Notes: generated by a model not told the origin, from the letters alone. DNA of 64,000 nucleotides from Candidatus Cloacimonadales bacterium (GCA_963674825.1 OY771587.1:1152001-1216000); one strand, 5' to 3'. Positions 1 to 64,000 are shown, counted from the first letter of the stretch. A program made the numbers and translations.

Positions 1-263
1 TCAAGGCGACGGGGATGGTCGAATTTGAGAAGGTCGCCATCTTCGATATCGACAACGGTAATCGATTCGAGACCTACATCCTCAAAGGCGAAGCCGGATC
101 CGGCGTGATCGGTGTCAACGGCGCTGCGGCCAGAATGGTGCATCGCGGCGACAAGATCATCGTTGTAAACTACGGCCACCTCACACCCGAAGAGATGAAG
201 GATCACAAGCCAACCGTCGTCGTGATCGACAGCCCTGACAACAAGAAATGGCATCGGATATGA
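1..263 (+). CDS. panD: Aspartate 1-decarboxylase, 5' end cut by window edge
   Basis: NGNRFETY…GSGVIGVNGAAAR…GDKIIV motifs; frame is open to the window start; ATGA overlap with panC. Confidence 0.93.
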   Translation, partial: KATGMVEFEKVAIFDIDNGNRFETYILKGEAGSGVIGVNGAAARMVHRGDKIIVVNYGHLTPEEMKDHKPTVVVIDSPDNKKWHRI

Positions 264-1102
264 CACCCGTCGTACTCGAGACTATCAAGCAAACGCGCGA
301 AAAATCGCTCAGCTTGCTGCGCGAAGGACTCGTGATCGGGTTCGTGCCTACTATGGGCTATCTGCACGAAGGGCATCTTAGTCTGGTTCGTACGGCAAAG
401 CAGGACTGTGACGTCGTCTTCGCAAGCATCTTCGTCAATCCCACCCAATTCGGCCCCACCGAGGACCTCGCCACTTACCCACGTGATCTCGACCGCGATC
501 TGGAACTCTTGGGAAGCGAGGGCGTCGACTACGTCTTTTTCCCCAGCAACGAAATGATGTATCCGCAAGGTTACAAGACCTACATCACGGTCGAAGAGAT
601 CAGCGGCATCCTCTGCGGCAAATCGCGCCCCACACATTTCCGTGGTGTAGCGACGGTCGTCGCCAAGCTGATGAACATCGTTATGCCGCACCGCATGTAT
701 ATGGGAGAAAAAGACTTCCAGCAGGTTGTAGTGCTCGAGACCATGATTCGCGACCTGAATTTCTCCACGCGCATCGTCCGCTGCCCCATCGTACGAGAGG
801 AAGACGGACTGGCGATGTCGAGCCGCAACAAATACCTCGACCCCCAGCAGCGCAAACAGGCCCTGTGCCTGCATGAATCGATGCAGATTGCGAAGCGGAT
901 GTTCGCCGAGGGAATCACGGAAACGGAGAAGCTCCGCGCGGCCATGCAGCAGCACATCGAATCCATTGGCGGTGTTATCGACTACATCGAGTTCGTCGAT
1001 TCTACTTCACTGGAATCCCTCGATCAGGTTTCTACGGGCAACAGGATTCTGCTGGCGGTCAAGATCGGTTCCACGCGCTTAATCGACAACACACAAGTCT
1101 GA
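260..1102 (+). CDS. panC: Pantoate--beta-alanine ligase
   Basis: FVPTMGYLHEGH, SIFVNPTQF, RPTHFRGV, GEKDFQQ, GLAMSSRN, RLIDN; start placed at the ATG overlapping the panD stop. Confidence 0.97.
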   Translation: MTPVVLETIKQTREKSLSLLREGLVIGFVPTMGYLHEGHLSLVRTAKQDCDVVFASIFVNPTQFGPTEDLATYPRDLDRDLELLGSEGVDYVFFPSNEMMYPQGYKTYITVEEISGILCGKSRPTHFRGVATVVAKLMNIVMPHRMYMGEKDFQQVVVLETMIRDLNFSTRIVRCPIVREEDGLAMSSRNKYLDPQQRKQALCLHESMQIAKRMFAEGITETEKLRAAMQQHIESIGGVIDYIEFVDSTSLESLDQVSTGNRILLAVKIGSTRLIDNTQV

Positions 1103-1118
1103 GATAGAGGATCGCTTC

Positions 1119-2216
1119 ATGGAACAAATGGATGTCCTGGTAATCGGAGCAGGCGCCGTAGGACTGGCGGTGGGCAATGAACTCGCGGGAACGTGTGGCG
1201 ACGTGGTGGTCGTCGAACAGGAAGATTCGTTCGGCAGGCACACCAGCAGCCGTAACAGCGAAGTGATCCACTCCGGGATATACTACCCGCAAGGCACTCT
1301 CAAGGCTACGCTTTGCCTCGAAGGCAGCCAACTTCTCTATCAATTCTGCGATGAGCACGGCATCCCACACAGCAACTGCGGTAAAATCGTTGTCGCCACC
1401 AAGGAAGACGAGCTGGAAGCACTGCAGAAGCTTTACCAGAACGGGCTCAACAACCACGTGCAGGGCCTGGAAATCATCGACGGCAGCAAATGCCACGAGA
1501 TAGAACCACAAATCAGCGCGATTCGCGGCCTGTGGGTTCCCAGCACCGGTATTTTCGACACCCATTCCTACATGAAGAAACTCAGCCAGCTCATCGAAGA
1601 TAACGACGGCTTTGTGATCTACGACATGAAGGTGGAACGCATCGAGAAGATCGACGATGGCTATCGAGTTTATTTCGAGAATGGCGAAGTCTTCCAGACG
1701 CGCATTCTCGTTAATTGCGGCGGACTTTTTTGCGGCCAGGTAGCGAAGATGGCTGGTATCGAGACAACCGAAGCCGACCTGGATATCCACTGGTGCAAGG
1801 GTGAGTATTTCAAAACAACCCACATTCACGGCATCAATCACCTGGTTTACCCCATGCCCGATCCTCAGGGTAAATTTCTCGGTATCCACCTGACCATCAA
1901 CCTCAACGGCGAGGTTCGCTTCGGCCCCAACGCCTACTACGTTGACGAGATCGATTACCGCCTGGACGAAACCAACAAACCGGAGTTCCTGGCAGCGGTG
2001 AAGCAGTATATCGACGTGGACGAAGAATTTTTCACACCCGATGATTGCGGCATTCGTCCCAAACTGCAAAAACCCGGCGGTGCGTTCAGGGACTTCTACA
2101 TCGAAGAAGAATCGAAGCGCGGCCTGCCCGGATTCATCAACCTCATGGGCATCGAATCCCCCGGCCTCACGGCGTCGCTGGCCATTGCGAAAAAAGTCAG
2201 AGCGCTGATCTCGTAG
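1119..2216 (+). CDS. FAD-dependent oxidoreductase, L-2-hydroxyglutarate oxidase (LhgO)-like
   Basis: GAGAVG Rossmann motif, TSSRNSEVIHSG, FGP, GIRPK, GIESPGLTAS. Confidence 0.85.
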   Translation: MEQMDVLVIGAGAVGLAVGNELAGTCGDVVVVEQEDSFGRHTSSRNSEVIHSGIYYPQGTLKATLCLEGSQLLYQFCDEHGIPHSNCGKIVVATKEDELEALQKLYQNGLNNHVQGLEIIDGSKCHEIEPQISAIRGLWVPSTGIFDTHSYMKKLSQLIEDNDGFVIYDMKVERIEKIDDGYRVYFENGEVFQTRILVNCGGLFCGQVAKMAGIETTEADLDIHWCKGEYFKTTHIHGINHLVYPMPDPQGKFLGIHLTINLNGEVRFGPNAYYVDEIDYRLDETNKPEFLAAVKQYIDVDEEFFTPDDCGIRPKLQKPGGAFRDFYIEEESKRGLPGFINLMGIESPGLTASLAIAKKVRALIS

Positions 2217-2306
2217 ATTATACCTCGAAAATCGGCACTATCAGTTAATCAAATAGCGAAAATTTCCTGAATTAGATTCTATACAGCATTGAGATCAATT
2301 TTTCAT

Positions 2307-2335
2307 TTGACAATAATTTTTCTTCACCCTACAAA
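2307..2335 (+). promoter_or_regulatory. Possible sigma70 promoter for the tandem secreted-protein genes
   Basis: TTGACA-17 nt-TACAAA in an AT-rich gap, upstream of AGGAGG RBS. Confidence 0.45.
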
Positions 2336-2383
2336 TTGGCCATCCACTTAACAGGACTATAGGGCAATGAAATAGGAGGGTGT

Positions 2384-3961
2384 ATGAAAACTGTATTGAT
2401 GGTATTAATTCTGGCATTGGCATTCCAACTGACTGCGTTGATGGATTTCACGCAGATGAACAACATTTCGATCGAGAACGGAACCTATTCTTACGCGGAA
2501 ATGAAATCCGTCCAGGGCGAAGACTGCATCATCGTCTATTCACAAGACATGAACAATATCTACCTGACCATTTGCGATACCGACGGCAACACATTAGATA
2601 CGATGTCCCTCGCGATGACGGATAGCACAAGTAACCGCAAGATGTGTTATTTTGAGTTTGAGGATGAGCCGTACCTTGTTGTGACTCGGATTGTGAAAGA
2701 TGATAGAATATACAATGGTAACAACTGGACGGAACCTATTCATTTCGTTTGTGAAATCCTGTCGTTAACGGGCAACGAAAGCATTGATGAACACATCGTC
2801 GATACAACTGCAAGTGAATACCATCATGACAGCTCGTGTACTGTCATGCGGAACTGCTCAGGGTCGACAACAAAGTGCGTGACATGCTATGATGATGTAA
2901 ATCCATGCACCCTTTATGTTTCCTTTCGACAAACGTACTCTCAACAGTCATATTATGATGAATTATCCTACAGTGACTACGGGGATATCTCAATAATGAG
3001 CCAAGTTCACTTCAACAACAGCAATGACATCAGCTATTCGTTCGTTGACGACATTGGCCTTGATATAATTTCGGGAATCGCCGAGGGATATCCGGCAATA
3101 TGTGTTGGGCGTCATGCATCAAAAAATGTGTATAACGATTATCGTGAAACTTCCATCTCTGTGGACAATTATATTTACGCCAATAATAATATTGTATCCA
3201 GAGATTTATATATATACGGGTCGCACATGTCTGCATATAATTCAGATCGTTACCTGTTACTTTCGGATAACTATCCCGGAGATGCCAATTCTCTCGTTTT
3301 CTTATCTGTTGAATACGACTGGGATAGTGACTCATTAGACTACATATTCAGCGGATGCAGTATGTCGGGGGCATTAATATGGTCAACGGATGAGACAAAT
3401 CTGATTGAAAGCGACTTTCTCACAGGAACAAGCGCTTCTTGTTGCTTCCATGATGTAAATAACACCCCACTGACAGTTTACTTTGCTCCTAGTACCAATA
3501 ATTACGAAGTACGTGACATGACCAACGGCGATATCACAGACAGCGGAGAAGCGCCGTTCACCCCTGTGAATATTGAGCGAATCGAAGATGAGACGCTTGT
3601 CTATCTGGCACCAACGAATGAAGGCGTGGAGGTATGGCACGGCACCTACACCGTCGGAATCGACGACCCGACCGACAGCCCAGCGCTCGAGCTTACAGCC
3701 GGCAATTACCCGAATCCGTTCAATCCCACCACCACGATCAGCTACTCGCTGCCATCGAGCGGCATGGTGGAAGTCAGCGTGTTCAATACCCGCGGTCAGC
3801 TTGTCAGAACGCTGGTGCATGAGAAGATGGACACCGGCAATTTTGAAGTGGTGTGGCATGGAGATGATGAAAATGGGAAGCCCGTATCATCAGGAATTTA
3901 CCTTTATCGCGTGCAGGCAGACAACCGCACGATAACAGGTAAGATGTTGATGCTGAAATAA
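2384..3961 (+). CDS. Secreted protein with C-terminal FlgD-Ig/T9SS-like sorting domain (paralog 1)
   Basis: AGGAGG RBS; signal peptide; C-terminal GNYPNPFNPTTTISYSLP…VSSGIYLYR…KMLMLK. Confidence 0.85.
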   Translation: MKTVLMVLILALAFQLTALMDFTQMNNISIENGTYSYAEMKSVQGEDCIIVYSQDMNNIYLTICDTDGNTLDTMSLAMTDSTSNRKMCYFEFEDEPYLVVTRIVKDDRIYNGNNWTEPIHFVCEILSLTGNESIDEHIVDTTASEYHHDSSCTVMRNCSGSTTKCVTCYDDVNPCTLYVSFRQTYSQQSYYDELSYSDYGDISIMSQVHFNNSNDISYSFVDDIGLDIISGIAEGYPAICVGRHASKNVYNDYRETSISVDNYIYANNNIVSRDLYIYGSHMSAYNSDRYLLLSDNYPGDANSLVFLSVEYDWDSDSLDYIFSGCSMSGALIWSTDETNLIESDFLTGTSASCCFHDVNNTPLTVYFAPSTNNYEVRDMTNGDITDSGEAPFTPVNIERIEDETLVYLAPTNEGVEVWHGTYTVGIDDPTDSPALELTAGNYPNPFNPTTTISYSLPSSGMVEVSVFNTRGQLVRTLVHEKMDTGNFEVVWHGDDENGKPVSSGIYLYRVQADNRTITGKMLMLK

Positions 3962-3985
3962 ATTTGCTTTAGATAAGGAGGATTC

Positions 3986-5536
3986 ATGAAAACTGTACTG
4001 GTTACTCTAATGCTCGTGCTGGCTTTCCAGCTGGCTGCTGAAATGGAATTCACACAGAAGAACACGATCTCGATCCCAAATGGTGTATACTCCTTTGCAG
4101 AACTCAGATATGTTCAGGGAGAAGAACAGATTGTCGTGTACTCGAAGGACACGAACAATTTCTACCTCACTTTCTGCGATAAAGATGGAAACATTCTGGA
4201 GACAATGTCTCTGGCAATGCCCTACGATACAATATACAGCCGGATGAGCTACTTCGAATGGGATGATATCCCGTACGTCGTAGTGAATTCCGTGGCAAGA
4301 ACCGATAGCGTGGTGAACAATAACAGCTGCCAGATACACAGCTATTCCACTTTTTCGCTCTATAACCTTCAATCGGGTGAATGCACGGTATCCGATACCG
4401 TTAGAAGCTACCTCACCGATTACTCCTGGGAAAGTTCAATGGGTTATCAGGACTATCATATCTATAATGTCAGAACCAACCAACCCATCGCCACATACGG
4501 CCCCGGTTATAACGGTATATTGCTGTCCGCCCCCTATAACCTCACAGAGGTTATCTATAATGCGCAGTATGGCAATATCTTTGAATATACTACCAATTAT
4601 TCGTTCTATTGCAGGAAAACGGTTATCTCTCCGGATGAGATCACGCACAACTGCATCGAGCAGTATGGTCACACTGAAATTGAGGGACACATAGCGGATA
4701 ATCCCAGAATATCCTCCAGCTACACGCAAACGCTTAACTTCCAGGATCCGTATATGACGGATATCTTTATCTATTGGAATGGACAAGCCAATTTTATGGC
4801 GGAGAATATGGGCGAAACAAGTCTGCACCCATTCCTGCTCATCTCGGATCATTACCCGGCACAACCGCAGAGTTTCACTGTCTGGGAAACGCAATACAAT
4901 GGTGAACCTCAGGTCAGTGAATTTGACCTGGAAGGAAACCGTATCTGGTCACAGCAAGATACTTCCATGCCCATGACGGTCGCATTCGAGAATCTCTCAT
5001 TCCGGCCCGTATCCTGCTGTTTCGGAGCAGCGCAGAGCGTAGCTTATACCGTCTATTTCGGGATAACCGGCGACAATTATGAAGTCCGGAATCGAATCAA
5101 CGGTCACCTGATGGACTCTGGCGAAGCACCGTTTTCTCCAGACAACATAGATCGCATGGCTGATGAAACACTGGTCTTCCTCGCACCCATTTACCAGGGC
5201 GTGGAAGTGTGGCACGGGAACTACCCCGTCAGCGTTGACGACCCCACCGAAAGTCCGGAGTTGGAGCTTACCGTAGGAAACTACCCAAATCCGTTCAATC
5301 CCACCACCACGATCAGCTATTCGCTGCCATCGAATGGCATGGCGGAAGTCAGCGTGTTCAATACGCGCGGTCAGCGGGTCAAAACGTTGGTTAACGAGAA
5401 GATGGAAGCAGGTGATCATGAAGTCGTATGGCATGGCGATGATGAAAATGGAATGGCTGTGTCGTCCGGAATCTATCTGTATCGCGTGCAGGCAAATGAC
5501 CGCATCGTCACTGGGAAGATGTTGATGTTAAAATAA
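3986..5536 (+). CDS. Secreted protein with C-terminal FlgD-Ig/T9SS-like sorting domain (paralog 2)
   Basis: AAGGAGG RBS; N- and C-termini clearly homologous to 2384..3961, central part divergent. Confidence 0.85.
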   Translation: MKTVLVTLMLVLAFQLAAEMEFTQKNTISIPNGVYSFAELRYVQGEEQIVVYSKDTNNFYLTFCDKDGNILETMSLAMPYDTIYSRMSYFEWDDIPYVVVNSVARTDSVVNNNSCQIHSYSTFSLYNLQSGECTVSDTVRSYLTDYSWESSMGYQDYHIYNVRTNQPIATYGPGYNGILLSAPYNLTEVIYNAQYGNIFEYTTNYSFYCRKTVISPDEITHNCIEQYGHTEIEGHIADNPRISSSYTQTLNFQDPYMTDIFIYWNGQANFMAENMGETSLHPFLLISDHYPAQPQSFTVWETQYNGEPQVSEFDLEGNRIWSQQDTSMPMTVAFENLSFRPVSCCFGAAQSVAYTVYFGITGDNYEVRNRINGHLMDSGEAPFSPDNIDRMADETLVFLAPIYQGVEVWHGNYPVSVDDPTESPELELTVGNYPNPFNPTTTISYSLPSNGMAEVSVFNTRGQRVKTLVNEKMEAGDHEVVWHGDDENGMAVSSGIYLYRVQANDRIVTGKMLMLK

Positions 5537-5637
5537 TTTCGGCTTTTGCGTAGCAAAAACGAAATGGTCGAACGAAAGCCTTTCGCGAAGCGAAATAGCG
5601 AAAGTGGAACGTCGGCTTTTGCGCAGCAAAAAACGAG
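5536..5637. repeat. Three-hairpin element with C(GNA)G triloops (copy 1)
   Basis: TTTTGC-GTA-GCAAAA, TTTCGC-GAA-GCGAAA, TTTTGC-GCA-GCAAAA; 30-nt core matches 17959-17988 at 29/30. Confidence 0.8.
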
Positions 5638-5654
5638 ATTTACTGTGCTATCTT

Positions 5655-5681
5655 GTAGGGGCAATCCACTGTGATTGCCCT
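5655..5681 (+). repeat. GTAG-type REP-like palindrome
   Basis: GTAG+GGGCAATC-cactgt-GATTGCCC; related copies at 33558-33691 and 41331-41355. Confidence 0.75.
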
Positions 5682-5810
5682 TTTCTTATGGAACGCGAAC
5701 GTCTATGAATTTGTTTGCAAATTCGAATCCCCATGATCGTCCGCATTGGTTTTCAGGTCCTATGTAATCATGTTCCAATGTTGATTTCATTGATATTGGA
5801 TAGAGAAGAA

Positions 5811-5911
5811 GAGAGATGCCAAGCTTAGGGGATTCGATTTATCAGACTGCGTCTGAAAATCACAGGTACTTGGCGATCCAGGGAGAATAAATGCACTGCA
5901 GGAGCTCTGCG
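5811..5911. repeat. Palindromic repeat family ATGC(CA/AG)AGC…GCT(TG/CT)GCG…CCAGG; first unit interrupted by a hairpin insert
   Basis: Matches the intact unit AGAGATGCCAAGCTAGGGCTTGGCGATCCA at 54751-54780 and CAGGAGCTCTGCG at 54837-54849. Confidence 0.7.
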
Positions 5912-6000
5912 CATTCATACTGAAGGCTAGCCCTGAGATCAAGCATTCGAAAGTAACACTGGAACCTCACTGTCTCACTACCCATCGTTACGCAGGATAC

Positions 6001-6027
6001 AAAAAAACGCCCCCGAAATGGAGGCGT
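6001..6027 (-). terminator. Rho-independent terminator at the end of the mre/rodA gene run
   Basis: ACGCCCC/GGAGGCGT hairpin with an A-tract on + (U-tract on -). Confidence 0.6.
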
Positions 6028-6050
6028 GTAATGCTAAGAACTGAATCCCC

Positions 6051-6323
6051 TTAATCCGCAGTCTCAAACTCCTCAACTATTGTGCCATCAATGTAGAGCT
6101 TTTTGGGGCGACTTGGCATTCCGGTTTTCTTGATTTTGTCGCTGTCACCTTCTTCGACATGACGCCAGATTTCCCATTGTTCACCATCACCATCGATGCA
6201 AAACGTAATACCCTTACGGGTAAAGTCATCGATGATAAATTGGATGGAGTCAAGAGGTTCCGCCTTTGTGACAGGGATACAGAAATTCTTTTTGTCGTAA
6301 CAAAATCTCGAATCCTTTTTCAT
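6051..6323 (-). CDS. Hypothetical protein, 90 aa
   Basis: GGAGGTG RBS; co-oriented 12 nt after the previous gene; followed by a terminator. Confidence 0.7.
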   Translation of the reverse strand: MKKDSRFCYDKKNFCIPVTKAEPLDSIQFIIDDFTRKGITFCIDGDGEQWEIWRHVEEGDSDKIKKTGMPSRPKKLYIDGTIVEEFETAD

Positions 6324-6335
6324 ATCACCTCCAGT

Positions 6336-6935
6336 TTATTCGTTGAATCTGAACACTTGATAACTTCCGACATCGTCGATCCAGAGGATTCGATCCGATG
6401 TGGAATTGATCGTAATGATGATGCGTGCAAAACGGGCATAACTGTTATAAATGGCGGAGTTGAACTCGATCTTCTGCCAGTCTTCGTCAGCGGTAACGAC
6501 GTGGATATCCTGATCCAGCTTGTTACCCTCCTCATCGAAAACAATGAAGAAGCATTCGATTCGATCGCCCGATTCCCGGCTTGCCCGTATATTGATGTGA
6601 TTGTAGTATGCTGTGAAAGGCTCTACAGCAAAGGATTCCGAAATCAGGCTGACCGTGTTCTTCTCGCCTTTAATTCGGATGCATCGCTCCCCCTCGATAG
6701 CACCCGTATCGACCCAGCTAACCTCGGATATGTCGCTCTTCGCGCGCATAACCATCCAGTCCGCCGGGAGCGAGCTCGGGTTATAGACACCATAAACTCC
6801 GTCTTCAAAGCCCGGATTCGCGATAAGATTGGGTTTGCCTTCCGCATCTGCCGCGGTGAAGTTCAGGGTTGAACCAAAGAAACATCCCGCCAGCAACGCG
6901 ATGATCAGAAACGATCCTGCTATGATTCTCTTCAT
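6336..6935 (-). CDS. Lipoprotein with carbohydrate-binding (CBM4/9-like jelly-roll) domain
   Basis: Lipobox LLAGC; NLIANPGFE…W…WIDDV pattern. Confidence 0.65.
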   Translation of the reverse strand: MKRIIAGSFLIIALLAGCFFGSTLNFTAADAEGKPNLIANPGFEDGVYGVYNPSSLPADWMVMRAKSDISEVSWVDTGAIEGERCIRIKGEKNTVSLISESFAVEPFTAYYNHINIRASRESGDRIECFFIVFDEEGNKLDQDIHVVTADEDWQKIEFNSAIYNSYARFARIIITINSTSDRILWIDDVGSYQVFRFNE

Positions 6936-6948
6936 CTCCTCCCTCATA

Positions 6949-8154
6949 TCATACTGTGAATACTCTTTCGCCAGCAAATTTCAAGAACAGTCCGATCCCA
7001 AGCGAATTGACCAGGAGGCTCGAACCGCCATAACTTATGAATGGAAGGGGAATCCCGGTAGTCGGGAAAAGCCCCATGTTCATTCCGACATTGATAAAGA
7101 CCTGCATGAACAAATATGCCAGGATGCCATAAGAGGCAATCCGGTATTGCTTTCGTTTGATTCGACCAGCCAATGCTACCATCCGCATCAACATCCACGC
7201 AAACAGCAGGATCAGAACGAAGCACCCCATGAAGCCGAACTCCTCACCGATCACCGAAAAGATGAAGTCGGTTTGCTTCGCGGGTAAAAACTCGAGATTC
7301 TTCTGGGTTCCCATCAGGAATCCCTTTCCTGTGACACCACCGGAGCCGATGGCAATTTTCGCCTGAATGATCTGATATCCCGCCCCCAATGGATCACGCG
7401 TGGGATCGAGAAACGTAAGGATTCTCGATTGCTGATAAGGCTTCAAGCCGTTCCAGATCAGCGGAGTCATCAGGTAGATGAACATGTTCAGTGCGATCGC
7501 AATCCCGATATACGGGAACGAGAACCTCTGCCGGTAAAGCACAAAAAGCAACACGAGCAGAAACACGATAAACACCACGATGTGCACCCTGGTCAAAAGG
7601 GTTATCACCGGGCTGGCGATCAGAAACAGGTAGATCGGCGGAATTCCCGCGGACATCCACACGATGAACAAGGTGAACCAAAACACCAGGGATGTTCCGA
7701 GATCGGGTTCCAGAAGCACGAGTATGGCTGGTATCCCAAAACCGGTCAAAGACCTGAGAAACGTCTTCCATTCGCTCATCCAGGGGCCAGATAGATGCCG
7801 CGCAACAAAAAGAATTGTCGCGAGTTTGGCGATCTCCGACGGCTGGATCTTGAACAAACCAAGAGATATCCAGCGATGCGATCCTCCCGTTGACGGAAGA
7901 AACGGTACGACAATCAACATCAGCAGTGATATCACATATAGAGGATCAACCAGAATGTCGATAAACTGGTTCGGCGTTCGAAGTACAACAACCACCGCAA
8001 TCAATGACGCCGCAATCCAGATTATTTGCCGGATATAGAAGCTTTGAACGTGGACTTCGTCGCCTATGCGTGTGGATGATGCGGAATAAATCGCGAAAAC
8101 GCCGATGATCATCAAGATCAACCAGAGACACAGGAGCTGATAGTCCAATTTCAT
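6949..8154 (-). CDS. rodA: Rod shape-determining peptidoglycan polymerase RodA
   Basis: RWISLG…QPSEIAK, EPDLGT, GYQIIQAKIAIGSGG, TDFIFSVIGEEFG, PFISYGGSS; mre context. Confidence 0.95.
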   Translation of the reverse strand: MKLDYQLLCLWLILMIIGVFAIYSASSTRIGDEVHVQSFYIRQIIWIAASLIAVVVVLRTPNQFIDILVDPLYVISLLMLIVVPFLPSTGGSHRWISLGLFKIQPSEIAKLATILFVARHLSGPWMSEWKTFLRSLTGFGIPAILVLLEPDLGTSLVFWFTLFIVWMSAGIPPIYLFLIASPVITLLTRVHIVVFIVFLLVLLFVLYRQRFSFPYIGIAIALNMFIYLMTPLIWNGLKPYQQSRILTFLDPTRDPLGAGYQIIQAKIAIGSGGVTGKGFLMGTQKNLEFLPAKQTDFIFSVIGEEFGFMGCFVLILLFAWMLMRMVALAGRIKRKQYRIASYGILAYLFMQVFINVGMNMGLFPTTGIPLPFISYGGSSLLVNSLGIGLFLKFAGERVFTV

Positions 8155-8284
8155 GCTTTTCTCATTATCACCGTGTTGAAAAAAAGTTGTCAAGTGTAAC
8201 TTCGGATATTTTCATCTCGCTTCGGACTACTACAAAACAGATCACGCCGCCTCCAGTCTTAAAAACGCATGGAAAACCTTGCAG

Positions 8285-10051
8285 TTACTGATGATATTTC
8301 TCATGATACAACCTCACAATCTGCCCGGCAATTGGCGCAGCTACGCTACCACCATGGCCGGCATTCTCCATGAATACCACGATCGCAATCTCTGGCTTGT
8401 CCCATTCAGCCCAGCCTGCATACCAGGCATGAGTAGTCTTTCCCTGGTGATTCTCGGCTGAACCGGTCTTGCCATATATCTCGGCAATTGGATGATTGGC
8501 TGTCTTGCCTGTCCCGGCCGGTGTGTTCACAACCTTGTAAAGCGCTCGCCGGATGATCGACTTAGTATCTGCCGAAAGGGGTATTGTTTTCTCCTCCCAC
8601 GGCTGGCTGAACCGTTCGGCGTTTTCGCCGATCAGTTTCTTGAGGAGATGCGGCTGACGCCAGATTCCATCCGTTGCCAGCGCTGCATAATAGCAGCACA
8701 TTTCAAGAGGCGAGCAGAGGATTTCTCCCTGCCCAATGCTCAGGTTTACTTTCATACCCTTGATGCTGACGTACTTACCGTAATGATCGACGTACCATTG
8801 CTCCGAAGGAAAGAAGCCTGAGCGCTCCTGCCCGATATCGATGCCGGTGCGACCGACAAGATGATTCTGCATTGTGAAGTTTCTTAGGTCATCGAGGTCC
8901 AGTCGATCTGAAAGATCGTAGAAATATACATCGCATGATTGAGCTATTGCATCGACAACATTCAGCTTTCCATGGCCCCACGAGTTCCAGCAACGATAAT
9001 ATCGGTTTCCGACCCAATATCCTCCATCGCAGAATGCCAGCTTTTCATCGGGCTCTATCAGTTCCCGTTCCAGCGCCAGCGATGCAACCAGCGGCTTATA
9101 GACTGATCCGGGAGGATAGGTACCGTGGATAATCCGATCCATCAAAGGTCGTGCCGGGTCATTGACGAGCGCATCCCATTCCTCAGCACTAATGCGTGAC
9201 ATAAAAATGTTCGGATCGTATTCAGGTGTGCTGATATAGCTGAGGATATCGCCGTTATTGACATCCATCACCACTACTGCTGCACGGGCGTCACTCGGAA
9301 GAAGATCCTGGATTGATTTCTGCAGTTCAGAATCAATAGTCAGCACCATTTGCAAACCAGGCTGCGGTTCTTTTTCGAGGTTATGCGTTAAAAAATGGAG
9401 ATTGCGTCCACGAGCATCGACCTGTAGAACCCGATAGCCTGGACTACCGCGCAGAATACTCTCGTAGCTCTTTTCGATGCCATTTTTCCCGACATAATCC
9501 TCCATCGAGTAATCTTGATCCTGAAGCGCTTTGTATTCCTTTTCGCCAATCTTCCCCATATATCCGGTGAAATGATTTTCCATCAGATAGTTACGGGAGT
9601 TTTCGGTCCTGAACGAAAGTGATGGATAGTAGTTGAGATATTCTGAAGTGCTGATGAAATCATCGTATTCTACATCCTTGACCAGCCGTATCTCGTGATA
9701 CGAGCGAAAGCGATTGTTGTAGATGATTTCCAGAACATCTTCGCGTGTGATATCAAACTGGCTTGATACAAATTCTGCCAGTTCTTCCTTGTTTCTGATC
9801 TTGCCAGGAACGAACACCAGGTTGATCGACGGCTTGTTGAGCGCAAGCGGCTGATAGTCTCGATCGAAAATTTCCCCTCTTGTAGCCGGAACTCGAATCA
9901 AGCGGACATAGTTGTTTTCAGCGATTTGAGCGTATGTGTCCCCCTGCAAGATCTGTAGACGTGCCAACATCAGCAGAAGCATTAGGAAACTCAGCACAAT
10001 GCCGAGGTGAAAAATACGGCTCATACTTTTACTATTGGTCGTCTCGGACAT
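8285..10051 (-). CDS. mrdA: Penicillin-binding protein 2
   Basis: RGEIFDR, PGSVYK (SxxK), SCD (SxN-like), KTGSAE; mre operon. Confidence 0.93.
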   Translation of the reverse strand: MSETTNSKSMSRIFHLGIVLSFLMLLLMLARLQILQGDTYAQIAENNYVRLIRVPATRGEIFDRDYQPLALNKPSINLVFVPGKIRNKEELAEFVSSQFDITREDVLEIIYNNRFRSYHEIRLVKDVEYDDFISTSEYLNYYPSLSFRTENSRNYLMENHFTGYMGKIGEKEYKALQDQDYSMEDYVGKNGIEKSYESILRGSPGYRVLQVDARGRNLHFLTHNLEKEPQPGLQMVLTIDSELQKSIQDLLPSDARAAVVVMDVNNGDILSYISTPEYDPNIFMSRISAEEWDALVNDPARPLMDRIIHGTYPPGSVYKPLVASLALERELIEPDEKLAFCDGGYWVGNRYYRCWNSWGHGKLNVVDAIAQSCDVYFYDLSDRLDLDDLRNFTMQNHLVGRTGIDIGQERSGFFPSEQWYVDHYGKYVSIKGMKVNLSIGQGEILCSPLEMCCYYAALATDGIWRQPHLLKKLIGENAERFSQPWEEKTIPLSADTKSIIRRALYKVVNTPAGTGKTANHPIAEIYGKTGSAENHQGKTTHAWYAGWAEWDKPEIAIVVFMENAGHGGSVAAPIAGQIVRLYHEKYHQ

Positions 10052-10523
10052 GGATACCCAGCCTGTTGAAAAATGCCAGAACAGTAACGATCACAAACGA
10101 GACAATCGTATTATATACAACGCTGAGTGGAAGACGCAGAAGCAGGAAGCCAGTATATTTATACGCTATAAGATGATAGATAGACATAAAGAAGAAATAA
10201 ACGACATTGATCGTGAGGATGCCCAGCGCAACATAAGCAGGCTTCTCCTTATTCAATGACGGATGGTAGAGATTCACAATGGCTGCGATCAGAACAAACG
10301 TCATGCTGCCGAGACCGAGCTGTAATGGGTAAGTAAGGTCATACGCGAGTCCAAATAGAAACGCCAGCAGCACCGAGAAGTTCAGCGAAAGTCGGGTTGA
10401 TGTGTAAATGATATATCCAAGCAGCAGATTCGGTATCACGCCGATGATAGAGAGCGATCCGCCCAGCAGTATCTGGGCGTATAAAAAGAGGATGCCGAGA
10501 AGATAAAATCCAACGATAATCAT
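10032..10523 (-). CDS. mreD: Rod shape-determining protein MreD
   Basis: Hydrophobic 163 aa between mreC and mrdA; PNL…FGLAYD. Confidence 0.8.
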   Translation of the reverse strand: MIIVGFYLLGILFLYAQILLGGSLSIIGVIPNLLLGYIIYTSTRLSLNFSVLLAFLFGLAYDLTYPLQLGLGSMTFVLIAAIVNLYHPSLNKEKPAYVALGILTINVVYFFFMSIYHLIAYKYTGFLLLRLPLSVVYNTIVSFVIVTVLAFFNRLGIHVRDDQ

Positions 10524-11314
10524 GGCGCGTCCTGATTCTCGGCATTGGGAAGTTCGTCAAAATCGGTCTCGCGCTGATAGAGCAGCACGATGACCTGTTC
10601 CATGCCGGCAAATTTAGCGAATGGCTGTAATTCTGCCTTCTGATAGCTTTCACCGGGAATCTTGACCACTTTGGAGATGACACCAACCGGGAAACCGCGT
10701 GGAAACACGCGTGAAAGGTTCGACGTGATAATTGTGTCTCCTACCGCAATGGTTGCATCCAGCGGGATCATCGACATGCTCACCTTTCCACCTGCATCCG
10801 ACTCCAGGAGGCCCTGATCTCGGCTTCTGCGATCTAAAACACCCAGCTTGAATTCGGGATGGTTGAGCGGAAGGATAATGCTGTGATTCGCTGCAGCTAC
10901 AATGACCTTCCCCACAACGCCGTTACTGCTGATCACTGGATTATTGACTTCAATTCCGGCAGTGTAGCCCTGATCGATAATCAAATTGCGATTACCGAAA
11001 TCACCATGGTAGCCTACGAGATTGGCAACGGTGTAGCGGATATTTGTAGCCGCATCGGGGATTTGCTGGAGCTTGAGAAGCTGCTCTTCCAGGGAACGCT
11101 GCCGAACCTGAAGCTCCGCGTTGCGATTGTAGAGCATCTCGTTTTGCCTTTTAAGCTCGAAAATCTGATCGATGGATTTGATCGAGTGCATGAAGGGGTA
11201 GTAAATAGTCTTTCCGATGAAATCGGCACGCTCGAGCCTGCCTCGGCGGTCTCCCAGAAAAAGGACGATCGACACCAGCAGCAAGATAACTGTTAGCGCG
11301 TATTTTCTGAACAC
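10520..11314 (-). CDS. mreC: Rod shape-determining protein MreC
   Basis: N-terminal TM, coiled coil, GVVGKV, VGDTIITS…FPRGFPVGVI; GTG start. Confidence 0.92.
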   Translation of the reverse strand: MFRKYALTVILLLVSIVLFLGDRRGRLERADFIGKTIYYPFMHSIKSIDQIFELKRQNEMLYNRNAELQVRQRSLEEQLLKLQQIPDAATNIRYTVANLVGYHGDFGNRNLIIDQGYTAGIEVNNPVISSNGVVGKVIVAAANHSIILPLNHPEFKLGVLDRRSRDQGLLESDAGGKVSMSMIPLDATIAVGDTIITSNLSRVFPRGFPVGVISKVVKIPGESYQKAELQPFAKFAGMEQVIVLLYQRETDFDELPNAENQDAP

Positions 11315-11337
11315 GATGTCACCTTGCCCGGCGATGA

Positions 11338-12375
11338 TCAGTCATCGATTTTCTTAATGAGAACCTCGCGGAATTTGTCGAGATTGTCCAGAATCTTGCC
11401 GCTACCTTTCACCACGCAGGTCAACGCTTCCGGGAAAACATGTACTGGCAGATTCACCGTGTCGCTGATACGCTTATCCAGGCCCTTGAGTCTGGCACCA
11501 CCACCGGTTAAGACAATACCGCGTTCGGCGATATCGGCTGCCAGTTCGGGTGCTGTCTTTTCGAACAGCCTCTTGACCGCATCAATCATCGAATCGACGG
11601 TCTCGGCGATCGCGTCGCGAATCTCTTCCGAAGTGATCTCGACTGTAATTGGGTAGCCAGTGATGATGTCCCGTCCACGGACTTCCATCTTTAGTTCGTC
11701 CTTGAGCGGTACTGCGGAACCGATTTCCATCTTGATGCGTTCGGCTGTCTGGATACCGACAAAAATATTGCTCTTCTTACGAAGGTAATTGACGATGTCT
11801 GTGTCCATCTTGTCGCCACCCAGACGGATGGAGCTATGAACCACGATATGTGAAAGCGAGATAACGGCGATCTCGGTAGTACCGCCACCAATATCCATAA
11901 CCAGGTTACCAAAGGGGCGATGGATAGGTAGATCAGCGCCGATTGCCGCTGCGATGGGCTCGGAGACCAGATGCACTTCACGTGCACCGGCATGCAGTGC
12001 GCTGTCGCGAACCGCGCGTTTCTCCACTTCGGTGATGCCAGAAGGAACACAGACAATCACTCTGGGTTTGATCAAAAGACGCTTGCGCTGAGCGCGCAGA
12101 ATCAAATCCCGAAGCATGATTTCGGTGATATGGAAATCAGCGATAACGCCATCTTTAAGCGGCTTGATGACTTTAACTTCATCCGGGTTCTTGCCCAGCA
12201 TCTCTTTGGCCTTAGCGCCAACTTCTATCACCTTCTTGGTATCGGTTGAAAGCGCTACGACGGAAGGTTCGTTAATGACGATTCCCGCACCTTTGCGGTA
12301 AACGAGTGTATTGGCAGTACCAAGGTCTATTGCTATATCGTTGGACAGAAGCCCAAAAAACTGATTCCAGAACAT
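11338..12375 (-). CDS. mreB: Actin-like protein MreB
   Basis: IDLGTANT, NEPSVVA, DIGGGTTE, LTGGGA; GGAGG RBS. Confidence 0.97.
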   Translation of the reverse strand: MFWNQFFGLLSNDIAIDLGTANTLVYRKGAGIVINEPSVVALSTDTKKVIEVGAKAKEMLGKNPDEVKVIKPLKDGVIADFHITEIMLRDLILRAQRKRLLIKPRVIVCVPSGITEVEKRAVRDSALHAGAREVHLVSEPIAAAIGADLPIHRPFGNLVMDIGGGTTEIAVISLSHIVVHSSIRLGGDKMDTDIVNYLRKKSNIFVGIQTAERIKMEIGSAVPLKDELKMEVRGRDIITGYPITVEITSEEIRDAIAETVDSMIDAVKRLFEKTAPELAADIAERGIVLTGGGARLKGLDKRISDTVNLPVHVFPEALTCVVKGSGKILDNLDKFREVLIKKIDD

Positions 12376-12595
12376 CTTACCTCCGGGGCTCATAATACGA
12401 TTTTCCGAAAGAATCATCGACAGGAATCGGAAAATCGTTCACAGAAAGGAACATCCGCGCATTGCATGAAGGCTTGTATCCTTAATAAGCGGATATTACA
12501 TCATACATTTTATCAAAAAAGCAATGTATTTAAAACCGTCAAGGAAAAACATAAGAAACCCGTCCGAGAGCTTAACGTCATCATAAACGAAGCAT

Positions 12596-12627
12596 AAAAA
12601 AGCCTGCAAATCATCGACTTGCAGGCT
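12596..12627 (-). terminator. Rho-independent terminator
   Basis: AGCCTGCAA/TTGCAGGCT hairpin plus A-tract, downstream of 12647..13195. Confidence 0.7.
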
Positions 12628-12646
12628 GAAAAGCGATTCGAAACGC

Positions 12647-13195
12647 TTAGTCTTTATTCACTTCCTCTTCCAGCTCTTTGAAGGCTTGGGAAGCTTTGAA
12701 CTGATTGTAGAGCGCTTCTTCGTTGCGGATATTATCCACGACGTTTTTGTTGATGGTCTCTTTCGGGATTGCCACGCGGACGAAAGTCTTGAACTTACCA
12801 TCTTCGAGCACGATCGTTTCGCGTTCGGTTACCAGTGCGTTGGAGAATTTCGCTTCCGAAACGACTTTCACCACTTTGCTGGTAAGAGCCAGAACCTGCG
12901 GGTCTGTGACACCGGATTCCTCTTCGTAGTTCTTGACCATACCCTTTACATAGCTCTCGACATACTGCGCAGCCTGAAGCATCGCATCCGAATGAGCTGC
13001 CTGATAGGACATGCTTTCCGATACTTTGGTAGCGAAACCGAATGCATTTACATGATCCGGGCTATCCTGGACATCCCACCATGAAGGATAATACACTTTT
13101 TTGACGCCTTTCGGGGCTTCAGGTCCTCCGCCGCCGCAGGCAGTAAACAGACTCACGATCAACACAAGTGCGATGATTATTGCTGTAGTTCTCAT
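12647..13195 (-). CDS. Lipoprotein, LPP20-like
   Basis: AGGAGG RBS; lipobox FTAC; PSWW…AFG.A pattern. Confidence 0.65.
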   Translation of the reverse strand: MRTTAIIIALVLIVSLFTACGGGGPEAPKGVKKVYYPSWWDVQDSPDHVNAFGFATKVSESMSYQAAHSDAMLQAAQYVESYVKGMVKNYEEESGVTDPQVLALTSKVVKVVSEAKFSNALVTERETIVLEDGKFKTFVRVAIPKETINKNVVDNIRNEEALYNQFKASQAFKELEEEVNKD

Positions 13196-13343
13196 TTGTC
13201 CTCCTTTTTCGTGATAATATCTAATCTCATTTTGCTCGAAGATTTTCACCATGTCAAGAAAATACATCAGATTCAGTCCGTCAGATCAAGGTAAAGCTGA
13301 GAAAATCCGACAACCCGTGAAAAATCGCTTTCTCTTTGTCGCG

Positions 13344-14054
13344 TCATTCCTTACGGTCGCCCAGAAATTCCTTCACCTCACCGCCTGGGATCTTTTTCAC
13401 TTCGCCACCGTCGTTCATATCACGGACCTTCGTCGGTATGATCTCACCGGAATCGGTATAGCCTCTCTGCTCCCAGAATCCAGGAACATAGTAGCTCATC
13501 AGCTCGATTTTCACAACGCTTTTCGCAGACTTATAACCCCACAGATAGGGACAGAATATCCTCACCGGACCACCATAGTCTTCATCCAGCAACTCGCCGT
13601 CGAATTCCCATGCCAGTAACGTACGTTCCTGCATCGCGATGTCCATGGGAATGCTGGTGTCGTACTCGAGCCCATGTGACCAGAATCGAACGTAGGTCAC
13701 GCTGGAATCAGGCTTCACCAGATCGAAGATATCCGATAGCTTGACACCACCCCAGATTCCTCGGACTGACCACCGCGTTACGCTGGTCAGGCGTGCATCC
13801 GCGAGAGTCTTGGGCATATCCATCAAATTACGCCATGTGAATGTCATGGGATTTTCGCAAAGGCCTGTGACTTCGATCTCCCATGCCTCGCGGTCAAGCG
13901 AACCAGGGTGTCCCTCTGCCCAGAAAATCGGTGTCTTCAACTCATGCAGCTTTGTCATTTTTGTATCCTTCTTCGGCTTCTCCGCGGAACTGCATGTGGA
14001 AATCATAAGCAGAAGGCACGCGAAAAGAAGCACATACTGGATTTTAATCGTCAT
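13344..14054 (-). CDS. Sulfite-oxidase-fold molybdopterin-domain protein (MsrP/YuiH-like) with Ser at the usual Cys position
   Basis: WEIEVTGL, TSVTRWS, WGGVKL, LLAWEFDGE, GGPVR…P.LWGYKSAK, PGFWEQRGY; N-terminal hydrophobic signal. Confidence 0.82.
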   Translation of the reverse strand: MTIKIQYVLLFACLLLMISTCSSAEKPKKDTKMTKLHELKTPIFWAEGHPGSLDREAWEIEVTGLCENPMTFTWRNLMDMPKTLADARLTSVTRWSVRGIWGGVKLSDIFDLVKPDSSVTYVRFWSHGLEYDTSIPMDIAMQERTLLAWEFDGELLDEDYGGPVRIFCPYLWGYKSAKSVVKIELMSYYVPGFWEQRGYTDSGEIIPTKVRDMNDGGEVKKIPGGEVKEFLGDRKE

Positions 14055-14226
14055 TGCCATATCCTTTTCCGAATATACAACGTTTATGTCGAATCTACAT
14101 TTCATTATCAAGCCGTAAAGATTTTTCTTCAACAAATATCTCTGACGAAAGCAGACCACGATCTCACCCGCTTTTTAGTTGACGATTTTTCAACGAATCG
14201 AAATCTACAGTCCCGGAGGCTTCGAT

Positions 14227-15573
14227 ATGAAAAAGGCAATCCTGATCGGTATTTTTATCGCACTGTCGTTCGCAATTGCAGCGTATATCCAGTTCCAGCA
14301 CAATCTACGCAGCCACAGACCACCCAGAAATGTCATCCTGATGATAGCCGATGGCGCTGGGTTCAATCATTTCCGAACGCAGGCGTATTACGCGGAAGGT
14401 ACCGAACTGCCAGCCGTCTTGGAAGCAATGCCCGTCAAGCTTGCCGTAAGCACCTATCCTGAAGGCAGCGAATACGATCCCCAGAAAGCCTGGGCTGATT
14501 CGGTATGGATCAGGGATCGATACACCGATTCAGCAGCGGCAGCGACAGCAATGTCCACAGGAGTTAAAACAAGCAAAGGCGTTCTTGGCATGACATCGGC
14601 AAAGGAGCCTCTCCGAAACGTCACATCGGTTGCCAAAGAAGCAGGCAAGGGCGCTGGCGTTGTGACGACCGTAATGTTTGCCCATGCAACTCCCGCAGGA
14701 TTTGTCGCACATCAACCTTCGCGTAATATGTTCCGGGAAATAGCGCGAGAGATGATCGCCAGCGATGTGGATGTGATCATCGGTTGCGGTTACCCAACGA
14801 CCGGAAAATGCAAGTATGTTGGTGACGATGAAGTCTGGAAATCGCTCCAACGGGGCGATGTGGAATTCGATTACAATGCAGATGGAACCGTTGACTTCAC
14901 CGCCGGCGATTGCGACAGTGACGGAAAACCAGATGCCTGGAAGCTTATCAGCACACCGGAAGAATTTGCGGCCATCGATCCCTCGGATCGCGTCCTGGGC
15001 ATTCCCATGTGCTATCACACCTTGCAGCAGGAGCGTCCTGGAGATGCAATGGCGGCACCTTACCAAGTCGCCATGCAGGATAGCCTGCCTGACCTATCGC
15101 TCCTATCCACAGCCGCTCTGACCGCGCTGTCTGATGATCCTGATGGATTCTTTCTAATGATCGAAGGAGGAGCCGTCGATTGGGCCGCTCACGATAACCA
15201 GGTTGGGAGGATGATCGAAGAGCAGACCGAATTCATCCACGCGGTAGAGACAGTCGTATCCTGGATTGAATCACATGGCGGCTGGGATGAGAATCTTCTG
15301 ATCGTCACTGCGGACCATGAGACCGGTTATCTTTCGTCGAACGAAAGCCTCGACGACATGAAGCTGGGACTCCCCGTGAAGCCGTCCGCAAAAGGAGTCG
15401 TACCCAATGTGATCTGGCGAAGCGGTAGTCATACCAATTCTCTCGTTCCGCTCTTTTCGGCGGGAAAAGGTTCCGAGCTTCTCACGCAGACAATTGACGG
15501 CACAGATCCGGTTTTTGGAGATTACATCGACAACACCGATATAGGGCAATTACTTATCGAACTCTCGCGCTGA
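14227..15573 (+). CDS. Alkaline phosphatase (PhoA family)
   Basis: NVILMIADG, TDSAAAATA, HATPA, EGGAVDWAAH, VTADHETG, HT. Confidence 0.92.
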   Translation: MKKAILIGIFIALSFAIAAYIQFQHNLRSHRPPRNVILMIADGAGFNHFRTQAYYAEGTELPAVLEAMPVKLAVSTYPEGSEYDPQKAWADSVWIRDRYTDSAAAATAMSTGVKTSKGVLGMTSAKEPLRNVTSVAKEAGKGAGVVTTVMFAHATPAGFVAHQPSRNMFREIAREMIASDVDVIIGCGYPTTGKCKYVGDDEVWKSLQRGDVEFDYNADGTVDFTAGDCDSDGKPDAWKLISTPEEFAAIDPSDRVLGIPMCYHTLQQERPGDAMAAPYQVAMQDSLPDLSLLSTAALTALSDDPDGFFLMIEGGAVDWAAHDNQVGRMIEEQTEFIHAVETVVSWIESHGGWDENLLIVTADHETGYLSSNESLDDMKLGLPVKPSAKGVVPNVIWRSGSHTNSLVPLFSAGKGSELLTQTIDGTDPVFGDYIDNTDIGQLLIELSR

Positions 15574-15734
15574 TTTTGGAGCATTAAATCACCATCATTT
15601 TACATGAATTTTACAGAATTCAGCATTTTTCATTTGACATGAATTGCATTTTCGTGTTTCTTATCTATACCAGCTCCAGATAGTTCTTGTTCACGGTCCC
15701 GGATATGTCTTTCTGTTAGAAAACAGGAGGATTT

Positions 15735-17867
15735 ATGAAACGCTTTTTGGGTATTGCTGTGCTTCTTTTCTTATTTTGCAGTATGTTGATCGCAGACGCG
15801 ATGCAGGCTGGACCATTGAAAGAAGCGCAATTTGACGAAGGAACACCACGAACTGCTCCGAAAACACGCGAAGTACCGGTATGGTCCTTCATTACTTATC
15901 CGACCACTGTTCAATCATCTTACTTCGATTACATGCCAGGCAGCTACAACGCCACCCCGATGCATGTTCAGGATAATGGCGGTGTATATCTGGCTTTCCA
16001 CGGTAAGGAAACCGCAGCAGCCGAACGCCGTTCGTACCTGACCTATATCAATCCGGATGGAACCATCAATGCCACAAACTACATCGGCCAATCGGAATTA
16101 TATGAAGGCTACGTAGGGCTTGATCTCGATCCCGAGACCCAGGATCCGCTGTATGCATGGCATATCGAATCTGGTGTCGGCGATATCTACAACGTTGTGT
16201 TCGGTATGGATGTATGGCACCTGTTGAGCTCACCCGGCCTGCTCAGCACACCCCAGACCATCATCGCAAACAGCGATTGGGATTCAATGCCGATCGAACC
16301 TCCATTCGATGATGACGAATTCCTGTGGCCCTACACGTATGTAAGCAAGGCACCGTCTTACGAAGTTGACGGAAAGCGCCGCCTCTACATTCTGGCAAAC
16401 AATCACACAGCGCATTCTGATGGTGACTATCCCTCGGAAAACGTCATGATCGCTTATTGCGATTTCTCGACTTCCGACATCGAAACTGGAAACTTCCCGA
16501 ACCTCGAATGGACCTACATCACCATCCCACTGATGGACGAATGGAACGCAGATCCTGACTGGATCCGCCCCTTCTTCTCATCCGCATGCACATGGGATGG
16601 TAAGTTCGCAATCTTCGGAAACCTTACCGGTGGCGAAGATTATTTCTTGGAAGACGACCCTGATTTCTTTGTCCTGCTGAACGATAACTTCTGTGAAGGT
16701 GACTGGGAATTCCATGCCGTCAACTCAGAATATTATCAGGTCACTCCCCAGAATCAGGACGGTACGTACTGGCCCAACGAAGACATCATGGACAGCTTCT
16801 TCTCCTTCACATATGCCGGTCACATGACCGCCGTATGGGACAATGAAGGCCGCATCCACTTCCAGGCACCGTATTCACTGCAAGGTTGGATTGGCGACGA
16901 GCTGAAGTACTGGCCGGATTACTGCCAGATGCGTAACTTCATCTACGATACCAACACTGAAGAATTCCACAACTACGATCTCTACCCGCAGAGCGCGAAT
17001 CCTACGGACGAGATACCTTTCTTGCCGTGGGACGTCAACGAAGACGGAGAAGTGGATGAGTACTACGAAGAATCGGGCGGTGTCAATGCCGTTCGCTACT
17101 ACCCGGTATTCTACTATGATACCGATCAGGCTTTCCACGAAAACAACTACAAGGTCGCTTACAACGAGGATAATAACTGGATGGCAGCGATCTGGTCGGA
17201 TGGAACCAAGGAATACCTGTATAATCAGTACGCATTTGACGAATACGCCGACTGGGCATCCACGCCTGAAGTCATGATCGCGATTTCCGGCGACAACGGT
17301 AACACTTGGTCCGAACCCATCGTGATGAACGCCAACCCGACCGATCCCGACGGTAACTACGTCGAAGAGCTCGATGGCCAGATTCCGTGCTATCTCTATC
17401 TTGGCGACAAGATCGAAGATCTTGGCGACGGCCACGGTAAACTGCACATCATGTACTTCAATGACAACAGCTTCGGTTCCTACGCACAGAACAACATCGG
17501 CGACAACAACGGTGGCGCTGTCACCTACATGGCGATCGATGTAGATTTCAACCCGTGGGAAACCGACGACGAAGCCCCGTCTGTAAGCCAGGCGATCAGC
17601 CTCAACCAGAACTTCCCGAACCCCTTCAACCCGGAAACAACCATCGGCTTCAGCGTTCCCAGTGATATGAACGCAGAACTCGCGGTTTACAACGTCCGCG
17701 GTCAGAAGATCAAGACCCTCTTCGACGGAAGAGCGCAAAAGGGTAACAACTCGGTCACTTGGAACGGTACAGACGAATCAGGAAAGAACGTCTCCAGCGG
17801 CGTTTACTTCTATCGCCTCAATGCCGACAGCAAGGTCATGACCCAGAAAATGGTGCTGATGAAATAA
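15735..17867 (+). CDS. Secreted acidic protein with C-terminal FlgD-Ig/T9SS-like domain
   Basis: AGGAGG RBS; signal peptide; S.D.G.TWS Asp-box; QNFPNPFNPETTI…SSGVYFYRL…KMVLMK. Confidence 0.85.
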   Translation: MKRFLGIAVLLFLFCSMLIADAMQAGPLKEAQFDEGTPRTAPKTREVPVWSFITYPTTVQSSYFDYMPGSYNATPMHVQDNGGVYLAFHGKETAAAERRSYLTYINPDGTINATNYIGQSELYEGYVGLDLDPETQDPLYAWHIESGVGDIYNVVFGMDVWHLLSSPGLLSTPQTIIANSDWDSMPIEPPFDDDEFLWPYTYVSKAPSYEVDGKRRLYILANNHTAHSDGDYPSENVMIAYCDFSTSDIETGNFPNLEWTYITIPLMDEWNADPDWIRPFFSSACTWDGKFAIFGNLTGGEDYFLEDDPDFFVLLNDNFCEGDWEFHAVNSEYYQVTPQNQDGTYWPNEDIMDSFFSFTYAGHMTAVWDNEGRIHFQAPYSLQGWIGDELKYWPDYCQMRNFIYDTNTEEFHNYDLYPQSANPTDEIPFLPWDVNEDGEVDEYYEESGGVNAVRYYPVFYYDTDQAFHENNYKVAYNEDNNWMAAIWSDGTKEYLYNQYAFDEYADWASTPEVMIAISGDNGNTWSEPIVMNANPTDPDGNYVEELDGQIPCYLYLGDKIEDLGDGHGKLHIMYFNDNSFGSYAQNNIGDNNGGAVTYMAIDVDFNPWETDDEAPSVSQAISLNQNFPNPFNPETTIGFSVPSDMNAELAVYNVRGQKIKTLFDGRAQKGNNSVTWNGTDESGKNVSSGVYFYRLNADSKVMTQKMVLMK

Positions 17868-17868
17868 T

Positions 17869-18030
17869 ATTTTCGGCTCTCGCGAAGTGAGAACGAAAAC
17901 ATGAGCGTTGTGAATTTGCGCAGCGAATTCATGTTAGCGGAGATATTTTCGACAATCTCCTTTCGCAAAGCGAAATAGCGAAAGTGGATCGTTGGATTGT
18001 TTCATCGGCTTTGACGCAGTCAAAACGAAA
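17869..18030. repeat. Hairpin element with C(GNA)G triloops (copy 2)
   Basis: TCTCGC-GAA-GTGAGA, GAATTTGC-GCA-GCGAATTC, the shared 30-nt core, TTTGAC-GCA-GTCAAA. Confidence 0.8.
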
Positions 18031-18036
18031 ATATAC

Positions 18037-18072
18037 AAGCTCCCATGCCCTCAGCGGTGTGGGAGCTTTTTT
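18037..18072 (+). terminator. Rho-independent terminator
   Basis: AAGCTCCCA…TGGGAGCTT followed by a T-tract. Confidence 0.7.
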
Positions 18073-18138
18073 CAAAATGAATAGTTGACATTTCGAACAA
18101 ATCAACCAGACTGCGACCAGAAAAATGCAGGAAGCAAC

Positions 18139-19122
18139 ATGAAATACCGTATCATCATCTTGCTGGCTGTAATTGCGGCCGCTGTCACCTCTTGCACGAG
18201 CCCGACCGAGGCCTCCCCCGCCGTACATAATCATTACAAACTTGGAATCTACAATATCGATGAGGACTCCCTTACAATTATCAAAGATTTCGGCAATATT
18301 GAAGCTATTGACGAACCTCACTACGCCCTCTTCCACCCTGACGGCAGCAAGATCGTGTATTACATGCAAGGTAGCCTGTATGCCATCGACATCGACGGGA
18401 GCGACGAAACCAACATCACCGGCGATCTCGTGGTCGATGCAGACTTCCCCTTCGCAGCCGAAGACTGTGTTTATTTCGCCGCCTACAACGGCGACCTGCG
18501 CGACATCTACCGGACATCCTGGGACGGCTCCACAACCACCAACCTCACCAACACACCCGAAATCGACGAACATCAACCTTACTTGGATCCAAACAATGAA
18601 AAATTTCTGTGTGTCGCAACGAAGGATGCAATGGAGATAATTCAAGAATACGACCTATCGACAAGCTCAGTTGCTTGTGTTTATACGAGTCATGTTTTAG
18701 CACTTCACTACCCAGGATACCATCCGACAAAAAGCGCCCAACTCTTTTACTATGGAGATAATATGAGTATGCTTGACGAAAATACAGATTCGCTACAGAT
18801 TATTGCCACAAATCCCAATCCCCCAATAAGCGGCCAGCTTTCATTTAACACAAAATATAGCTGCCTATTCTACACAAGCGGCTACCTATACAAGCTTAAT
18901 ATTGAAACAAATGAATGTTCTGAAGTAACCCACTCAATACGATCCGTAAGATATCCTACAACCTCCGAGGAAAGTGATTGGATAAGCATATATAGTTGGG
19001 ACAGAAAAGCCATACTTATTATAAATATTGTTGACATAAGCGAAATAATCGAAATACATAATGGCTATTTCTCGAGTTTATCAAACCACACCAACTCAGC
19101 CCTGATTCTGCTCAACAATTAA
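18139..19122 (+). CDS. Lipoprotein, TolB-like beta-propeller
   Basis: Lipobox VTSC; FHPDGSKIVY, IDGSDETNIT, DGSTTTNLTN repeats. Confidence 0.75.
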   Translation: MKYRIIILLAVIAAAVTSCTSPTEASPAVHNHYKLGIYNIDEDSLTIIKDFGNIEAIDEPHYALFHPDGSKIVYYMQGSLYAIDIDGSDETNITGDLVVDADFPFAAEDCVYFAAYNGDLRDIYRTSWDGSTTTNLTNTPEIDEHQPYLDPNNEKFLCVATKDAMEIIQEYDLSTSSVACVYTSHVLALHYPGYHPTKSAQLFYYGDNMSMLDENTDSLQIIATNPNPPISGQLSFNTKYSCLFYTSGYLYKLNIETNECSEVTHSIRSVRYPTTSEESDWISIYSWDRKAILIINIVDISEIIEIHNGYFSSLSNHTNSALILLNN

Positions 19123-19146
19123 CCCCCCACTCCAAAGGAGAGTACA

Positions 19147-19281
19147 ATGAAATTGATAATTACCATATTTGCGTTAATGTGTTCGGTGTCGATACTTCTC
19201 TCTCAAATCTGCAATGAACTCCCATCCTCCCGTGTTTCTGTGGATGAATGGCAATCGATGAAAGTCGATTTTTATCGATGA
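19147..19281 (+). pseudogene. Short or truncated secreted-protein gene (44 aa, MKLIITIFALMCSVSILLSQ…FYR)
   Basis: AAGGAG RBS, then a signal-peptide-like start that ends early at TGA; below the ORF-track cutoff. Confidence 0.5.
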
Positions 19282-19344
19282 CAAGAATACAGAAATAGTC
19301 TCGCGTCCCTGTACTATGCCAATTTCTATTCTTCTTCTGTTACG

Positions 19345-19369
19345 ATCCCACAACGTGGGAGCTTTTTTT
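19345..19369 (+). terminator. Terminator-like hairpin
   Basis: TCCCAC-aac-GTGGGA then GC and T7. Confidence 0.55.
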
Positions 19370-19464
19370 ATGCCTTATCTGGCTCGCGATTGTTTTTTTC
19401 TTGACGCATCCTATTCTTATAATTGATATTATACATATTCAATCTCATGAAGGAGGAGGTACTC

Positions 19465-20799
19465 ATGGTATCAGGTGGACTTGCCTTATTATTTCTACTT
19501 ATAGCCATCGTTTTAATCATTGTACTGACCAGTACGGCGAAAATGAACGCTTTTGTCGTGTTACTCCTTGTCGCAATTCTGTACGGTCTTTCGGTCGGCT
19601 TGCCGCTGGGAGACATCATCACCAATGTCAGAAACGGGTTCGGCGGAACGCTGGGCTACATCGGAATTGTCATTGTCGCGGGAACCATCATCGGCACCAT
19701 CTTGGAGAAGACCGGCGCCGCGATCTCGATGACCAATGCAATTCTGAAAATCGTTGGTAAGAAAAACTCGCCCCTGGCAATGAGCATTGCCGGTTACGTC
19801 GTATCAATCCCCGTGTTCTGCGACTCGGGCTACGTGATTTTGACACCGCTCAACAAAGCGCTGGCGCAAAAGACAGGCCGCTCCATGGCGGTGATGGCGG
19901 TCGCCCTCTCAACGGGTCTCTATGCCACACACTGCCTTGTGCCGCCCACACCGGGCCCCATCGCGGCAGCCGGTATCCTCGGCGCGGAATTGGGGCAGGT
20001 TATCCTCTGGGGTATTATTGTTTCCATTCCGGGTATGTTCGCCGGCTATATCTGGGCGATCACCGTTGCAAAGCGCTTTGAAATCACGCCTGTCCTGGAG
20101 GAAACCTACGACAGTCTCATGACCAAGTACGGCAAGCTGCCATCGGCATTCCTCTCCTTCCTTCCGCTCCTTGTACCAATTATCCTCATCTTGCTCAAGT
20201 CGCTTGCAAACCCCAAACTCGGTATCATGTCCGAAGGTGGATTCGCGAACTTCCTCAACTTCATCGGTGACCCCGTTACCGCGCTGCTCATCGGCGTATT
20301 CCTGGCATTACTGCTGGTCAAGAAGGAAGACCTCGGCGCAGCCGTTAGCGACTGGATGGGACACGGCGTCAAAAGCGCAGCACTGATCTTGGCGATCACC
20401 GGTGCCGGCGGAGCTTTCGGGTCGATCCTGAAGGCATCTCCTATGGCTGGGTTCCTCGGCGACACCATGTCTGGCTGGAACCTGGGCATCTTCCTGCCGT
20501 TCATCATCGCGGCAGCACTCAAGACCGCGCAGGGATCGTCAACCGTAGCGATCATCACCACATCTTCCATCATGGCGCCCCTGATGACCGGTCTCGGACT
20601 CCAACCCGCGCTTACCGTTCTCGCGATCGGTGCCGGCGCAATGACCGTCAGTCACGCGAACGACTCCTATTTCTGGGTTGTCAGCCAGTTCAGCGACATG
20701 AAAGTATCGGTGGCCTACCGGGCCTACACATCAGCGACGCTCATCCTGGGTATCGTATCCATTATCTGCGTCGCAATCCTGTCGATCTTCATTCACTAA
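19465..20799 (+). CDS. GntP family permease (sugar acid/glycerate)
   Basis: IPVFCDSG, HCLVPPTPGP, ITGAGGAFG, AQGSSTVA, SHANDSYFW; GGAGG RBS. Confidence 0.93.
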   Translation: MVSGGLALLFLLIAIVLIIVLTSTAKMNAFVVLLLVAILYGLSVGLPLGDIITNVRNGFGGTLGYIGIVIVAGTIIGTILEKTGAAISMTNAILKIVGKKNSPLAMSIAGYVVSIPVFCDSGYVILTPLNKALAQKTGRSMAVMAVALSTGLYATHCLVPPTPGPIAAAGILGAELGQVILWGIIVSIPGMFAGYIWAITVAKRFEITPVLEETYDSLMTKYGKLPSAFLSFLPLLVPIILILLKSLANPKLGIMSEGGFANFLNFIGDPVTALLIGVFLALLLVKKEDLGAAVSDWMGHGVKSAALILAITGAGGAFGSILKASPMAGFLGDTMSGWNLGIFLPFIIAAALKTAQGSSTVAIITTSSIMAPLMTGLGLQPALTVLAIGAGAMTVSHANDSYFWVVSQFSDMKVSVAYRAYTSATLILGIVSIICVAILSIFIH

Positions 20800-20849
20800 A
20801 TTATATAAGCGCCCCGCGGTTACCAGCTGCGGGGCGAATCTTCAACACA

Positions 20850-21506
20850 ATGAGCATATTCGACTCAATCCATCTCGCATGGTGGAAACGCCGTGCCTTG
20901 AATACCTTCGTTTCAGGCCAGCATGAAGCCGCACTGAAGTACTTCTCCCTCATCAAGAATCGTTGGCCCGACTTCCCCGGAATCGATTACAACCTCGGGC
21001 TGACCGCGCTTGCGCTGGGACGATTTCAGCAGGCAGAGGCGTATCTTCTGGACGCACGCAAGCACGATTCATCGTACGCGGTGCTGCGCGCCCTCGCTGA
21101 TCTGTACTACTTCAGCGGCGACCGTAAAACGGCAATTACATCATACAAGGAAGCGAAACGAGAGGTCCCGCAGGCCAAGGAAAAGAAGATGATCGAGAAG
21201 CGGATTGCCACATGCGGGGATGCTGTGAAATACCGGCTGGCACAGCAAGGCTGGGAGGCATTCAATCGGGCAGTTGAGATGGAAAAGCAAGGCAAGAAGG
21301 ACGAAGCCGCCACACTTTACGAAGAGGCTCTCCGTATGGATGAAACCAACTTTATCGCGGCCAACAACCTTGGCGGCTACTGCATGAATCAACTGTCGGA
21401 TTATCCACGCGCACTCAGCTTCTTCCGGGCAGCGGACGCGCTCGCGGATCATCCGGTAGTCAAGACCAACATCGCCAAACTGCAACAACTATTGGAGGCA
21501 TCATGA
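20850..21506 (+). CDS. Tetratricopeptide repeat protein
   Basis: YNLG..ALALGRFQQA, LADLYY..GD…A, NNLG TPR patterns. Confidence 0.8.
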   Translation: MSIFDSIHLAWWKRRALNTFVSGQHEAALKYFSLIKNRWPDFPGIDYNLGLTALALGRFQQAEAYLLDARKHDSSYAVLRALADLYYFSGDRKTAITSYKEAKREVPQAKEKKMIEKRIATCGDAVKYRLAQQGWEAFNRAVEMEKQGKKDEAATLYEEALRMDETNFIAANNLGGYCMNQLSDYPRALSFFRAADALADHPVVKTNIAKLQQLLEAS

Positions 21507-22855
21507 ACGATAAACTCGATCAAATCTTCCGAGCCGCACTGGAGCGCGTAGATCCCTATCTCATGCTGAAAAACGGGATCAGCCTCGAAAACGACACCCT
21601 TTGCGTAACCACCGAGCAGGAGAGCAAGAGCTTCAACCTCACCCAATTCGAGCGCATTATCGTGATCGGTACCGGCAAAGCCTCCTCAGTCATGGCCAAG
21701 GCAATCGAAGATATCCTGGGTGACCGGCTCGACGGCGGATTGATCAGCACCAAGTACGGCTTTGGTCAGGAACTCAAGCGGATCGAGATTATCGAAGCGG
21801 GGCATCCCGTTCCTGACGACAACAGCGCCATGGCCGCGAAGCGCATCGCCGAAATCGCCCGTAACGCCGACGAGAAAACGCTGGTTTTGTGCTTGATCTC
21901 CGGGGGTGGCTCGGCCCTGATGGCTGCTCCTTACGAGGACGAACGAACCCGGCTGAGTCTGGCCGACAAGCAGAACGTAACCAAGACGCTGCTCGCTTGT
22001 GGAGCGGATATCACCGAGATCAACTGCATGCGCAAGCACCTCTCGCTGGTCAAGGGCGGCAGGTTGGCTCAACTGCTCTATCCAGCCACAACCATCTGCC
22101 TGATCCTCTCCGATGTAGTCGGCGATAGCCTCGATACCATTGCCTCCGGGCCGACAGCTCCCGACGCATCGACCTTCCAGCAGGCGGATTCGATCATCCG
22201 CAAGTACGACATCCGCGAAGAGCTTCCGCCTCCGGCACGTCTGCTCCTGGAGCGTGGCGTAGCCGGCGACGCACCCGATACGCCCGATCCCGACAGCGAA
22301 GCCTTCAAGCGGGTAAACAACTTCCTCATCGGCACCAACTACCAGTCGCTGCTGGCAGCCGAACGCAAGGCCTGTGAGCTGGGATTTGACGTGCAGATTC
22401 TCACCGACTGCCTCGAGGGCGAAGCCAAAGAGGCGGCTCGATCGCTCTTCTCCTTAGCGCGGTACCATTGCCGGTATGGCGTGGAGAGGTCGCTGCTGCT
22501 GATCTTCGGTGGCGAGACGACCGTCACTCTCAGTCCCGACCACGGCAAGGGTGGACGCAACCAGGAGATGGCGCTGGCATTCCTGAACGAGCTCAAGCGC
22601 GCCGGATCCGCCATGCACGCCGCCACGCTGCTTGCTGCATCCACGGACGGCAATGACGGCCCGACCGACGCAGCCGGTGCCTGGGCCTCGCTGGATATCC
22701 TGCACAAAGCTGCTGACGCCGGGGTCGATCCCGCAGAATACCTCAAGCGCCACGACGCCTATCATTTCTACAACGCGATCGACGCCCTCTACAAGACCGG
22801 CCCCACACGCACCAATGTCGGCGACATCCAGTTGCTGCTGATCGAAAGGGAGTGA
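21503..22855 (+). CDS. Glycerate kinase type 2 (DUF4147/MOFRL)
   Basis: GTGKAS, HPVPD, LISGGGSAL, SDVVGD…IASGP, GGETTV, GGRNQE, TDGNDGPT, TGPTRTNV. Confidence 0.93.
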   Translation: MNDKLDQIFRAALERVDPYLMLKNGISLENDTLCVTTEQESKSFNLTQFERIIVIGTGKASSVMAKAIEDILGDRLDGGLISTKYGFGQELKRIEIIEAGHPVPDDNSAMAAKRIAEIARNADEKTLVLCLISGGGSALMAAPYEDERTRLSLADKQNVTKTLLACGADITEINCMRKHLSLVKGGRLAQLLYPATTICLILSDVVGDSLDTIASGPTAPDASTFQQADSIIRKYDIREELPPPARLLLERGVAGDAPDTPDPDSEAFKRVNNFLIGTNYQSLLAAERKACELGFDVQILTDCLEGEAKEAARSLFSLARYHCRYGVERSLLLIFGGETTVTLSPDHGKGGRNQEMALAFLNELKRAGSAMHAATLLAASTDGNDGPTDAAGAWASLDILHKAADAGVDPAEYLKRHDAYHFYNAIDALYKTGPTRTNVGDIQLLLIERE

Positions 22856-22880
22856 TGGCTCGTTTTTTTACAAAATAACC

Positions 22881-22945
22881 GTGTCATTGAGGGGATTCCT
22901 GGTTTTGCGTTCCTTAAAACCAACAACTGAGCGGAGTCGAAGGAC
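22881..22945. repeat. GTC…CTGAGCGGAGTCGAAGGAC-type palindromic repeat interrupted by a GGGATTC-hairpin insert
   Basis: CTGAGCGGAGTCGAAGG at 22927-22943; insert 22887-22924 with TGGTTTT/AAAACCA stem. Confidence 0.55.
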
Positions 22946-23088
22946 AAACGGTTGAAAACGTATTCAAACAGGCATCAACCCATAATCACTCAAAATAGAA
23001 GGGTATGCCTGCCAAACACAAAAGTTCTTGCCAAAACCATCCGTGTTGCAAAAATGGAACTCGAACTACACGCAACGAGGTGAACAGC

Positions 23089-25086
23089 ATGGATCGTTTT
23101 CAAATCGTATCGAAGTACCAACCCACCGGCGACCAGCCACAGGCGATCGAAGAGCTCGTTTCCGGGCTCAATAGCGGACTGAAGCACCAAACCCTGCTGG
23201 GCGTCACCGGCTCGGGAAAGACCTTCACCATCGCTAACGTGGTGGAGAAAATCAACCGGCCCACGCTGGTCATCTCGCACAACAAAACCCTCGCGGCGCA
23301 GCTCTACGGCGAATTCAAGCAGCTCTTCCCAAACAACGCCGTCGAGTACTTCATCAGCTACTACGACTACTATCAGCCCGAAGCCTACATCCCCGGTCGT
23401 GACCTCTACATCGAGAAGGATTCCGACATCAATAAGGAGATCGAGATGCTTCGCCTTCGCGCCACCATGTCCCTGATGGAACGGCGCGACGTGCTGATCG
23501 TGGCCAGCGTCTCCTGCATTTACGGCCTGGGCGTGCCGGAAGACTATCGCAACGCCCTCATCCGCATCCGCAAGGGTGACCAGATCGACCGCGACGAAAT
23601 GCTCCTCCGCCTGGTGCGTATACATTACGGACGCAACGACGTTGCCTTCGAGCGCGGCTGCTTCCGCGTGCAGGGCGATACCGTCGACATCTACCCCGCC
23701 TACATGGAACACTCTGTGCGGGTGGAGTTCTTCGGCGACGAAATCGAACGCATCCAGCGCATCAACCCCATCGACAACCACGTCATCGAAGAGGTGGACG
23801 AATACCCCATCTACCCGGCGAACCACTTTATCACCGGCGAGGACTCGCTCGAGAGCGCCATGTGCACCATCGAATCCGAGATGAACGAGCGCGTGAAATA
23901 CTTCCTCGATCGCAATATGTTCGTGGAAGCACAGCGTATCGAACAGCGCACCAAATTCGACATGGAGATGCTCAAGGAAATCGGCTTCTGCAGCGGTATC
24001 GAGAACTACAGCCGGCACCTCACTGGAGCCAAGCCCGGCGATCCGCCCTACTGCCTGCTCGACTACTTCCCTAAGGATTTCCTGATCGTCATCGACGAAT
24101 CGCACGCGACCCTGCCACAGGTGCATGCCATGTACGGCGGCGACTACACCCGTAAGAAAAACCTCGTCGAATACGGGTTCCGGCTGCCGTCCGCCTTCGA
24201 TAACCGTCCGCTCAAATTCCCCGAGTTCGAGAACCACATTAACCAGGTAATCTACGTCTCCGCCACCCCAGGCGACTACGAGATGGAGAAGACCGAGGGC
24301 GTCTTCACGGAGCAGGTGATCCGTCCCACCGGACTGCTCGATCCCGAAATCGAGATCAAACCAATCGCCACCCAGGTGGATGACCTTCTGGAGCAGATTC
24401 GCCAGCGAACCGCGAAGAAAGAGAAAGTGCTGGTCACGACCCTCACCAAACGAATGGCGGAAGATCTCTCCACTTACCTCACCAACGCCGGCGTCAACGC
24501 GCGTTACATGCATAGCGAAGTCGATACCATCGAGCGCTCCAAGATCATCCGCGATCTGCGCCTGGGTGAGTTCGACGTGCTGGTGGGGATCAACCTCCTG
24601 CGTGAGGGACTCGACCTGCCGGAAGTATCGCTCGTGGGCATCCTGGACGCAGACAAGATCGGGTTCCTGCGCTCAACGCGATCGTTGATCCAAACCGCCG
24701 GACGTGCAGCGCGTAACGTGAACGGAAAAGTCATCTTCTACGCTGACAAGATTACGCCGGCGATCAAGGAGACCGTCGAGGAGACCAACCGGCGCCGCGA
24801 AAAGCAGATCGCCTACAATATCGAGCACGGCATCACACCCAAGACCATCCTCAAGAGCATCGAGGATATCATGCTCTCGACGAGTGTGGCCGAAGGTTAC
24901 AAGGAAAAGGGTGCAAAACAGGAGAAGAAGCCCGACCGCGCCGAGTTCGAAGAATACCTGCACCTCGATTCGAAGGAAAAGATACTCAACCTGCTCAAGA
25001 AAGAGATGCAGCGTGCTGCACAGAGCCTCGATTTCGAAAAAGCCGCCGAACTGCGCGACCGCATCTACGAATTGCAGGAGATGTAG
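23089..25086 (+). CDS. uvrB: Excinuclease ABC subunit B
   Basis: [53 protein letters not shown]-terminal UVR coil; GAGGTG RBS. Confidence 0.98.
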
Positions 25087-25186
25087 GCCTCGCTCGAATT
25101 TCTCATCCGCAATCAACAAAGCTTCTTGACGAGATCGTGCGCGTTCTTCATATTTAACGAAAATGCATCAACCTGTGGAGCGCTGC

Positions 25187-26641
25187 ATGAAATTCCCATG
25201 TATCATACTGTTACTGTTGTACCTGTTTTGCTCAAGTGGCCTTAATGCCAGCATCGAAGATAAAATCAATGAAGAATATGCGACCACTTACAAGAACGCT
25301 TTCAAGGGTGACCCGGAAGCTGAATATAATGTCGGTATGTATTATATGCAGGGCAATTACGTAGAGAAGAACCCTTCGGTAGGACTTGAATGGTTGGAAA
25401 AAGCGGCAGAGCAAGGCTATGTAAATGCACAGCACGATCTTGGCTACTATCTGCTGTTCTCGTCAGAGGTTGCGCACGATTTTGATCGAGGTTTCTACTG
25501 GACGAAGAAAGCGGCAGAACAGGACTTTCCCATGTCTGTTAACAACCTTGGCGTGTGCTATCAAAACGGATATGGCGTGGAGATCGATTTTGACGAAGCG
25601 AACAAATATTTCCGGAAAGCAGCCAAACTGAACAACGCGAATTCAATGATGCTCCTGGGTTATAACTATTATAGCGGACTTGGCGTTGAGCAGGATTACG
25701 AAAAAGCACGGAAATACTATCAATGGGCCAGTGATCGCGATAACACCACGGCCCAGTATTTTCTTGGCGAGATGTACGCCGATGGCGTTGGCGTAGAGCA
25801 GGATTTCGGCAAAGCATACAGCCTGTTGATCAAGGCTTCTCTCGCCGGAGATACTGATGCCCAGTTCAAGCTGGCTACTATGATGGACAATGGGGAAGGC
25901 ATTGAGAAGAACGAGGTAGGTGCCTTTACGTGGTACAAAGCCGCCGCGAAACATGGACATCGAGGCGCAAAAACAACCGTTGGCGTTTGTTACTATAATG
26001 GAAGCGGTACTGAGAAAAATTACCCCCTCGCGTTGAAATGGACGGAAGAAGCTGCGAGTGAGGGATCGATTCAAGCGACCCACAACCTCGGTGTTTTCTA
26101 TAAGGACGGCGACGCCGTCGAGCAGAATCTTGAAAAAGCGTTCGAGTACTTCAAAACCGCCTCGGACAGTGGACACGCGGGTTCCACGTACCAGATGGGA
26201 ATGTGCTATCTTGATGGAAGCGGCACCAATCAAGATCAGGAAAAAGCCGTCGACTACATGATGAAGGCTATCGAGCTGGATCTTCCCATAGCATACACCC
26301 GTATGGGCCAGTTATATGAAAAGGGGTGGGGCGTTCCAAAAGATGAGCAGAAGGCGTTCGAATGGTACACCAAAGCTGCCGAGAAGGACAGCCCTGAAGG
26401 GAAACGTCGTTTGGGCAAATGCTACGATAACGGCATCGGTGTCGAGAAGAATAAATCCATCGCCACACGTTGGTATCAGCGTGCCAGAAGAGACGGTTAC
26501 TACTATCTTGACGAAGAGTACGATGATTTCGAGAAAAGGGATCAATATCGGTCCCTCCTCATTACATTTGCCAAAATCTTCGGTGTACAATTTCTGATCG
26601 CAATTATTGCCGTTGCTATTTACCGAATTCGAAAGAGGTAG
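25187..26641 (+). CDS. Sel1-like repeat protein with signal peptide and C-terminal membrane anchor
   Basis: Multiple A.YNLG..Y..G.GVE.D..KA..W…AAEQG repeats; C-terminal TM and RIRKR tail. Confidence 0.9.
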   Translation: MKFPCIILLLLYLFCSSGLNASIEDKINEEYATTYKNAFKGDPEAEYNVGMYYMQGNYVEKNPSVGLEWLEKAAEQGYVNAQHDLGYYLLFSSEVAHDFDRGFYWTKKAAEQDFPMSVNNLGVCYQNGYGVEIDFDEANKYFRKAAKLNNANSMMLLGYNYYSGLGVEQDYEKARKYYQWASDRDNTTAQYFLGEMYADGVGVEQDFGKAYSLLIKASLAGDTDAQFKLATMMDNGEGIEKNEVGAFTWYKAAAKHGHRGAKTTVGVCYYNGSGTEKNYPLALKWTEEAASEGSIQATHNLGVFYKDGDAVEQNLEKAFEYFKTASDSGHAGSTYQMGMCYLDGSGTNQDQEKAVDYMMKAIELDLPIAYTRMGQLYEKGWGVPKDEQKAFEWYTKAAEKDSPEGKRRLGKCYDNGIGVEKNKSIATRWYQRARRDGYYYLDEEYDDFEKRDQYRSLLITFAKIFGVQFLIAIIAVAIYRIRKR

Positions 26642-26644
26642 TTC

Positions 26645-28198
26645 ATGAAGATCATTGCACGCTCGCTGCTTTGTCTGATCATTCTGACAGGAGTCGTTTC
26701 GAACCTGTTCAGCCAGATCAACGTCGATGATTTCTACACGTCGTCAAGCCAGGATTCGCTGAAAGAGCAATACATGCTCGCGTGTTACATGTTCGAACAA
26801 TCGGCGGATGAAGAAGACCTCTCCGCTGCGTTCCAAGCGCTCGTCGCTGCGGCTGAAAGCGGCTACAGTATTGCACAGAGTGACCTCGGCGGGTGCTATG
26901 TCGATGGCTTTGGAACAGAAGTCGATTACGAAAAAGCCTTGTACTGGTTTCGTAAATCCGCAGAACAGGGCGAAGCACGCGCGATCTACAACCTCGGCTA
27001 CTGCTATGAAAATGGGCTCGGAGTAGAGAAGAATATCGATGAAGCGCTCGGATATTACCAGGCAGCCGTTGAAATGGGCCAGGAAGATGCCATATTCACC
27101 ATGGGCACAGCATATTATTACGGAACATACGTTGAAAAGGATATCGATAAGGCCCTGCAAATGATCCTCCCATTGGCTGAAAAAGGCATCCCGATTGCAG
27201 AAAACCTTATGGGTGTCATACAAGCCGAAGGTGACTTGGGAGAGCAGGATCTAGACGAAGCGGTGAGATGGTTCAAACTCGCGGCCAGTCATGGATGGTA
27301 TGAAGGGTATTATAATCTGGGAGTAGCCTACGAAAAAGGCTGGAGTGTGGAGCAAAGCTATTCCAACGCCTTCGAGATGTACGAAAAAGCCGCAAGGCTG
27401 GGGCATGCCCAAGCACAGTATTGGGTTGGAGCGTATCTCGATGAAGGCATCGGCGTCGAACAAGATAAAGAGCAAGCCAAGATATGGTATCAACTCGCCG
27501 CTGAACAGGGTTTCGTAAATAAGGAATACATGGATCCCGACACGGATGCTGGGAGAAGAACTGCTCTGCTAACCGTTATCATGGTCACGATTGGTTCATT
27601 TATGCTAATTCTGATTACCTTCTTTGCCTATCGGAACCACCTGAATAAGCGTGAATCTGCATTTCCTGATAAATCGGAGGACCAGAAGCTCTTCGAGGCG
27701 GTCTCGGCCCTTGCCGCTGAAGGTGATGTGGATGCCACGATCATGCCAGGTGATTTGTATGATCAGGGAGTTAGTGTCGAGATAAACCACAGCATGGCTT
27801 GCGAACAATATCGTAAAGCCGCGCACGAAGGCAATCCAAACGCCCAATGGAGATATGGTGGATGCCTGATGCATGGCAAAGGTACCGATAAAAATGATGA
27901 TGAAGCGATAGAATACTTCCGCAAATCGGCAGAGCAGGGCTGCGCGGAAGGGCAATTCCAGCTTGGATTCGCCTATCTGAAGGGAGCAGGCGTGGAAAAA
28001 GATCTCGAGGAAGCAGTCAAATGGTTCAAGCTGGCGGCGGAACATGACCACAAGAAAGCCCAATATTGCCTTGGCCGTTGCTACTCGGGTGGCTTGGGTG
28101 TCGAGCAGAATCACGGGGAGGCGGTCAAGTGGATGCGCAGCGCGACAAAGGCCGGAGCGATGCCGAAGGAAATTACGGATGCATTCGAAACAGAGTAA
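26645..28198 (+). CDS. Sel1-like repeat bitopic membrane protein
   Basis: Signal peptide, SLRs, internal TM (LLTVIMVTIGSFMLILITFFAY), further SLRs. Confidence 0.9.
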   Translation: MKIIARSLLCLIILTGVVSNLFSQINVDDFYTSSSQDSLKEQYMLACYMFEQSADEEDLSAAFQALVAAAESGYSIAQSDLGGCYVDGFGTEVDYEKALYWFRKSAEQGEARAIYNLGYCYENGLGVEKNIDEALGYYQAAVEMGQEDAIFTMGTAYYYGTYVEKDIDKALQMILPLAEKGIPIAENLMGVIQAEGDLGEQDLDEAVRWFKLAASHGWYEGYYNLGVAYEKGWSVEQSYSNAFEMYEKAARLGHAQAQYWVGAYLDEGIGVEQDKEQAKIWYQLAAEQGFVNKEYMDPDTDAGRRTALLTVIMVTIGSFMLILITFFAYRNHLNKRESAFPDKSEDQKLFEAVSALAAEGDVDATIMPGDLYDQGVSVEINHSMACEQYRKAAHEGNPNAQWRYGGCLMHGKGTDKNDDEAIEYFRKSAEQGCAEGQFQLGFAYLKGAGVEKDLEEAVKWFKLAAEHDHKKAQYCLGRCYSGGLGVEQNHGEAVKWMRSATKAGAMPKEITDAFETE

Positions 28199-29650
28199 TG
28201 GATGAAAACCACACGCGCAATCTTCTTTCTCGTACTGACGCTGTTCTCCATCGCCATATCGGCGAATCCGGTTATTGTACCGCAGGATTCGTTACGGCTG
28301 TATTTCCAGCACGATGAAGAATTTTTGATTCTGAATGACGCCGATAGCACCTTCAGCGGTTTCGATGCACTGAAGATCAAAGCTGAAACAGGTAACTTTG
28401 GAGCGCAGAGGGCACTTGCGTTCTACTATATGGAAGGTATCGACACCAAGAAGGACTCCGTTCAGGCATTCTACTGGTTCCAGAAGGCTGCTGAACAGAA
28501 TGACGAAGTAGCGGAATACAACGTCGGTTTGTGCTACAGCCAGGGCATCGGTGTTGAGCAGGATAAAGAAAAAGCCGTTGAGTATTTCCGCCGCGCAGCC
28601 CGGCATGGCATTGTCTCAGCTCAGTACAGCCTTGCCATGTGTTATTACGAAGGGGATGGTGTCGAGAAGAACTACAAGGAAGCATTTCGATGGTTCGATC
28701 AAGCGGCAAATGCTGACAATGAGTATGCCCAGCTCTACCTTTGCGGAATGTATTTAGCTGGCCAGGGAATTGAGAAGAGTCATCGGAAAGCATGGTCATA
28801 CATGAAAAAAGTCTTTATGAGCGGTAATAGGGAGCTCCAGGGCATTCAGATTCGTGCGTATAATGGCAAGTTCTCCATATTTCAGGAGTATGACATCAAT
28901 AAACTGATTGAGGAAGATAAATGGAGTGAGTTCTACGGCACCAAGGCTGAAGCAACCAAGGTTCAGACACGCGCAAAGAAACGTGAGCAGCTAAAAGTCC
29001 TAATCCTACCGTGGGAATTCTTCGTATTGATAGCAATCATTGCCAATGCTTTCAACCTTACCTTGAAACGCAGAAGAGGTGAACGTGTCATCGTGGAACC
29101 TCGACCTCTCACGATCAAGAAACCGGTGACCACGGGAGAAAATTTATATATTGACCTACGGAAGTTGAAAGAACGATCCCAGGGGGACGACGCAGAGGCA
29201 ATGTGCAAACTCGGAGATTGTTATATCCAGGGAGACGGCGTCCCTATCAACCTCTTCAAGGCCGTTGAGCTGTTCAGAAAAGCCGAGGCTTTGGGAAACC
29301 CGCTGGCTCAGTGCAGAATCGGCGAATCCTACATGAATTGCTGGTGTGTGGAGCGTGACGAAAAGAAGGCGGTCGAGTATTTCCGCAAATCGGCAGAGCA
29401 GGGCTGCGCGGAAGGGCAATTCCAGCTTGGATTCGTCTATCTGAAGGGAACAGGCGTGGAAAAAGATCTCGAGGAAGCAGTCAAATGGTTCAAGCTGGCG
29501 GCGGAACATGACCACAAGAAAGCCCAATATTGCCTTGGTCGTTGCTACTCGGGTGGCTTGGGTGTCGAGCAGAATCACGGGGAGGCGGTCAAATGGATGC
29601 GCAGCGAGACAAAGGCTGGAACGATGCCGAAGGAAATTACGGATGCATTC
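27917..29650 (+). repeat. 270-bp direct repeat: 27917-28186 and 29381-29650
   Basis: Manual alignment gives 7 mismatches in 270 nt and no gaps. Confidence 0.92.
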
Positions 29651-29653
29651 TGA
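28202..29653 (+). CDS. Sel1-like repeat bitopic membrane protein
   Basis: Signal peptide, SLRs, internal TM (VLILPWEFFVLIAIIANAF), further SLRs. Confidence 0.9.
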   Translation: MKTTRAIFFLVLTLFSIAISANPVIVPQDSLRLYFQHDEEFLILNDADSTFSGFDALKIKAETGNFGAQRALAFYYMEGIDTKKDSVQAFYWFQKAAEQNDEVAEYNVGLCYSQGIGVEQDKEKAVEYFRRAARHGIVSAQYSLAMCYYEGDGVEKNYKEAFRWFDQAANADNEYAQLYLCGMYLAGQGIEKSHRKAWSYMKKVFMSGNRELQGIQIRAYNGKFSIFQEYDINKLIEEDKWSEFYGTKAEATKVQTRAKKREQLKVLILPWEFFVLIAIIANAFNLTLKRRRGERVIVEPRPLTIKKPVTTGENLYIDLRKLKERSQGDDAEAMCKLGDCYIQGDGVPINLFKAVELFRKAEALGNPLAQCRIGESYMNCWCVERDEKKAVEYFRKSAEQGCAEGQFQLGFVYLKGTGVEKDLEEAVKWFKLAAEHDHKKAQYCLGRCYSGGLGVEQNHGEAVKWMRSETKAGTMPKEITDAF

Positions 29654-29727
29654 CCTATAAAAACTTGACGCATCAAATTTACCGATGATTTTTGTATGAT
29701 TGATTATAATACAACATGGAGACGAAC

Positions 29728-30756
29728 ATGAGCCAATATACTGATTTCGCAGTCGAACAGATCGCGTCGCTGTGCCGCATTCCCAGTCCCAGCGGTTTTA
29801 CCCAAAAAGCGCAGGCGTATCTGATGGACGAATTCATTTGCCTCGACTACCAGCCCTACCTGAGCCGCAAAGGCTCCGTGATCGTAGAACTCAGCGGTGA
29901 AGGCGAACCGCTGGTTCTGGCCGCGCACGTCGATACACTCGGCGCAATGGTTCGCAGCATCAAGTCGAACGGTAATCTGCGCGTCACGCAGGTTGGCGGT
30001 TACCCCTATAACTATATCGAGACCGAAAACTGCACCATACACACACGCAGTGGAAAAACCTACTCGGGTACCTTCCAGCTCTGCAACCCATCGGTACATG
30101 TCAACCACGAGGCAAGCTCGAAGAAACGCTCGGACGAGACGGTGGATATCGTGATCGACGAGAAAGTGAAGTCGAAAGAAGACGTGGAGAAACTCGGCAT
30201 TCGTGCCGGAGATTTTGTTAGCTTCGATTCCCGCACTGTCGTCACTGAGAGCGGCTTTATCAAGAGCAGGCACCTGGATGATAAAGCCAGCGCTGGTATT
30301 TTCATCTCGCTTGCAAAATGGGTGAAAGACGAAGAAATCAAGCTGAGTCGCAAGGTCTACCTGGTCTTTACAACCTACGAAGAAGTGGGCCACGGCGGAG
30401 CAGCGGGAATCCCCAAGGATACCGTGGAGATGATCAGCGTAGATATGGGCGCTGTGGGAGACGACCTGGAGACCGATGAGTTCAAGGTTTCCATCTGTGC
30501 CAAAGATTCCCACGGGCCTTACGATTACACCGTAACAAGCAAGCTGATCGAACTGGCGGACAGAGATAAGCTCAATTATGCGGTTGACATCTATCCATAT
30601 TACGGTTCGGATGTGGATGTGACGCTCGGAGCTGGTTACGATATCCTGCACGGCCTTATCGGGCCCGGCGTCTTCGCGTCGCACGGCTATGAAAGAACCC
30701 ATCGCGAGGCGGTGGAAAATACACTGAAATTATTGCAGGCATACATCACTGCCTGA
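29728..30756 (+). CDS. M42 family aminopeptidase
   Basis: PSPSGFT, AHVDTLG, SRHLDDK, EEVGHG, DMG, SHGYERTH. Confidence 0.92.
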   Translation: MSQYTDFAVEQIASLCRIPSPSGFTQKAQAYLMDEFICLDYQPYLSRKGSVIVELSGEGEPLVLAAHVDTLGAMVRSIKSNGNLRVTQVGGYPYNYIETENCTIHTRSGKTYSGTFQLCNPSVHVNHEASSKKRSDETVDIVIDEKVKSKEDVEKLGIRAGDFVSFDSRTVVTESGFIKSRHLDDKASAGIFISLAKWVKDEEIKLSRKVYLVFTTYEEVGHGGAAGIPKDTVEMISVDMGAVGDDLETDEFKVSICAKDSHGPYDYTVTSKLIELADRDKLNYAVDIYPYYGSDVDVTLGAGYDILHGLIGPGVFASHGYERTHREAVENTLKLLQAYITA

Positions 30757-30771
30757 TCGTACGGAGTCTTT

Positions 30772-31902
30772 ATGAAGCGATACGCGCCTTTCTGGATCTT
30801 CGTTATAATCGTCATAACAGCAAACCTGATAATCTATAAGCATTTCACTTCGAAGACGCTGCAACTGAGGGAGTCTTCGAGCAACGTTGTCGCGCAGAAT
30901 GTCGATTTCACGCGCGAAAATCCCATCACCCGCGCGGTGAAGGAAGTCGAGGTGGCTGTGGTAAGTGTCAACGTGCTTAAGACGCGCATTGTCAGGCGCT
31001 ACAACAACCCCTTCCAGAACCCGTTCTTCGGCTATTTCGATATCCCTTACCGGCAGGATGTACAGAGCATCGGTACCGGACTAATCATCGACGAACGAGG
31101 TTATATCGTAACCAATGGACATGTGGTCGAAGGCGCGACCAGCATCACCGTGATCCTCAACGATGGACGGAACCTGGATGCCGAGTTGATCGGCCTGGAC
31201 AGCGTCCACGACGTCGCAGTGGTGAAAATCTCCGGAGAAGACCTCCCTGTTGCGCGATTGGGAGATTCTGAAAGCCTTATCATCGGCGAATGGGCCATCG
31301 CGGTAGGAAATCCTTACGCCTATCTGATCAAAGACTCCAGACCCAGCGTCTCCGTAGGCGTGATATCCGCTGTGGAACGTAACTTTGCCGGCATCGGCGA
31401 AGGCAAGATTTACAAGCGCATGATCCAGACCGACGCAGCCATCAATCCCGGAAACAGCGGTGGACCGCTGGTAAATATTGAAGGCGAAGTGATCGGGCTC
31501 AATACATTCATCTTCTCTGAAACCGGTGAAAGCGTGGGTATTGGCTTTGCTATCCCCATCGACCGTGTGAAGAAAATCGCCCGTGAACTGGTTCGCTACG
31601 GCAAGATCCGGGATCGTCACTTCGGATTCGCTGTTGAGGATCTCAATCAGGCCATCGCGTCCCGTTTCCACCTGGAAAACCTCGACGGCGTAATCGTCGT
31701 AGGAGTGGAAAAAGACGGTCCTGCCGAACGAGCCGGACTCAAGCTCAACGACGTTATCCAGGTGATCAACGATTACCAGATCAAGAGCTTCGACGATGTT
31801 GCGCTGGCTGTTTCCGACCTTGCGGTTGGGGAAGAAATCAAGCTCAAGGTGTGGCGCGACGGCAAGGAAATGACATTCAGCTGGATCACGGAGGAGCTCT
31901 AA
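30772..31902 (+). CDS. HtrA/DegP-type serine protease with PDZ domain
   Basis: TNGHVV, DVAVVK, QTDAAINPGNSGGPL, one C-terminal PDZ, N-terminal TM. Confidence 0.93.
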   Translation: MKRYAPFWIFVIIVITANLIIYKHFTSKTLQLRESSSNVVAQNVDFTRENPITRAVKEVEVAVVSVNVLKTRIVRRYNNPFQNPFFGYFDIPYRQDVQSIGTGLIIDERGYIVTNGHVVEGATSITVILNDGRNLDAELIGLDSVHDVAVVKISGEDLPVARLGDSESLIIGEWAIAVGNPYAYLIKDSRPSVSVGVISAVERNFAGIGEGKIYKRMIQTDAAINPGNSGGPLVNIEGEVIGLNTFIFSETGESVGIGFAIPIDRVKKIARELVRYGKIRDRHFGFAVEDLNQAIASRFHLENLDGVIVVGVEKDGPAERAGLKLNDVIQVINDYQIKSFDDVALAVSDLAVGEEIKLKVWRDGKEMTFSWITEEL

Positions 31903-33546
31903 GTGCGAAAGTATAATCGGCGCATCATGTACATGACCGCGCTAATGATCATCTTTCTGCTCACCTTCTTCAAATTCCGTGTAACCTCGAACCGCGACCG
32001 CGTCGTGGCACGAGTCGGAGACCAGGAAATAACCTATATCGACTTCCTCGCTTATGCCGACCGGAGCGACGAGGATGATTTCCCTCTCAATGAAAAGATT
32101 AACCTTCTGGACAATATGGTCGTGCAGAAGGCCGTACTCGAATACGCTCAAAAGACAGGTATTTTCGAGGACGAAATCCGTGAACAGATCCAGAAGGAAA
32201 AGGATTATTCTTTCCGCTCCATCCTGGATCAGGAATTCACACGCTATGCCGCTGACACAGGAAGTGGTGTAACCGACGCAGAAGGGAAGGCTTTCTTCTC
32301 GCGACATCCTTATATTGCGCTCTACCGCATCGCCGTTCCGCGTATCAACGAAGGCTCGCGCAACCAGATCGGCATGGCGAAAGAGATGCTCGAAAGCGGC
32401 AAACCATTTATCGATGTGCTGAATGAATACGCCGACCCATCCTTGCAAAGCAACAATGGCTTTTACGGCTACTATCCGCAGAAGCTCTTCTCACCCGGTA
32501 CGCCGCAATATCTGGACGCGGCCGAGAAACTGACCGCTGCTGACCAGTACAGCGACATTATTGCTGATGGCTACCTCTACGAGATCCTTTATCGTGGCAA
32601 CGACCCTGATTTCGAACAGGTCTGGCCGCTGGTTTATGGCGAACTCCGCACCCGTAAGTACCGCAATATGATGAAAGAGCTCGAGGACGACCTCGCATCA
32701 CGCATTATCATCGACCGCAATTTCCTCACGGAAGTTAAGTTCATGGACGACGCGACGCTCAACGACCCCGAAACGCGCGCCCATATCGTAGTCAGGTACC
32801 GTGAAGAAGGAAACACCATTCGGATGGAGGAATTCGCACAAATCCTTAAGGATCGCTTCAGCATCGTTGATCCGCGTGACGCAGCACCCGGCTGGCTGCT
32901 CGATACCGCGTATGCTATTGCGCGCGAGGAGCTTCAGGTGCAGTATGCGCGGGATATCCACATCGATAACACACTGCGATTCAAGCTGCACTGGCTGATG
33001 AATCAGCTTGAGCTGGAGCAAGCTCGCGGCGCTAAGCTGGTACAGTTCATCGAAGACCGAGAAATGCAGATCAGCGACGAGGAGATCATGGCACGCTACA
33101 AGCAGAATCCCGATCGCTATCATCGATCCGATATCTTCAAGCTGCAAAAGATTGTCGTTCCCGATCACGAAATCGCTAAGGCCGCCTTCCGCGAGGTTCA
33201 AGCCGGACTCGATTTCACCGACGCTGTGCTAAAGTATTCCACGGAAGAGAACAAATCCTTCACGAAAGGCATCTCCGCCCCCATGAATAGAGAGTTCCTC
33301 AAGGACACCTACGACGTTATCAAGCCGTTCAACGCCGGCGATATTGTCCCACCCGTTCCCGAGGACGACCACTATGTGATCTACAAGATCCTCCAACGGA
33401 TCGAAGGCGCGCAACTGACCTTCACGCAGGTCAAAGAGCCGCTCCGAAAAGAGCTTCTCGATGAGAAGTGGGATAAGTGGTTCGAGCAATTGCAAACCGA
33501 CCACGGTATCAAGGTCGAAAAGTATTACGAAGAGCTGGAAGGGTAG
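31903..33546 (+). CDS. Parvulin-type PPIase/chaperone (SurA/PrsA-like), two rotamase-like domains
   Basis: N-terminal TM, VVARVGDQEIT, two G..F…..YS/A segments, ISDEEI..Y; GTG start abutting the htrA stop. Confidence 0.7.
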   Translation: MRKYNRRIMYMTALMIIFLLTFFKFRVTSNRDRVVARVGDQEITYIDFLAYADRSDEDDFPLNEKINLLDNMVVQKAVLEYAQKTGIFEDEIREQIQKEKDYSFRSILDQEFTRYAADTGSGVTDAEGKAFFSRHPYIALYRIAVPRINEGSRNQIGMAKEMLESGKPFIDVLNEYADPSLQSNNGFYGYYPQKLFSPGTPQYLDAAEKLTAADQYSDIIADGYLYEILYRGNDPDFEQVWPLVYGELRTRKYRNMMKELEDDLASRIIIDRNFLTEVKFMDDATLNDPETRAHIVVRYREEGNTIRMEEFAQILKDRFSIVDPRDAAPGWLLDTAYAIAREELQVQYARDIHIDNTLRFKLHWLMNQLELEQARGAKLVQFIEDREMQISDEEIMARYKQNPDRYHRSDIFKLQKIVVPDHEIAKAAFREVQAGLDFTDAVLKYSTEENKSFTKGISAPMNREFLKDTYDVIKPFNAGDIVPPVPEDDHYVIYKILQRIEGAQLTFTQVKEPLRKELLDEKWDKWFEQLQTDHGIKVEKYYEELEG

Positions 33547-33557
33547 GGGAAAAGAGA

Positions 33558-33691
33558 AGGGCAATCCAATGGATTGCCATACAGTATCATGGAAATCTTG
33601 CACAAGCGGTAGGGGCAGATCACCGTGTCTGCTGCTCACTATAGATTCATCCTCAAAACAATAAAGGGCAATCACAGTTGATTGCCCCATC
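33558..33691. repeat. BIME-like cluster of three alternating GTAG-type REP palindromes
   Basis: 33558-33582 (-), 33609-33636 (+), 33665-33691 (-), all resembling 5655-5681. Confidence 0.7.
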
Positions 33692-33711
33692 AATAGAGTC
33701 TATTTTTCGTA

Positions 33712-34683
33712 CTACAGATACCAATCGTCGGTCATGAGGTAATTGCGGATATAATCGGCAATGGCGTCTTCGAGGGTATGGGTTTCGATTTCGCATCCGG
33801 CGGACTTGATTTTATTCATCTCGGCCTGTGTGAAATACTGGTACGCGCCCTGAAGCTGGTCTGGCATGTCGATATACTCGATGTTGGGCTCTTTCCCCAT
33901 CGCCTTGAACACAGCATTAGCGAGGTCGTTCCAGGTGTTTGCCTGGCCGGTACCGATATTGAATATACCGTTCACGTCCGGGTGATTCAACAGCCACCAC
34001 ATATATTCCACCGCGTCTTTCACGTACACGAAATCGCGCTTCTGTCCGCCATCGGGATACTCGTCTCTGTATGACTTGAACAGCTTGATCCCGCCGGTAT
34101 CGCGAACCTGCTCGAACGCCTTCTGCACCATGCTGCGCATGGAACCCTTGTGGTATTCGTTGGGTCCGAACACGTTGAAGAACTTCAGTCCCGCAAGCTT
34201 CGCAATCGCGCCGGAGCGGATCGCCCAGAGATCGAAGACATGCTTGGAATAGCCGTACATATTGCGTGGACGTAGAAGCTGGAGGATGTCTTCGTTGTCG
34301 CTGTAACCGTGTTCGCCTTCGCCATACGTAGCCGCGCTGGATGCGTAGATGAAGCGGACGTTTCTGGCTATGGCCCATTCGGCCAAGACGCGCGTGTAAC
34401 GGTAATTGTTTTCCATCAAATAATCTGCGTCAGTTTCAGTTGTAGAAGAGCAAGCGCCCATGTGGACGATGGCATCGATTTCTCCATCGAAATCACCCAT
34501 TTGAAGCTGCTCAAGGAAATCTATCTTGTGCAGATAATCCATGTAGCTGAGATTGACCAGGTTCTTCCACTTGATCGATTCCGCAAGGTTGTCTACGATG
34601 AGAATATCGGCAATTCCCTCTTCGTTCAAACGCGATACAAATGCGCTCCCAATAAGTCCTGCACCACCAGTTACGACGATCAT
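33712..34683 (-). CDS. hldD: ADP-L-glycero-D-manno-heptose 6-epimerase
   Basis: MIVVTGGAGLIGS, HMGACSSTTE, YASSAATYG, YGYSK, FFNVFGPNEYHKGSM, YQYFTQA. Confidence 0.95.
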   Translation of the reverse strand: MIVVTGGAGLIGSAFVSRLNEEGIADILIVDNLAESIKWKNLVNLSYMDYLHKIDFLEQLQMGDFDGEIDAIVHMGACSSTTETDADYLMENNYRYTRVLAEWAIARNVRFIYASSAATYGEGEHGYSDNEDILQLLRPRNMYGYSKHVFDLWAIRSGAIAKLAGLKFFNVFGPNEYHKGSMRSMVQKAFEQVRDTGGIKLFKSYRDEYPDGGQKRDFVYVKDAVEYMWWLLNHPDVNGIFNIGTGQANTWNDLANAVFKAMGKEPNIEYIDMPDQLQGAYQYFTQAEMNKIKSAGCEIETHTLEDAIADYIRNYLMTDDWYL

Positions 34684-35606
34684 TCCATTACTCCTTCTAT
34701 TGTCCGTTGCTGGAGTTTATCATAATTTCGGAAGTGTATTTTGGCAACGTTTTTCAGCTCGGAACGGCCAAATTTCCTGTCAAACTCCCGCGCAGCAACG
34801 TCAACAGGTGCACCGCCACCCTTGGGAAACACCATTCCGTATTTCTTGGAAAGATTGTCCATTTCGACCAGAAACCGGTGACGCGCCAGGATTGATGCCG
34901 CCGCCACAGCAGGGTCCGCTTCTGCGCGTACCACGTTGACAAGCGGAATGTTAGATATATCCTTCAGGCCACCCTTCAGCACCCGATTGTCAGCAAATTT
35001 ATCCACGATAAGCCCCTCAGTGGGAAAACGCTTGTAGCTGTTTGCCAGCACTCTGGCATGCATCCAGCCCAGAAGTTGATTCAGCTTCTTCCCCTGTGAG
35101 CGGAAGTTTTCGTAGAGCTCGTTGTACTTGGATGGCATCAGTGCCAGGATCTCAATCCTGTATTTGAATCGTTGCAGAAGCTTCTCCGCAATCTGATGGA
35201 TGTTCTTGTCGGTGATGCGCTTGGAGTCGTCCAGCGGATAGCCGCGCAGATTCTTGAGCGTCTCCTGATCCACATTGAACGCACACACAACCAGCGGCCC
35301 AAAGAAATCGCCCTTTCCTGACTCATCAGATCCGATCCAGCTCTTCCAGTCGTGCAGGCTCGATTGTTCGTGACGGTGAAGGATCTGACTCACTTCATCT
35401 TTCAGAGGATTGTCTTTCTTACCACCATATACGAGCGACAGCCCCTTTTTCTGGGACCAGTAGATGTTGAGCGGTAACGAGGCGGTACCTTTTTGAAACG
35501 TCAGCTGAACGCCGTAAGGTATCTCTTTTTCGTCTGTCAGCATGATTCGTGATTTTTCAAGCTTGGGAAGATTCTCTTCAAGCCAGATCATGATCTGTTT
35601 TTCCAC
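34680..35606 (-). CDS. rnhC: Ribonuclease HIII
   Basis: IGSDESGKGDFFGPLVV, DSK, YN, VAAASILAR, AKIHF.N; extra N-terminal domain. Confidence 0.9.
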   Translation of the reverse strand: MEKQIMIWLEENLPKLEKSRIMLTDEKEIPYGVQLTFQKGTASLPLNIYWSQKKGLSLVYGGKKDNPLKDEVSQILHRHEQSSLHDWKSWIGSDESGKGDFFGPLVVCAFNVDQETLKNLRGYPLDDSKRITDKNIHQIAEKLLQRFKYRIEILALMPSKYNELYENFRSQGKKLNQLLGWMHARVLANSYKRFPTEGLIVDKFADNRVLKGGLKDISNIPLVNVVRAEADPAVAAASILARHRFLVEMDNLSKKYGMVFPKGGGAPVDVAAREFDRKFGRSELKNVAKIHFRNYDKLQQRTIEGVME

Positions 35607-35851
35607 CTGCGAAGAACTCCTTATTCGGATTTGTGCCGAGTATTTTCATAGCGTTGATATCGTCAACAAACGAATATCGTGTGTGGCTGTTTCCAGGATA
35701 ATGAATACGCTCACATATTAACCCAATATAATTAATAGAAATATGTCAGAAAATCAGCGCTAAAGAGAAATTTATATTGACGATAATTTCAATATTACAC
35801 TATCCTATAATAGTGGGCTGGGGGTGATGAAAACCGTTATCGGGAGGCCTA

Positions 35852-37771
35852 ATGAAGAGTTGCACCGACGATTTAACTACACTTCAACATGAAAATGCTC
35901 GACTTGAAGCTCAAGTATCCAATTTAACGACCAGTCTCCACACATTCGATGTCACATTGCGAAGCATTGGCGATGGGATCATCTGCACAGACCTCAATCG
36001 TACGATCACTATGATCAACCAGGCTGCATCAAATTTGACGGGATGGCAAGAGGACGAAGCCATCGGGAAACCGTTGCTTGAGGTGTTCAATATTATCAGC
36101 GAGGAGACCAGAGAAAAGGCGAAAGATCCTGTCGCGCTCGTGCTCAAGTCCGGGCATGTGGAAGGCCTGGCAAATCATACGCTATTGATCCGAAAAAATG
36201 GCGAGGAATTACCTATCGCTGACAGCGCTGCGCCTATCAGTGACTCGGAAGGAAACATCTCCGGCGTGGTTCTCGTCTTCCGCGACCAGACAGAACAGAG
36301 AAGAGCCGAAGAAACGCTCAAATGCGAACACGACCAGATGCTGGCATTGTTCGACGGTATTGACGACGTAATCTATGTCGCAGATCCAAGAACCTATGAG
36401 CTTCTTTACTTCAATACAAGCGCGCGGAAGACGTGGGGAGAAGACATTATAGGAAAGAAATGCTACAAGGTACTCCAAAACCTCGATGCGCCGTGCCCCT
36501 TCTGCACCAACGACAAGATATTAGGTGAATACTTCGGAAAGTCGTATGTGTGGGAATTCCAGAACATGGTCGCGAGGAACTGGTATCGTTGCTCCGACAA
36601 GGCAATCCGTTGGATTGACGGACGTTACGTCCGCTTTGAAATTGCTGCGGATATCACCGAGTTTAAAAACACCGAATTGTCGTTGCAAAAAAGCGAGGCA
36701 TTTAACAAAGCGCTGATCAACAGCATTCCCATGAAGATGTTCATCAAAGATCCTGATCTGAACTACATCATGATCGACCGTGGTTATGCTAACTCTCTTG
36801 GCCTGGAACCGGAAGAAATCGTCGGAAACAACGATTTTGACTATTACCCGAGCGAACTTGCCGAGAAATACAGGGCAGACGATCGGGAAGTATTACTTAG
36901 CGGTGAGGTTAAAGATGTCGAAGAACCTTTCGTCTTGGGCGGGAACGAATATTGGGTACACACAATAAAAAGCCCAGTCCGTAACGCAAAACGAGAGATA
37001 ATCGCTCTATTGGGATTGTTCGAAGATATCACCCGCAGAAAACAGACGGAGTTCGAGCTGATTAAGACCATGGAAGCATTGAAGATATCGAATCAGGAGC
37101 TTGAACAATTCGCGTATGTTGCCTCCCATGATCTTCAAGAACCTCTTCGGATGGTTTCCAGCTACACACAGCTCTTGGAAAAACGATACAAGGATCAACT
37201 CGACCAGGATGCAAAAGACTTCATCAATTATGCAGTCGACGGCGCAAACCGCATGCAGAAACTGATTCAGGATCTCCTGTCCTTCTCGCGCGTTACCACA
37301 AGAGGCAGAGAATTCGTATCAATCGATACACATGAACCTCTTGGGGAAGCGGTCAGCAATCTCCAGATGATCATCCGCGAAAGTGGCGCAATGGTCAGCA
37401 ATGACGAGCTACCACCGGTGCGCGGCGATTATTCGCAGATCGTTCAGTTGTTCCAAAATCTCATTTGCAATGGAATTCGCTATCAGAAAAGAGGGGAAGC
37501 GCCACGAATTTATATCCACGCTCTAAAATCCCCATCGAATCAGAATCAAATCGAGTTCACCGTTTCCGATAATGGTATCGGAATCGAAGATAAGTATTTC
37601 GAAAGAATCTTCGTGATTTTCCAACGACTTCATGGAAGGCAGGAGTATCCTGGAACAGGCTTGGGCCTTGCGCTATGCAAGCGCATCGTCGAAAGGCATG
37701 GTGGCCGGATATGGGTCGATTCAGAATTCGGCAAAGGATCAACCTTCCACTTCACGTTACCCTCTGCGTAA
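35852..37771 (+). CDS. Multi-PAS sensor histidine kinase (phytochrome-type transmitter, no PHY domain)
   Basis: Three PAS/PAC units; [15 protein letters not shown]-box; DNGIG, GTGLGLA. Confidence 0.93.
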
Positions 37772-37789
37772 TGAGGGAAAGGATCTACT

Positions 37790-38239
37790 ATGACGCGACG
37801 TTCGATGGGAAACGCAATCGATATTCTTCTTGTGGAAGATAATGAAGGAGATGCACGGCTCGCAAAAGAGGCAATGCGCGACAGTAAAATTGAAAACACC
37901 ATCTACCATGTCCTCGATGGCGTTGAAGCAATGAAATTCCTTCGCCACGAAGGGGAATACGCAGATTCTCCACGACCAGATTTGATCCTGCTGGACCTGA
38001 ACCTGCCCAAGAAAGATGGCCGAGAGGTTCTCGCCGATATCAAACAGGATGACTCGCTTAAGCGCATTCCAGTCGTTATCCTTACTGTCAGCAGCGCTGA
38101 AGAAGATATCCTGAAGTCGTACAATCTACACGCGAATTGCTATATTTCCAAGCCGATCGATCTCGACCAGTTCATGAAAGTCGTGAAATCGGTCGAAGAT
38201 TTCTGGCTAACCATTGTGAAGCTCCCCAATGAAGCCTGA
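37790..38239 (+). CDS. Single-domain response regulator (Rcp-like)
   Basis: ILLVEDN, PDLILLDLNLP, SY.LHANCYISKP. Confidence 0.93.
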   Translation: MTRRSMGNAIDILLVEDNEGDARLAKEAMRDSKIENTIYHVLDGVEAMKFLRHEGEYADSPRPDLILLDLNLPKKDGREVLADIKQDDSLKRIPVVILTVSSAEEDILKSYNLHANCYISKPIDLDQFMKVVKSVEDFWLTIVKLPNEA

Positions 38240-41066
38240 GGGCGCATCTATGGAAAGTGATCAGATAAAGGTTTTGTTGATTGAGGACAATCCCGGAGAC
38301 GCCAGACTGATCCAGGAAATGCTGCGAAGCCTCAAGCATGCGCAAATACAGCATAAGACCTGCCTGAAAGACGGCCTCCAATACCTCCTCACTGAATCCG
38401 TGGATGTTGTTCTACTCGATCTCGGACTACCTGACAGCCAGAACCTCGATACTTTCTACATTGTGAAGAAAAACTCGCCATTCACGCCTGTCGTGGTACT
38501 CACCGGTAATCGTGACGAAGAAGTCGGAGAGAAAGCGGTTCAAGAAGGCGCTCAAGATTTTTACATCAAAGGCGAAATCGATGAATACTCCCTTCGGCGA
38601 GCCATTAAGTACGCCATGGAAAGGTTCGAGATCCATGAGCAGCTGAATCACCTGAACCATGTGCTGATGTCGATTCGTAATGTGAATCAGCTTATCGTGC
38701 AAGAGCGTGACCCCAAGCAGTTGGTCCAGAAAATCTGTAATGTGCTGGTGGACAATAGAGGCTATAACGCAGCCTGGATCGCCCTTGCTGATACAGATGG
38801 GAAGCCCTACCTCGCAGCTCATTGTGGTTGGAACGATCATTTCGATTCGGTTGAAGATATTCTTTCAGAAGGCATCTGGACTGCGTGCCATGAAACCATA
38901 GAGAAATCGGGTGACGACATCATAGTCATAAATCCACAAAATCAATGCGATGGCTGCCCATTGAGAGAGTTTTACGGCGGTGATTTGTCCATCGTTATCG
39001 AGCTTCGACACGGAGACAGATGTTATGGCATGCTGGTAGCGGCATTCCACTCGAAAATCAATATGGACGATTTCGAGAAATCTCTGATCAGAGAAGTAGC
39101 TGGTGATATCGCTTTCGCACTTCACTCGATAGATCTCGAAGAGCGCGAAAAGGAAATCGAGAAACAGTATCAAAGGCTTTATAAGACAATGGCACAAGGT
39201 GTCGTCTTCCAAAATAGCGAGGGCCAGATCATTCACGCCAATCCCGCGGCAGAAAAGATATTGGGGCTGACACTGGATCAGATGCAAGGCCGAACGTCAA
39301 TCGATACACGCTGGAGAGCAATCCGTGAAGATGGATCTGATCTTCCCGGCGATGAGCATTTCGCCATGATCGCCCTTAGAACCGGGCAATCGGCAAGTGG
39401 TATAATGGGGGTGGTAAATTCCCAGACAGCCCAATACACATGGATCAATGTCCACGCAGTTCCAGAGTATGATGATTCCATGACGAAACCGATTGGAGTA
39501 TTCTCGACATTCGAAGATATCACGGAGCGAAAGATCGTCCAGCAACAGCTTGCAGAGAGTGTAGAGAAATACCGTGCAATGGTTCAGAATATCGGAATTG
39601 GCGTAACGATGATAAGTCCCGATATGCGCATCCTTGAAATGAATCGTCAAATGCGCGAATGGTACCCCGGAGTCGATATATCCAGAAATCCTCTGTGTTT
39701 CCGTCATTTCCGCAATCCTGCGAAAGACGAGGTATGCGATGAATGCCCAACCGTCATGGCACTTAGAACCGGGAAGGCAGCCGAAACAATCATCGATGTC
39801 GATTTCGGAGGAAAAACCAGGAGATTCAGAGTCGCCGCATCCCCCATCCGCGACGAGAGCGGGGATGTTGTCGCCGCAATCGAGATGGTCGAAGATATCA
39901 CTGAACGACTGTCACTGGAAGAACAGCTCCGTCAATCTCAGAAACTTGAAGCAATCGGGCAGCTTGCAGGCGGTGTGGCTCATGATTTCAATAATATGCT
40001 GGGCGTCATCATCGGTTACGGTGAACTGATGATGGACACCATGCACGAAAACGATCCTCTTCACGAACTCGCGAACGAAATCGTGAAAGCCGGACAACGT
40101 TCAGCCGGACTCACTCGACAGCTCCTCGCTTTCAGCCGCAAGCAAACCTTGCAATTGCGCATCGTCGATCTGAATATGCTGATTGAGAACCTCAACAAGA
40201 TGCTCCGCAGACTCATCGGCGAGGATATCGATTACGAAACCTATCTCACACCAGATCTCGACCTTGTGGAAGTCGATCCGGGACAAATCGAACAGGTTAT
40301 CATCAACATGGCGGTCAATGCCCGGGACGCCATGCCGCATGGCGGAAAGCTGACAATCGAGACTCGGAATTTCGAAGTCAACGAAGAGTACGTCTGCACA
40401 CACTACAACGTGGATGAAGGAAGGTATGTCTCGATCCTTATTTCGGACAACGGAATAGGTATGGACGAAGAGACGCGCAGAAAAATCTTCGAACCTTTCT
40501 TTACCACGAAAGGAAAGGGCAAAGGAACCGGACTGGGCCTTGCAACCGTTTACGGAATCGTTCGGCAGTTGGGGGGTACTATCATGGTATATAGTGAGGA
40601 GGATAAGGGTACAACATTCAAGGTACTCCTGCCCATCTCGAAATCCGGCACTGAAGAACCGCAACAGGCTCCATTATCAGAAAAAACCATCTCGCTCTGC
40701 GAGAAGAAGATATTGATTGTCGAAGACGACGACTCCCTGCGATTTTTAATCCAGCGAGCCTTCAAAAAATTGAATTGTGAGGTCAGGACATCCGCCAACG
40801 GTGGCGAAGCGCTGCTGGAAGTTGAAGAGAAAGGCTTTGTGCCCGACATCATCGTGACGGACGTCGTGATGCCCGAGATGAGTGGAAAAATCCTGATCAA
40901 TAGGCTGCGCAAGACCATGCCCAATCTCAAGTTCGTGTTTATGTCAGGTTATACTGACAACGCCATCGTTCATCACGGCATTCTCGATCCCGATACACCA
41001 TTTATTCAGAAGCCCTTCAACATGAAGGATTTGATAAAAAAGATCGAAGATACCTTGAACTCGTAG
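38229..41066 (+). CDS. Hybrid histidine kinase REC-GAF-PAS-PAS-HisKA-HATPase-REC
   Basis: N-terminal REC (LLDLGLPD), [17 protein letters not shown]…GTGLGL, C-terminal REC (TDVVMP…QKPF); start may be 38250. Confidence 0.93.
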
Positions 41067-41088
41067 AACCCAAGCAAAGGAGCAACAA

Positions 41089-41307
41089 ATGGCCGATTGT
41101 GAGTGCTTGCCGAAGTGCCCGTTCTTCCATGATCGAATGACGAACATGCCGGCAGTTGCAGAAATGATGAAAAAGCGATACTGTAAGGGCGATAGCAGCG
41201 GATGCGCCCGGTACATGATCTTTAAAAAGCTGGGCAGAGAGAAGGTTCCGGCAGATCTCTTCCCTCACATGAAAGAAGTTGCCGAACAGATCATCTCAAA
41301 GGGATAA
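41089..41307 (+). CDS. Small Cys-rich hypothetical protein (72 aa)
   Basis: AAGGAG RBS; CxCxxxCPFF…YC…CARY…P.DLFP. Confidence 0.8.
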   Translation: MADCECLPKCPFFHDRMTNMPAVAEMMKKRYCKGDSSGCARYMIFKKLGREKVPADLFPHMKEVAEQIISKG

Positions 41308-41330
41308 CTTAATTCTATCCCGAAAAGATT

Positions 41331-41355
41331 AAGGGCAACCGTGATGGTTGCCCTT
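41331..41355. terminator. REP-like hairpin between convergent genes, probably a bidirectional terminator
   Basis: AAGGGCAACC-gtgat-GGTTGCCCTT. Confidence 0.6.
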
Positions 41356-41380
41356 GTTTCTTTATATAAATAAAGCCATC

Positions 41381-42961
41381 TTACAGCTCATTCTCGAGCA
41401 ATTCGATCGCCTTTTCGATATCGATATAAGCAACCTTGTCTGTCTCCCAGAACTCCACGCCCTTCTCACGCAGCTTCTTGTAGATACGCAGGGTTTCGTT
41501 TCCGAAGAGCTCATCGGCTGTCTGTCCCTTGAATTCATCGTCAATGCGGAGTCGCATATCCAGCGCTTGGCAGGCGGTGATATATTCGATGGCGATGATG
41601 CGTTTCACATTCTCGAGGATTTCCCGGAACTGGCGTGCCGAGATCGGGCCCATGGAAACGTGGTCTTCCATATCTTCGCTGGTAGGAATCGAATCGACGC
41701 AAGCCGGATGCGCGAGCACTTTGTTTTCTGAAGCAAGCGCTGCCGCCGTGTATTGCAGGATCATCACGCCGCTCTGCAATCCGGGATCGCTGGTGAGCAT
41801 GCTGGGAAGCCCATGACTGATATATTGCGAGGTAAGCTTGAAGATACGCCGCTCGGAGATATTGCCCAGCTCCGCCATGGCAATCTTCATGAAGTCGCTG
41901 GCAAGCGCGATCGGCTCACCGTGGAAATTACCACCGGACAGGAAAGTCTTGCCATCCTCAGCGTCCGGGATAATGAGTGGATTATCGGTAACAGCATTGG
42001 CTTCACGTTCGATGATCGGCGCTGCGAGATCGATACTGGCCTTGATCGGGCCCACGACCTGCGGGAAGCAACGAAGCGAATAGCTGTCCTGCACCTCGCC
42101 CTGACGCGAATCGATCAGCTTGCTACCGCTATAGTATTCTCGAACCTGCTGGGCGATAAGCTGTTGCCCTTTCTGGCGGCGCAGCTCGTGAATGCGCGGA
42201 TGGAACGCGTCAGAAACACCGCGAAGCGCTTCCAGAGAAGCCGTAAAGACCTTCACAGCATTATCAAGCAGCGTACGAGCATCGCAGACAGCGAGTACCG
42301 CAATCGCGGTCATCATGTTGGTTCCGTTGTTGAGCGCCAGACCTTCTTTCGCGTCCAGAACGACCCGTTCGATACCGGCGTTGCGCATGGCTTCACTACC
42401 AGGAATGGTACGCACACGGAAGTCGTCGCGATGGCGATTCTCTTCCACGATCACGCGACCGCTGCAATCGTCGCAGTCGTCGTCTTCATCGCAAGATAAA
42501 ACCAGCGCGATGTGCGAAAGCGGCGCGAGGTCACCACTGGCTCCGACGGATCCCTGCTCGGGGACCGCAGGATGAACACCCTTGTTGAGCATGTCGAGAA
42601 GCGTTTGCAGCGTGTTCAGCCGGATACCGGAGAAACCGCTCGAGAGCGAATTGGCACGCAGCAGCATCATGGCACGTACGACTTCCACCGGCAGGTATTT
42701 GCCAACGCCTGTGGAATGGCTGATAATCAGGTTACGTTGCAACTGACGAAGCTTATCCGCAGGGATACGCTTGTCCTTGAGTGCGCCGAACCCGGTGTTG
42801 ATGCCGTACACGACTTTTTTATCGCGGATGATGCGATCGACTTCCTCGCGGCAATGGAGTACGCGCTGTTTCGCTTCTTCCGTCAGCGCGACCTGCTCTC
42901 CTTCCCGCGCGACACGCCGAATCTCGTCCAATTTCAATGAGCGTCCATCTATATAGATCAT
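41381..42961 (-). CDS. hutH: Histidine ammonia-lyase
   Basis: VYGINTGFG, LIISH (HAL-type SH), GSVGASGDLAPL (MIO), KEGLALNNGT, QDSYSLRC, GGNFHGEP, EDHVSMG. Confidence 0.9.
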   Translation of the reverse strand: MIYIDGRSLKLDEIRRVAREGEQVALTEEAKQRVLHCREEVDRIIRDKKVVYGINTGFGALKDKRIPADKLRQLQRNLIISHSTGVGKYLPVEVVRAMMLLRANSLSSGFSGIRLNTLQTLLDMLNKGVHPAVPEQGSVGASGDLAPLSHIALVLSCDEDDDCDDCSGRVIVEENRHRDDFRVRTIPGSEAMRNAGIERVVLDAKEGLALNNGTNMMTAIAVLAVCDARTLLDNAVKVFTASLEALRGVSDAFHPRIHELRRQKGQQLIAQQVREYYSGSKLIDSRQGEVQDSYSLRCFPQVVGPIKASIDLAAPIIEREANAVTDNPLIIPDAEDGKTFLSGGNFHGEPIALASDFMKIAMAELGNISERRIFKLTSQYISHGLPSMLTSDPGLQSGVMILQYTAAALASENKVLAHPACVDSIPTSEDMEDHVSMGPISARQFREILENVKRIIAIEYITACQALDMRLRIDDEFKGQTADELFGNETLRIYKKLREKGVEFWETDKVAYIDIEKAIELLENEL

Positions 42962-43086
42962 GGTGTTACCGCCTTTTAGCTAATTTCTTGCAAAAATCTT
43001 CAGGGGCTTCATTGTGTCAATCAAAGTTCCTTGCGCGCGGTAAAAAATGCGGTGATATCATGCGAAATCGTACCTGAGCAAGAAGC

Positions 43087-45180
43087 CTACTTCAGCAATA
43101 GCATCTTCCGTGCGATAGCCCTTCCTCCGGCTTCCAGCCGGTACAGATAGATGCCCGACGACACGTTCTTGCCGGATTGGTTGTCGCCATTCCATACGGC
43201 CTTGTGCGATCCGGCTTCGAGGTGGTCGTTGACCAGCGTTTTTACCAACTGCCCTTTGATGTTGTACACCTTCAACTCGACCTTGTCATCCTTTGGGATC
43301 GAGTACGAGATCGTCGTGGTAGGATTGAACGGGTTGGGCGAGTTCTGCTCCATAGTGATGGTGTATTGCTGGATGAGGTTGTCGTAGTCGTGCGCGTCAA
43401 GGCTTTGCATGGTGATTTCGCGGTAGGTTGCCGCGCCCTGCTCCACCACGATGCCGCTGACCTGCTGGCCCTCGTAATACATGCGTTCCACATTGAGGGT
43501 GAAGGTACCGGGCCCGGTCAGAATGCGGAACCAACCGGTGCTGTCGCTCCACTCGGGGAACTGCACACCATCGACGGTGATTTTGGCGATATCCAGCGGT
43601 GTTTCACCGTCCTCTTCGTACACATAGCCCTCGATGCCACCCCAGAACGGCGCACCGTACTCGAATGCGCCGATATCGATGGTTGCGGTTCCGTCACCGT
43701 CGCCGTCCCACACACGGACGTTACCCAGGATGTCCGTGGGCGGGTAATCCCCATCCGGCATACCGGCATCGATGCACGGGCTACCCTCTGCCAGACTGTA
43801 GTCCCCGTTCAGCGTATCGGCGAACATCGGATCATCCCCGATGATGTTGCCGCCGCCGTCGGTGACATAATCAGGTAACGGGTGGTTCATGAAATTGTAG
43901 CTAAATATTGTTGTTGGACTGCCTGCGGGGATGATTTCATCGCCAGCGCACAGGATATTATTCATCACATTGAATTCGTGATCGCAAGATGCCAGGCAGC
44001 AATAAAAACCTGTCTGCAAGGTATTATTAAACATCGTGCAAGTTGCAATGGTTGGATAAATACTCAGGTATCCTGTGAATGTGTTGTTGAATATACTACT
44101 TGGATTGTCCGGCATGAAGAACTCATAATATTCATCCGGTCTGCACACCACATTATTGCATACAACCGTCGAATCGGCAGCATAATCACCAATAGCGACA
44201 TTACCAATAAAGATATTATCTGAAATGACATGAAAGCCTGAGCTAACGGTACCACCCGGGAAGCCTTCCAGTGGGTATGATACGTATGTTTTCCTGAAAT
44301 AACTCATATTATCGATTTCGCCTCCACCTCCACTTATGCCATTTATAATGTACTTTCCTCCATATACACACGTCATCGACTGATTTCTCTCGTTGTTAGC
44401 TTCATCTTCGAAATTATCATCGGAATCTGGAGAGTTATAATGATAATTGAATATCCATAATTTTATCCCGCCACCTCCATGATATATTTCGTTATAGCTT
44501 CTCGTGATATTGATAAGACGATTTCTTGCAATAATGATTTGCGGGGATGAACTATATTCCCAATCGGAGTAGCCATTGATGGCATCATAGTAAATATCGG
44601 TGGCGTATTGCCCCGGCTCCGTCTTTGTGAATGTGTTGCCGTAGATCATTACATCGCACGGCAGGTTCTGATACGTGATGCCAGCTTTGCAGTTCGTGAA
44701 AGTGCAGTATTTGATCCGGAAATCGCAGCCACGTACGCAAATACCGCCAACCGTTTTTGATCCGTCGGTGAACACATTGCGATACACGCCCATTAGTTCG
44801 CAGTATTCGAAAACCGGGGTATCCGCCGTTTCGTCAACAAAGATACCGCCCCAGGCAAAGCCTTCCGTATCTGGATTGCGGGTGAATGTGATCGGCTCGT
44901 CTTCGGTTCCGATCGCGACGATTTTTCCATATACATGAAAGATCTTCGCATGGGCTTCTCCGCTGTCCGTGACATAGAAAAGTCCGCTGGCTCCGGAGGG
45001 CATAGCTTTCATCAGGATTTCGCATCCTGGGAGAATGGTTAACGTAGCGCCTTCGAGCACATTGACGTTCTCATCGAAGATATACGGGTTATCCTCTGGA
45101 CCCCATGTCGTGTCTTCAGCAATGTCAAGAGCGTACAGGAGCGTGATTGAGAGCAGGATGAAAAACAGGGCTCGTTTCAT
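43087..45180 (-). CDS. Secreted beta-helix-like protein with carboxypeptidase-regulatory-like and FlgD-Ig/T9SS-like domains
   Basis: Signal peptide; GATLTILPG, DPMF…DYSL..GSPCIDAG…DIGAFE; QNSPNPFNP…KMLLLK. Confidence 0.82.
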   Translation of the reverse strand: MKRALFFILLSITLLYALDIAEDTTWGPEDNPYIFDENVNVLEGATLTILPGCEILMKAMPSGASGLFYVTDSGEAHAKIFHVYGKIVAIGTEDEPITFTRNPDTEGFAWGGIFVDETADTPVFEYCELMGVYRNVFTDGSKTVGGICVRGCDFRIKYCTFTNCKAGITYQNLPCDVMIYGNTFTKTEPGQYATDIYYDAINGYSDWEYSSSPQIIIARNRLINITRSYNEIYHGGGGIKLWIFNYHYNSPDSDDNFEDEANNERNQSMTCVYGGKYIINGISGGGGEIDNMSYFRKTYVSYPLEGFPGGTVSSGFHVISDNIFIGNVAIGDYAADSTVVCNNVVCRPDEYYEFFMPDNPSSIFNNTFTGYLSIYPTIATCTMFNNTLQTGFYCCLASCDHEFNVMNNILCAGDEIIPAGSPTTIFSYNFMNHPLPDYVTDGGGNIIGDDPMFADTLNGDYSLAEGSPCIDAGMPDGDYPPTDILGNVRVWDGDGDGTATIDIGAFEYGAPFWGGIEGYVYEEDGETPLDIAKITVDGVQFPEWSDSTGWFRILTGPGTFTLNVERMYYEGQQVSGIVVEQGAATYREITMQSLDAHDYDNLIQQYTITMEQNSPNPFNPTTTISYSIPKDDKVELKVYNIKGQLVKTLVNDHLEAGSHKAVWNGDNQSGKNVSSGIYLYRLEAGGRAIARKMLLLK

Positions 45181-45899
45181 TGGGGCCTCCTCAGATACTC
45201 CTCAATCGCAGCTCTACCAACAGGTACCATCATGTTTTCTTCGATGAAGCGCTTCAGATCTTGCACGGGTACAAAACGAATTTCTGTGTGTTCATCGGCG
45301 TCAAAGGCATGTGAAAGCCGGGTTCGGACGCACTGCTCATCGCAATCGAGCCGTGCCTGGAAGATCAGCTCCGGCTTTTTACCTCGGTTGCATACGCCCA
45401 GCGTGACGCATCGGATCGAAAGGATGTGGTCGTCGTCGATACCGGTTTCTTCCACAATCTCGCGCCTCATGAGCTGGTAGGGGTCGATGATATCCATATT
45501 GCCGCCGATCACGTGCCATAGTCCTGCCCCTTGTGCTTGCTGCGCGCTACGCTTGCCGAGAATGATCTTGTTATCGCTGGTAACGCAGACGCAGCACGCG
45601 GCCATGATATCGGCGCGGTCGTTGGGATCGGTGAGTTCCTGTGCATGGGTGGCGTTGGTGCCGATAAATGATTTGTAGTCGGTCTCATGCAACGTGAGAT
45701 GAAGCGTGCCGCCCTCAACGCTGCATGCGAGCAGACTGAAGGCGATCCCGTTGTAGAGGCCAGGATTCGCCGCCGTGGCTTTCTCCCACTCTCGCTCGAT
45801 CTGCTGTTCTATCGCCGGGCGGTAGGATCGTTTGCCTGGTTTGACGCTTACTTCGATGCGGATGAAATCACCCCGGTGAAGAAAGCGCCATTCGGTCAC
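45177..45899 (-). CDS. NUDIX hydrolase
   Basis: GG…RREIVEETGI Nudix box; P.LYNG N-terminal motif. Confidence 0.8.
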   Translation of the reverse strand: MTEWRFLHRGDFIRIEVSVKPGKRSYRPAIEQQIEREWEKATAANPGLYNGIAFSLLACSVEGGTLHLTLHETDYKSFIGTNATHAQELTDPNDRADIMAACCVCVTSDNKIILGKRSAQQAQGAGLWHVIGGNMDIIDPYQLMRREIVEETGIDDDHILSIRCVTLGVCNRGKKPELIFQARLDCDEQCVRTRLSHAFDADEHTEIRFVPVQDLKRFIEENMMVPVGRAAIEEYLRRPQ

Positions 45900-46609
45900 G
45901 ACTGTTTCCTGCTGCGACGCATCTTCTTGAGGATCAGTACAAACTCGCCTTTGGGTAGCCCTTCGGCAATAACCTGTAATTCAGACAGGTGACCCCAAAG
46001 TATCTTTTCTTCCGGATATGTCAGCTTCCAGGCTATCATCGCTTCTCGCTCTTCTCCAAGAACAGTCGCCATATCGCGAAGCAGTTGCTTAAGACGGTAT
46101 GGCGTATCGAGAAAAATCAAGGTCTCGCTGGTGCGAGCACGCAATTTTTTCAGCTCATCAATGCGCTCTTCGCGTTTTGCAGGCAGGAATCCGTAATACT
46201 GGAACCGCTTCGTATTTACACCACAAGCCATGAGCGCAGTCGTGAGAGATGACGCGCCCGGAACCGGAAAGACCGGGATGTTGTTCAGATGACACTCCCA
46301 GACGAGCCGGGTGCCTGGATCTTCGAACAGCGGTGTTCCGGCGTCGCTGATGAGAGCCAGCGCTTCGTTGCGGTTTTGCAGTCGCTCCACGAGGTCCACG
46401 GTGGCGCTGCGTTCGTTATGCTCGTTCAGCGGAACCAGCGGCTTCTTGATGTCGTACTGGCTCAGTGTGCGGCTTCCCGATTTATATTCCTCGCAGATAA
46501 CCGCGTCGGCTGCCTGGAGAACCTTCAATGCCCTGAGCGTGATGTCGTCCCGGTTTCCGATAGGAACCGCGACCACGTACAACCCGGGTGCTAATTTTTC
46601 ATCTGTCAT
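45896..46609 (-). CDS. rsmI: 16S rRNA C1402 2'-O-methyltransferase
   Basis: LYVVAVPIGN..DITLRAL, ISDAGTP…DPG, PGASS, GFLP, KLT..EE, KGEFVL. Confidence 0.9.
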   Translation of the reverse strand: MTDEKLAPGLYVVAVPIGNRDDITLRALKVLQAADAVICEEYKSGSRTLSQYDIKKPLVPLNEHNERSATVDLVERLQNRNEALALISDAGTPLFEDPGTRLVWECHLNNIPVFPVPGASSLTTALMACGVNTKRFQYYGFLPAKREERIDELKKLRARTSETLIFLDTPYRLKQLLRDMATVLGEEREAMIAWKLTYPEEKILWGHLSELQVIAEGLPKGEFVLILKKMRRSRKQS

Positions 46610-49029
46610 GATTCATCCTTTATCACAAATTCGGTCTTGCCGCCGTAGTTTTTTCTGTAAAACAGAAAAATACCCAGCAACGTAATGCCAGTAGCCAGGA
46701 GCAGTCCGATCAGGCTGATGGTCTTACTGATATGATAGACATCGGGGTCGAACTTCATTTCGATAGTGTGCTCACCTGCGGGAACTTCGATACCGCGCAG
46801 AATGTAGTCGGCAGGGTGGATTTCTACTGGTTGGCCGTCGATCCACGCTTTCCATCCGGCAGGATAGTAAATTTCGCTGATCACCAGGAACGCCGGTTTT
46901 TCGGTCTTCACTTGCATGGTCATAGACTGAAGCTGATAATCGGTGAGCACCACCGACGCACTATCCGGCTTTTGCATGCCCTGGATAGTTGATTCCACGA
47001 TAGCGATATGCGCTGGGTCCCAGGTGGGATCGTTCAACCTGCGGATAATCTGATCGGGTGTAGAAATGACCTCGAGCGAATCGGCAAACCACGCGCGCGG
47101 AAGATAATCTTTGTTCTTGTAAACCATCATCTTGTCGGCTTGATCATAGTAGGCATATTCGAGATTGTCCAGCGGCAGACGGTTATTAAAAAGTAAATAC
47201 TTGGTGTTGAGCATGTTGACGATGTTCCAGTTAATAGGAATACCGCTGTGAATCTCCACATTCAGACTCTGCTCGATCACATCACGATATCGGCTCAGCT
47301 TGGAGGGATGGTATCCACCGATGGATTGATGATAAGCCGTCCAGCGGTTATCGCTGAATCCGGCTCCGAGGGGGTATATACGGAATACTTCCGGGTCATT
47401 CAGGAGAAATTCGTCGGCTGCTGTTTTCTCCAGCTTAGCAACAGTTTTTTCCTTGGTGATGAGACCATTGGGGTTGTCTTTCGATTTCTTCTGCAGGAAC
47501 TCCGCATTAGCGATGAGTAGGTCTAGAACCACCAGGATCGCGATCAACCACAGATAGGAATACTTACCCAACTTTTTGCCCAGCATGATCCAGGTTGCAC
47601 CAAGGAATGCGATGGCGAACAGGAAGGATGTCAGGCCACTCGACATAAGCATATCGAGGCGGGTCTGCCGGATGCTCTTGAGCTGATCGGCGCTGTATCG
47701 AGATAATTCATATGCGCTTGCGAGGTTCATCTTCGCAAACGAGCCCTTCATAAGGAAAAAGATGATCATCAATCCGGCAGTGGCGATCAACGCGCGCAGG
47801 ATGTTCTTGCGGAAGCGTTTGCTGTCTTTCTCGCGCATCTCCAGTATGATCTTGAGTCCCTTCGCAGCCAGCACCACGATGCAGAACTCCAGCAGAATCA
47901 GGATCATGGCAGGTACGCGGAATTTATTGAAGTAGGGGAGATAATCCAGCATGAGTCGTGAAAGCAGCCCGAAATGACGCCCGAACGAGACCATTAGAGA
48001 CATCGCCGAAACCGAGATCAAGATCCAGGTAAGCCGGTCACGACGTGTTACGATGGCGATAATCGCCAGGATGAGGATGATGGTTCCCATGTAGAGCGAA
48101 GTCTGGGTGGAAGGCATCCAGCCCCAGTAGTAAGGCGAAACGCCGCCGAAGAATTTCGGGATGAAGAACGAAAGCATCTCGGCGGGATGGAACGACCAGC
48201 TTTGGGCGTAGTCGGTGGAGAGGCCTTCTTTTCCGCGAATGGAGTAATCAGAGTATTCCCGGGTCGAAAGGTAGGGATTCATGACCGCTGAGATCGAAAC
48301 GATCGCCGCAAAGAGCAGCATGCCCGAGAAGATGAGGAACGGTTTGAGGTTCTTGTCACGGATCGACCAGATCAGGTGCAGAACCCAGAAAACACCGATC
48401 ATCATCCAGGTGTAGTAGACGACCTGCGGATGGTTTTCACGTAACTGACCGATCAGCATCACCATCAGAAGCCCCAGCGAGAGCACGCTGCGGTGACGGC
48501 GCATGTATTCGAGGGTGAGGAAGATCCACGGAACGAACATGGCCGCGCGGAACTTGGTGTTGTGTCCGATATCCAGAAGCCCGAGGAAGTGCGACGACAG
48601 CGCAAAGGCGATACCGCCCGTAAACGCGATGATCGGTTCGAATCCGAGCATGATCAAGAGCAGATAGACACCGATCCCCCCTGCGATCATCATGAGAACG
48701 CGCCAACTGATGATATGCCCCAGGATGTCGCGTATGGTGTCGATGAAGGGGAACTTCGCCGGAAGATGGATCAGATAGCCCGGCATTCCCGAAAAGACGT
48801 TGGGATTCCAGAGTGCCTTGTCCTTATGCGTTTCGTTGTAATCCATCATCGGTTGCGCGGTGTACCGCCACTGCTGAGTGTCCTGCGCTTGCGGCACGTA
48901 ACCTTGAAACGCCACAGGGAAAAACCTGATAATCAGGATAAGCGCAATGGCTACGCCAAAGAGAATGTATGCGTATTTGCTTTTGTAGAATCGGTTCATG
49001 GTTTCGTGTAGTCGTTCGATACCGGTCAT
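46606..49029 (-). CDS. YfhO-family (GT-C type) multi-pass membrane protein
   Basis: LWNPNVFSGMP, GH.TK, HPQVVYY, NKFRVP, SIGGYH, LVISEIYYPAGWKA.IDG. Confidence 0.82.
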   Translation of the reverse strand: MTGIERLHETMNRFYKSKYAYILFGVAIALILIIRFFPVAFQGYVPQAQDTQQWRYTAQPMMDYNETHKDKALWNPNVFSGMPGYLIHLPAKFPFIDTIRDILGHIISWRVLMMIAGGIGVYLLLIMLGFEPIIAFTGGIAFALSSHFLGLLDIGHNTKFRAAMFVPWIFLTLEYMRRHRSVLSLGLLMVMLIGQLRENHPQVVYYTWMMIGVFWVLHLIWSIRDKNLKPFLIFSGMLLFAAIVSISAVMNPYLSTREYSDYSIRGKEGLSTDYAQSWSFHPAEMLSFFIPKFFGGVSPYYWGWMPSTQTSLYMGTIILILAIIAIVTRRDRLTWILISVSAMSLMVSFGRHFGLLSRLMLDYLPYFNKFRVPAMILILLEFCIVVLAAKGLKIILEMREKDSKRFRKNILRALIATAGLMIIFFLMKGSFAKMNLASAYELSRYSADQLKSIRQTRLDMLMSSGLTSFLFAIAFLGATWIMLGKKLGKYSYLWLIAILVVLDLLIANAEFLQKKSKDNPNGLITKEKTVAKLEKTAADEFLLNDPEVFRIYPLGAGFSDNRWTAYHQSIGGYHPSKLSRYRDVIEQSLNVEIHSGIPINWNIVNMLNTKYLLFNNRLPLDNLEYAYYDQADKMMVYKNKDYLPRAWFADSLEVISTPDQIIRRLNDPTWDPAHIAIVESTIQGMQKPDSASVVLTDYQLQSMTMQVKTEKPAFLVISEIYYPAGWKAWIDGQPVEIHPADYILRGIEVPAGEHTIEMKFDPDVYHISKTISLIGLLLATGITLLGIFLFYRKNYGGKTEFVIKDES

Positions 49030-49271
49030 ATTTTCCTCGTCTCATCATATTATTCTGTCACATGAACGAATACAGAGTGCGGGATAATCAGGTCAATGAA
49101 AATTTGAGCAGGCACATCTTGTATCCTCGTTGGATATCCGGGAGATAACGTTCTGAAACGATGATTCAACAAAGCTGATGTGAATTCATGACGCATCGTT
49201 GTAAAAGATATTTCCCTTGACCCGAATCGCTTCATTCGATAACCTATTCCAATTGAAAATCAGGTGGAATT

Positions 49272-50087
49272 ATGAAAATCGATTTACATACACACACCAG
49301 CTATTCGGATGGTAAATTGCATCCGGAAGAACTGGTGAAACTATACGCCGAGCAGGGATTCGATATTCTCGCGATCACCGATCACGATAACATCGATGCC
49401 TTCAAGCCGGCCATGAAAGCCGCCAGGGAGCACGGCATCGAGCTGATTCCCGGTGTGGAAATCAGCACTCTCTTCCAGGGACGAGACCTCCACATCCTGG
49501 GCTACTACGTAGAACAAAATAAAGAACTGCTCGAGCTGCTCGATTTTATTCGCAACGAACGTGTTTACCGCGCGAAAAAGATACTGGCGCTGCTCAAGGA
49601 GCACTTCGATATCGAACTCGAGATGGACAGACTCTTCGAAATCAGCGGAACCAAAGATGTCATCGGTAGGCCACATATCGCACGCGCGATCGTGGAAAAA
49701 GGTTATTGTAAGACGCAGCAAGACGCTTTCGACAACTATATCGGCGACAACTGCCCGGCAAACCTGCCCAAGCAGAGCGTCACGCCCGAAGAAGCCATCG
49801 CGATCATCAAGCGTGCGGATGGCATCTCTGTCATGGCTCATCCAATCTATTCCGGCGGTATCACCAACATCAAAGCGATGATTAAAGCAGGTATCCAGGG
49901 CGTCGAAATTTATTACCCCGGACAGGAAGGCTGCACAGACTATATGCGACTCGTGGGTAAGCATGATCTGCTCTGTACCGGTGGGAGCGACTTCCATGGC
50001 TTTACGGATGATTATAAAGTCCTGATGGATTTCGAAGTACCGATTTCTTGTGTAACTGAACTGAAGAAATACAAAGGAGTGAAATGA
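49272..50087 (+). CDS. PHP domain phosphoesterase
   Basis: DLHTHT.YSDG, ITDHD, GVEIS, GRPHIA, AHP, GGSDFHG. Confidence 0.92.
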   Translation: MKIDLHTHTSYSDGKLHPEELVKLYAEQGFDILAITDHDNIDAFKPAMKAAREHGIELIPGVEISTLFQGRDLHILGYYVEQNKELLELLDFIRNERVYRAKKILALLKEHFDIELEMDRLFEISGTKDVIGRPHIARAIVEKGYCKTQQDAFDNYIGDNCPANLPKQSVTPEEAIAIIKRADGISVMAHPIYSGGITNIKAMIKAGIQGVEIYYPGQEGCTDYMRLVGKHDLLCTGGSDFHGFTDDYKVLMDFEVPISCVTELKKYKGVK

Positions 50088-50578
50088 TGCCAGAACAGAA
50101 AGTCTTTCGCTTCAACCAGTTCGTACGCTGGCTGGTTCTGTTTTTCGCTGTCGCGGCAATGCTATACGCGATCTGGGTGGCGATTAATAAAATCAGTGCA
50201 GAAACCAGCATGTTTTACAAGATTGTGCCGTTTGCAGTGATCTTTCTGGCAATCAATACCATCATCAAGAACTTGTTCAGCATCAATACGGTGCGGCTTA
50301 CGAAGGAGGACATCCGATTCGGCTATATAGGTCGAGGAAAAGTCGTGATTCCGTGGAGCGCGCTCAAGAAAATGGAGTTCGTCACCTCGAAGCAACGCCT
50401 GATCAGGTTTACATACGAGAAAAACGGCAGGGACACACTGTTTGTCTTCACTTCCGCATTCCCTAAAATCCTGGATATCCTTAACGGAATCCTTGCCAAA
50501 CGTCCCGACATCGAACTGGATGATTTCCTGGATAAGGTGCTGGTTAAAACCGGCCCGTATGAGAAGGTGGAAGATTAA
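50084..50578 (+). CDS. Hypothetical membrane protein (2 TM plus soluble domain)
   Basis: ATGA overlap with the PHP gene; two hydrophobic helices. Confidence 0.7.
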   Translation: MMPEQKVFRFNQFVRWLVLFFAVAAMLYAIWVAINKISAETSMFYKIVPFAVIFLAINTIIKNLFSINTVRLTKEDIRFGYIGRGKVVIPWSALKKMEFVTSKQRLIRFTYEKNGRDTLFVFTSAFPKILDILNGILAKRPDIELDDFLDKVLVKTGPYEKVED

Positions 50579-50583
50579 GTAAT

Positions 50584-50613
50584 GAGTTACGAGTTACGAG
50601 TTACATGTTGCGA
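50584..50613 (+). repeat. Heptamer tandem repeat (GAGTTAC)3 plus a degenerate unit
   Basis: gagttac gagttac gagttac atgttgc. Confidence 0.8.
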
Positions 50614-50654
50614 GAAAGAGAAGCAAGATAATCCACAAAAACTCGTAGTCAAGA

Positions 50655-50701
50655 CCTCTCAGCTCCCGCGCCCATATACGGGAGAAGGTTGGGGTAAAGG
50701 C
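50655..50701. repeat. Degenerate CTCCCG…CGGGAGAAGGTTGGGGTAAAGG repeat
   Basis: Inverse of the related unit CCCTCATCCCCCGCCTTCTCCCGCAAGCGG at 54516-54558. Confidence 0.5.
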
Positions 50702-50712
50702 ACTCTAATCCC

Positions 50713-51816
50713 ATGCGCATCGGATTTTTAGGTCCAGCCCACCCGATCCGGGGTGGAATCGCGCAATTCATCGCCATCCTGGCCGAACGGCTTCAAAAGC
50801 GCGGCCATATAATAAAAACCTTCTCGTTTCATCGGCAATATCCCAAGCTGCTGTTTCCCGGCAAGGAGCAGATCGATCACAGCGAGAAGCGCATCGAGTT
50901 GGATATCGAGGCGGTAGTCACACCCTACAATCCGCTGACCTGGTGCGGTGCTGTACGAAAGATCAAGCGCTGGAACCCCGACGTGTTGATCATGAAATAC
51001 TGGATCCCCTTCTTCGCGCCGCTCTATGCCTGGATCGTGCGCAGATTGACCGGAACAAGAATCATATTCGTCATCGACAATATCGACTTCCACGAGAAGT
51101 GGATCGCCGGCAATCTCCTGACCCGGCTCGCGCTGGGAAAAGCCGATTATCTCATCACTATGTCCGACACGGTTCAGAAATCAGCCGCGAAGGTGCTTCC
51201 CAAGTTTCCACCCAAACGGATTATACCGCTCTTTCATCCCAACTATGATTTTTACGCGGAGAATATCCCGCAGGATAAAGCTCGTGAGTATTTCGGCCTG
51301 AAGAATGAGAAAGTGCTCCTCTTCTTCGGCTACATCAAGCACTATAAGGGGCTCGACATCCTCCTGGACGCGATGAAGCATCTACCGGATTGCATGCTGC
51401 TTATCGCGGGAGAAGTCTATGGCGATGCGGCTGTGTACGAGGAGAAAGTAGCGAATCTAGGCAAGCGGGTGCAGTTCCACAACCGGTTTATCCGCAACGA
51501 AGAGGTACCTCTCTTCTTCAACGCCTCGGACGTGGTGGTTCTTCCTTATCGCAGTGCCACACAGAGCGGTATCACACAGCTTGCCTTTGCTTTCGACAAA
51601 CCGGTTATCGCAACCGATGTAGGCGGACTCTCCGAGGTTATTCACAATGGAGAGAACGGCTACCTGGTGCAGCCAGATAATCCTGAAGCTATTGCCGGAG
51701 CCGTGAGGAGATTTTACGATAACAACGACGGCGAGAAGTTCGCTGAGACCATCCGAAAGGAGAAGGCGAAGTACGACTGGGAGCCGTTTGTTGACGAATT
51801 GGAGAAGCTATTGTGA
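50713..51816 (+). CDS. Glycosyltransferase family 4
   Basis: RGGIAQF, LFFGYIKHYKGLD, SDVVVLPY.SATQSG, PVIATDVGGL.E. Confidence 0.92.
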   Translation: MRIGFLGPAHPIRGGIAQFIAILAERLQKRGHIIKTFSFHRQYPKLLFPGKEQIDHSEKRIELDIEAVVTPYNPLTWCGAVRKIKRWNPDVLIMKYWIPFFAPLYAWIVRRLTGTRIIFVIDNIDFHEKWIAGNLLTRLALGKADYLITMSDTVQKSAAKVLPKFPPKRIIPLFHPNYDFYAENIPQDKAREYFGLKNEKVLLFFGYIKHYKGLDILLDAMKHLPDCMLLIAGEVYGDAAVYEEKVANLGKRVQFHNRFIRNEEVPLFFNASDVVVLPYRSATQSGITQLAFAFDKPVIATDVGGLSEVIHNGENGYLVQPDNPEAIAGAVRRFYDNNDGEKFAETIRKEKAKYDWEPFVDELEKLL

Positions 51817-53072
51817 AGCGATGCCTGCTGCTGACCTACTATTTTCCACCCTGCGGCGGTGCAGGTGTGCAGCGATGGGTGCGCTTCCTGCGTTACCTTC
51901 CCGAAAACGGCTGGCTACCGACGGTCATCACGACTCAGAACGGCGATTATCCGGTGATCGACGATAGCCTGCTTGCGACAATCCCCTCCGAGATCGAAAT
52001 CATTCGCACGCACACGCCGTCCTACAAAGGACTATTTCGCATGTTCGCCGGGAAAAAGGCGACTATCCCCTATGGTGATTTCAGCACCGGCAAGACGGAT
52101 TCGCCGCTGAAGAAGCTGGCTTTCCAGTTGCGCCTCCACCTGGTAGCACCCGATATGCGTATCATGTGGAATCCCTACCTGTATAAAGCCGCGTTGCAGG
52201 AGCTTCGCACTAAGCCTTACGACTGCGTCGTGACCAGTGCGCCGCCACATTCAACACATCTTGTAGGCATGAAGCTGAGAAGGCGATTCGGAGTACCATG
52301 GCTTGCCGATTTCCGCGATCCCTGGACAAAGGTTTTCTACCTTCAACAGCAAAAGCAAAACCCGATCATTCGCTGGATCAACCGACGCATGGAGAAACGG
52401 GTAATCGCGTCTGCCGACCTGAATCTGATCATCACGAAGTTCATCGCGGAAGAGCTCCCAAAGGGAAACAAGCAGGTACTTTATAACGGGTACGATTCCG
52501 AAGATTTTCGGCATGCGACATATCAGCGGCAAGATAAATTCCGGGTGAAGTATATCGGCAAGGTGACGCAAGGTCAGGACATTTCGATTGCAATTCGTGC
52601 ATTGCAGGAGCTACGCGATGAGGGGCTGGACAAACTCGAGATGGTCTTTGTGGGTACATGGCCGGAGCAGGAAACACTTTTCAAGCAAGATTTCGTCCGC
52701 TATCTACCGCAGATGTCTCACGAAAAGGCTGTAGAGCAGATTGTGGACGCGGAAGCGCTGCTGTTGCTGATCAATCAGTATCCGGGCAGTAAAGGGATGC
52801 TGACGACCAAGCTGTTCGAGTACATCGGCTCGGGCACGCCAGTTGTTTCCCTGGGAGATACGACAGGTGAAGCTGCAGCGGTGCTCAGAGATTTCCATGC
52901 GGGTATAATGATCGATTATGTAGATATTAATGCGTTCAAGCAGGAGATCAAAAGACTTTATCAGAGCTGGGAGAACGGTACGCCCATCCGAAACAATGGG
53001 GATACATCGAGCATCTCGGCAAAAAAGCAGACAACTCAGCTAGCTGACTTCATGAGCAGTATCACAAAATAG
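51813..53072 (+). CDS. Glycosyltransferase family 4
   Basis: YYFPP.GGAGVQR, SAPPHSTH, DFRDPW, NGYD, KLFEY. Confidence 0.88.
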   Translation: MKRCLLLTYYFPPCGGAGVQRWVRFLRYLPENGWLPTVITTQNGDYPVIDDSLLATIPSEIEIIRTHTPSYKGLFRMFAGKKATIPYGDFSTGKTDSPLKKLAFQLRLHLVAPDMRIMWNPYLYKAALQELRTKPYDCVVTSAPPHSTHLVGMKLRRRFGVPWLADFRDPWTKVFYLQQQKQNPIIRWINRRMEKRVIASADLNLIITKFIAEELPKGNKQVLYNGYDSEDFRHATYQRQDKFRVKYIGKVTQGQDISIAIRALQELRDEGLDKLEMVFVGTWPEQETLFKQDFVRYLPQMSHEKAVEQIVDAEALLLLINQYPGSKGMLTTKLFEYIGSGTPVVSLGDTTGEAAAVLRDFHAGIMIDYVDINAFKQEIKRLYQSWENGTPIRNNGDTSSISAKKQTTQLADFMSSITK

Positions 53073-53091
53073 TAGGATATCCTGTAGCTTC

Positions 53092-53358
53092 TTATTCCTC
53101 GCCCTCTTTGAATCGCTCGACCATCGTGTAGAATTCGGGGGCAGTCTTTTTCGAGACGTTTCCCACAGGCATCGTGTCGAGCTTAAGCTTGGAATACCAT
53201 CCGAAGACGGAGTATTCGATTTCATCTCCAGCGCTGACATTCGCGCTTGCCTTGGCTGGTTTACCATTGATTTTGACAAGCCCCTTATCGCAGGCGTTCT
53301 TCGCCATACTGCGCGTTTTCATCAGGCACAGCGTGTTAAGCAGTTGATCGATACGCAT
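53092..53358 (-). CDS. S4-domain RNA-binding protein (Hsp15/RqcP-like)
   Basis: MRIDQLL…KTRSMAK.AC..G.VKING..AKAS..V..GD. Confidence 0.88.
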   Translation of the reverse strand: MRIDQLLNTLCLMKTRSMAKNACDKGLVKINGKPAKASANVSAGDEIEYSVFGWYSKLKLDTMPVGNVSKKTAPEFYTMVERFKEGEE

Positions 53359-53483
53359 ATATACCTCGTTTCTATAATGGATGCCATATTAGCAACCGAT
53401 TGAATTACGGGCAATTTTTTTCCTTGCCATATTTTCCTGTATCATAATTTTGACTTTCACATGAAAATGCAAGGAGCTTGTAA

Positions 53484-54044
53484 ATGGCTGGAATGAATGA
53501 TCTCCGAAACGGAATGGTGATAAACTGGCGAGATAAACTCTGGGAAGTAGTGGAATTCCTCCACGTGAAACCGGGTAAAGGCGCCGCTTTCGTACGTTCG
53601 AAACTGAAAGACGTGATGACGGGACAGGTCATTGAAAACACCTTCCGTTCCAGCGACAAGTTTGTCGAAGTTCGTATCGAGAAGCAGAAGAAGCAGTATC
53701 TGTATTTTGATGGCAGCTTCTATGTGTTTATGGATAACGACACCTTCGAACAGATGTCTGTGCCGGAAGAGGTTATTGGCGATCTGGCTCTTTACATGAC
53801 CGAGAATATTGAGGTTTGGATGCGCATCGACCCGACCGGCAAGATCATCGGTATCGAGCTTCCGATAACCGTCGAGATGGAAATTGCCGACTGCGAACCG
53901 AACGTAAAAGGCAATACAGCATCCGGTGGTGGCAAGGGAGCTACTACGCAGACTGGACTGAAGATAACGGTCCCGTTTTTCATCGAAATCGGTGACAAAG
54001 TGAAGATTGATACGCGTTCAGGTGACTACCTCGAACGTGTGTAA
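53484..54044 (+). CDS. efp: Translation elongation factor P
   Basis: HVKPGKGAAF, QYLY, FMD..TFEQ, KGNTA, VPFFI..GD…DTR.G.Y. Confidence 0.97.
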   Translation: MAGMNDLRNGMVINWRDKLWEVVEFLHVKPGKGAAFVRSKLKDVMTGQVIENTFRSSDKFVEVRIEKQKKQYLYFDGSFYVFMDNDTFEQMSVPEEVIGDLALYMTENIEVWMRIDPTGKIIGIELPITVEMEIADCEPNVKGNTASGGGKGATTQTGLKITVPFFIEIGDKVKIDTRSGDYLERV

Positions 54045-54063
54045 TGAAAAAATAAAAAAATAC

Positions 54064-54094
54064 TTGACAACCTAATCTGCATAGGTGAGATTAT
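54064..54094 (+). promoter_or_regulatory. Possible promoter with an inverted repeat in the spacer
   Basis: A-tract, TTGACA, then ACCTA-N7-TAGGT; the -10 is weak. Confidence 0.4.
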
Positions 54095-54115
54095 CTATGT
54101 TGATGCGGAGGAAAA

Positions 54116-54322
54116 ATGGCTAAAGGTAGAGCTTTTGCAGCGAAATTGGCACATGAGATCTCGACCGAAGGTAAAGTGATTTGCCCCGTTTGCAACACTG
54201 AAGTGAAGCAAGTGAAACTGATTCGGGCAAGAAAATCCAAAAGCGAGAGCTGGCAACCCCGGTACGAATTCGTCAAAATGTGCAAATGCAATGAAAATGA
54301 TGTTATGAGCGGTAAAGTTTAG
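54116..54322 (+). CDS. Small basic zinc-ribbon protein, possibly a DUF4295/ribosomal bL38-like homolog
   Basis: GGAGGA RBS; MAK start; CPVC…CKC; Lys/Arg-rich; own terminator. Confidence 0.75.
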   Translation: MAKGRAFAAKLAHEISTEGKVICPVCNTEVKQVKLIRARKSKSESWQPRYEFVKMCKCNENDVMSGKV

Positions 54323-54357
54323 AGTTCTCACACCCTACATAAAATGCCCTCCTAGCG

Positions 54358-54396
54358 AATACCCTCTAGTCGCCCGATTAGAGGGTATTTCATTTT
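54358..54396 (+). terminator. Rho-independent terminator
   Basis: AATACCCTCTAGTC/GATTAGAGGGTATT hairpin plus T-rich tail. Confidence 0.7.
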
Positions 54397-54750
54397 ATCA
54401 AAACTCGTTTCCAATCCTTCCCGACAATACACCAATCGAATTTATCCACTACTGTCAGAAATGCGCTCGGTCTGCGGTCCCGCCTTATGTTTGTAATGGA
54501 ATTTGCAGGAATTAACCCTCATCCCCCGCCTTCTCCCGCAAGCGGAAGAAGGAGCTATAAGGTATGGCAATGCAAGATGTCTATAATGCTCCGATCGCGT
54601 GCGGGTAAAAGATATGATTCAAGATTGGGCAAATTCCCTTCCAATCACAAGGACGCCCCACCCACCCGATCTTTGAGCGCATTTCTTCTGCCTGGTGAGC
54701 GCTACGAAGCAATAGTGGATGCGTCGTTGATTGCCGTATCGAGGGAAAAA

Positions 54751-54857
54751 AGAGATGCCAAGCTAGGGCTTGGCGATCCAAGGAGAGAAAAGAGAGATGC
54801 AGTCGCTTGAAGATTCCAGATTTTGTGCAAAACCTACAGGAGCTCTGCGTACCCAGG
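54751..54857. repeat. Two units of the ATGC(CA/AG)AGC palindromic family; the second is interrupted by a GATTC-hairpin insert
   Basis: GCCAAGC-tagg-GCTTGGC intact; AGAGATGCAG…[insert]…AGGAGCTCTGCGTACCCAGG. Confidence 0.7.
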
Positions 54858-54911
54858 ATAGAAAAAGGGACAGACGCAGCGGCCTGTCCCAAAATGTATA
54901 ACTTCTATCTA

Positions 54912-56096
54912 TCAGTTGATCTTTGCGAGTGCGTTATCGAGATCGGAGATAATGTCCTCGATATCCTCGATACCGACGGAGAGGCGTACCAGCTCATCGG
55001 AGATACCGGCTTTGATACGGCCTTCGGGAGACACGCGGGAGTGGGTCATGGAAGCCGGATGCTGGATCAGTGTTTCGACACCGCCAAGTGACACGGCGAG
55101 CGTAGCCAGATGGACGTTGTCCATGAGTGTCTTTCCTGCGTCGAGTCCACCCTTGAGTCCAAAGGATATCATCGCGCCGAAACCCTTCATCTGCTTCTTC
55201 GCCAATTCGTGCTGCGGATGTGACTCGAGTCCCGGGTAGCGAATCCAAGCCACTTTCGGGTGATCCTCGAGGTAACGGGCGACTTTCATGGCGTTTTCCT
55301 GACCGCGTTCGACGCGGATGGAGAGGGTCTTCAGACCGCGATAGGCGAGGTATGCCTGATGCGGATCGATGTTCGGGCCCATGGTCGCCATCGTAGAATA
55401 AAGCGAGCGATAATCTTCTTCCGTCTTCGCGATAATGATTCCTCCCACGATATCGGCATGGCCGTTGATGAACTTGGTCATGGAGTGGAGAACAACGTCT
55501 GCCCCGAGTTCGAACGGACGCTGAAGGTACGGGCTGCAGAAGGTGTTATCGACGACAAGAGGGAAACCGTTGGCATGCGCGAGATTGGCACAGGCCTGAA
55601 TGTCGCTGATAACGATGGTCGGATTTGCGGGGGTTTCGATATAGAGCAACTTGGTGTTTGGCTTGATCGCGTTCTTGATCTCCTCGATATCCGAGGTATC
55701 CACAAAATCCGCTTCGACGCCAAAACGCTTGAAGTATTTCTCCAGTACACCGCGTGACGGACCGTAAACCGCCTCCGAGCATACGATGTGCGCGCCTTGG
55801 GAGAGGTAGTTCATATAAACGGTGGTGACTGCACCCATGCCTGAGGCTGTCGCGATTCCGCCGAAGCCGCCTTCGAGCTGTGCTACCGCATCTTCGAGCG
55901 CTTTAGTGGTAGGATTGCCGAGGCGTGTGTAGATAAAGCCATCGTCCTCACCGGCAAAACAAGCCGCACCATGATCGGCGTTCTTGAATGCAAACGTCGA
56001 TGTCTGATAGATGGGGATGGAAACGCTGAGATATTGATCGGGAAAGTGTCCCGCGTGAATTTGCTTCGTATTGAAACCCAGTTTTCTGGTGTCCAT
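54912..56096 (-). CDS. megL: Methionine gamma-lyase (Cys/Met PLP-dependent family)
   Basis: PIYQTSTF, YTRLGNPT, SGMGA, ETPANP, DNTF, HSMTKFINGH, AVSLGGVETLIQHPASMTH. Confidence 0.8.
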   Translation of the reverse strand: MDTRKLGFNTKQIHAGHFPDQYLSVSIPIYQTSTFAFKNADHGAACFAGEDDGFIYTRLGNPTTKALEDAVAQLEGGFGGIATASGMGAVTTVYMNYLSQGAHIVCSEAVYGPSRGVLEKYFKRFGVEADFVDTSDIEEIKNAIKPNTKLLYIETPANPTIVISDIQACANLAHANGFPLVVDNTFCSPYLQRPFELGADVVLHSMTKFINGHADIVGGIIIAKTEEDYRSLYSTMATMGPNIDPHQAYLAYRGLKTLSIRVERGQENAMKVARYLEDHPKVAWIRYPGLESHPQHELAKKQMKGFGAMISFGLKGGLDAGKTLMDNVHLATLAVSLGGVETLIQHPASMTHSRVSPEGRIKAGISDELVRLSVGIEDIEDIISDLDNALAKIN

Positions 56097-56375
56097 AGAT
56101 TCTCCTTCTTAATGATTGTAGCCAGAAAATTCGTACCGACGATTCTGTCTAATGAAATTAATATATACCTCGAACTGCCGGTAAGCATTCATTATTTTAC
56201 CGCAACAAACGATACGAGATTCCACAAAGCGCTTAAGACTGGGCATTCGGCCACTTTCGTATGTTCGTACAGAACCACGCCGAAAAAAGTTGACGACAAA
56301 ATCATCTACAGGTAATTGATAAATGAATTTCATATTTGAATATTCACGAGATAGATATTTTATGGAGGACCCAAG

Positions 56376-56957
56376 ATGAAGATTATACCTCGTTGGGAAT
56401 GGAGAACATTCGGCAATGACCTTCAAGGATACATGAAGGAATTCGAGCAATTCGAAAGCGCTGGCGTCAAGGCAAGCGAAGAGACCTATATCCTCTCACG
56501 GAAGAGTGACGACAACATCAAAATCCGCTTCGAGAAAGTCGATATGAAGACCATGCTCCGGCGCAGCCCGGACGGTATCGAACAATGGACGGTGCTTGGA
56601 AAGAACGGTTTCCCGGTAGACATCAACCAACTCGCGCTTATCTTCAAAGCATTCGGCTTCCCGATTCCCTGGCTCGATAAAGACGAATACGAATACAACG
56701 AATTCATGAGCGGAATCGTCGGGAACCTGCCCGACCTGACCACGGTGGAAGTCACCAAAACACGCAATATTTTCATTATCGACAAGGTGATCTGCGAATT
56801 CGCGGAAGTTACGTTTAACCAGCAGCCCATCCAGACGATCGCCTTCGAACACGAGGACATCGAGCTGGTTCGCAAGCTGGCCGAACGCTTCAAGAAACCC
56901 GGGATGCAGAACATCAACTACATCCAGGCAATGAAAAAAGCGGCAGGAATGATCTGA
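56376..56957 (+). CDS. CYTH/triphosphate-tunnel-like protein
   Basis: GGAGG RBS; N-terminal RWEWR (ExExK-like), E.Y, KIR…D.K, K.R, E, E, C-terminal NY. Confidence 0.6.
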   Translation: MKIIPRWEWRTFGNDLQGYMKEFEQFESAGVKASEETYILSRKSDDNIKIRFEKVDMKTMLRRSPDGIEQWTVLGKNGFPVDINQLALIFKAFGFPIPWLDKDEYEYNEFMSGIVGNLPDLTTVEVTKTRNIFIIDKVICEFAEVTFNQQPIQTIAFEHEDIELVRKLAERFKKPGMQNINYIQAMKKAAGMI

Positions 56958-56980
56958 TCGCACATGATAGGGGGAGAGTC

Positions 56981-57895
56981 ATGAAACGCATCGCAATACT
57001 GGACATCGGAACTAATTCCATCAAATTCCACGCAGCCGAAAAGACAGACCAGGGCGTCAACGTCCTGCACGATACCAACAACATCTCACGCCTCGGAGAC
57101 GGCATGACCCGCACCGGTATGCTCTCCGACGAAGCCATGGATCGCAACATCGAAGCGCTGCGCGAGTTCATGCAGCTCGCCAAAGACAAATACGATATCG
57201 ATAACTTCACCGCCGTAGGCACCATGTGCCTGCGTACCGCGAAAAACGCTCGAGATTTCACCGAACGCGCACGCAACGAACTCGGGCTGATTATCAATGT
57301 CTTGCCGGGCGAAGAAGAAGCGCGGCTTTCATATCTGGCGGTTGTATCGGGCGTTGGCGTCGGCAATGAAGATGTTCTCATCATCGATACCGGCGGCGGC
57401 AGCACCGAATTCATCTTTGGTCACGGCGACGACATCAAGAAGCGATTCAGCCTTGATATCGGCGCGGTGCTGATCACCGAAAACATCCTGATATCCGACC
57501 CGGTCGCAGCCGACGAGCTGCTACGCGCCAGAACCTACATCGAGAGCTTTTTCGACAAGAACGAGGTTAAGGGAAACATCACCCGTCTGGTGGGCATCGG
57601 AGGAACAGTGACAAGCCTTTGCGCAGTGATGCACAAGATGGAGAAGTTCAATCCTGACATCGTGCAGGGGAGCGTCATCAGCCTGAAAGAGGTGCAACAG
57701 CAGATCGAGAGCTACACCTCTAAGACGATCGAACAACGCAAGACCATCACTGGGCTGCAACCCAAGCGCGCGGATGTGATCCTCGCTGGCGCATTGATCC
57801 TCGAAGCTATCATGAAACGATTCAACGTTGAAGGCCTGGTGGTGAGCGATCGGGGCCTGCGCCACGGACTGACCTACGAAAAACTTGGAGGATAG
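56981..57895 (+). CDS. Ppx/GppA family phosphatase (short, two-domain form)
   Basis: DIGTNSIK, RLGDG, T..LR.AKN, GEEEARLSY, DTGGGSTE, GIGGT, RADVILAG, GLRHG. Confidence 0.93.
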   Translation: MKRIAILDIGTNSIKFHAAEKTDQGVNVLHDTNNISRLGDGMTRTGMLSDEAMDRNIEALREFMQLAKDKYDIDNFTAVGTMCLRTAKNARDFTERARNELGLIINVLPGEEEARLSYLAVVSGVGVGNEDVLIIDTGGGSTEFIFGHGDDIKKRFSLDIGAVLITENILISDPVAADELLRARTYIESFFDKNEVKGNITRLVGIGGTVTSLCAVMHKMEKFNPDIVQGSVISLKEVQQQIESYTSKTIEQRKTITGLQPKRADVILAGALILEAIMKRFNVEGLVVSDRGLRHGLTYEKLGG

Positions 57896-57905
57896 GGCAA
57901 CACAA

Positions 57906-59438
57906 ATGGTAAAAGCGACCAGAATTCTCACCGTCGTCATCCTCGTCGCCATCATGTTTTCCTGCGCCAAATCGAGCGACAACGCCTTTCCGAACAAACC
58001 GATCAAGATCGTCGTCTATACAGCCCCTGGCGGATTGATCGACATTACGGCACGAAAGTTCACTGATGTTGCCGCCAAATACACAGACGCCACCTTTGTG
58101 GTGGAAAATCGCCCCGGTGCCGGCGGCGTTGTGGGTATGCAGAGCGTTCTGCAAGCGCCTGCCGACGGCTACACCATTTTCGCGGGAACCAAATCCAATA
58201 TATCGTTCCTTGTCGGCGCAGACGCAGCCGTGAATTCAGATGATCTCAACTGGTTTGCCATGCTCATGGCCGATCCCGAATGCGTGATTACCAACAACAA
58301 GGCCGATATCAATACCTGGGAAGATATCGTCGAGGACGCCAAATCGCGTCCCGGCGAACAGATATGGCTCGGTCCCGATACCGGTGGACTCGATCACATC
58401 ATGGCGATGAAGCTCTGGGAACGCAGCGGCATTCAGTGCAAATGGATCCCCTTCAAGAGCGGCGGCGCCGCCAAGACAGCATTGCTGGGCGGACAGGGAG
58501 TTTGCTACGTGGGCAATCCCCGCGATATCGGTGGCAATCCAGACCTGAAAATCGCAGCGATCTCCGCAGAGAAACGGCTTCCACAATTCCCGGACGCTCC
58601 CACCTTCACCGAACTTGGTCTTCCCCGGCTCGAGCACGAGATTATGTGGCGCGGATTCGCTGTAAAAAAAGAAACACCCAAGAAAGCGCTGGCGTGGTTC
58701 TCGGATCTGATTGATGACGTAACGCAAGATCCGGACTGGCGCGGATTCTGGGAAAAGGGTGGTATCGAAGTCGTCCATTATGGCCCAGAGCGATTCCAGA
58801 AAATCGTGGAGCTCGACCGCATGGAATTCCACCACTATCTTTCCAGCCTTGGGCTGATCGAACCAGAACAGCGCCCCATGGACGGTCCCGGACAGCGTGG
58901 GCTCAACATGGAACTAATGACGTTCGGCATCCTCATGGTGCAGATCCTGCTGTTCTTCATCGCGGGAATCCGGCTTAAAAAAAGGGTGTTTAACTACACC
59001 GGCAGGATCCTCTTCCCCATCTTTTTCATCAGCCTGTCGCTGTTCTTCTTGATGCTCTCAACGCGCTTTTCAAGTGGCGAAAGCTACGGCCCGGCGGTGG
59101 TTCCGAGGTTATGGTCCATCTTCCTCGCTCTCTTCAGTGTAATCCTCTATATCAAGGTGCTCGCAGGCAAGGAAGAGCCCGACCCCAAGCCCGGAAGAAT
59201 GGACATCGTTTTCCGATTCATCGTGCTCCTGGCGCTCTATATTCCTGCGATTAACTACATCGGCTATATGATCTCAACAATCATCTTCCTTCCGCTGGCA
59301 ATGCTACTTCTTGGATACCGTAAAACCATCGCGATCGTTCTGATCACCATACTCTGGGCAGTGGTGTCGTACCTCCTCTTCTTCAAGCTGTTGCACGTCG
59401 CGCTGCCCGTAGGCATCCTCTGGACTTCGCTCGGGTAG
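57906..59438 (+). CDS. Tripartite tricarboxylate transporter TctC (lipoprotein) fused to TctB
   Basis: Lipobox FSC; FPNKPIKIVV..APGG..D..AR, NRPGAGG, DGYT, PTF.ELG, WRG; then about 5 TMs with TctB-like GPAVVP…IGY.IST…F..LL.V.LP.G. Confidence 0.88.
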   Translation: MVKATRILTVVILVAIMFSCAKSSDNAFPNKPIKIVVYTAPGGLIDITARKFTDVAAKYTDATFVVENRPGAGGVVGMQSVLQAPADGYTIFAGTKSNISFLVGADAAVNSDDLNWFAMLMADPECVITNNKADINTWEDIVEDAKSRPGEQIWLGPDTGGLDHIMAMKLWERSGIQCKWIPFKSGGAAKTALLGGQGVCYVGNPRDIGGNPDLKIAAISAEKRLPQFPDAPTFTELGLPRLEHEIMWRGFAVKKETPKKALAWFSDLIDDVTQDPDWRGFWEKGGIEVVHYGPERFQKIVELDRMEFHHYLSSLGLIEPEQRPMDGPGQRGLNMELMTFGILMVQILLFFIAGIRLKKRVFNYTGRILFPIFFISLSLFFLMLSTRFSSGESYGPAVVPRLWSIFLALFSVILYIKVLAGKEEPDPKPGRMDIVFRFIVLLALYIPAINYIGYMISTIIFLPLAMLLLGYRKTIAIVLITILWAVVSYLLFFKLLHVALPVGILWTSLG

Positions 59439-59444
59439 GTCACG

Positions 59445-60941
59445 ATGGAAATACTGACACATCTGCTTGAAGGATTTGGCTATATAGGCGGTTGGGCTCC
59501 TATGATCGCAATTGTTACAGGCGTAATCTTCGGTATCCTTGCCGGCGCTATGCCTGGGCTCTCTCCATCGATGGGTGTCGCGCTCTTGGTGCCTTTCACC
59601 TACGCACTCGATCCGTCATTGGCCCTTATCCTTCTCATCTCCATCTACATTGCAGCAAATTACGGCGGATCGATCACCGCGGTCACCATCAACGCACCCG
59701 GTACCGCCTCCGCGGTCGTCACCGCGTTCGATGGCTATCCGCTGACGAAAAAAGGCAAACCCGGCGTGGGACTCGGCATCTCGCTGATTTCATCAACAGT
59801 TGGCGGCATCGTCGGCACATTGATCCTGATATTCTTCTCCGTCCCGCTGGCGAAAGTCACCTTGAAGTTTCATCCCGCTGAATACTTCGCGCTGGCCTTT
59901 TTCGGACTTACCACCGTCGCGTCCCTGGGCGGAAAAAACTGGCTCAAAGCCTTCACAGCCGTATTTCTCGGGTTACTTCTTCGCACCATCGGAACTGAGC
60001 AGACCGGCATCAACCGGTTTTCCTTCGGCATTACCGAACTTTTCGATGGTTTCAACCTCATCCCGATCCTGATCGGGCTCTTCGCGCTCAGCGAGGTGTT
60101 CCGGCAGTTCGAGGCACATGAATTCGAAGTGCAGAAGTTTGAAGGCGGCAAATCACACTGGCCTTCCATTCCCGAATACTGGCGCTTGAAATGGACCATT
60201 CTGCGTTCATCAGTGATCGGTACCATTATCGGCATTTTCCCCGGTGCAGGCGCGACCATCGCGTCATTCATCTCCTATGATATCTCCAAGCGCATGAGCA
60301 AGAATCCCGACGAATACGGCAACGGCTCACCGGAAGGCGTCGCGGCAGCCGAGGCATCGAACAGTAGTTCCGTAGGTGGAGCGTTGGTTCCGCTTCTTAC
60401 ACTTGGCATCCCGGGAAGTGCTTCGACGGCAGTGCTCATCGGCGCACTGATGATTCACGATCTCGATCCCGGACCGCGGCTCTTCGAGACAGCGCCGGAA
60501 GTCGTTTACGGACTTTTCGCAAGCCTCCTGGTCGCCAACTTCGTCCTGCTGGCGCTCGGGCTCCTGGGCAGCAAGCTGTGGATCAAGGTAACGCAAGTCC
60601 CACGTGAGGTACTATTCCCCCTCATCTTTGCTGTATCGATCATCGGGGCTTTCGCGGTAAACAACTCCCTTTTCGACGTAGCCTCCTGTGTGGGCTTCGG
60701 AATTCTGGGCTGGCTGATGAGACGCCACGGCTATCCGGTTGCGCCGGTGGTGCTCGGAATCGTGCTGGGACGCATCGCGGAAGAGAACTTCCGAAACGCC
60801 GTCAAAATGGGAGGTTATGAAATTTTCTTTACAAGACCAATCAGTTTAGCAATCTTGAGTGTTGCGGTGATTTCCGTGTTGGTGCCGATGACAAGAGGCT
60901 TCTTCAAGAAGAAATCCACCGCCAATGTTGATACGAGGTAA
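59445..60941 (+). CDS. tctA: Tripartite tricarboxylate transporter permease TctA
   Basis: GAMPGL, YGGSI…N.PG, DGYP, PGAGA, G…[18 protein letters not shown]. Confidence 0.93.
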
Positions 60942-60947
60942 GACATT

Positions 60948-61586
60948 ATGCTACTAAGAAGAACCAAACGCATTGAACGTATGATTGACGACTTTCTGGA
61001 CGTGGTAAGCGAAGGAGGTATTCTCTTCAGTAAAGCCATCCGCTTTTACGTCGAGGAAAACACCGAAGAATTCGATGCTCGCAGATTGAAAGTATCGGAA
61101 CTGGAGAGCACCGCTGACCAGCTTCGCCGTGATATCGAGATGGAGCTCTATGCCCATACGCTGATCCCGGAATCGCGCGGTGATGTGCTCGCAATCCTGG
61201 AAAACACTGACGACATTATCGACAATATCAAAGAAACTCTTCTGCAATTTTCGGTGGAACATCCGAAGATCCCACACGAATTTGCCAGCCAGTATATCGA
61301 ACTTGCAATAGCCAGTGGGGAAAGTGTTGATGCGCTCGTTACAGGTGTCCGCTGTTTCTTCCGGGATGTTAAAACCGTGAAGGATCATCTTCATAAAGTG
61401 TATCTGCACGAGAAAGAAGCGGACAAGATCGCCGAACGACTCAAACGGGCAATATTTAATTCGGATATCGAACTTGCCTGGAAGAACCATCTTCGATATT
61501 TCGCGCTGCATGTTGAACATGTATCCGATTACGCCGAAACGATGGCGGATCGGCTTTCAATTTATACCATCAAACGACAGGTGTAA
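60948..61586 (+). CDS. DUF47 (PhoU-like) PiT accessory protein
   Basis: Duplicated E..AD..RR/KR helices, P.SR.D…E..D.I.D; directly upstream of PiT. Confidence 0.88.
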   Translation: MLLRRTKRIERMIDDFLDVVSEGGILFSKAIRFYVEENTEEFDARRLKVSELESTADQLRRDIEMELYAHTLIPESRGDVLAILENTDDIIDNIKETLLQFSVEHPKIPHEFASQYIELAIASGESVDALVTGVRCFFRDVKTVKDHLHKVYLHEKEADKIAERLKRAIFNSDIELAWKNHLRYFALHVEHVSDYAETMADRLSIYTIKRQV

Positions 61587-61589
61587 GCC

Positions 61590-63056
61590 GTGATACTGCT
61601 TATATATCTCTCCAGCGGTCTATTCCTGGCGTGGTCGCTGGGCGCAAACAATGCGGCGAATGTATTCGGTCCGGCAGTATCGACCAAAATGGTCAAGTTC
61701 CGCACAGCGGCAATACTGACCTCAATCTTCGTAATACTCGGAGCAGTCTATGAAGGAGCCGGCGCGTCGCAAACACTGGGTAAACTCGGTTCGGTTAACG
61801 CATTGGGTGGCGCTTTTACCGTAGCGCTGGCCGCTGCGATAACCGTCGCAGGGATGACAAAAATGGGCTTGCCTGTTTCCACATCACAGGCGATCGTGGG
61901 CGGAATCATCGGCTGGAACTTCTTCAGCGGATCACTCACTGACTTCTCCGCGCTATCGAAGATCTTTGGAACTTGGGTTATTTGCCCCATCCTGGCAGCT
62001 ATCTTTTCCTACATCTTTTACAAGCTGTACCTCGTGTTTATTGTCCGTACAAGAATTCACCTATTGCGGCTTGATGCACTTACTCGATTCTTCTATCTGG
62101 CGGTAACGGCATTCGGAGCATACAGCCTTGGCGCAAACAATATCGCCAACGCGATGGGCGTATTTGTACCGGCCTCGCCTTTCCACGACATACAAGTTAT
62201 GTCAGGCTTTACTCTATCTGGGACACAGGTGCTTTTCTTGATCGGAAGTATCGCGATCGGAGTAGGGGTCATCACATATTCACACAACGTTATCCGCACG
62301 GTGGGAAATGATCTTTTCCGCCTCTCTTCGGTTGGTGGATTAATCGTCATACTCGCCGAAGCCTGGGTGCTTTTCATCTTCGGTTCACAGTCACTCCACG
62401 ATTGGATGCTGGCCCATAACCTTCCGGCGTTTCCGCTGGTTCCGGTATCCAGCTCGCAGGCGGTTGTCGGTGGTGTAATCGGTATTGCGATTGCCAAAGG
62501 CGGACGGAATATCCAGTTTCGGGTGTTGGGCAGAATATCCATGGGATGGGTTACAACGCCTATCATCGCCTGTCTTATCACATTCATTCTGCTTTTCTTC
62601 GTGCAGAACGTGTTCGACCAGAAAGTACACAACGAATCGAGCTACGATTTCAGCCGCAATGTTATTACGGAGCTAAGCGAGCATGACATCGATTTCGACA
62701 AGCTCGAACCACTTAAAGGAACCAGTTTCAAAAATGCACGAGAGCTTAATAACTTCCTTTCAGGCGTAGATCAGTACAGCATGGAAGAGAAGGGATTGAT
62801 CCTCGCTTATGGCGCAGTTGATCCCATAGAGGTGACAACTCAAGGTATACGGATAATCCAGAATGATTATCTGAGCAAACAACAGCTTTCAGCCATCGAA
62901 GAGCTCGACGGAACGACGTACAAACACCGGTGGCAATTCGTGCAAGCGCTGTCAGACGCATCGGACGCCTGGCGAACAGATACTGGAAACAAACAGAAAG
63001 ACGATGAGACGCAGGAGCGTCTGAATTATATCATCAATCATTTTCGTATTCAATAA
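61590..63056 (+). CDS. Inorganic phosphate transporter (PiT family) with C-terminal soluble extension
   Basis: GANNAAN and GANNIAN signatures, PVSTSQ and PVSSSQ. Confidence 0.93.
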   Translation: MILLIYLSSGLFLAWSLGANNAANVFGPAVSTKMVKFRTAAILTSIFVILGAVYEGAGASQTLGKLGSVNALGGAFTVALAAAITVAGMTKMGLPVSTSQAIVGGIIGWNFFSGSLTDFSALSKIFGTWVICPILAAIFSYIFYKLYLVFIVRTRIHLLRLDALTRFFYLAVTAFGAYSLGANNIANAMGVFVPASPFHDIQVMSGFTLSGTQVLFLIGSIAIGVGVITYSHNVIRTVGNDLFRLSSVGGLIVILAEAWVLFIFGSQSLHDWMLAHNLPAFPLVPVSSSQAVVGGVIGIAIAKGGRNIQFRVLGRISMGWVTTPIIACLITFILLFFVQNVFDQKVHNESSYDFSRNVITELSEHDIDFDKLEPLKGTSFKNARELNNFLSGVDQYSMEEKGLILAYGAVDPIEVTTQGIRIIQNDYLSKQQLSAIEELDGTTYKHRWQFVQALSDASDAWRTDTGNKQKDDETQERLNYIINHFRIQ

Positions 63057-63074
63057 AATGAATTGGGGGACTTC

Positions 63075-64000
63075 ATGAATGGAACCTTTGGGAAAATCGG
63101 AGTAGTGACGATTCTGCTGTCGCTCTGCTTCGGAATGCTTTATGCCGATAGAACCAGCGCTAACACCGAGTGGAAAGACGGCATCCTGCAATTCTCATCA
63201 AGCGACGGTATGTTCAAGACACGCTTCGATGTCCGGATGTATCTGGACGGAGCAGTTTATTTCGAGAACAAGAATGAAGAATCAATGAGTGACGGTACCG
63301 ATCTTCGTCGTGTTCGCTTCGCGATGAAAGTAAAGCTCTGGGAAAAATGGCGCGCAGAATGGGATATGGATTTTGCCACCTATACTAAGAAAAGCGACAA
63401 GAAAAACACGGGACCGGAAGTCAAGGATATGTGGCTTGCCTACACGCCCTGGGACAACGCAATGCTCAAAGTTGGCCATTTCAAGCCGCCATTCAGCATG
63501 GAAGAACTAACCAGTTCTGCAAAAACCGTATTCCTCGAACGCGCTTACCCGAATGTATTCACCACCGGTCGCCGTATCGGTGTTGGTATGAGCTTCTGGA
63601 AACCATGGATGCATGTTTCGGCAGGTATGTTCGGCGAAGCAGCCGAAAACCTCGACCAGAAATCGGGTGACGAAGGCTCGGCAATCGCGGCACGTATCGT
63701 TGTCGCGCCCATCAATAACGAAAAATCCCTCGTGCATATCGGCGGTGCCGTCCAGTGGATCACTCCCGATGCAGTGGAAGACGGGCAGCAGCGCGTAATC
63801 GGATTCGACGAACGTCCCGAAACCAGCGTTGCCCGTACAAAATTCCTGGATACAGGTGATATCACAGACGTATCCGGCTATAACACTTTGGGCGGCGAGC
63901 TGGCTGGTAAATTCGGCCCGTTCTACGCTGAAGCCGAATACATGCTGACCACTGTATTGCGCAGAGCAGATAAGGAAGACGCAGAATTCGCAGGCGGTTA
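63075..64000 (+). CDS. Phosphate-selective porin OprO/OprP family, 3' end cut by window edge
   Basis: Own translation: signal peptide MNGTFGKIGVVTILLSLCFGMLYA; DLRRVRF, EWDMDFA, VKDMWLAY, KVGHFKPPFSMEELTSS…FLER, RRIG, ERPE; no stop before the end, so absent from the ORF track. Confidence 0.88.
   Translation, partial: MNGTFGKIGVVTILLSLCFGMLYADRTSANTEWKDGILQFSSSDGMFKTRFDVRMYLDGAVYFENKNEESMSDGTDLRRVRFAMKVKLWEKWRAEWDMDFATYTKKSDKKNTGPEVKDMWLAYTPWDNAMLKVGHFKPPFSMEELTSSAKTVFLERAYPNVFTTGRRIGVGMSFWKPWMHVSAGMFGEAAENLDQKSGDEGSAIAARIVVAPINNEKSLVHIGGAVQWITPDAVEDGQQRVIGFDERPETSVARTKFLDTGDITDVSGYNTLGGELAGKFGPFYAEAEYMLTTVLRRADKEDAEFAGG

Follow-up and report, generated by a model that had tools for sequence, protein, structure and literature searches.

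In the usual picture, bacteria split condensed phosphates from their surroundings before these reach the cytoplasm, and take up the resulting Pi. The OprO/OprP porins of Pseudomonas, together with a periplasmic phosphatase and PstSCAB, serve the use of external condensed phosphate in this way, with periplasmic hydrolysis followed by Pi import. Short Ppx enzymes prefer PPPi. Ppx is clustered with polyP-handling genes in the ppk-ppx polyphosphate operons and in the ppx-PPK3-CHAD-SixA operon of Sulfolobus (PMC12995831). The hallmark of the CYTH family is an N-terminal ExExK motif (PMC8233210). Tripolyphosphatases with the triphosphate tunnel metalloenzyme (TTM) barrel include NeuTTM (NE1496), YgiF, AtTTM3, and SaTTM; NE1496 is a specific PPPase, and E. 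coli PPX is a poor one (PMC3440374). As for carriers, the closest described tripartite tricarboxylate transporters (TTTs) are TctCBA of Salmonella and BctCBA of Bordetella, for citrate or citrate-metal, and SlcHFG, for sulfolactate. In passages of a TTT review, the substrates named are organic anions and the only fusion mentioned is TctA-TctB (PMC5812351).

We have analysed a window of 64,000 nt from a Candidatus Cloacimonadales bacterium (GCA_963674825.1, OY771587.1:1152001-1216000). The original prediction of seven co-oriented genes 3–23 nt apart is borne out by the ORF calls and the measured gaps: the ORFs lie at 56376..64000 (+ strand) and are separated by 23, 10, 6, 6, 3, and 18 nt, when the ATG starts at 57906 and 63075 are used. 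The families that it named for the last six genes, from Ppx/GppA to the OprO/P porin, all agree with the Pfam matches. The features are as follows:

56290..56345, + strand: putative promoter region, with TTGACG at 56290
56376..56957, + strand: RWEWR-type TTM, 193 aa, by predicted fold; predicted cytoplasmic; hub of the module
56981..57895, + strand: short single-domain Ppx/GppA of the Aquifex type (Pfam Ppx-GppA 7e-63); predicted cytoplasmic
57906..59438, + strand: TctC-TctB fusion, 510 aa (Pfam TctC 1.6e-26, TctB 1.7e-15)
59445..60941, + strand: TctA transporter subunit with clade-specific Asn72 (Pfam TctA 4e-156)
60948..61586, + strand: DUF47 (PhoU-like) accessory protein (Pfam DUF47 8e-24; TIGR00153 under its cut-off)
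61590..63056, + strand: PiT-family transporter, presumed Pi mover (Pfam PHO4 1.5e-53)
63075..64000, + strand: OprO/OprP-type porin, 5' part (Pfam Porin_O_P 6e-35)

The operon does not stop at the window edge: the porin gene needs another 331 nt, and three genes come after it. These are co-oriented with it (gaps of 9, 0, and 40 nt), code for exported proteins, and are, in order, a lamin-tail-domain protein, an SdiA-regulated/phytase-like propeller, and a secreted lamin-tail protein. Phytate use, considered because of the propeller, was rejected: the enzymes that the module conserves attack anhydrides, and the propeller scores barely above its Pfam cut-off (29.9 bits vs 27.6). The same gene order is found again in at least six phyla, so the linkage is not a matter of chance.

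The first gene had been called CYTH-like, which holds for the fold of its model but not for the canonical family. No meaningful Pfam or NCBIfam match is found, and PF01928 is not matched at gathering score. The structure model (pLDDT 96) matches CYTH/TTM structures (Foldseek 1.5e-6) and aligns with YgiF (5a61) over 168 residues at Z 13.3 and rmsd 4.2, which places the protein in the CYTH/TTM superfamily by its predicted beta-barrel triphosphate tunnel fold. The barrel is shared with NeuTTM, YgiF, AtTTM3, and SaTTM, as are the Tyr/Lys dyad positions, the RxR-type basic tunnel residues, and the DxY-type motif, whereas identity to them is just 9–16%. In contrast to these enzymes, the ExExK motif is replaced by R6-x-E8-x-R10, and each of these residues is present in all but one of 180 sequences (179). 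In the ExE metal motif, the leading Glu, which binds metal 1, gives way at position 156 to Ala (103), Cys (36), or Ser (18 of the 180), while E158 is kept in 173. This register was fixed from the spacing in NeuTTM-type proteins; hhalign of the RWEWR family against NeuTTM-type profiles gave a probability of 0.3% and a weak anchor of 19 columns. The conserved set comprises R6, E8, R10, E36, Y38, K49, R51, K58, K128, R130, E141, and E158, with K49, R51, K58, K128, R130, and Y38 in at least 175 of 180 sequences and E36 in 167 (Asp in 10 more). In the Atlas the nearest CYTH cluster stands at 0.85, which is a lead only, and a PDB sequence search with the TTM profile gave nothing under E 0.17.

Clustered at 50% identity, the RWEWR family amounts to 2,144 clusters. 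When metagenomes were scanned with this one protein, a single match of 15 residues came back, and a search for longer homologues returned none; the latter blank reflects limited sensitivity, because a profile search later revealed many fusions, and 14 of 29 longer members scanned are TTM-Ppx fusions.

The module Ppx has 2j4r as its best PDB match (E 1.3e-52). It resembles Aquifex aeolicus PPX/GPPA (2j4r, 1t6c) in being short and single-domain with conserved catalytic positions: E113, D136, E143, R85, and R263, whose roles we take to be those of the Aquifex enzyme, each reach 95% conservation or more among the 72 Ppx of the module. Unlike the Aquifex protein, it is paired or fused with the RWEWR-TTM. 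Its score against TIGR03706, the exopolyphosphatase equivalog, is 248 bits, under the curated cut-off of 307, and a second Ppx gene exists elsewhere in this genome. Both RWEWR-TTM and Ppx are without a signal segment, the former without any hydrophobic segment, and are predicted to be cytoplasmic.

To see how the module is composed, we have surveyed 121 distinct TTM loci, 80 of which were picked by query similarity (from at least 572 GTDB matches); related loci are not independent. The RWEWR-TTM is the hub, i.e., the invariant gene of a modular system. The partner slot is occupied by Ppx in 73 loci and by a NeuTTM-type CYTH protein in 39, by either in 112 and by both in none. The NeuTTM-type partner keeps ExExK, the Tyr/Lys dyad, and ExE intact and matches NE1496 (E 7e-19); what this enzyme type and Ppx have in common is that they hydrolyse short-chain polyP. 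As the RWEWR protein often adjoins an intact NeuTTM-type enzyme, it probably performs another step. The carrier slot holds a TTT of one clade in 72 loci and DASS in 23 (the form found, e.g., in the cultured Sporomusa rhizae DSM 16652), never both, and the Pi slot holds PiT in 43 and NptA in 21, with both in one; where PiT is replaced, NptA often comes with PhoU. Other neighbours, likewise connected with phosphate, are a porin (41 loci), a PhnD-like sensor (15), MgtC (11), an exported TTM-fold protein (9), and family I PPase (4). Where 4 kb or more of sequence follows the TTM (98 loci), 13 are without a TTT/DASS carrier and 5 without either partner enzyme. The conserved unit is thus TTM plus Ppx or NeuTTM-type CYTH plus TTT or DASS. 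Long ORFs in GC-rich loci that looked like novel genes were rejected, since they merely shadow DASS and CYTH genes in the wrong frame.

The linkage also holds in reverse: 35 of 38 clade TctC adjoin a TTM, namely 16/19 in Cloacimonadota (with a TTM in the genome in 19/19), 7/7 in Synergistota, and 12/12 in Calditrichota. For non-clade TctC in the Synergistota survey the count is 0/20 rows. A single non-clade TctC has a TTM ~7 kb away, though in a different operon, and phoU stands beside one non-clade TTT (1/20 controls). The TTT had been predicted to be tied to the DUF47-PiT-porin block as well. The TTM-TTT link stands in both directions, but PiT and porin accompany it in only 20 of the 72 TTT loci, and the full PiT-porin block is lineage-limited.

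All three TTT components at this locus score above the Pfam cut-offs, as in the three-component build of TctCBA, BctCBA, and SlcHFG. The TctC-TctB protein has a signal segment, a binding domain at about residues 24–325, and six helices predicted by hydropathy; such a fusion is found in many homologues, and it sets the diderm members of the module apart from the described systems. The 61 TTM-linked TctC, including that of this locus, form one branch (SH-aLRT 100 in a quick tree without bootstrap), and by column counts TctA Asn72 is present in 53/53 clade members vs 0/23 paralogues; the module TTT forms a clade separate from those systems. What is shared with them are the WRG arginine, the acidic water-shell positions, and, of the pincer loop, the Gly-Gly/Asp part. 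For this loop the review gives P-F-x-A-G-G-x-x-D (PMC5812351); in the clade G42 and D46 occur in 61/61, and the leading P-F is Y/H-V/T/S. D163, Y201, D207, and R249 match the citrate-Zn shell of BctC by spacing, and the clade shows no added basic pocket (K96 in only 22/61). Two Bordetella features that come from a model or a solved structure (10.64898/2026.07.27.740893), the acidic E75/E90 site of BctA and the F48 dock of BctC, were looked for and are absent from the clade: judged by spacing, E75 and E90 correspond to N72 (53/53) and T87 (52/53), and F48 to I/M45 (60/61).

The PiT protein scores far under the NCBIfam cut-offs for CysP (90 of 400 bits) and PitA (16 of 800 bits), and is assigned by its PHO4 domain and DUF47 partner; the swapping of PiT with NptA/PhoU favours Pi as its substrate. 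The pstSCAB-phoU/phoBR genes are located elsewhere. PPK1 and PPK2 were searched for in this genome (99.6% complete) and are absent; in the phylum, PPK1 occurs in 1 of 151 genomes, and the module in none of those with PPK1. As both enzymes are predicted to be cytoplasmic and PPK1 is absent from the module genomes of the phylum, the substrate probably comes from outside. The porin belongs to the same family as in Pseudomonas, but the hydrolases differ in their predicted cytoplasmic location. Compared with the ppk-ppx and Sulfolobus operons, where Ppx is likewise clustered with polyP-handling genes, no kinase is among the recurrent neighbours, and a binding-protein importer and a porin are present instead. 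PPK3 was considered as a model and rejected, since it is a P-loop kinase. A search for family I and II soluble PPase in this genome found neither, the ion-pumping membrane PPase being the only one found; in other module genomes, family I PPase is present in 4 of 5 and a DHHA2-type PPase in 2 of 5, and in four loci family I PPase lies inside the cluster.

The module appears to be controlled by local regulators (ArsR, LysR, sigma54, and the PhnD-like sensor), judging from the genes. Of the 22 relatives listed, nearly all have a TTGAC element ahead of their first gene, and a promoter consensus match lies here at 56316-56344, while promoter and terminator scans gave no more matches in total than shuffles. 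The ArsR operator known from relatives, with the putative site TCATAT-N12-ATATGA, was tested for upstream of the first gene and is absent. Against the E. coli Pho-box consensus the best upstream score is 9/14, a value which does not discriminate, as the pstS promoter itself has 8/14.

Based on the observed gene content, folds, linkage, exchangeable slots, and carrier clade, we infer with a probability of about 0.68 that the operon imports a triphosphate-sized inorganic polyphosphate and breaks it down in the cytoplasm to PPi and Pi. The cluster is kept in many unrelated bacteria, and intact import of small polyphosphates is its most likely role. The imported species, probably as a metal chelate, would be cyclic P3 or else linear PPPi or P4; we consider such an inorganic anhydride likelier than an organic anion carrying phosphate. 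The substrate would enter via the porin, be captured by the tethered TctC, and be symported by TctAB, or by a DASS carrier in other lineages. The RWEWR-TTM would then perform a step beyond housekeeping enzymes, most likely from the imported species to PPPi. By family knowledge, Ppx, or elsewhere the NeuTTM-type enzyme, should split PPPi into PPi and Pi; PPi would pass to pyrophosphatase, and PiT/DUF47 (or NptA/PhoU) would balance the Pi. Several points speak against this reading: the organic anions named as TTT substrates in the review, the BctC-like shell of a TctC with no added basic pocket, the poor PPPase activity of E. coli PPX, the action of Ppx/GppA on pppGpp, the loci that have no carrier or no partner enzyme, the choice of most loci by query similarity, and the non-clade cases with phoU or a TTM nearby.

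Within this main reading, and counted in its probability, is a rather doubtful variant in which linear PPPi/P4 is cut by Ppx or NeuTTM to begin with, and the RWEWR protein acts afterwards as a pyrophosphatase that turns PPi into 2 Pi. Plant TTM1/2, which are without ExExK and ExE, use PPi (PMC8233210), and this genome has no soluble PPase of either family; yet the RWEWR protein would be redundant where other PPases exist, in genomes and in four clusters, and is still the invariant gene. Import of an organic triphosphate (NTP, thiamine triphosphate, or pppGpp) and stripping of its phosphates is unlikely. TTMs do act on NTP, RNA ends, and ThTP, and Ppx/GppA also on pppGpp (PMC6973038), and ThTPase is among the top fold matches of the RWEWR model. 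However, the interchangeable partner is of the NeuTTM type, described as PPPi-specific, no nucleoside or thiamine salvage family is among the recurrent neighbours scanned, and the RWEWR protein contains neither the HF motif of class IV adenylyl cyclases (IIP precedes R6) nor the W/YxRxR motif of ThTPase (N47-x-K49-x-R51 instead).

A citrate or metal-carboxylate carrier riding with a phosphate operon, e.g., for metal supply, seems quite improbable. It would suit the conserved BctC-like acidic shell and arginine, the fact that DASS carriers also take carboxylates, and a genome which encodes CitD-E and CitF and has this TTT as its only one. But citrate lyase is found in 0/121 TTM loci, with a query that does detect the gene beside a non-clade TTT (L156), as expected from the original proposal that this TTT serves phosphate-anhydride uptake. 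The cit genes are ~490 kb distant; their neighbours are genes for saccharopine dehydrogenase, aconitase, and Iso_dh, and a scan of the ORFs around them showed no anion carrier. CitF, present in 47 genomes out of 151, is found in no more than 14 of the 19 that have the clade. On these three grounds we have rejected a citrate role, and the replaced BctA and BctC positions also speak against it. Very improbable is a phosphorylated organic acid (phosphoglycerate, PEP, or phosphoglycolate) with PgtCBA-like sensing. It finds some favour in the PhnD-like binding protein, histidine kinase, and sigma54 regulator adjoining the checked PhnD-labelled loci, a set which we take to resemble the Pgt system, and in one Sporomusa locus followed by a phosphomutase-family gene and a second DASS; yet the conserved enzymes are all phosphoanhydrases, not monoesterases, and carbon-catabolic families do not recur among the neighbours scanned. 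We see only the slightest chance that the cluster handles internal polyP/PPPi in detoxification or storage turnover, with carriers that export products or serve other ends. PPPi detoxification has been proposed for PPPases (PMC3440374), and some loci (L081, L084, L114) have TTM and Ppx without a carrier. Against this, TTTs with binding proteins are importers, the phylum's module genomes are without PPK1, and in one genome that has lost TTM and Ppx, just 38 residues are left of TctC, although ArsR, DUF47, and PiT are still there.

A bolder version of polyphosphate import, which we put forward tentatively, takes cyclic trimetaphosphate (cP3) as the cargo, whose ring the RWEWR protein would open, so that Ppx or NeuTTM receives PPPi. 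If so, this TTM, in which both metal-1 glutamates are lost and an arginine is gained, would be a bacterial trimetaphosphatase (presumably EC 3.6.1.2). The compound is a citrate-sized trianion without a chain end; it should hence resist exopolyphosphatases and need its own importer. It is stable and arises non-enzymatically from polyP, 58% of the phosphate turning into cP3 at 70 C (PMC12995831). In genomes like this one, where the ion-pumping membrane enzyme is the sole pyrophosphatase found, the PPi could also feed an ion-motive force, with PiT as the exit for surplus Pi.

In the literature covered (titles and abstract openings, mostly outside subscription journals), the module, a polyphosphate-binding TTT, and a trimetaphosphatase gene are not described. 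If our reading is true, intact uptake and internal breakdown of small inorganic polyphosphates would be an undescribed way of using phosphorus, bearing on phosphorus recycling where polyP decays. That anaerobes gain energy when PPi or polyP is supplied has long been claimed, and the named module genes would make this testable. TTT and DASS carriers would gain an inorganic substrate class (intact PPPi or cyclic P3), and it would become clear where specific tripolyphosphatases meet their substrate, a question left open before (PMC3440374). At the same time, an unnamed enzyme family of more than 2,000 clusters would acquire a function.

All seven ORFs of the original prediction are present as described, separated by 23, 10, 6, 6, 3 and 18 nt, and six of them give clear Pfam matches. 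GC content is 0.52 in the operon and 0.50 in the genome as a whole (G000; 3.89 Mb, 99.6% complete). The porin ORF extends beyond the window end, and downstream of it lie three co-oriented genes for exported proteins:
lamin-tail protein
SdiA-regulated/phytase-like propeller
lamin-tail protein with a secretion tail

Two further genes have been noted at the borders of the operon, the first of which is placed outside the module since the closest relative is the only relative that has it beside the operon:
window 54912-56096 (-): divergent gene for a PLP enzyme, judged by its sequence to be similar to methionine gamma-lyase
L001:13044-16643 (-): 1,199-aa protein converging on the operon end, resembling a guanylate/adenylate-cyclase, ATPase, TPR fusion

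The first gene, which carries RWEWR in place of ExExK, had been called CYTH-like, and this holds for its fold but not for PF01928 membership. The protein matches no Pfam or NCBIfam family, and its structure model, built from 31 sequences (pLDDT 96), matches CYTH/TTM structures, the best being E. coli YgiF (Foldseek 1.5e-6, Z 13.3, rmsd 4.2, 168 aligned), with the next two rows tied within 1 Z. We infer that it belongs to the fold of triphosphate tunnel metalloenzymes (TTM) and not to PF01928. The family comprises 2,144 clusters at 50% identity, and in 14 of 29 scanned members longer than 245 aa a Ppx-GppA domain follows the TTM domain, several apparently frameshifted. R6, E8, R10, Y38, K49, R51, K58, K128, R130, E141 and E158 are near-invariant across 180 sequences. 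According to PMC8233210, the CYTH family is defined by ExExK and ExE, and the first Glu of ExE binds metal 1. When mapped onto NeuTTM-type proteins by spacing (the profile alignment itself is weak), the RWEWR-TTM keeps the basic residues, the DxY-type motif and the Tyr/Lys dyad, while Arg replaces the first Glu of ExExK and Ala, Cys or Ser that of ExE. These residues suggest an active TTM whose metal-1 site has been rebuilt. A second, more divergent copy occurs in the same cluster in L030, L031, L034, L037, L046, L067 and L120-L122. A third TTM-fold family, of ~300 aa with a signal-like N-terminal segment, is labelled together with a related unsecreted form in 9/121 surveyed loci, and is predicted as a protein that could trim polyP outside the cytoplasm:
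L046:7979-8977
L029:8291-9199
L078:8515-9456
L121:326-1351

The survey drew on the 80 best of at least 572 matches in GTDB, to which samples by phylum and two plasmid records were added. Left out were L002, exact duplicates, the short loci L085-L110 (replaced by longer versions, or duplicates) and L171, where an internal stop kept the TTM from being called; 121 loci remained. Genes were labelled by BLASTP at E 1e-4 within 8 kb with one reference per family, or as many as three in the case of two accessory families. The sample favours close relatives, and related loci do not count as independent, so the counts should be read as patterns, not statistics. The partner enzyme is Ppx in 73 loci and CYTH in 39, never both (either, 112); the carrier is the TTT clade in 72 and DASS in 23, again never both. 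The pairs are TTT with Ppx (59), TTT with CYTH (13) and DASS with CYTH (23), and DASS with Ppx does not occur. Spirochaetes are among the lineages with a TTM-Ppx-TTT locus. Where the downstream sequence covers at least 4 kb (98 loci), a partner enzyme is found in 93, a carrier in 85 and neither in 5. Phosphate handling is represented by PiT (43 loci), DUF47 (44), NptA (21), PhoU (12) and MgtC-type genes (11), with PiT and NptA together in one locus; a porin is found in 41, and TTT, PiT and porin all together in 20. MgtC or DUF4010-bearing MgtC-like genes replace PiT/NptA beside the module in L046, L048, L061, L067, L077, L082 and L119-L123 (11/121). The DASS form is carried on a mobile element, a Citrobacter freundii plasmid (L083:7208-12727: LysR, CYTH, RWEWR-TTM, SLC13 and a 491-aa unknown gene also in L117). 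In many DASS-type loci the DASS gene is followed by a ~250-aa protein without Pfam match, with N- and C-terminal hydrophobic segments, possibly an accessory subunit:
L064:3583-4377
L117:5518-6336
L046:12541-13389

Local regulators are ArsR (21 of the 121 loci), a PhnD-like sensor (15) and LysR (9), with PrpR-type sigma54 activators in some Bacillota loci. The inverted repeat TCATAT-N12-ATATGA, a likely operator, occurs with 0-2 mismatches in 19/19 ArsR promoters tested, the same sequences from which it was derived, and with 3-5 mismatches in three loci without ArsR, including the window. It stands directly after a TTGAC element upstream of the ArsR gene (L006, L007, L009, L012 and 15 more). 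Induction by the substrate may thus be likelier than control by Pho; the best Pho-box score was 9 of 14 against the E. coli consensus, and the pstS promoter scored 8 of 14 in the same scan.

The reverse survey started from the transporter. In Cloacimonadota, clade TctC is present in 19/151 genomes, all of which have the TTM, within 8 kb in 16 and on another contig in 3. In one further genome (L130:2420-4796) ArsR-DUF47-PiT is still present, but all that is left of TctC is 38 residues, and TTM and Ppx are missing at the locus, an apparent joint decay of the three. Clade TctC is linked to TTM in 7/7 cases in Synergistota (non-clade rows, 0/20) and 12/12 in Calditrichota. A quick tree built from 83 TctC places the 61 TTM-linked sequences on a single branch (SH-aLRT 100), apart from 22 paralogues; one of these paralogues sits ~7 kb away from a TTM, in a separate operon. 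TctC and TctB make up one fused protein in 34 loci and are encoded separately in 48 (duplicates included; the 48 take in two non-clade rows). phoU occurs in 1/20 non-clade TTT control loci, and the following is perhaps a second phosphate-linked TTT:
L151:4431-9597: non-clade TTT between phoU and a gene we take to be MgtE-like

Using BctCBA residue numbers (10.64898/2026.07.27.740893), BctC D171, Y212, D215, E218 and R263 correspond by spacing to D163, Y201, N204, D207 and R249, which are well conserved in the clade; this would be consistent with a metal chelate as ligand, a prediction that suits metal-polyphosphate and metal-citrate equally. By the same mapping, the carbon-docking F48 of BctC becomes Ile/Met, and BctA E75 becomes Asn72 in 53/53 clade TctA but 0/23 paralogues; E90 becomes Thr87, which is common in paralogues too. 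Column counts reveal no invariant extra basic residue in the clade TctC pocket. The TTT substrates named in a review are organic anions, with nicotinamide as a Bug27 ligand (PMC5812351).

As for citrate, citrate-lyase genes beside the TTM were to speak against the phosphate proposal, and they occur in 0/121 TTM loci, while the same queries matched the non-clade TTT locus L156. CitF is found in 47/151 genomes of the phylum, among them 14/19 with clade TctC. G000 itself encodes citrate-lyase subunits ~490 kb from the operon, in a run that looks like an alpha-aminoadipate lysine pathway with a citrate-lyase-type complex:
L146:3465-14686 (G000:C1 ~1.693-1.705 Mb): CitD-E fusion, CitF, two saccharopine-dehydrogenase-type genes, Iso_dh, HD protein, two aconitases

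The composition, folds, linkage, exchangeable slots and clade of the module are established. Beyond these, we consider it probable (about 0.68) that triphosphate-sized inorganic species would be imported and then broken down in the cytoplasm. A genome search found no PPK1, PPK2, family I/II soluble PPase or canonical CYTH in G000, which encodes a membrane PPase and has its pstSCAB-phoU and phoBR-like genes away from the operon; PPK1 is present in 1/151 genomes of the phylum, one without the module. Both TTM and Ppx sequences lack a hydrophobic segment, and a cytoplasmic exopolyphosphatase without the kinase points to an imported substrate. pppGpp is a possible Ppx substrate in G000, although a second Ppx is encoded elsewhere in the genome. 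The module Ppx is of the short Aquifex type, and enzymes of this kind favour short chains. The CYTH partner has all motifs intact and finds NE1496 as a match (E 7e-19). PMC3440374 describes NeuTTM and YgiF as the only known specific PPPases and E. coli PPX as a poor one, and states that no PPPi had been detected in cells other than in acidocalcisomes.

With Ppx and NeuTTM filling the same position, a different step should fall to the invariant TTM, which could act first, on P4 or cyclic P3. That it opens the cyclic P3 ring is a tentative idea, rather improbable at present; cyclic P3 is reported to arise from polyP without enzyme and to persist at 70 C (PMC12995831). Somewhat less likely still, the TTM might be a pyrophosphatase splitting PPi, as plant TTM1/2 do with degenerate motifs, but soluble PPases occur in further genomes with the module (family I 4/5, DHHA2-type 2/5) and four loci carry one inside the cluster. 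The remaining probability goes to other linear-chain routes.

A literature search, mainly of titles and abstracts and largely outside subscription journals, found no description of the module. PstS is reported to bind PPPi only weakly (PMC10846223); the literature considered also included 10.1101/567040, PMC6532738 and PMC6973038. Overall, the module is real and conserved, its enzyme family is unnamed, and it would join binding-protein uptake with catabolism in a new form.
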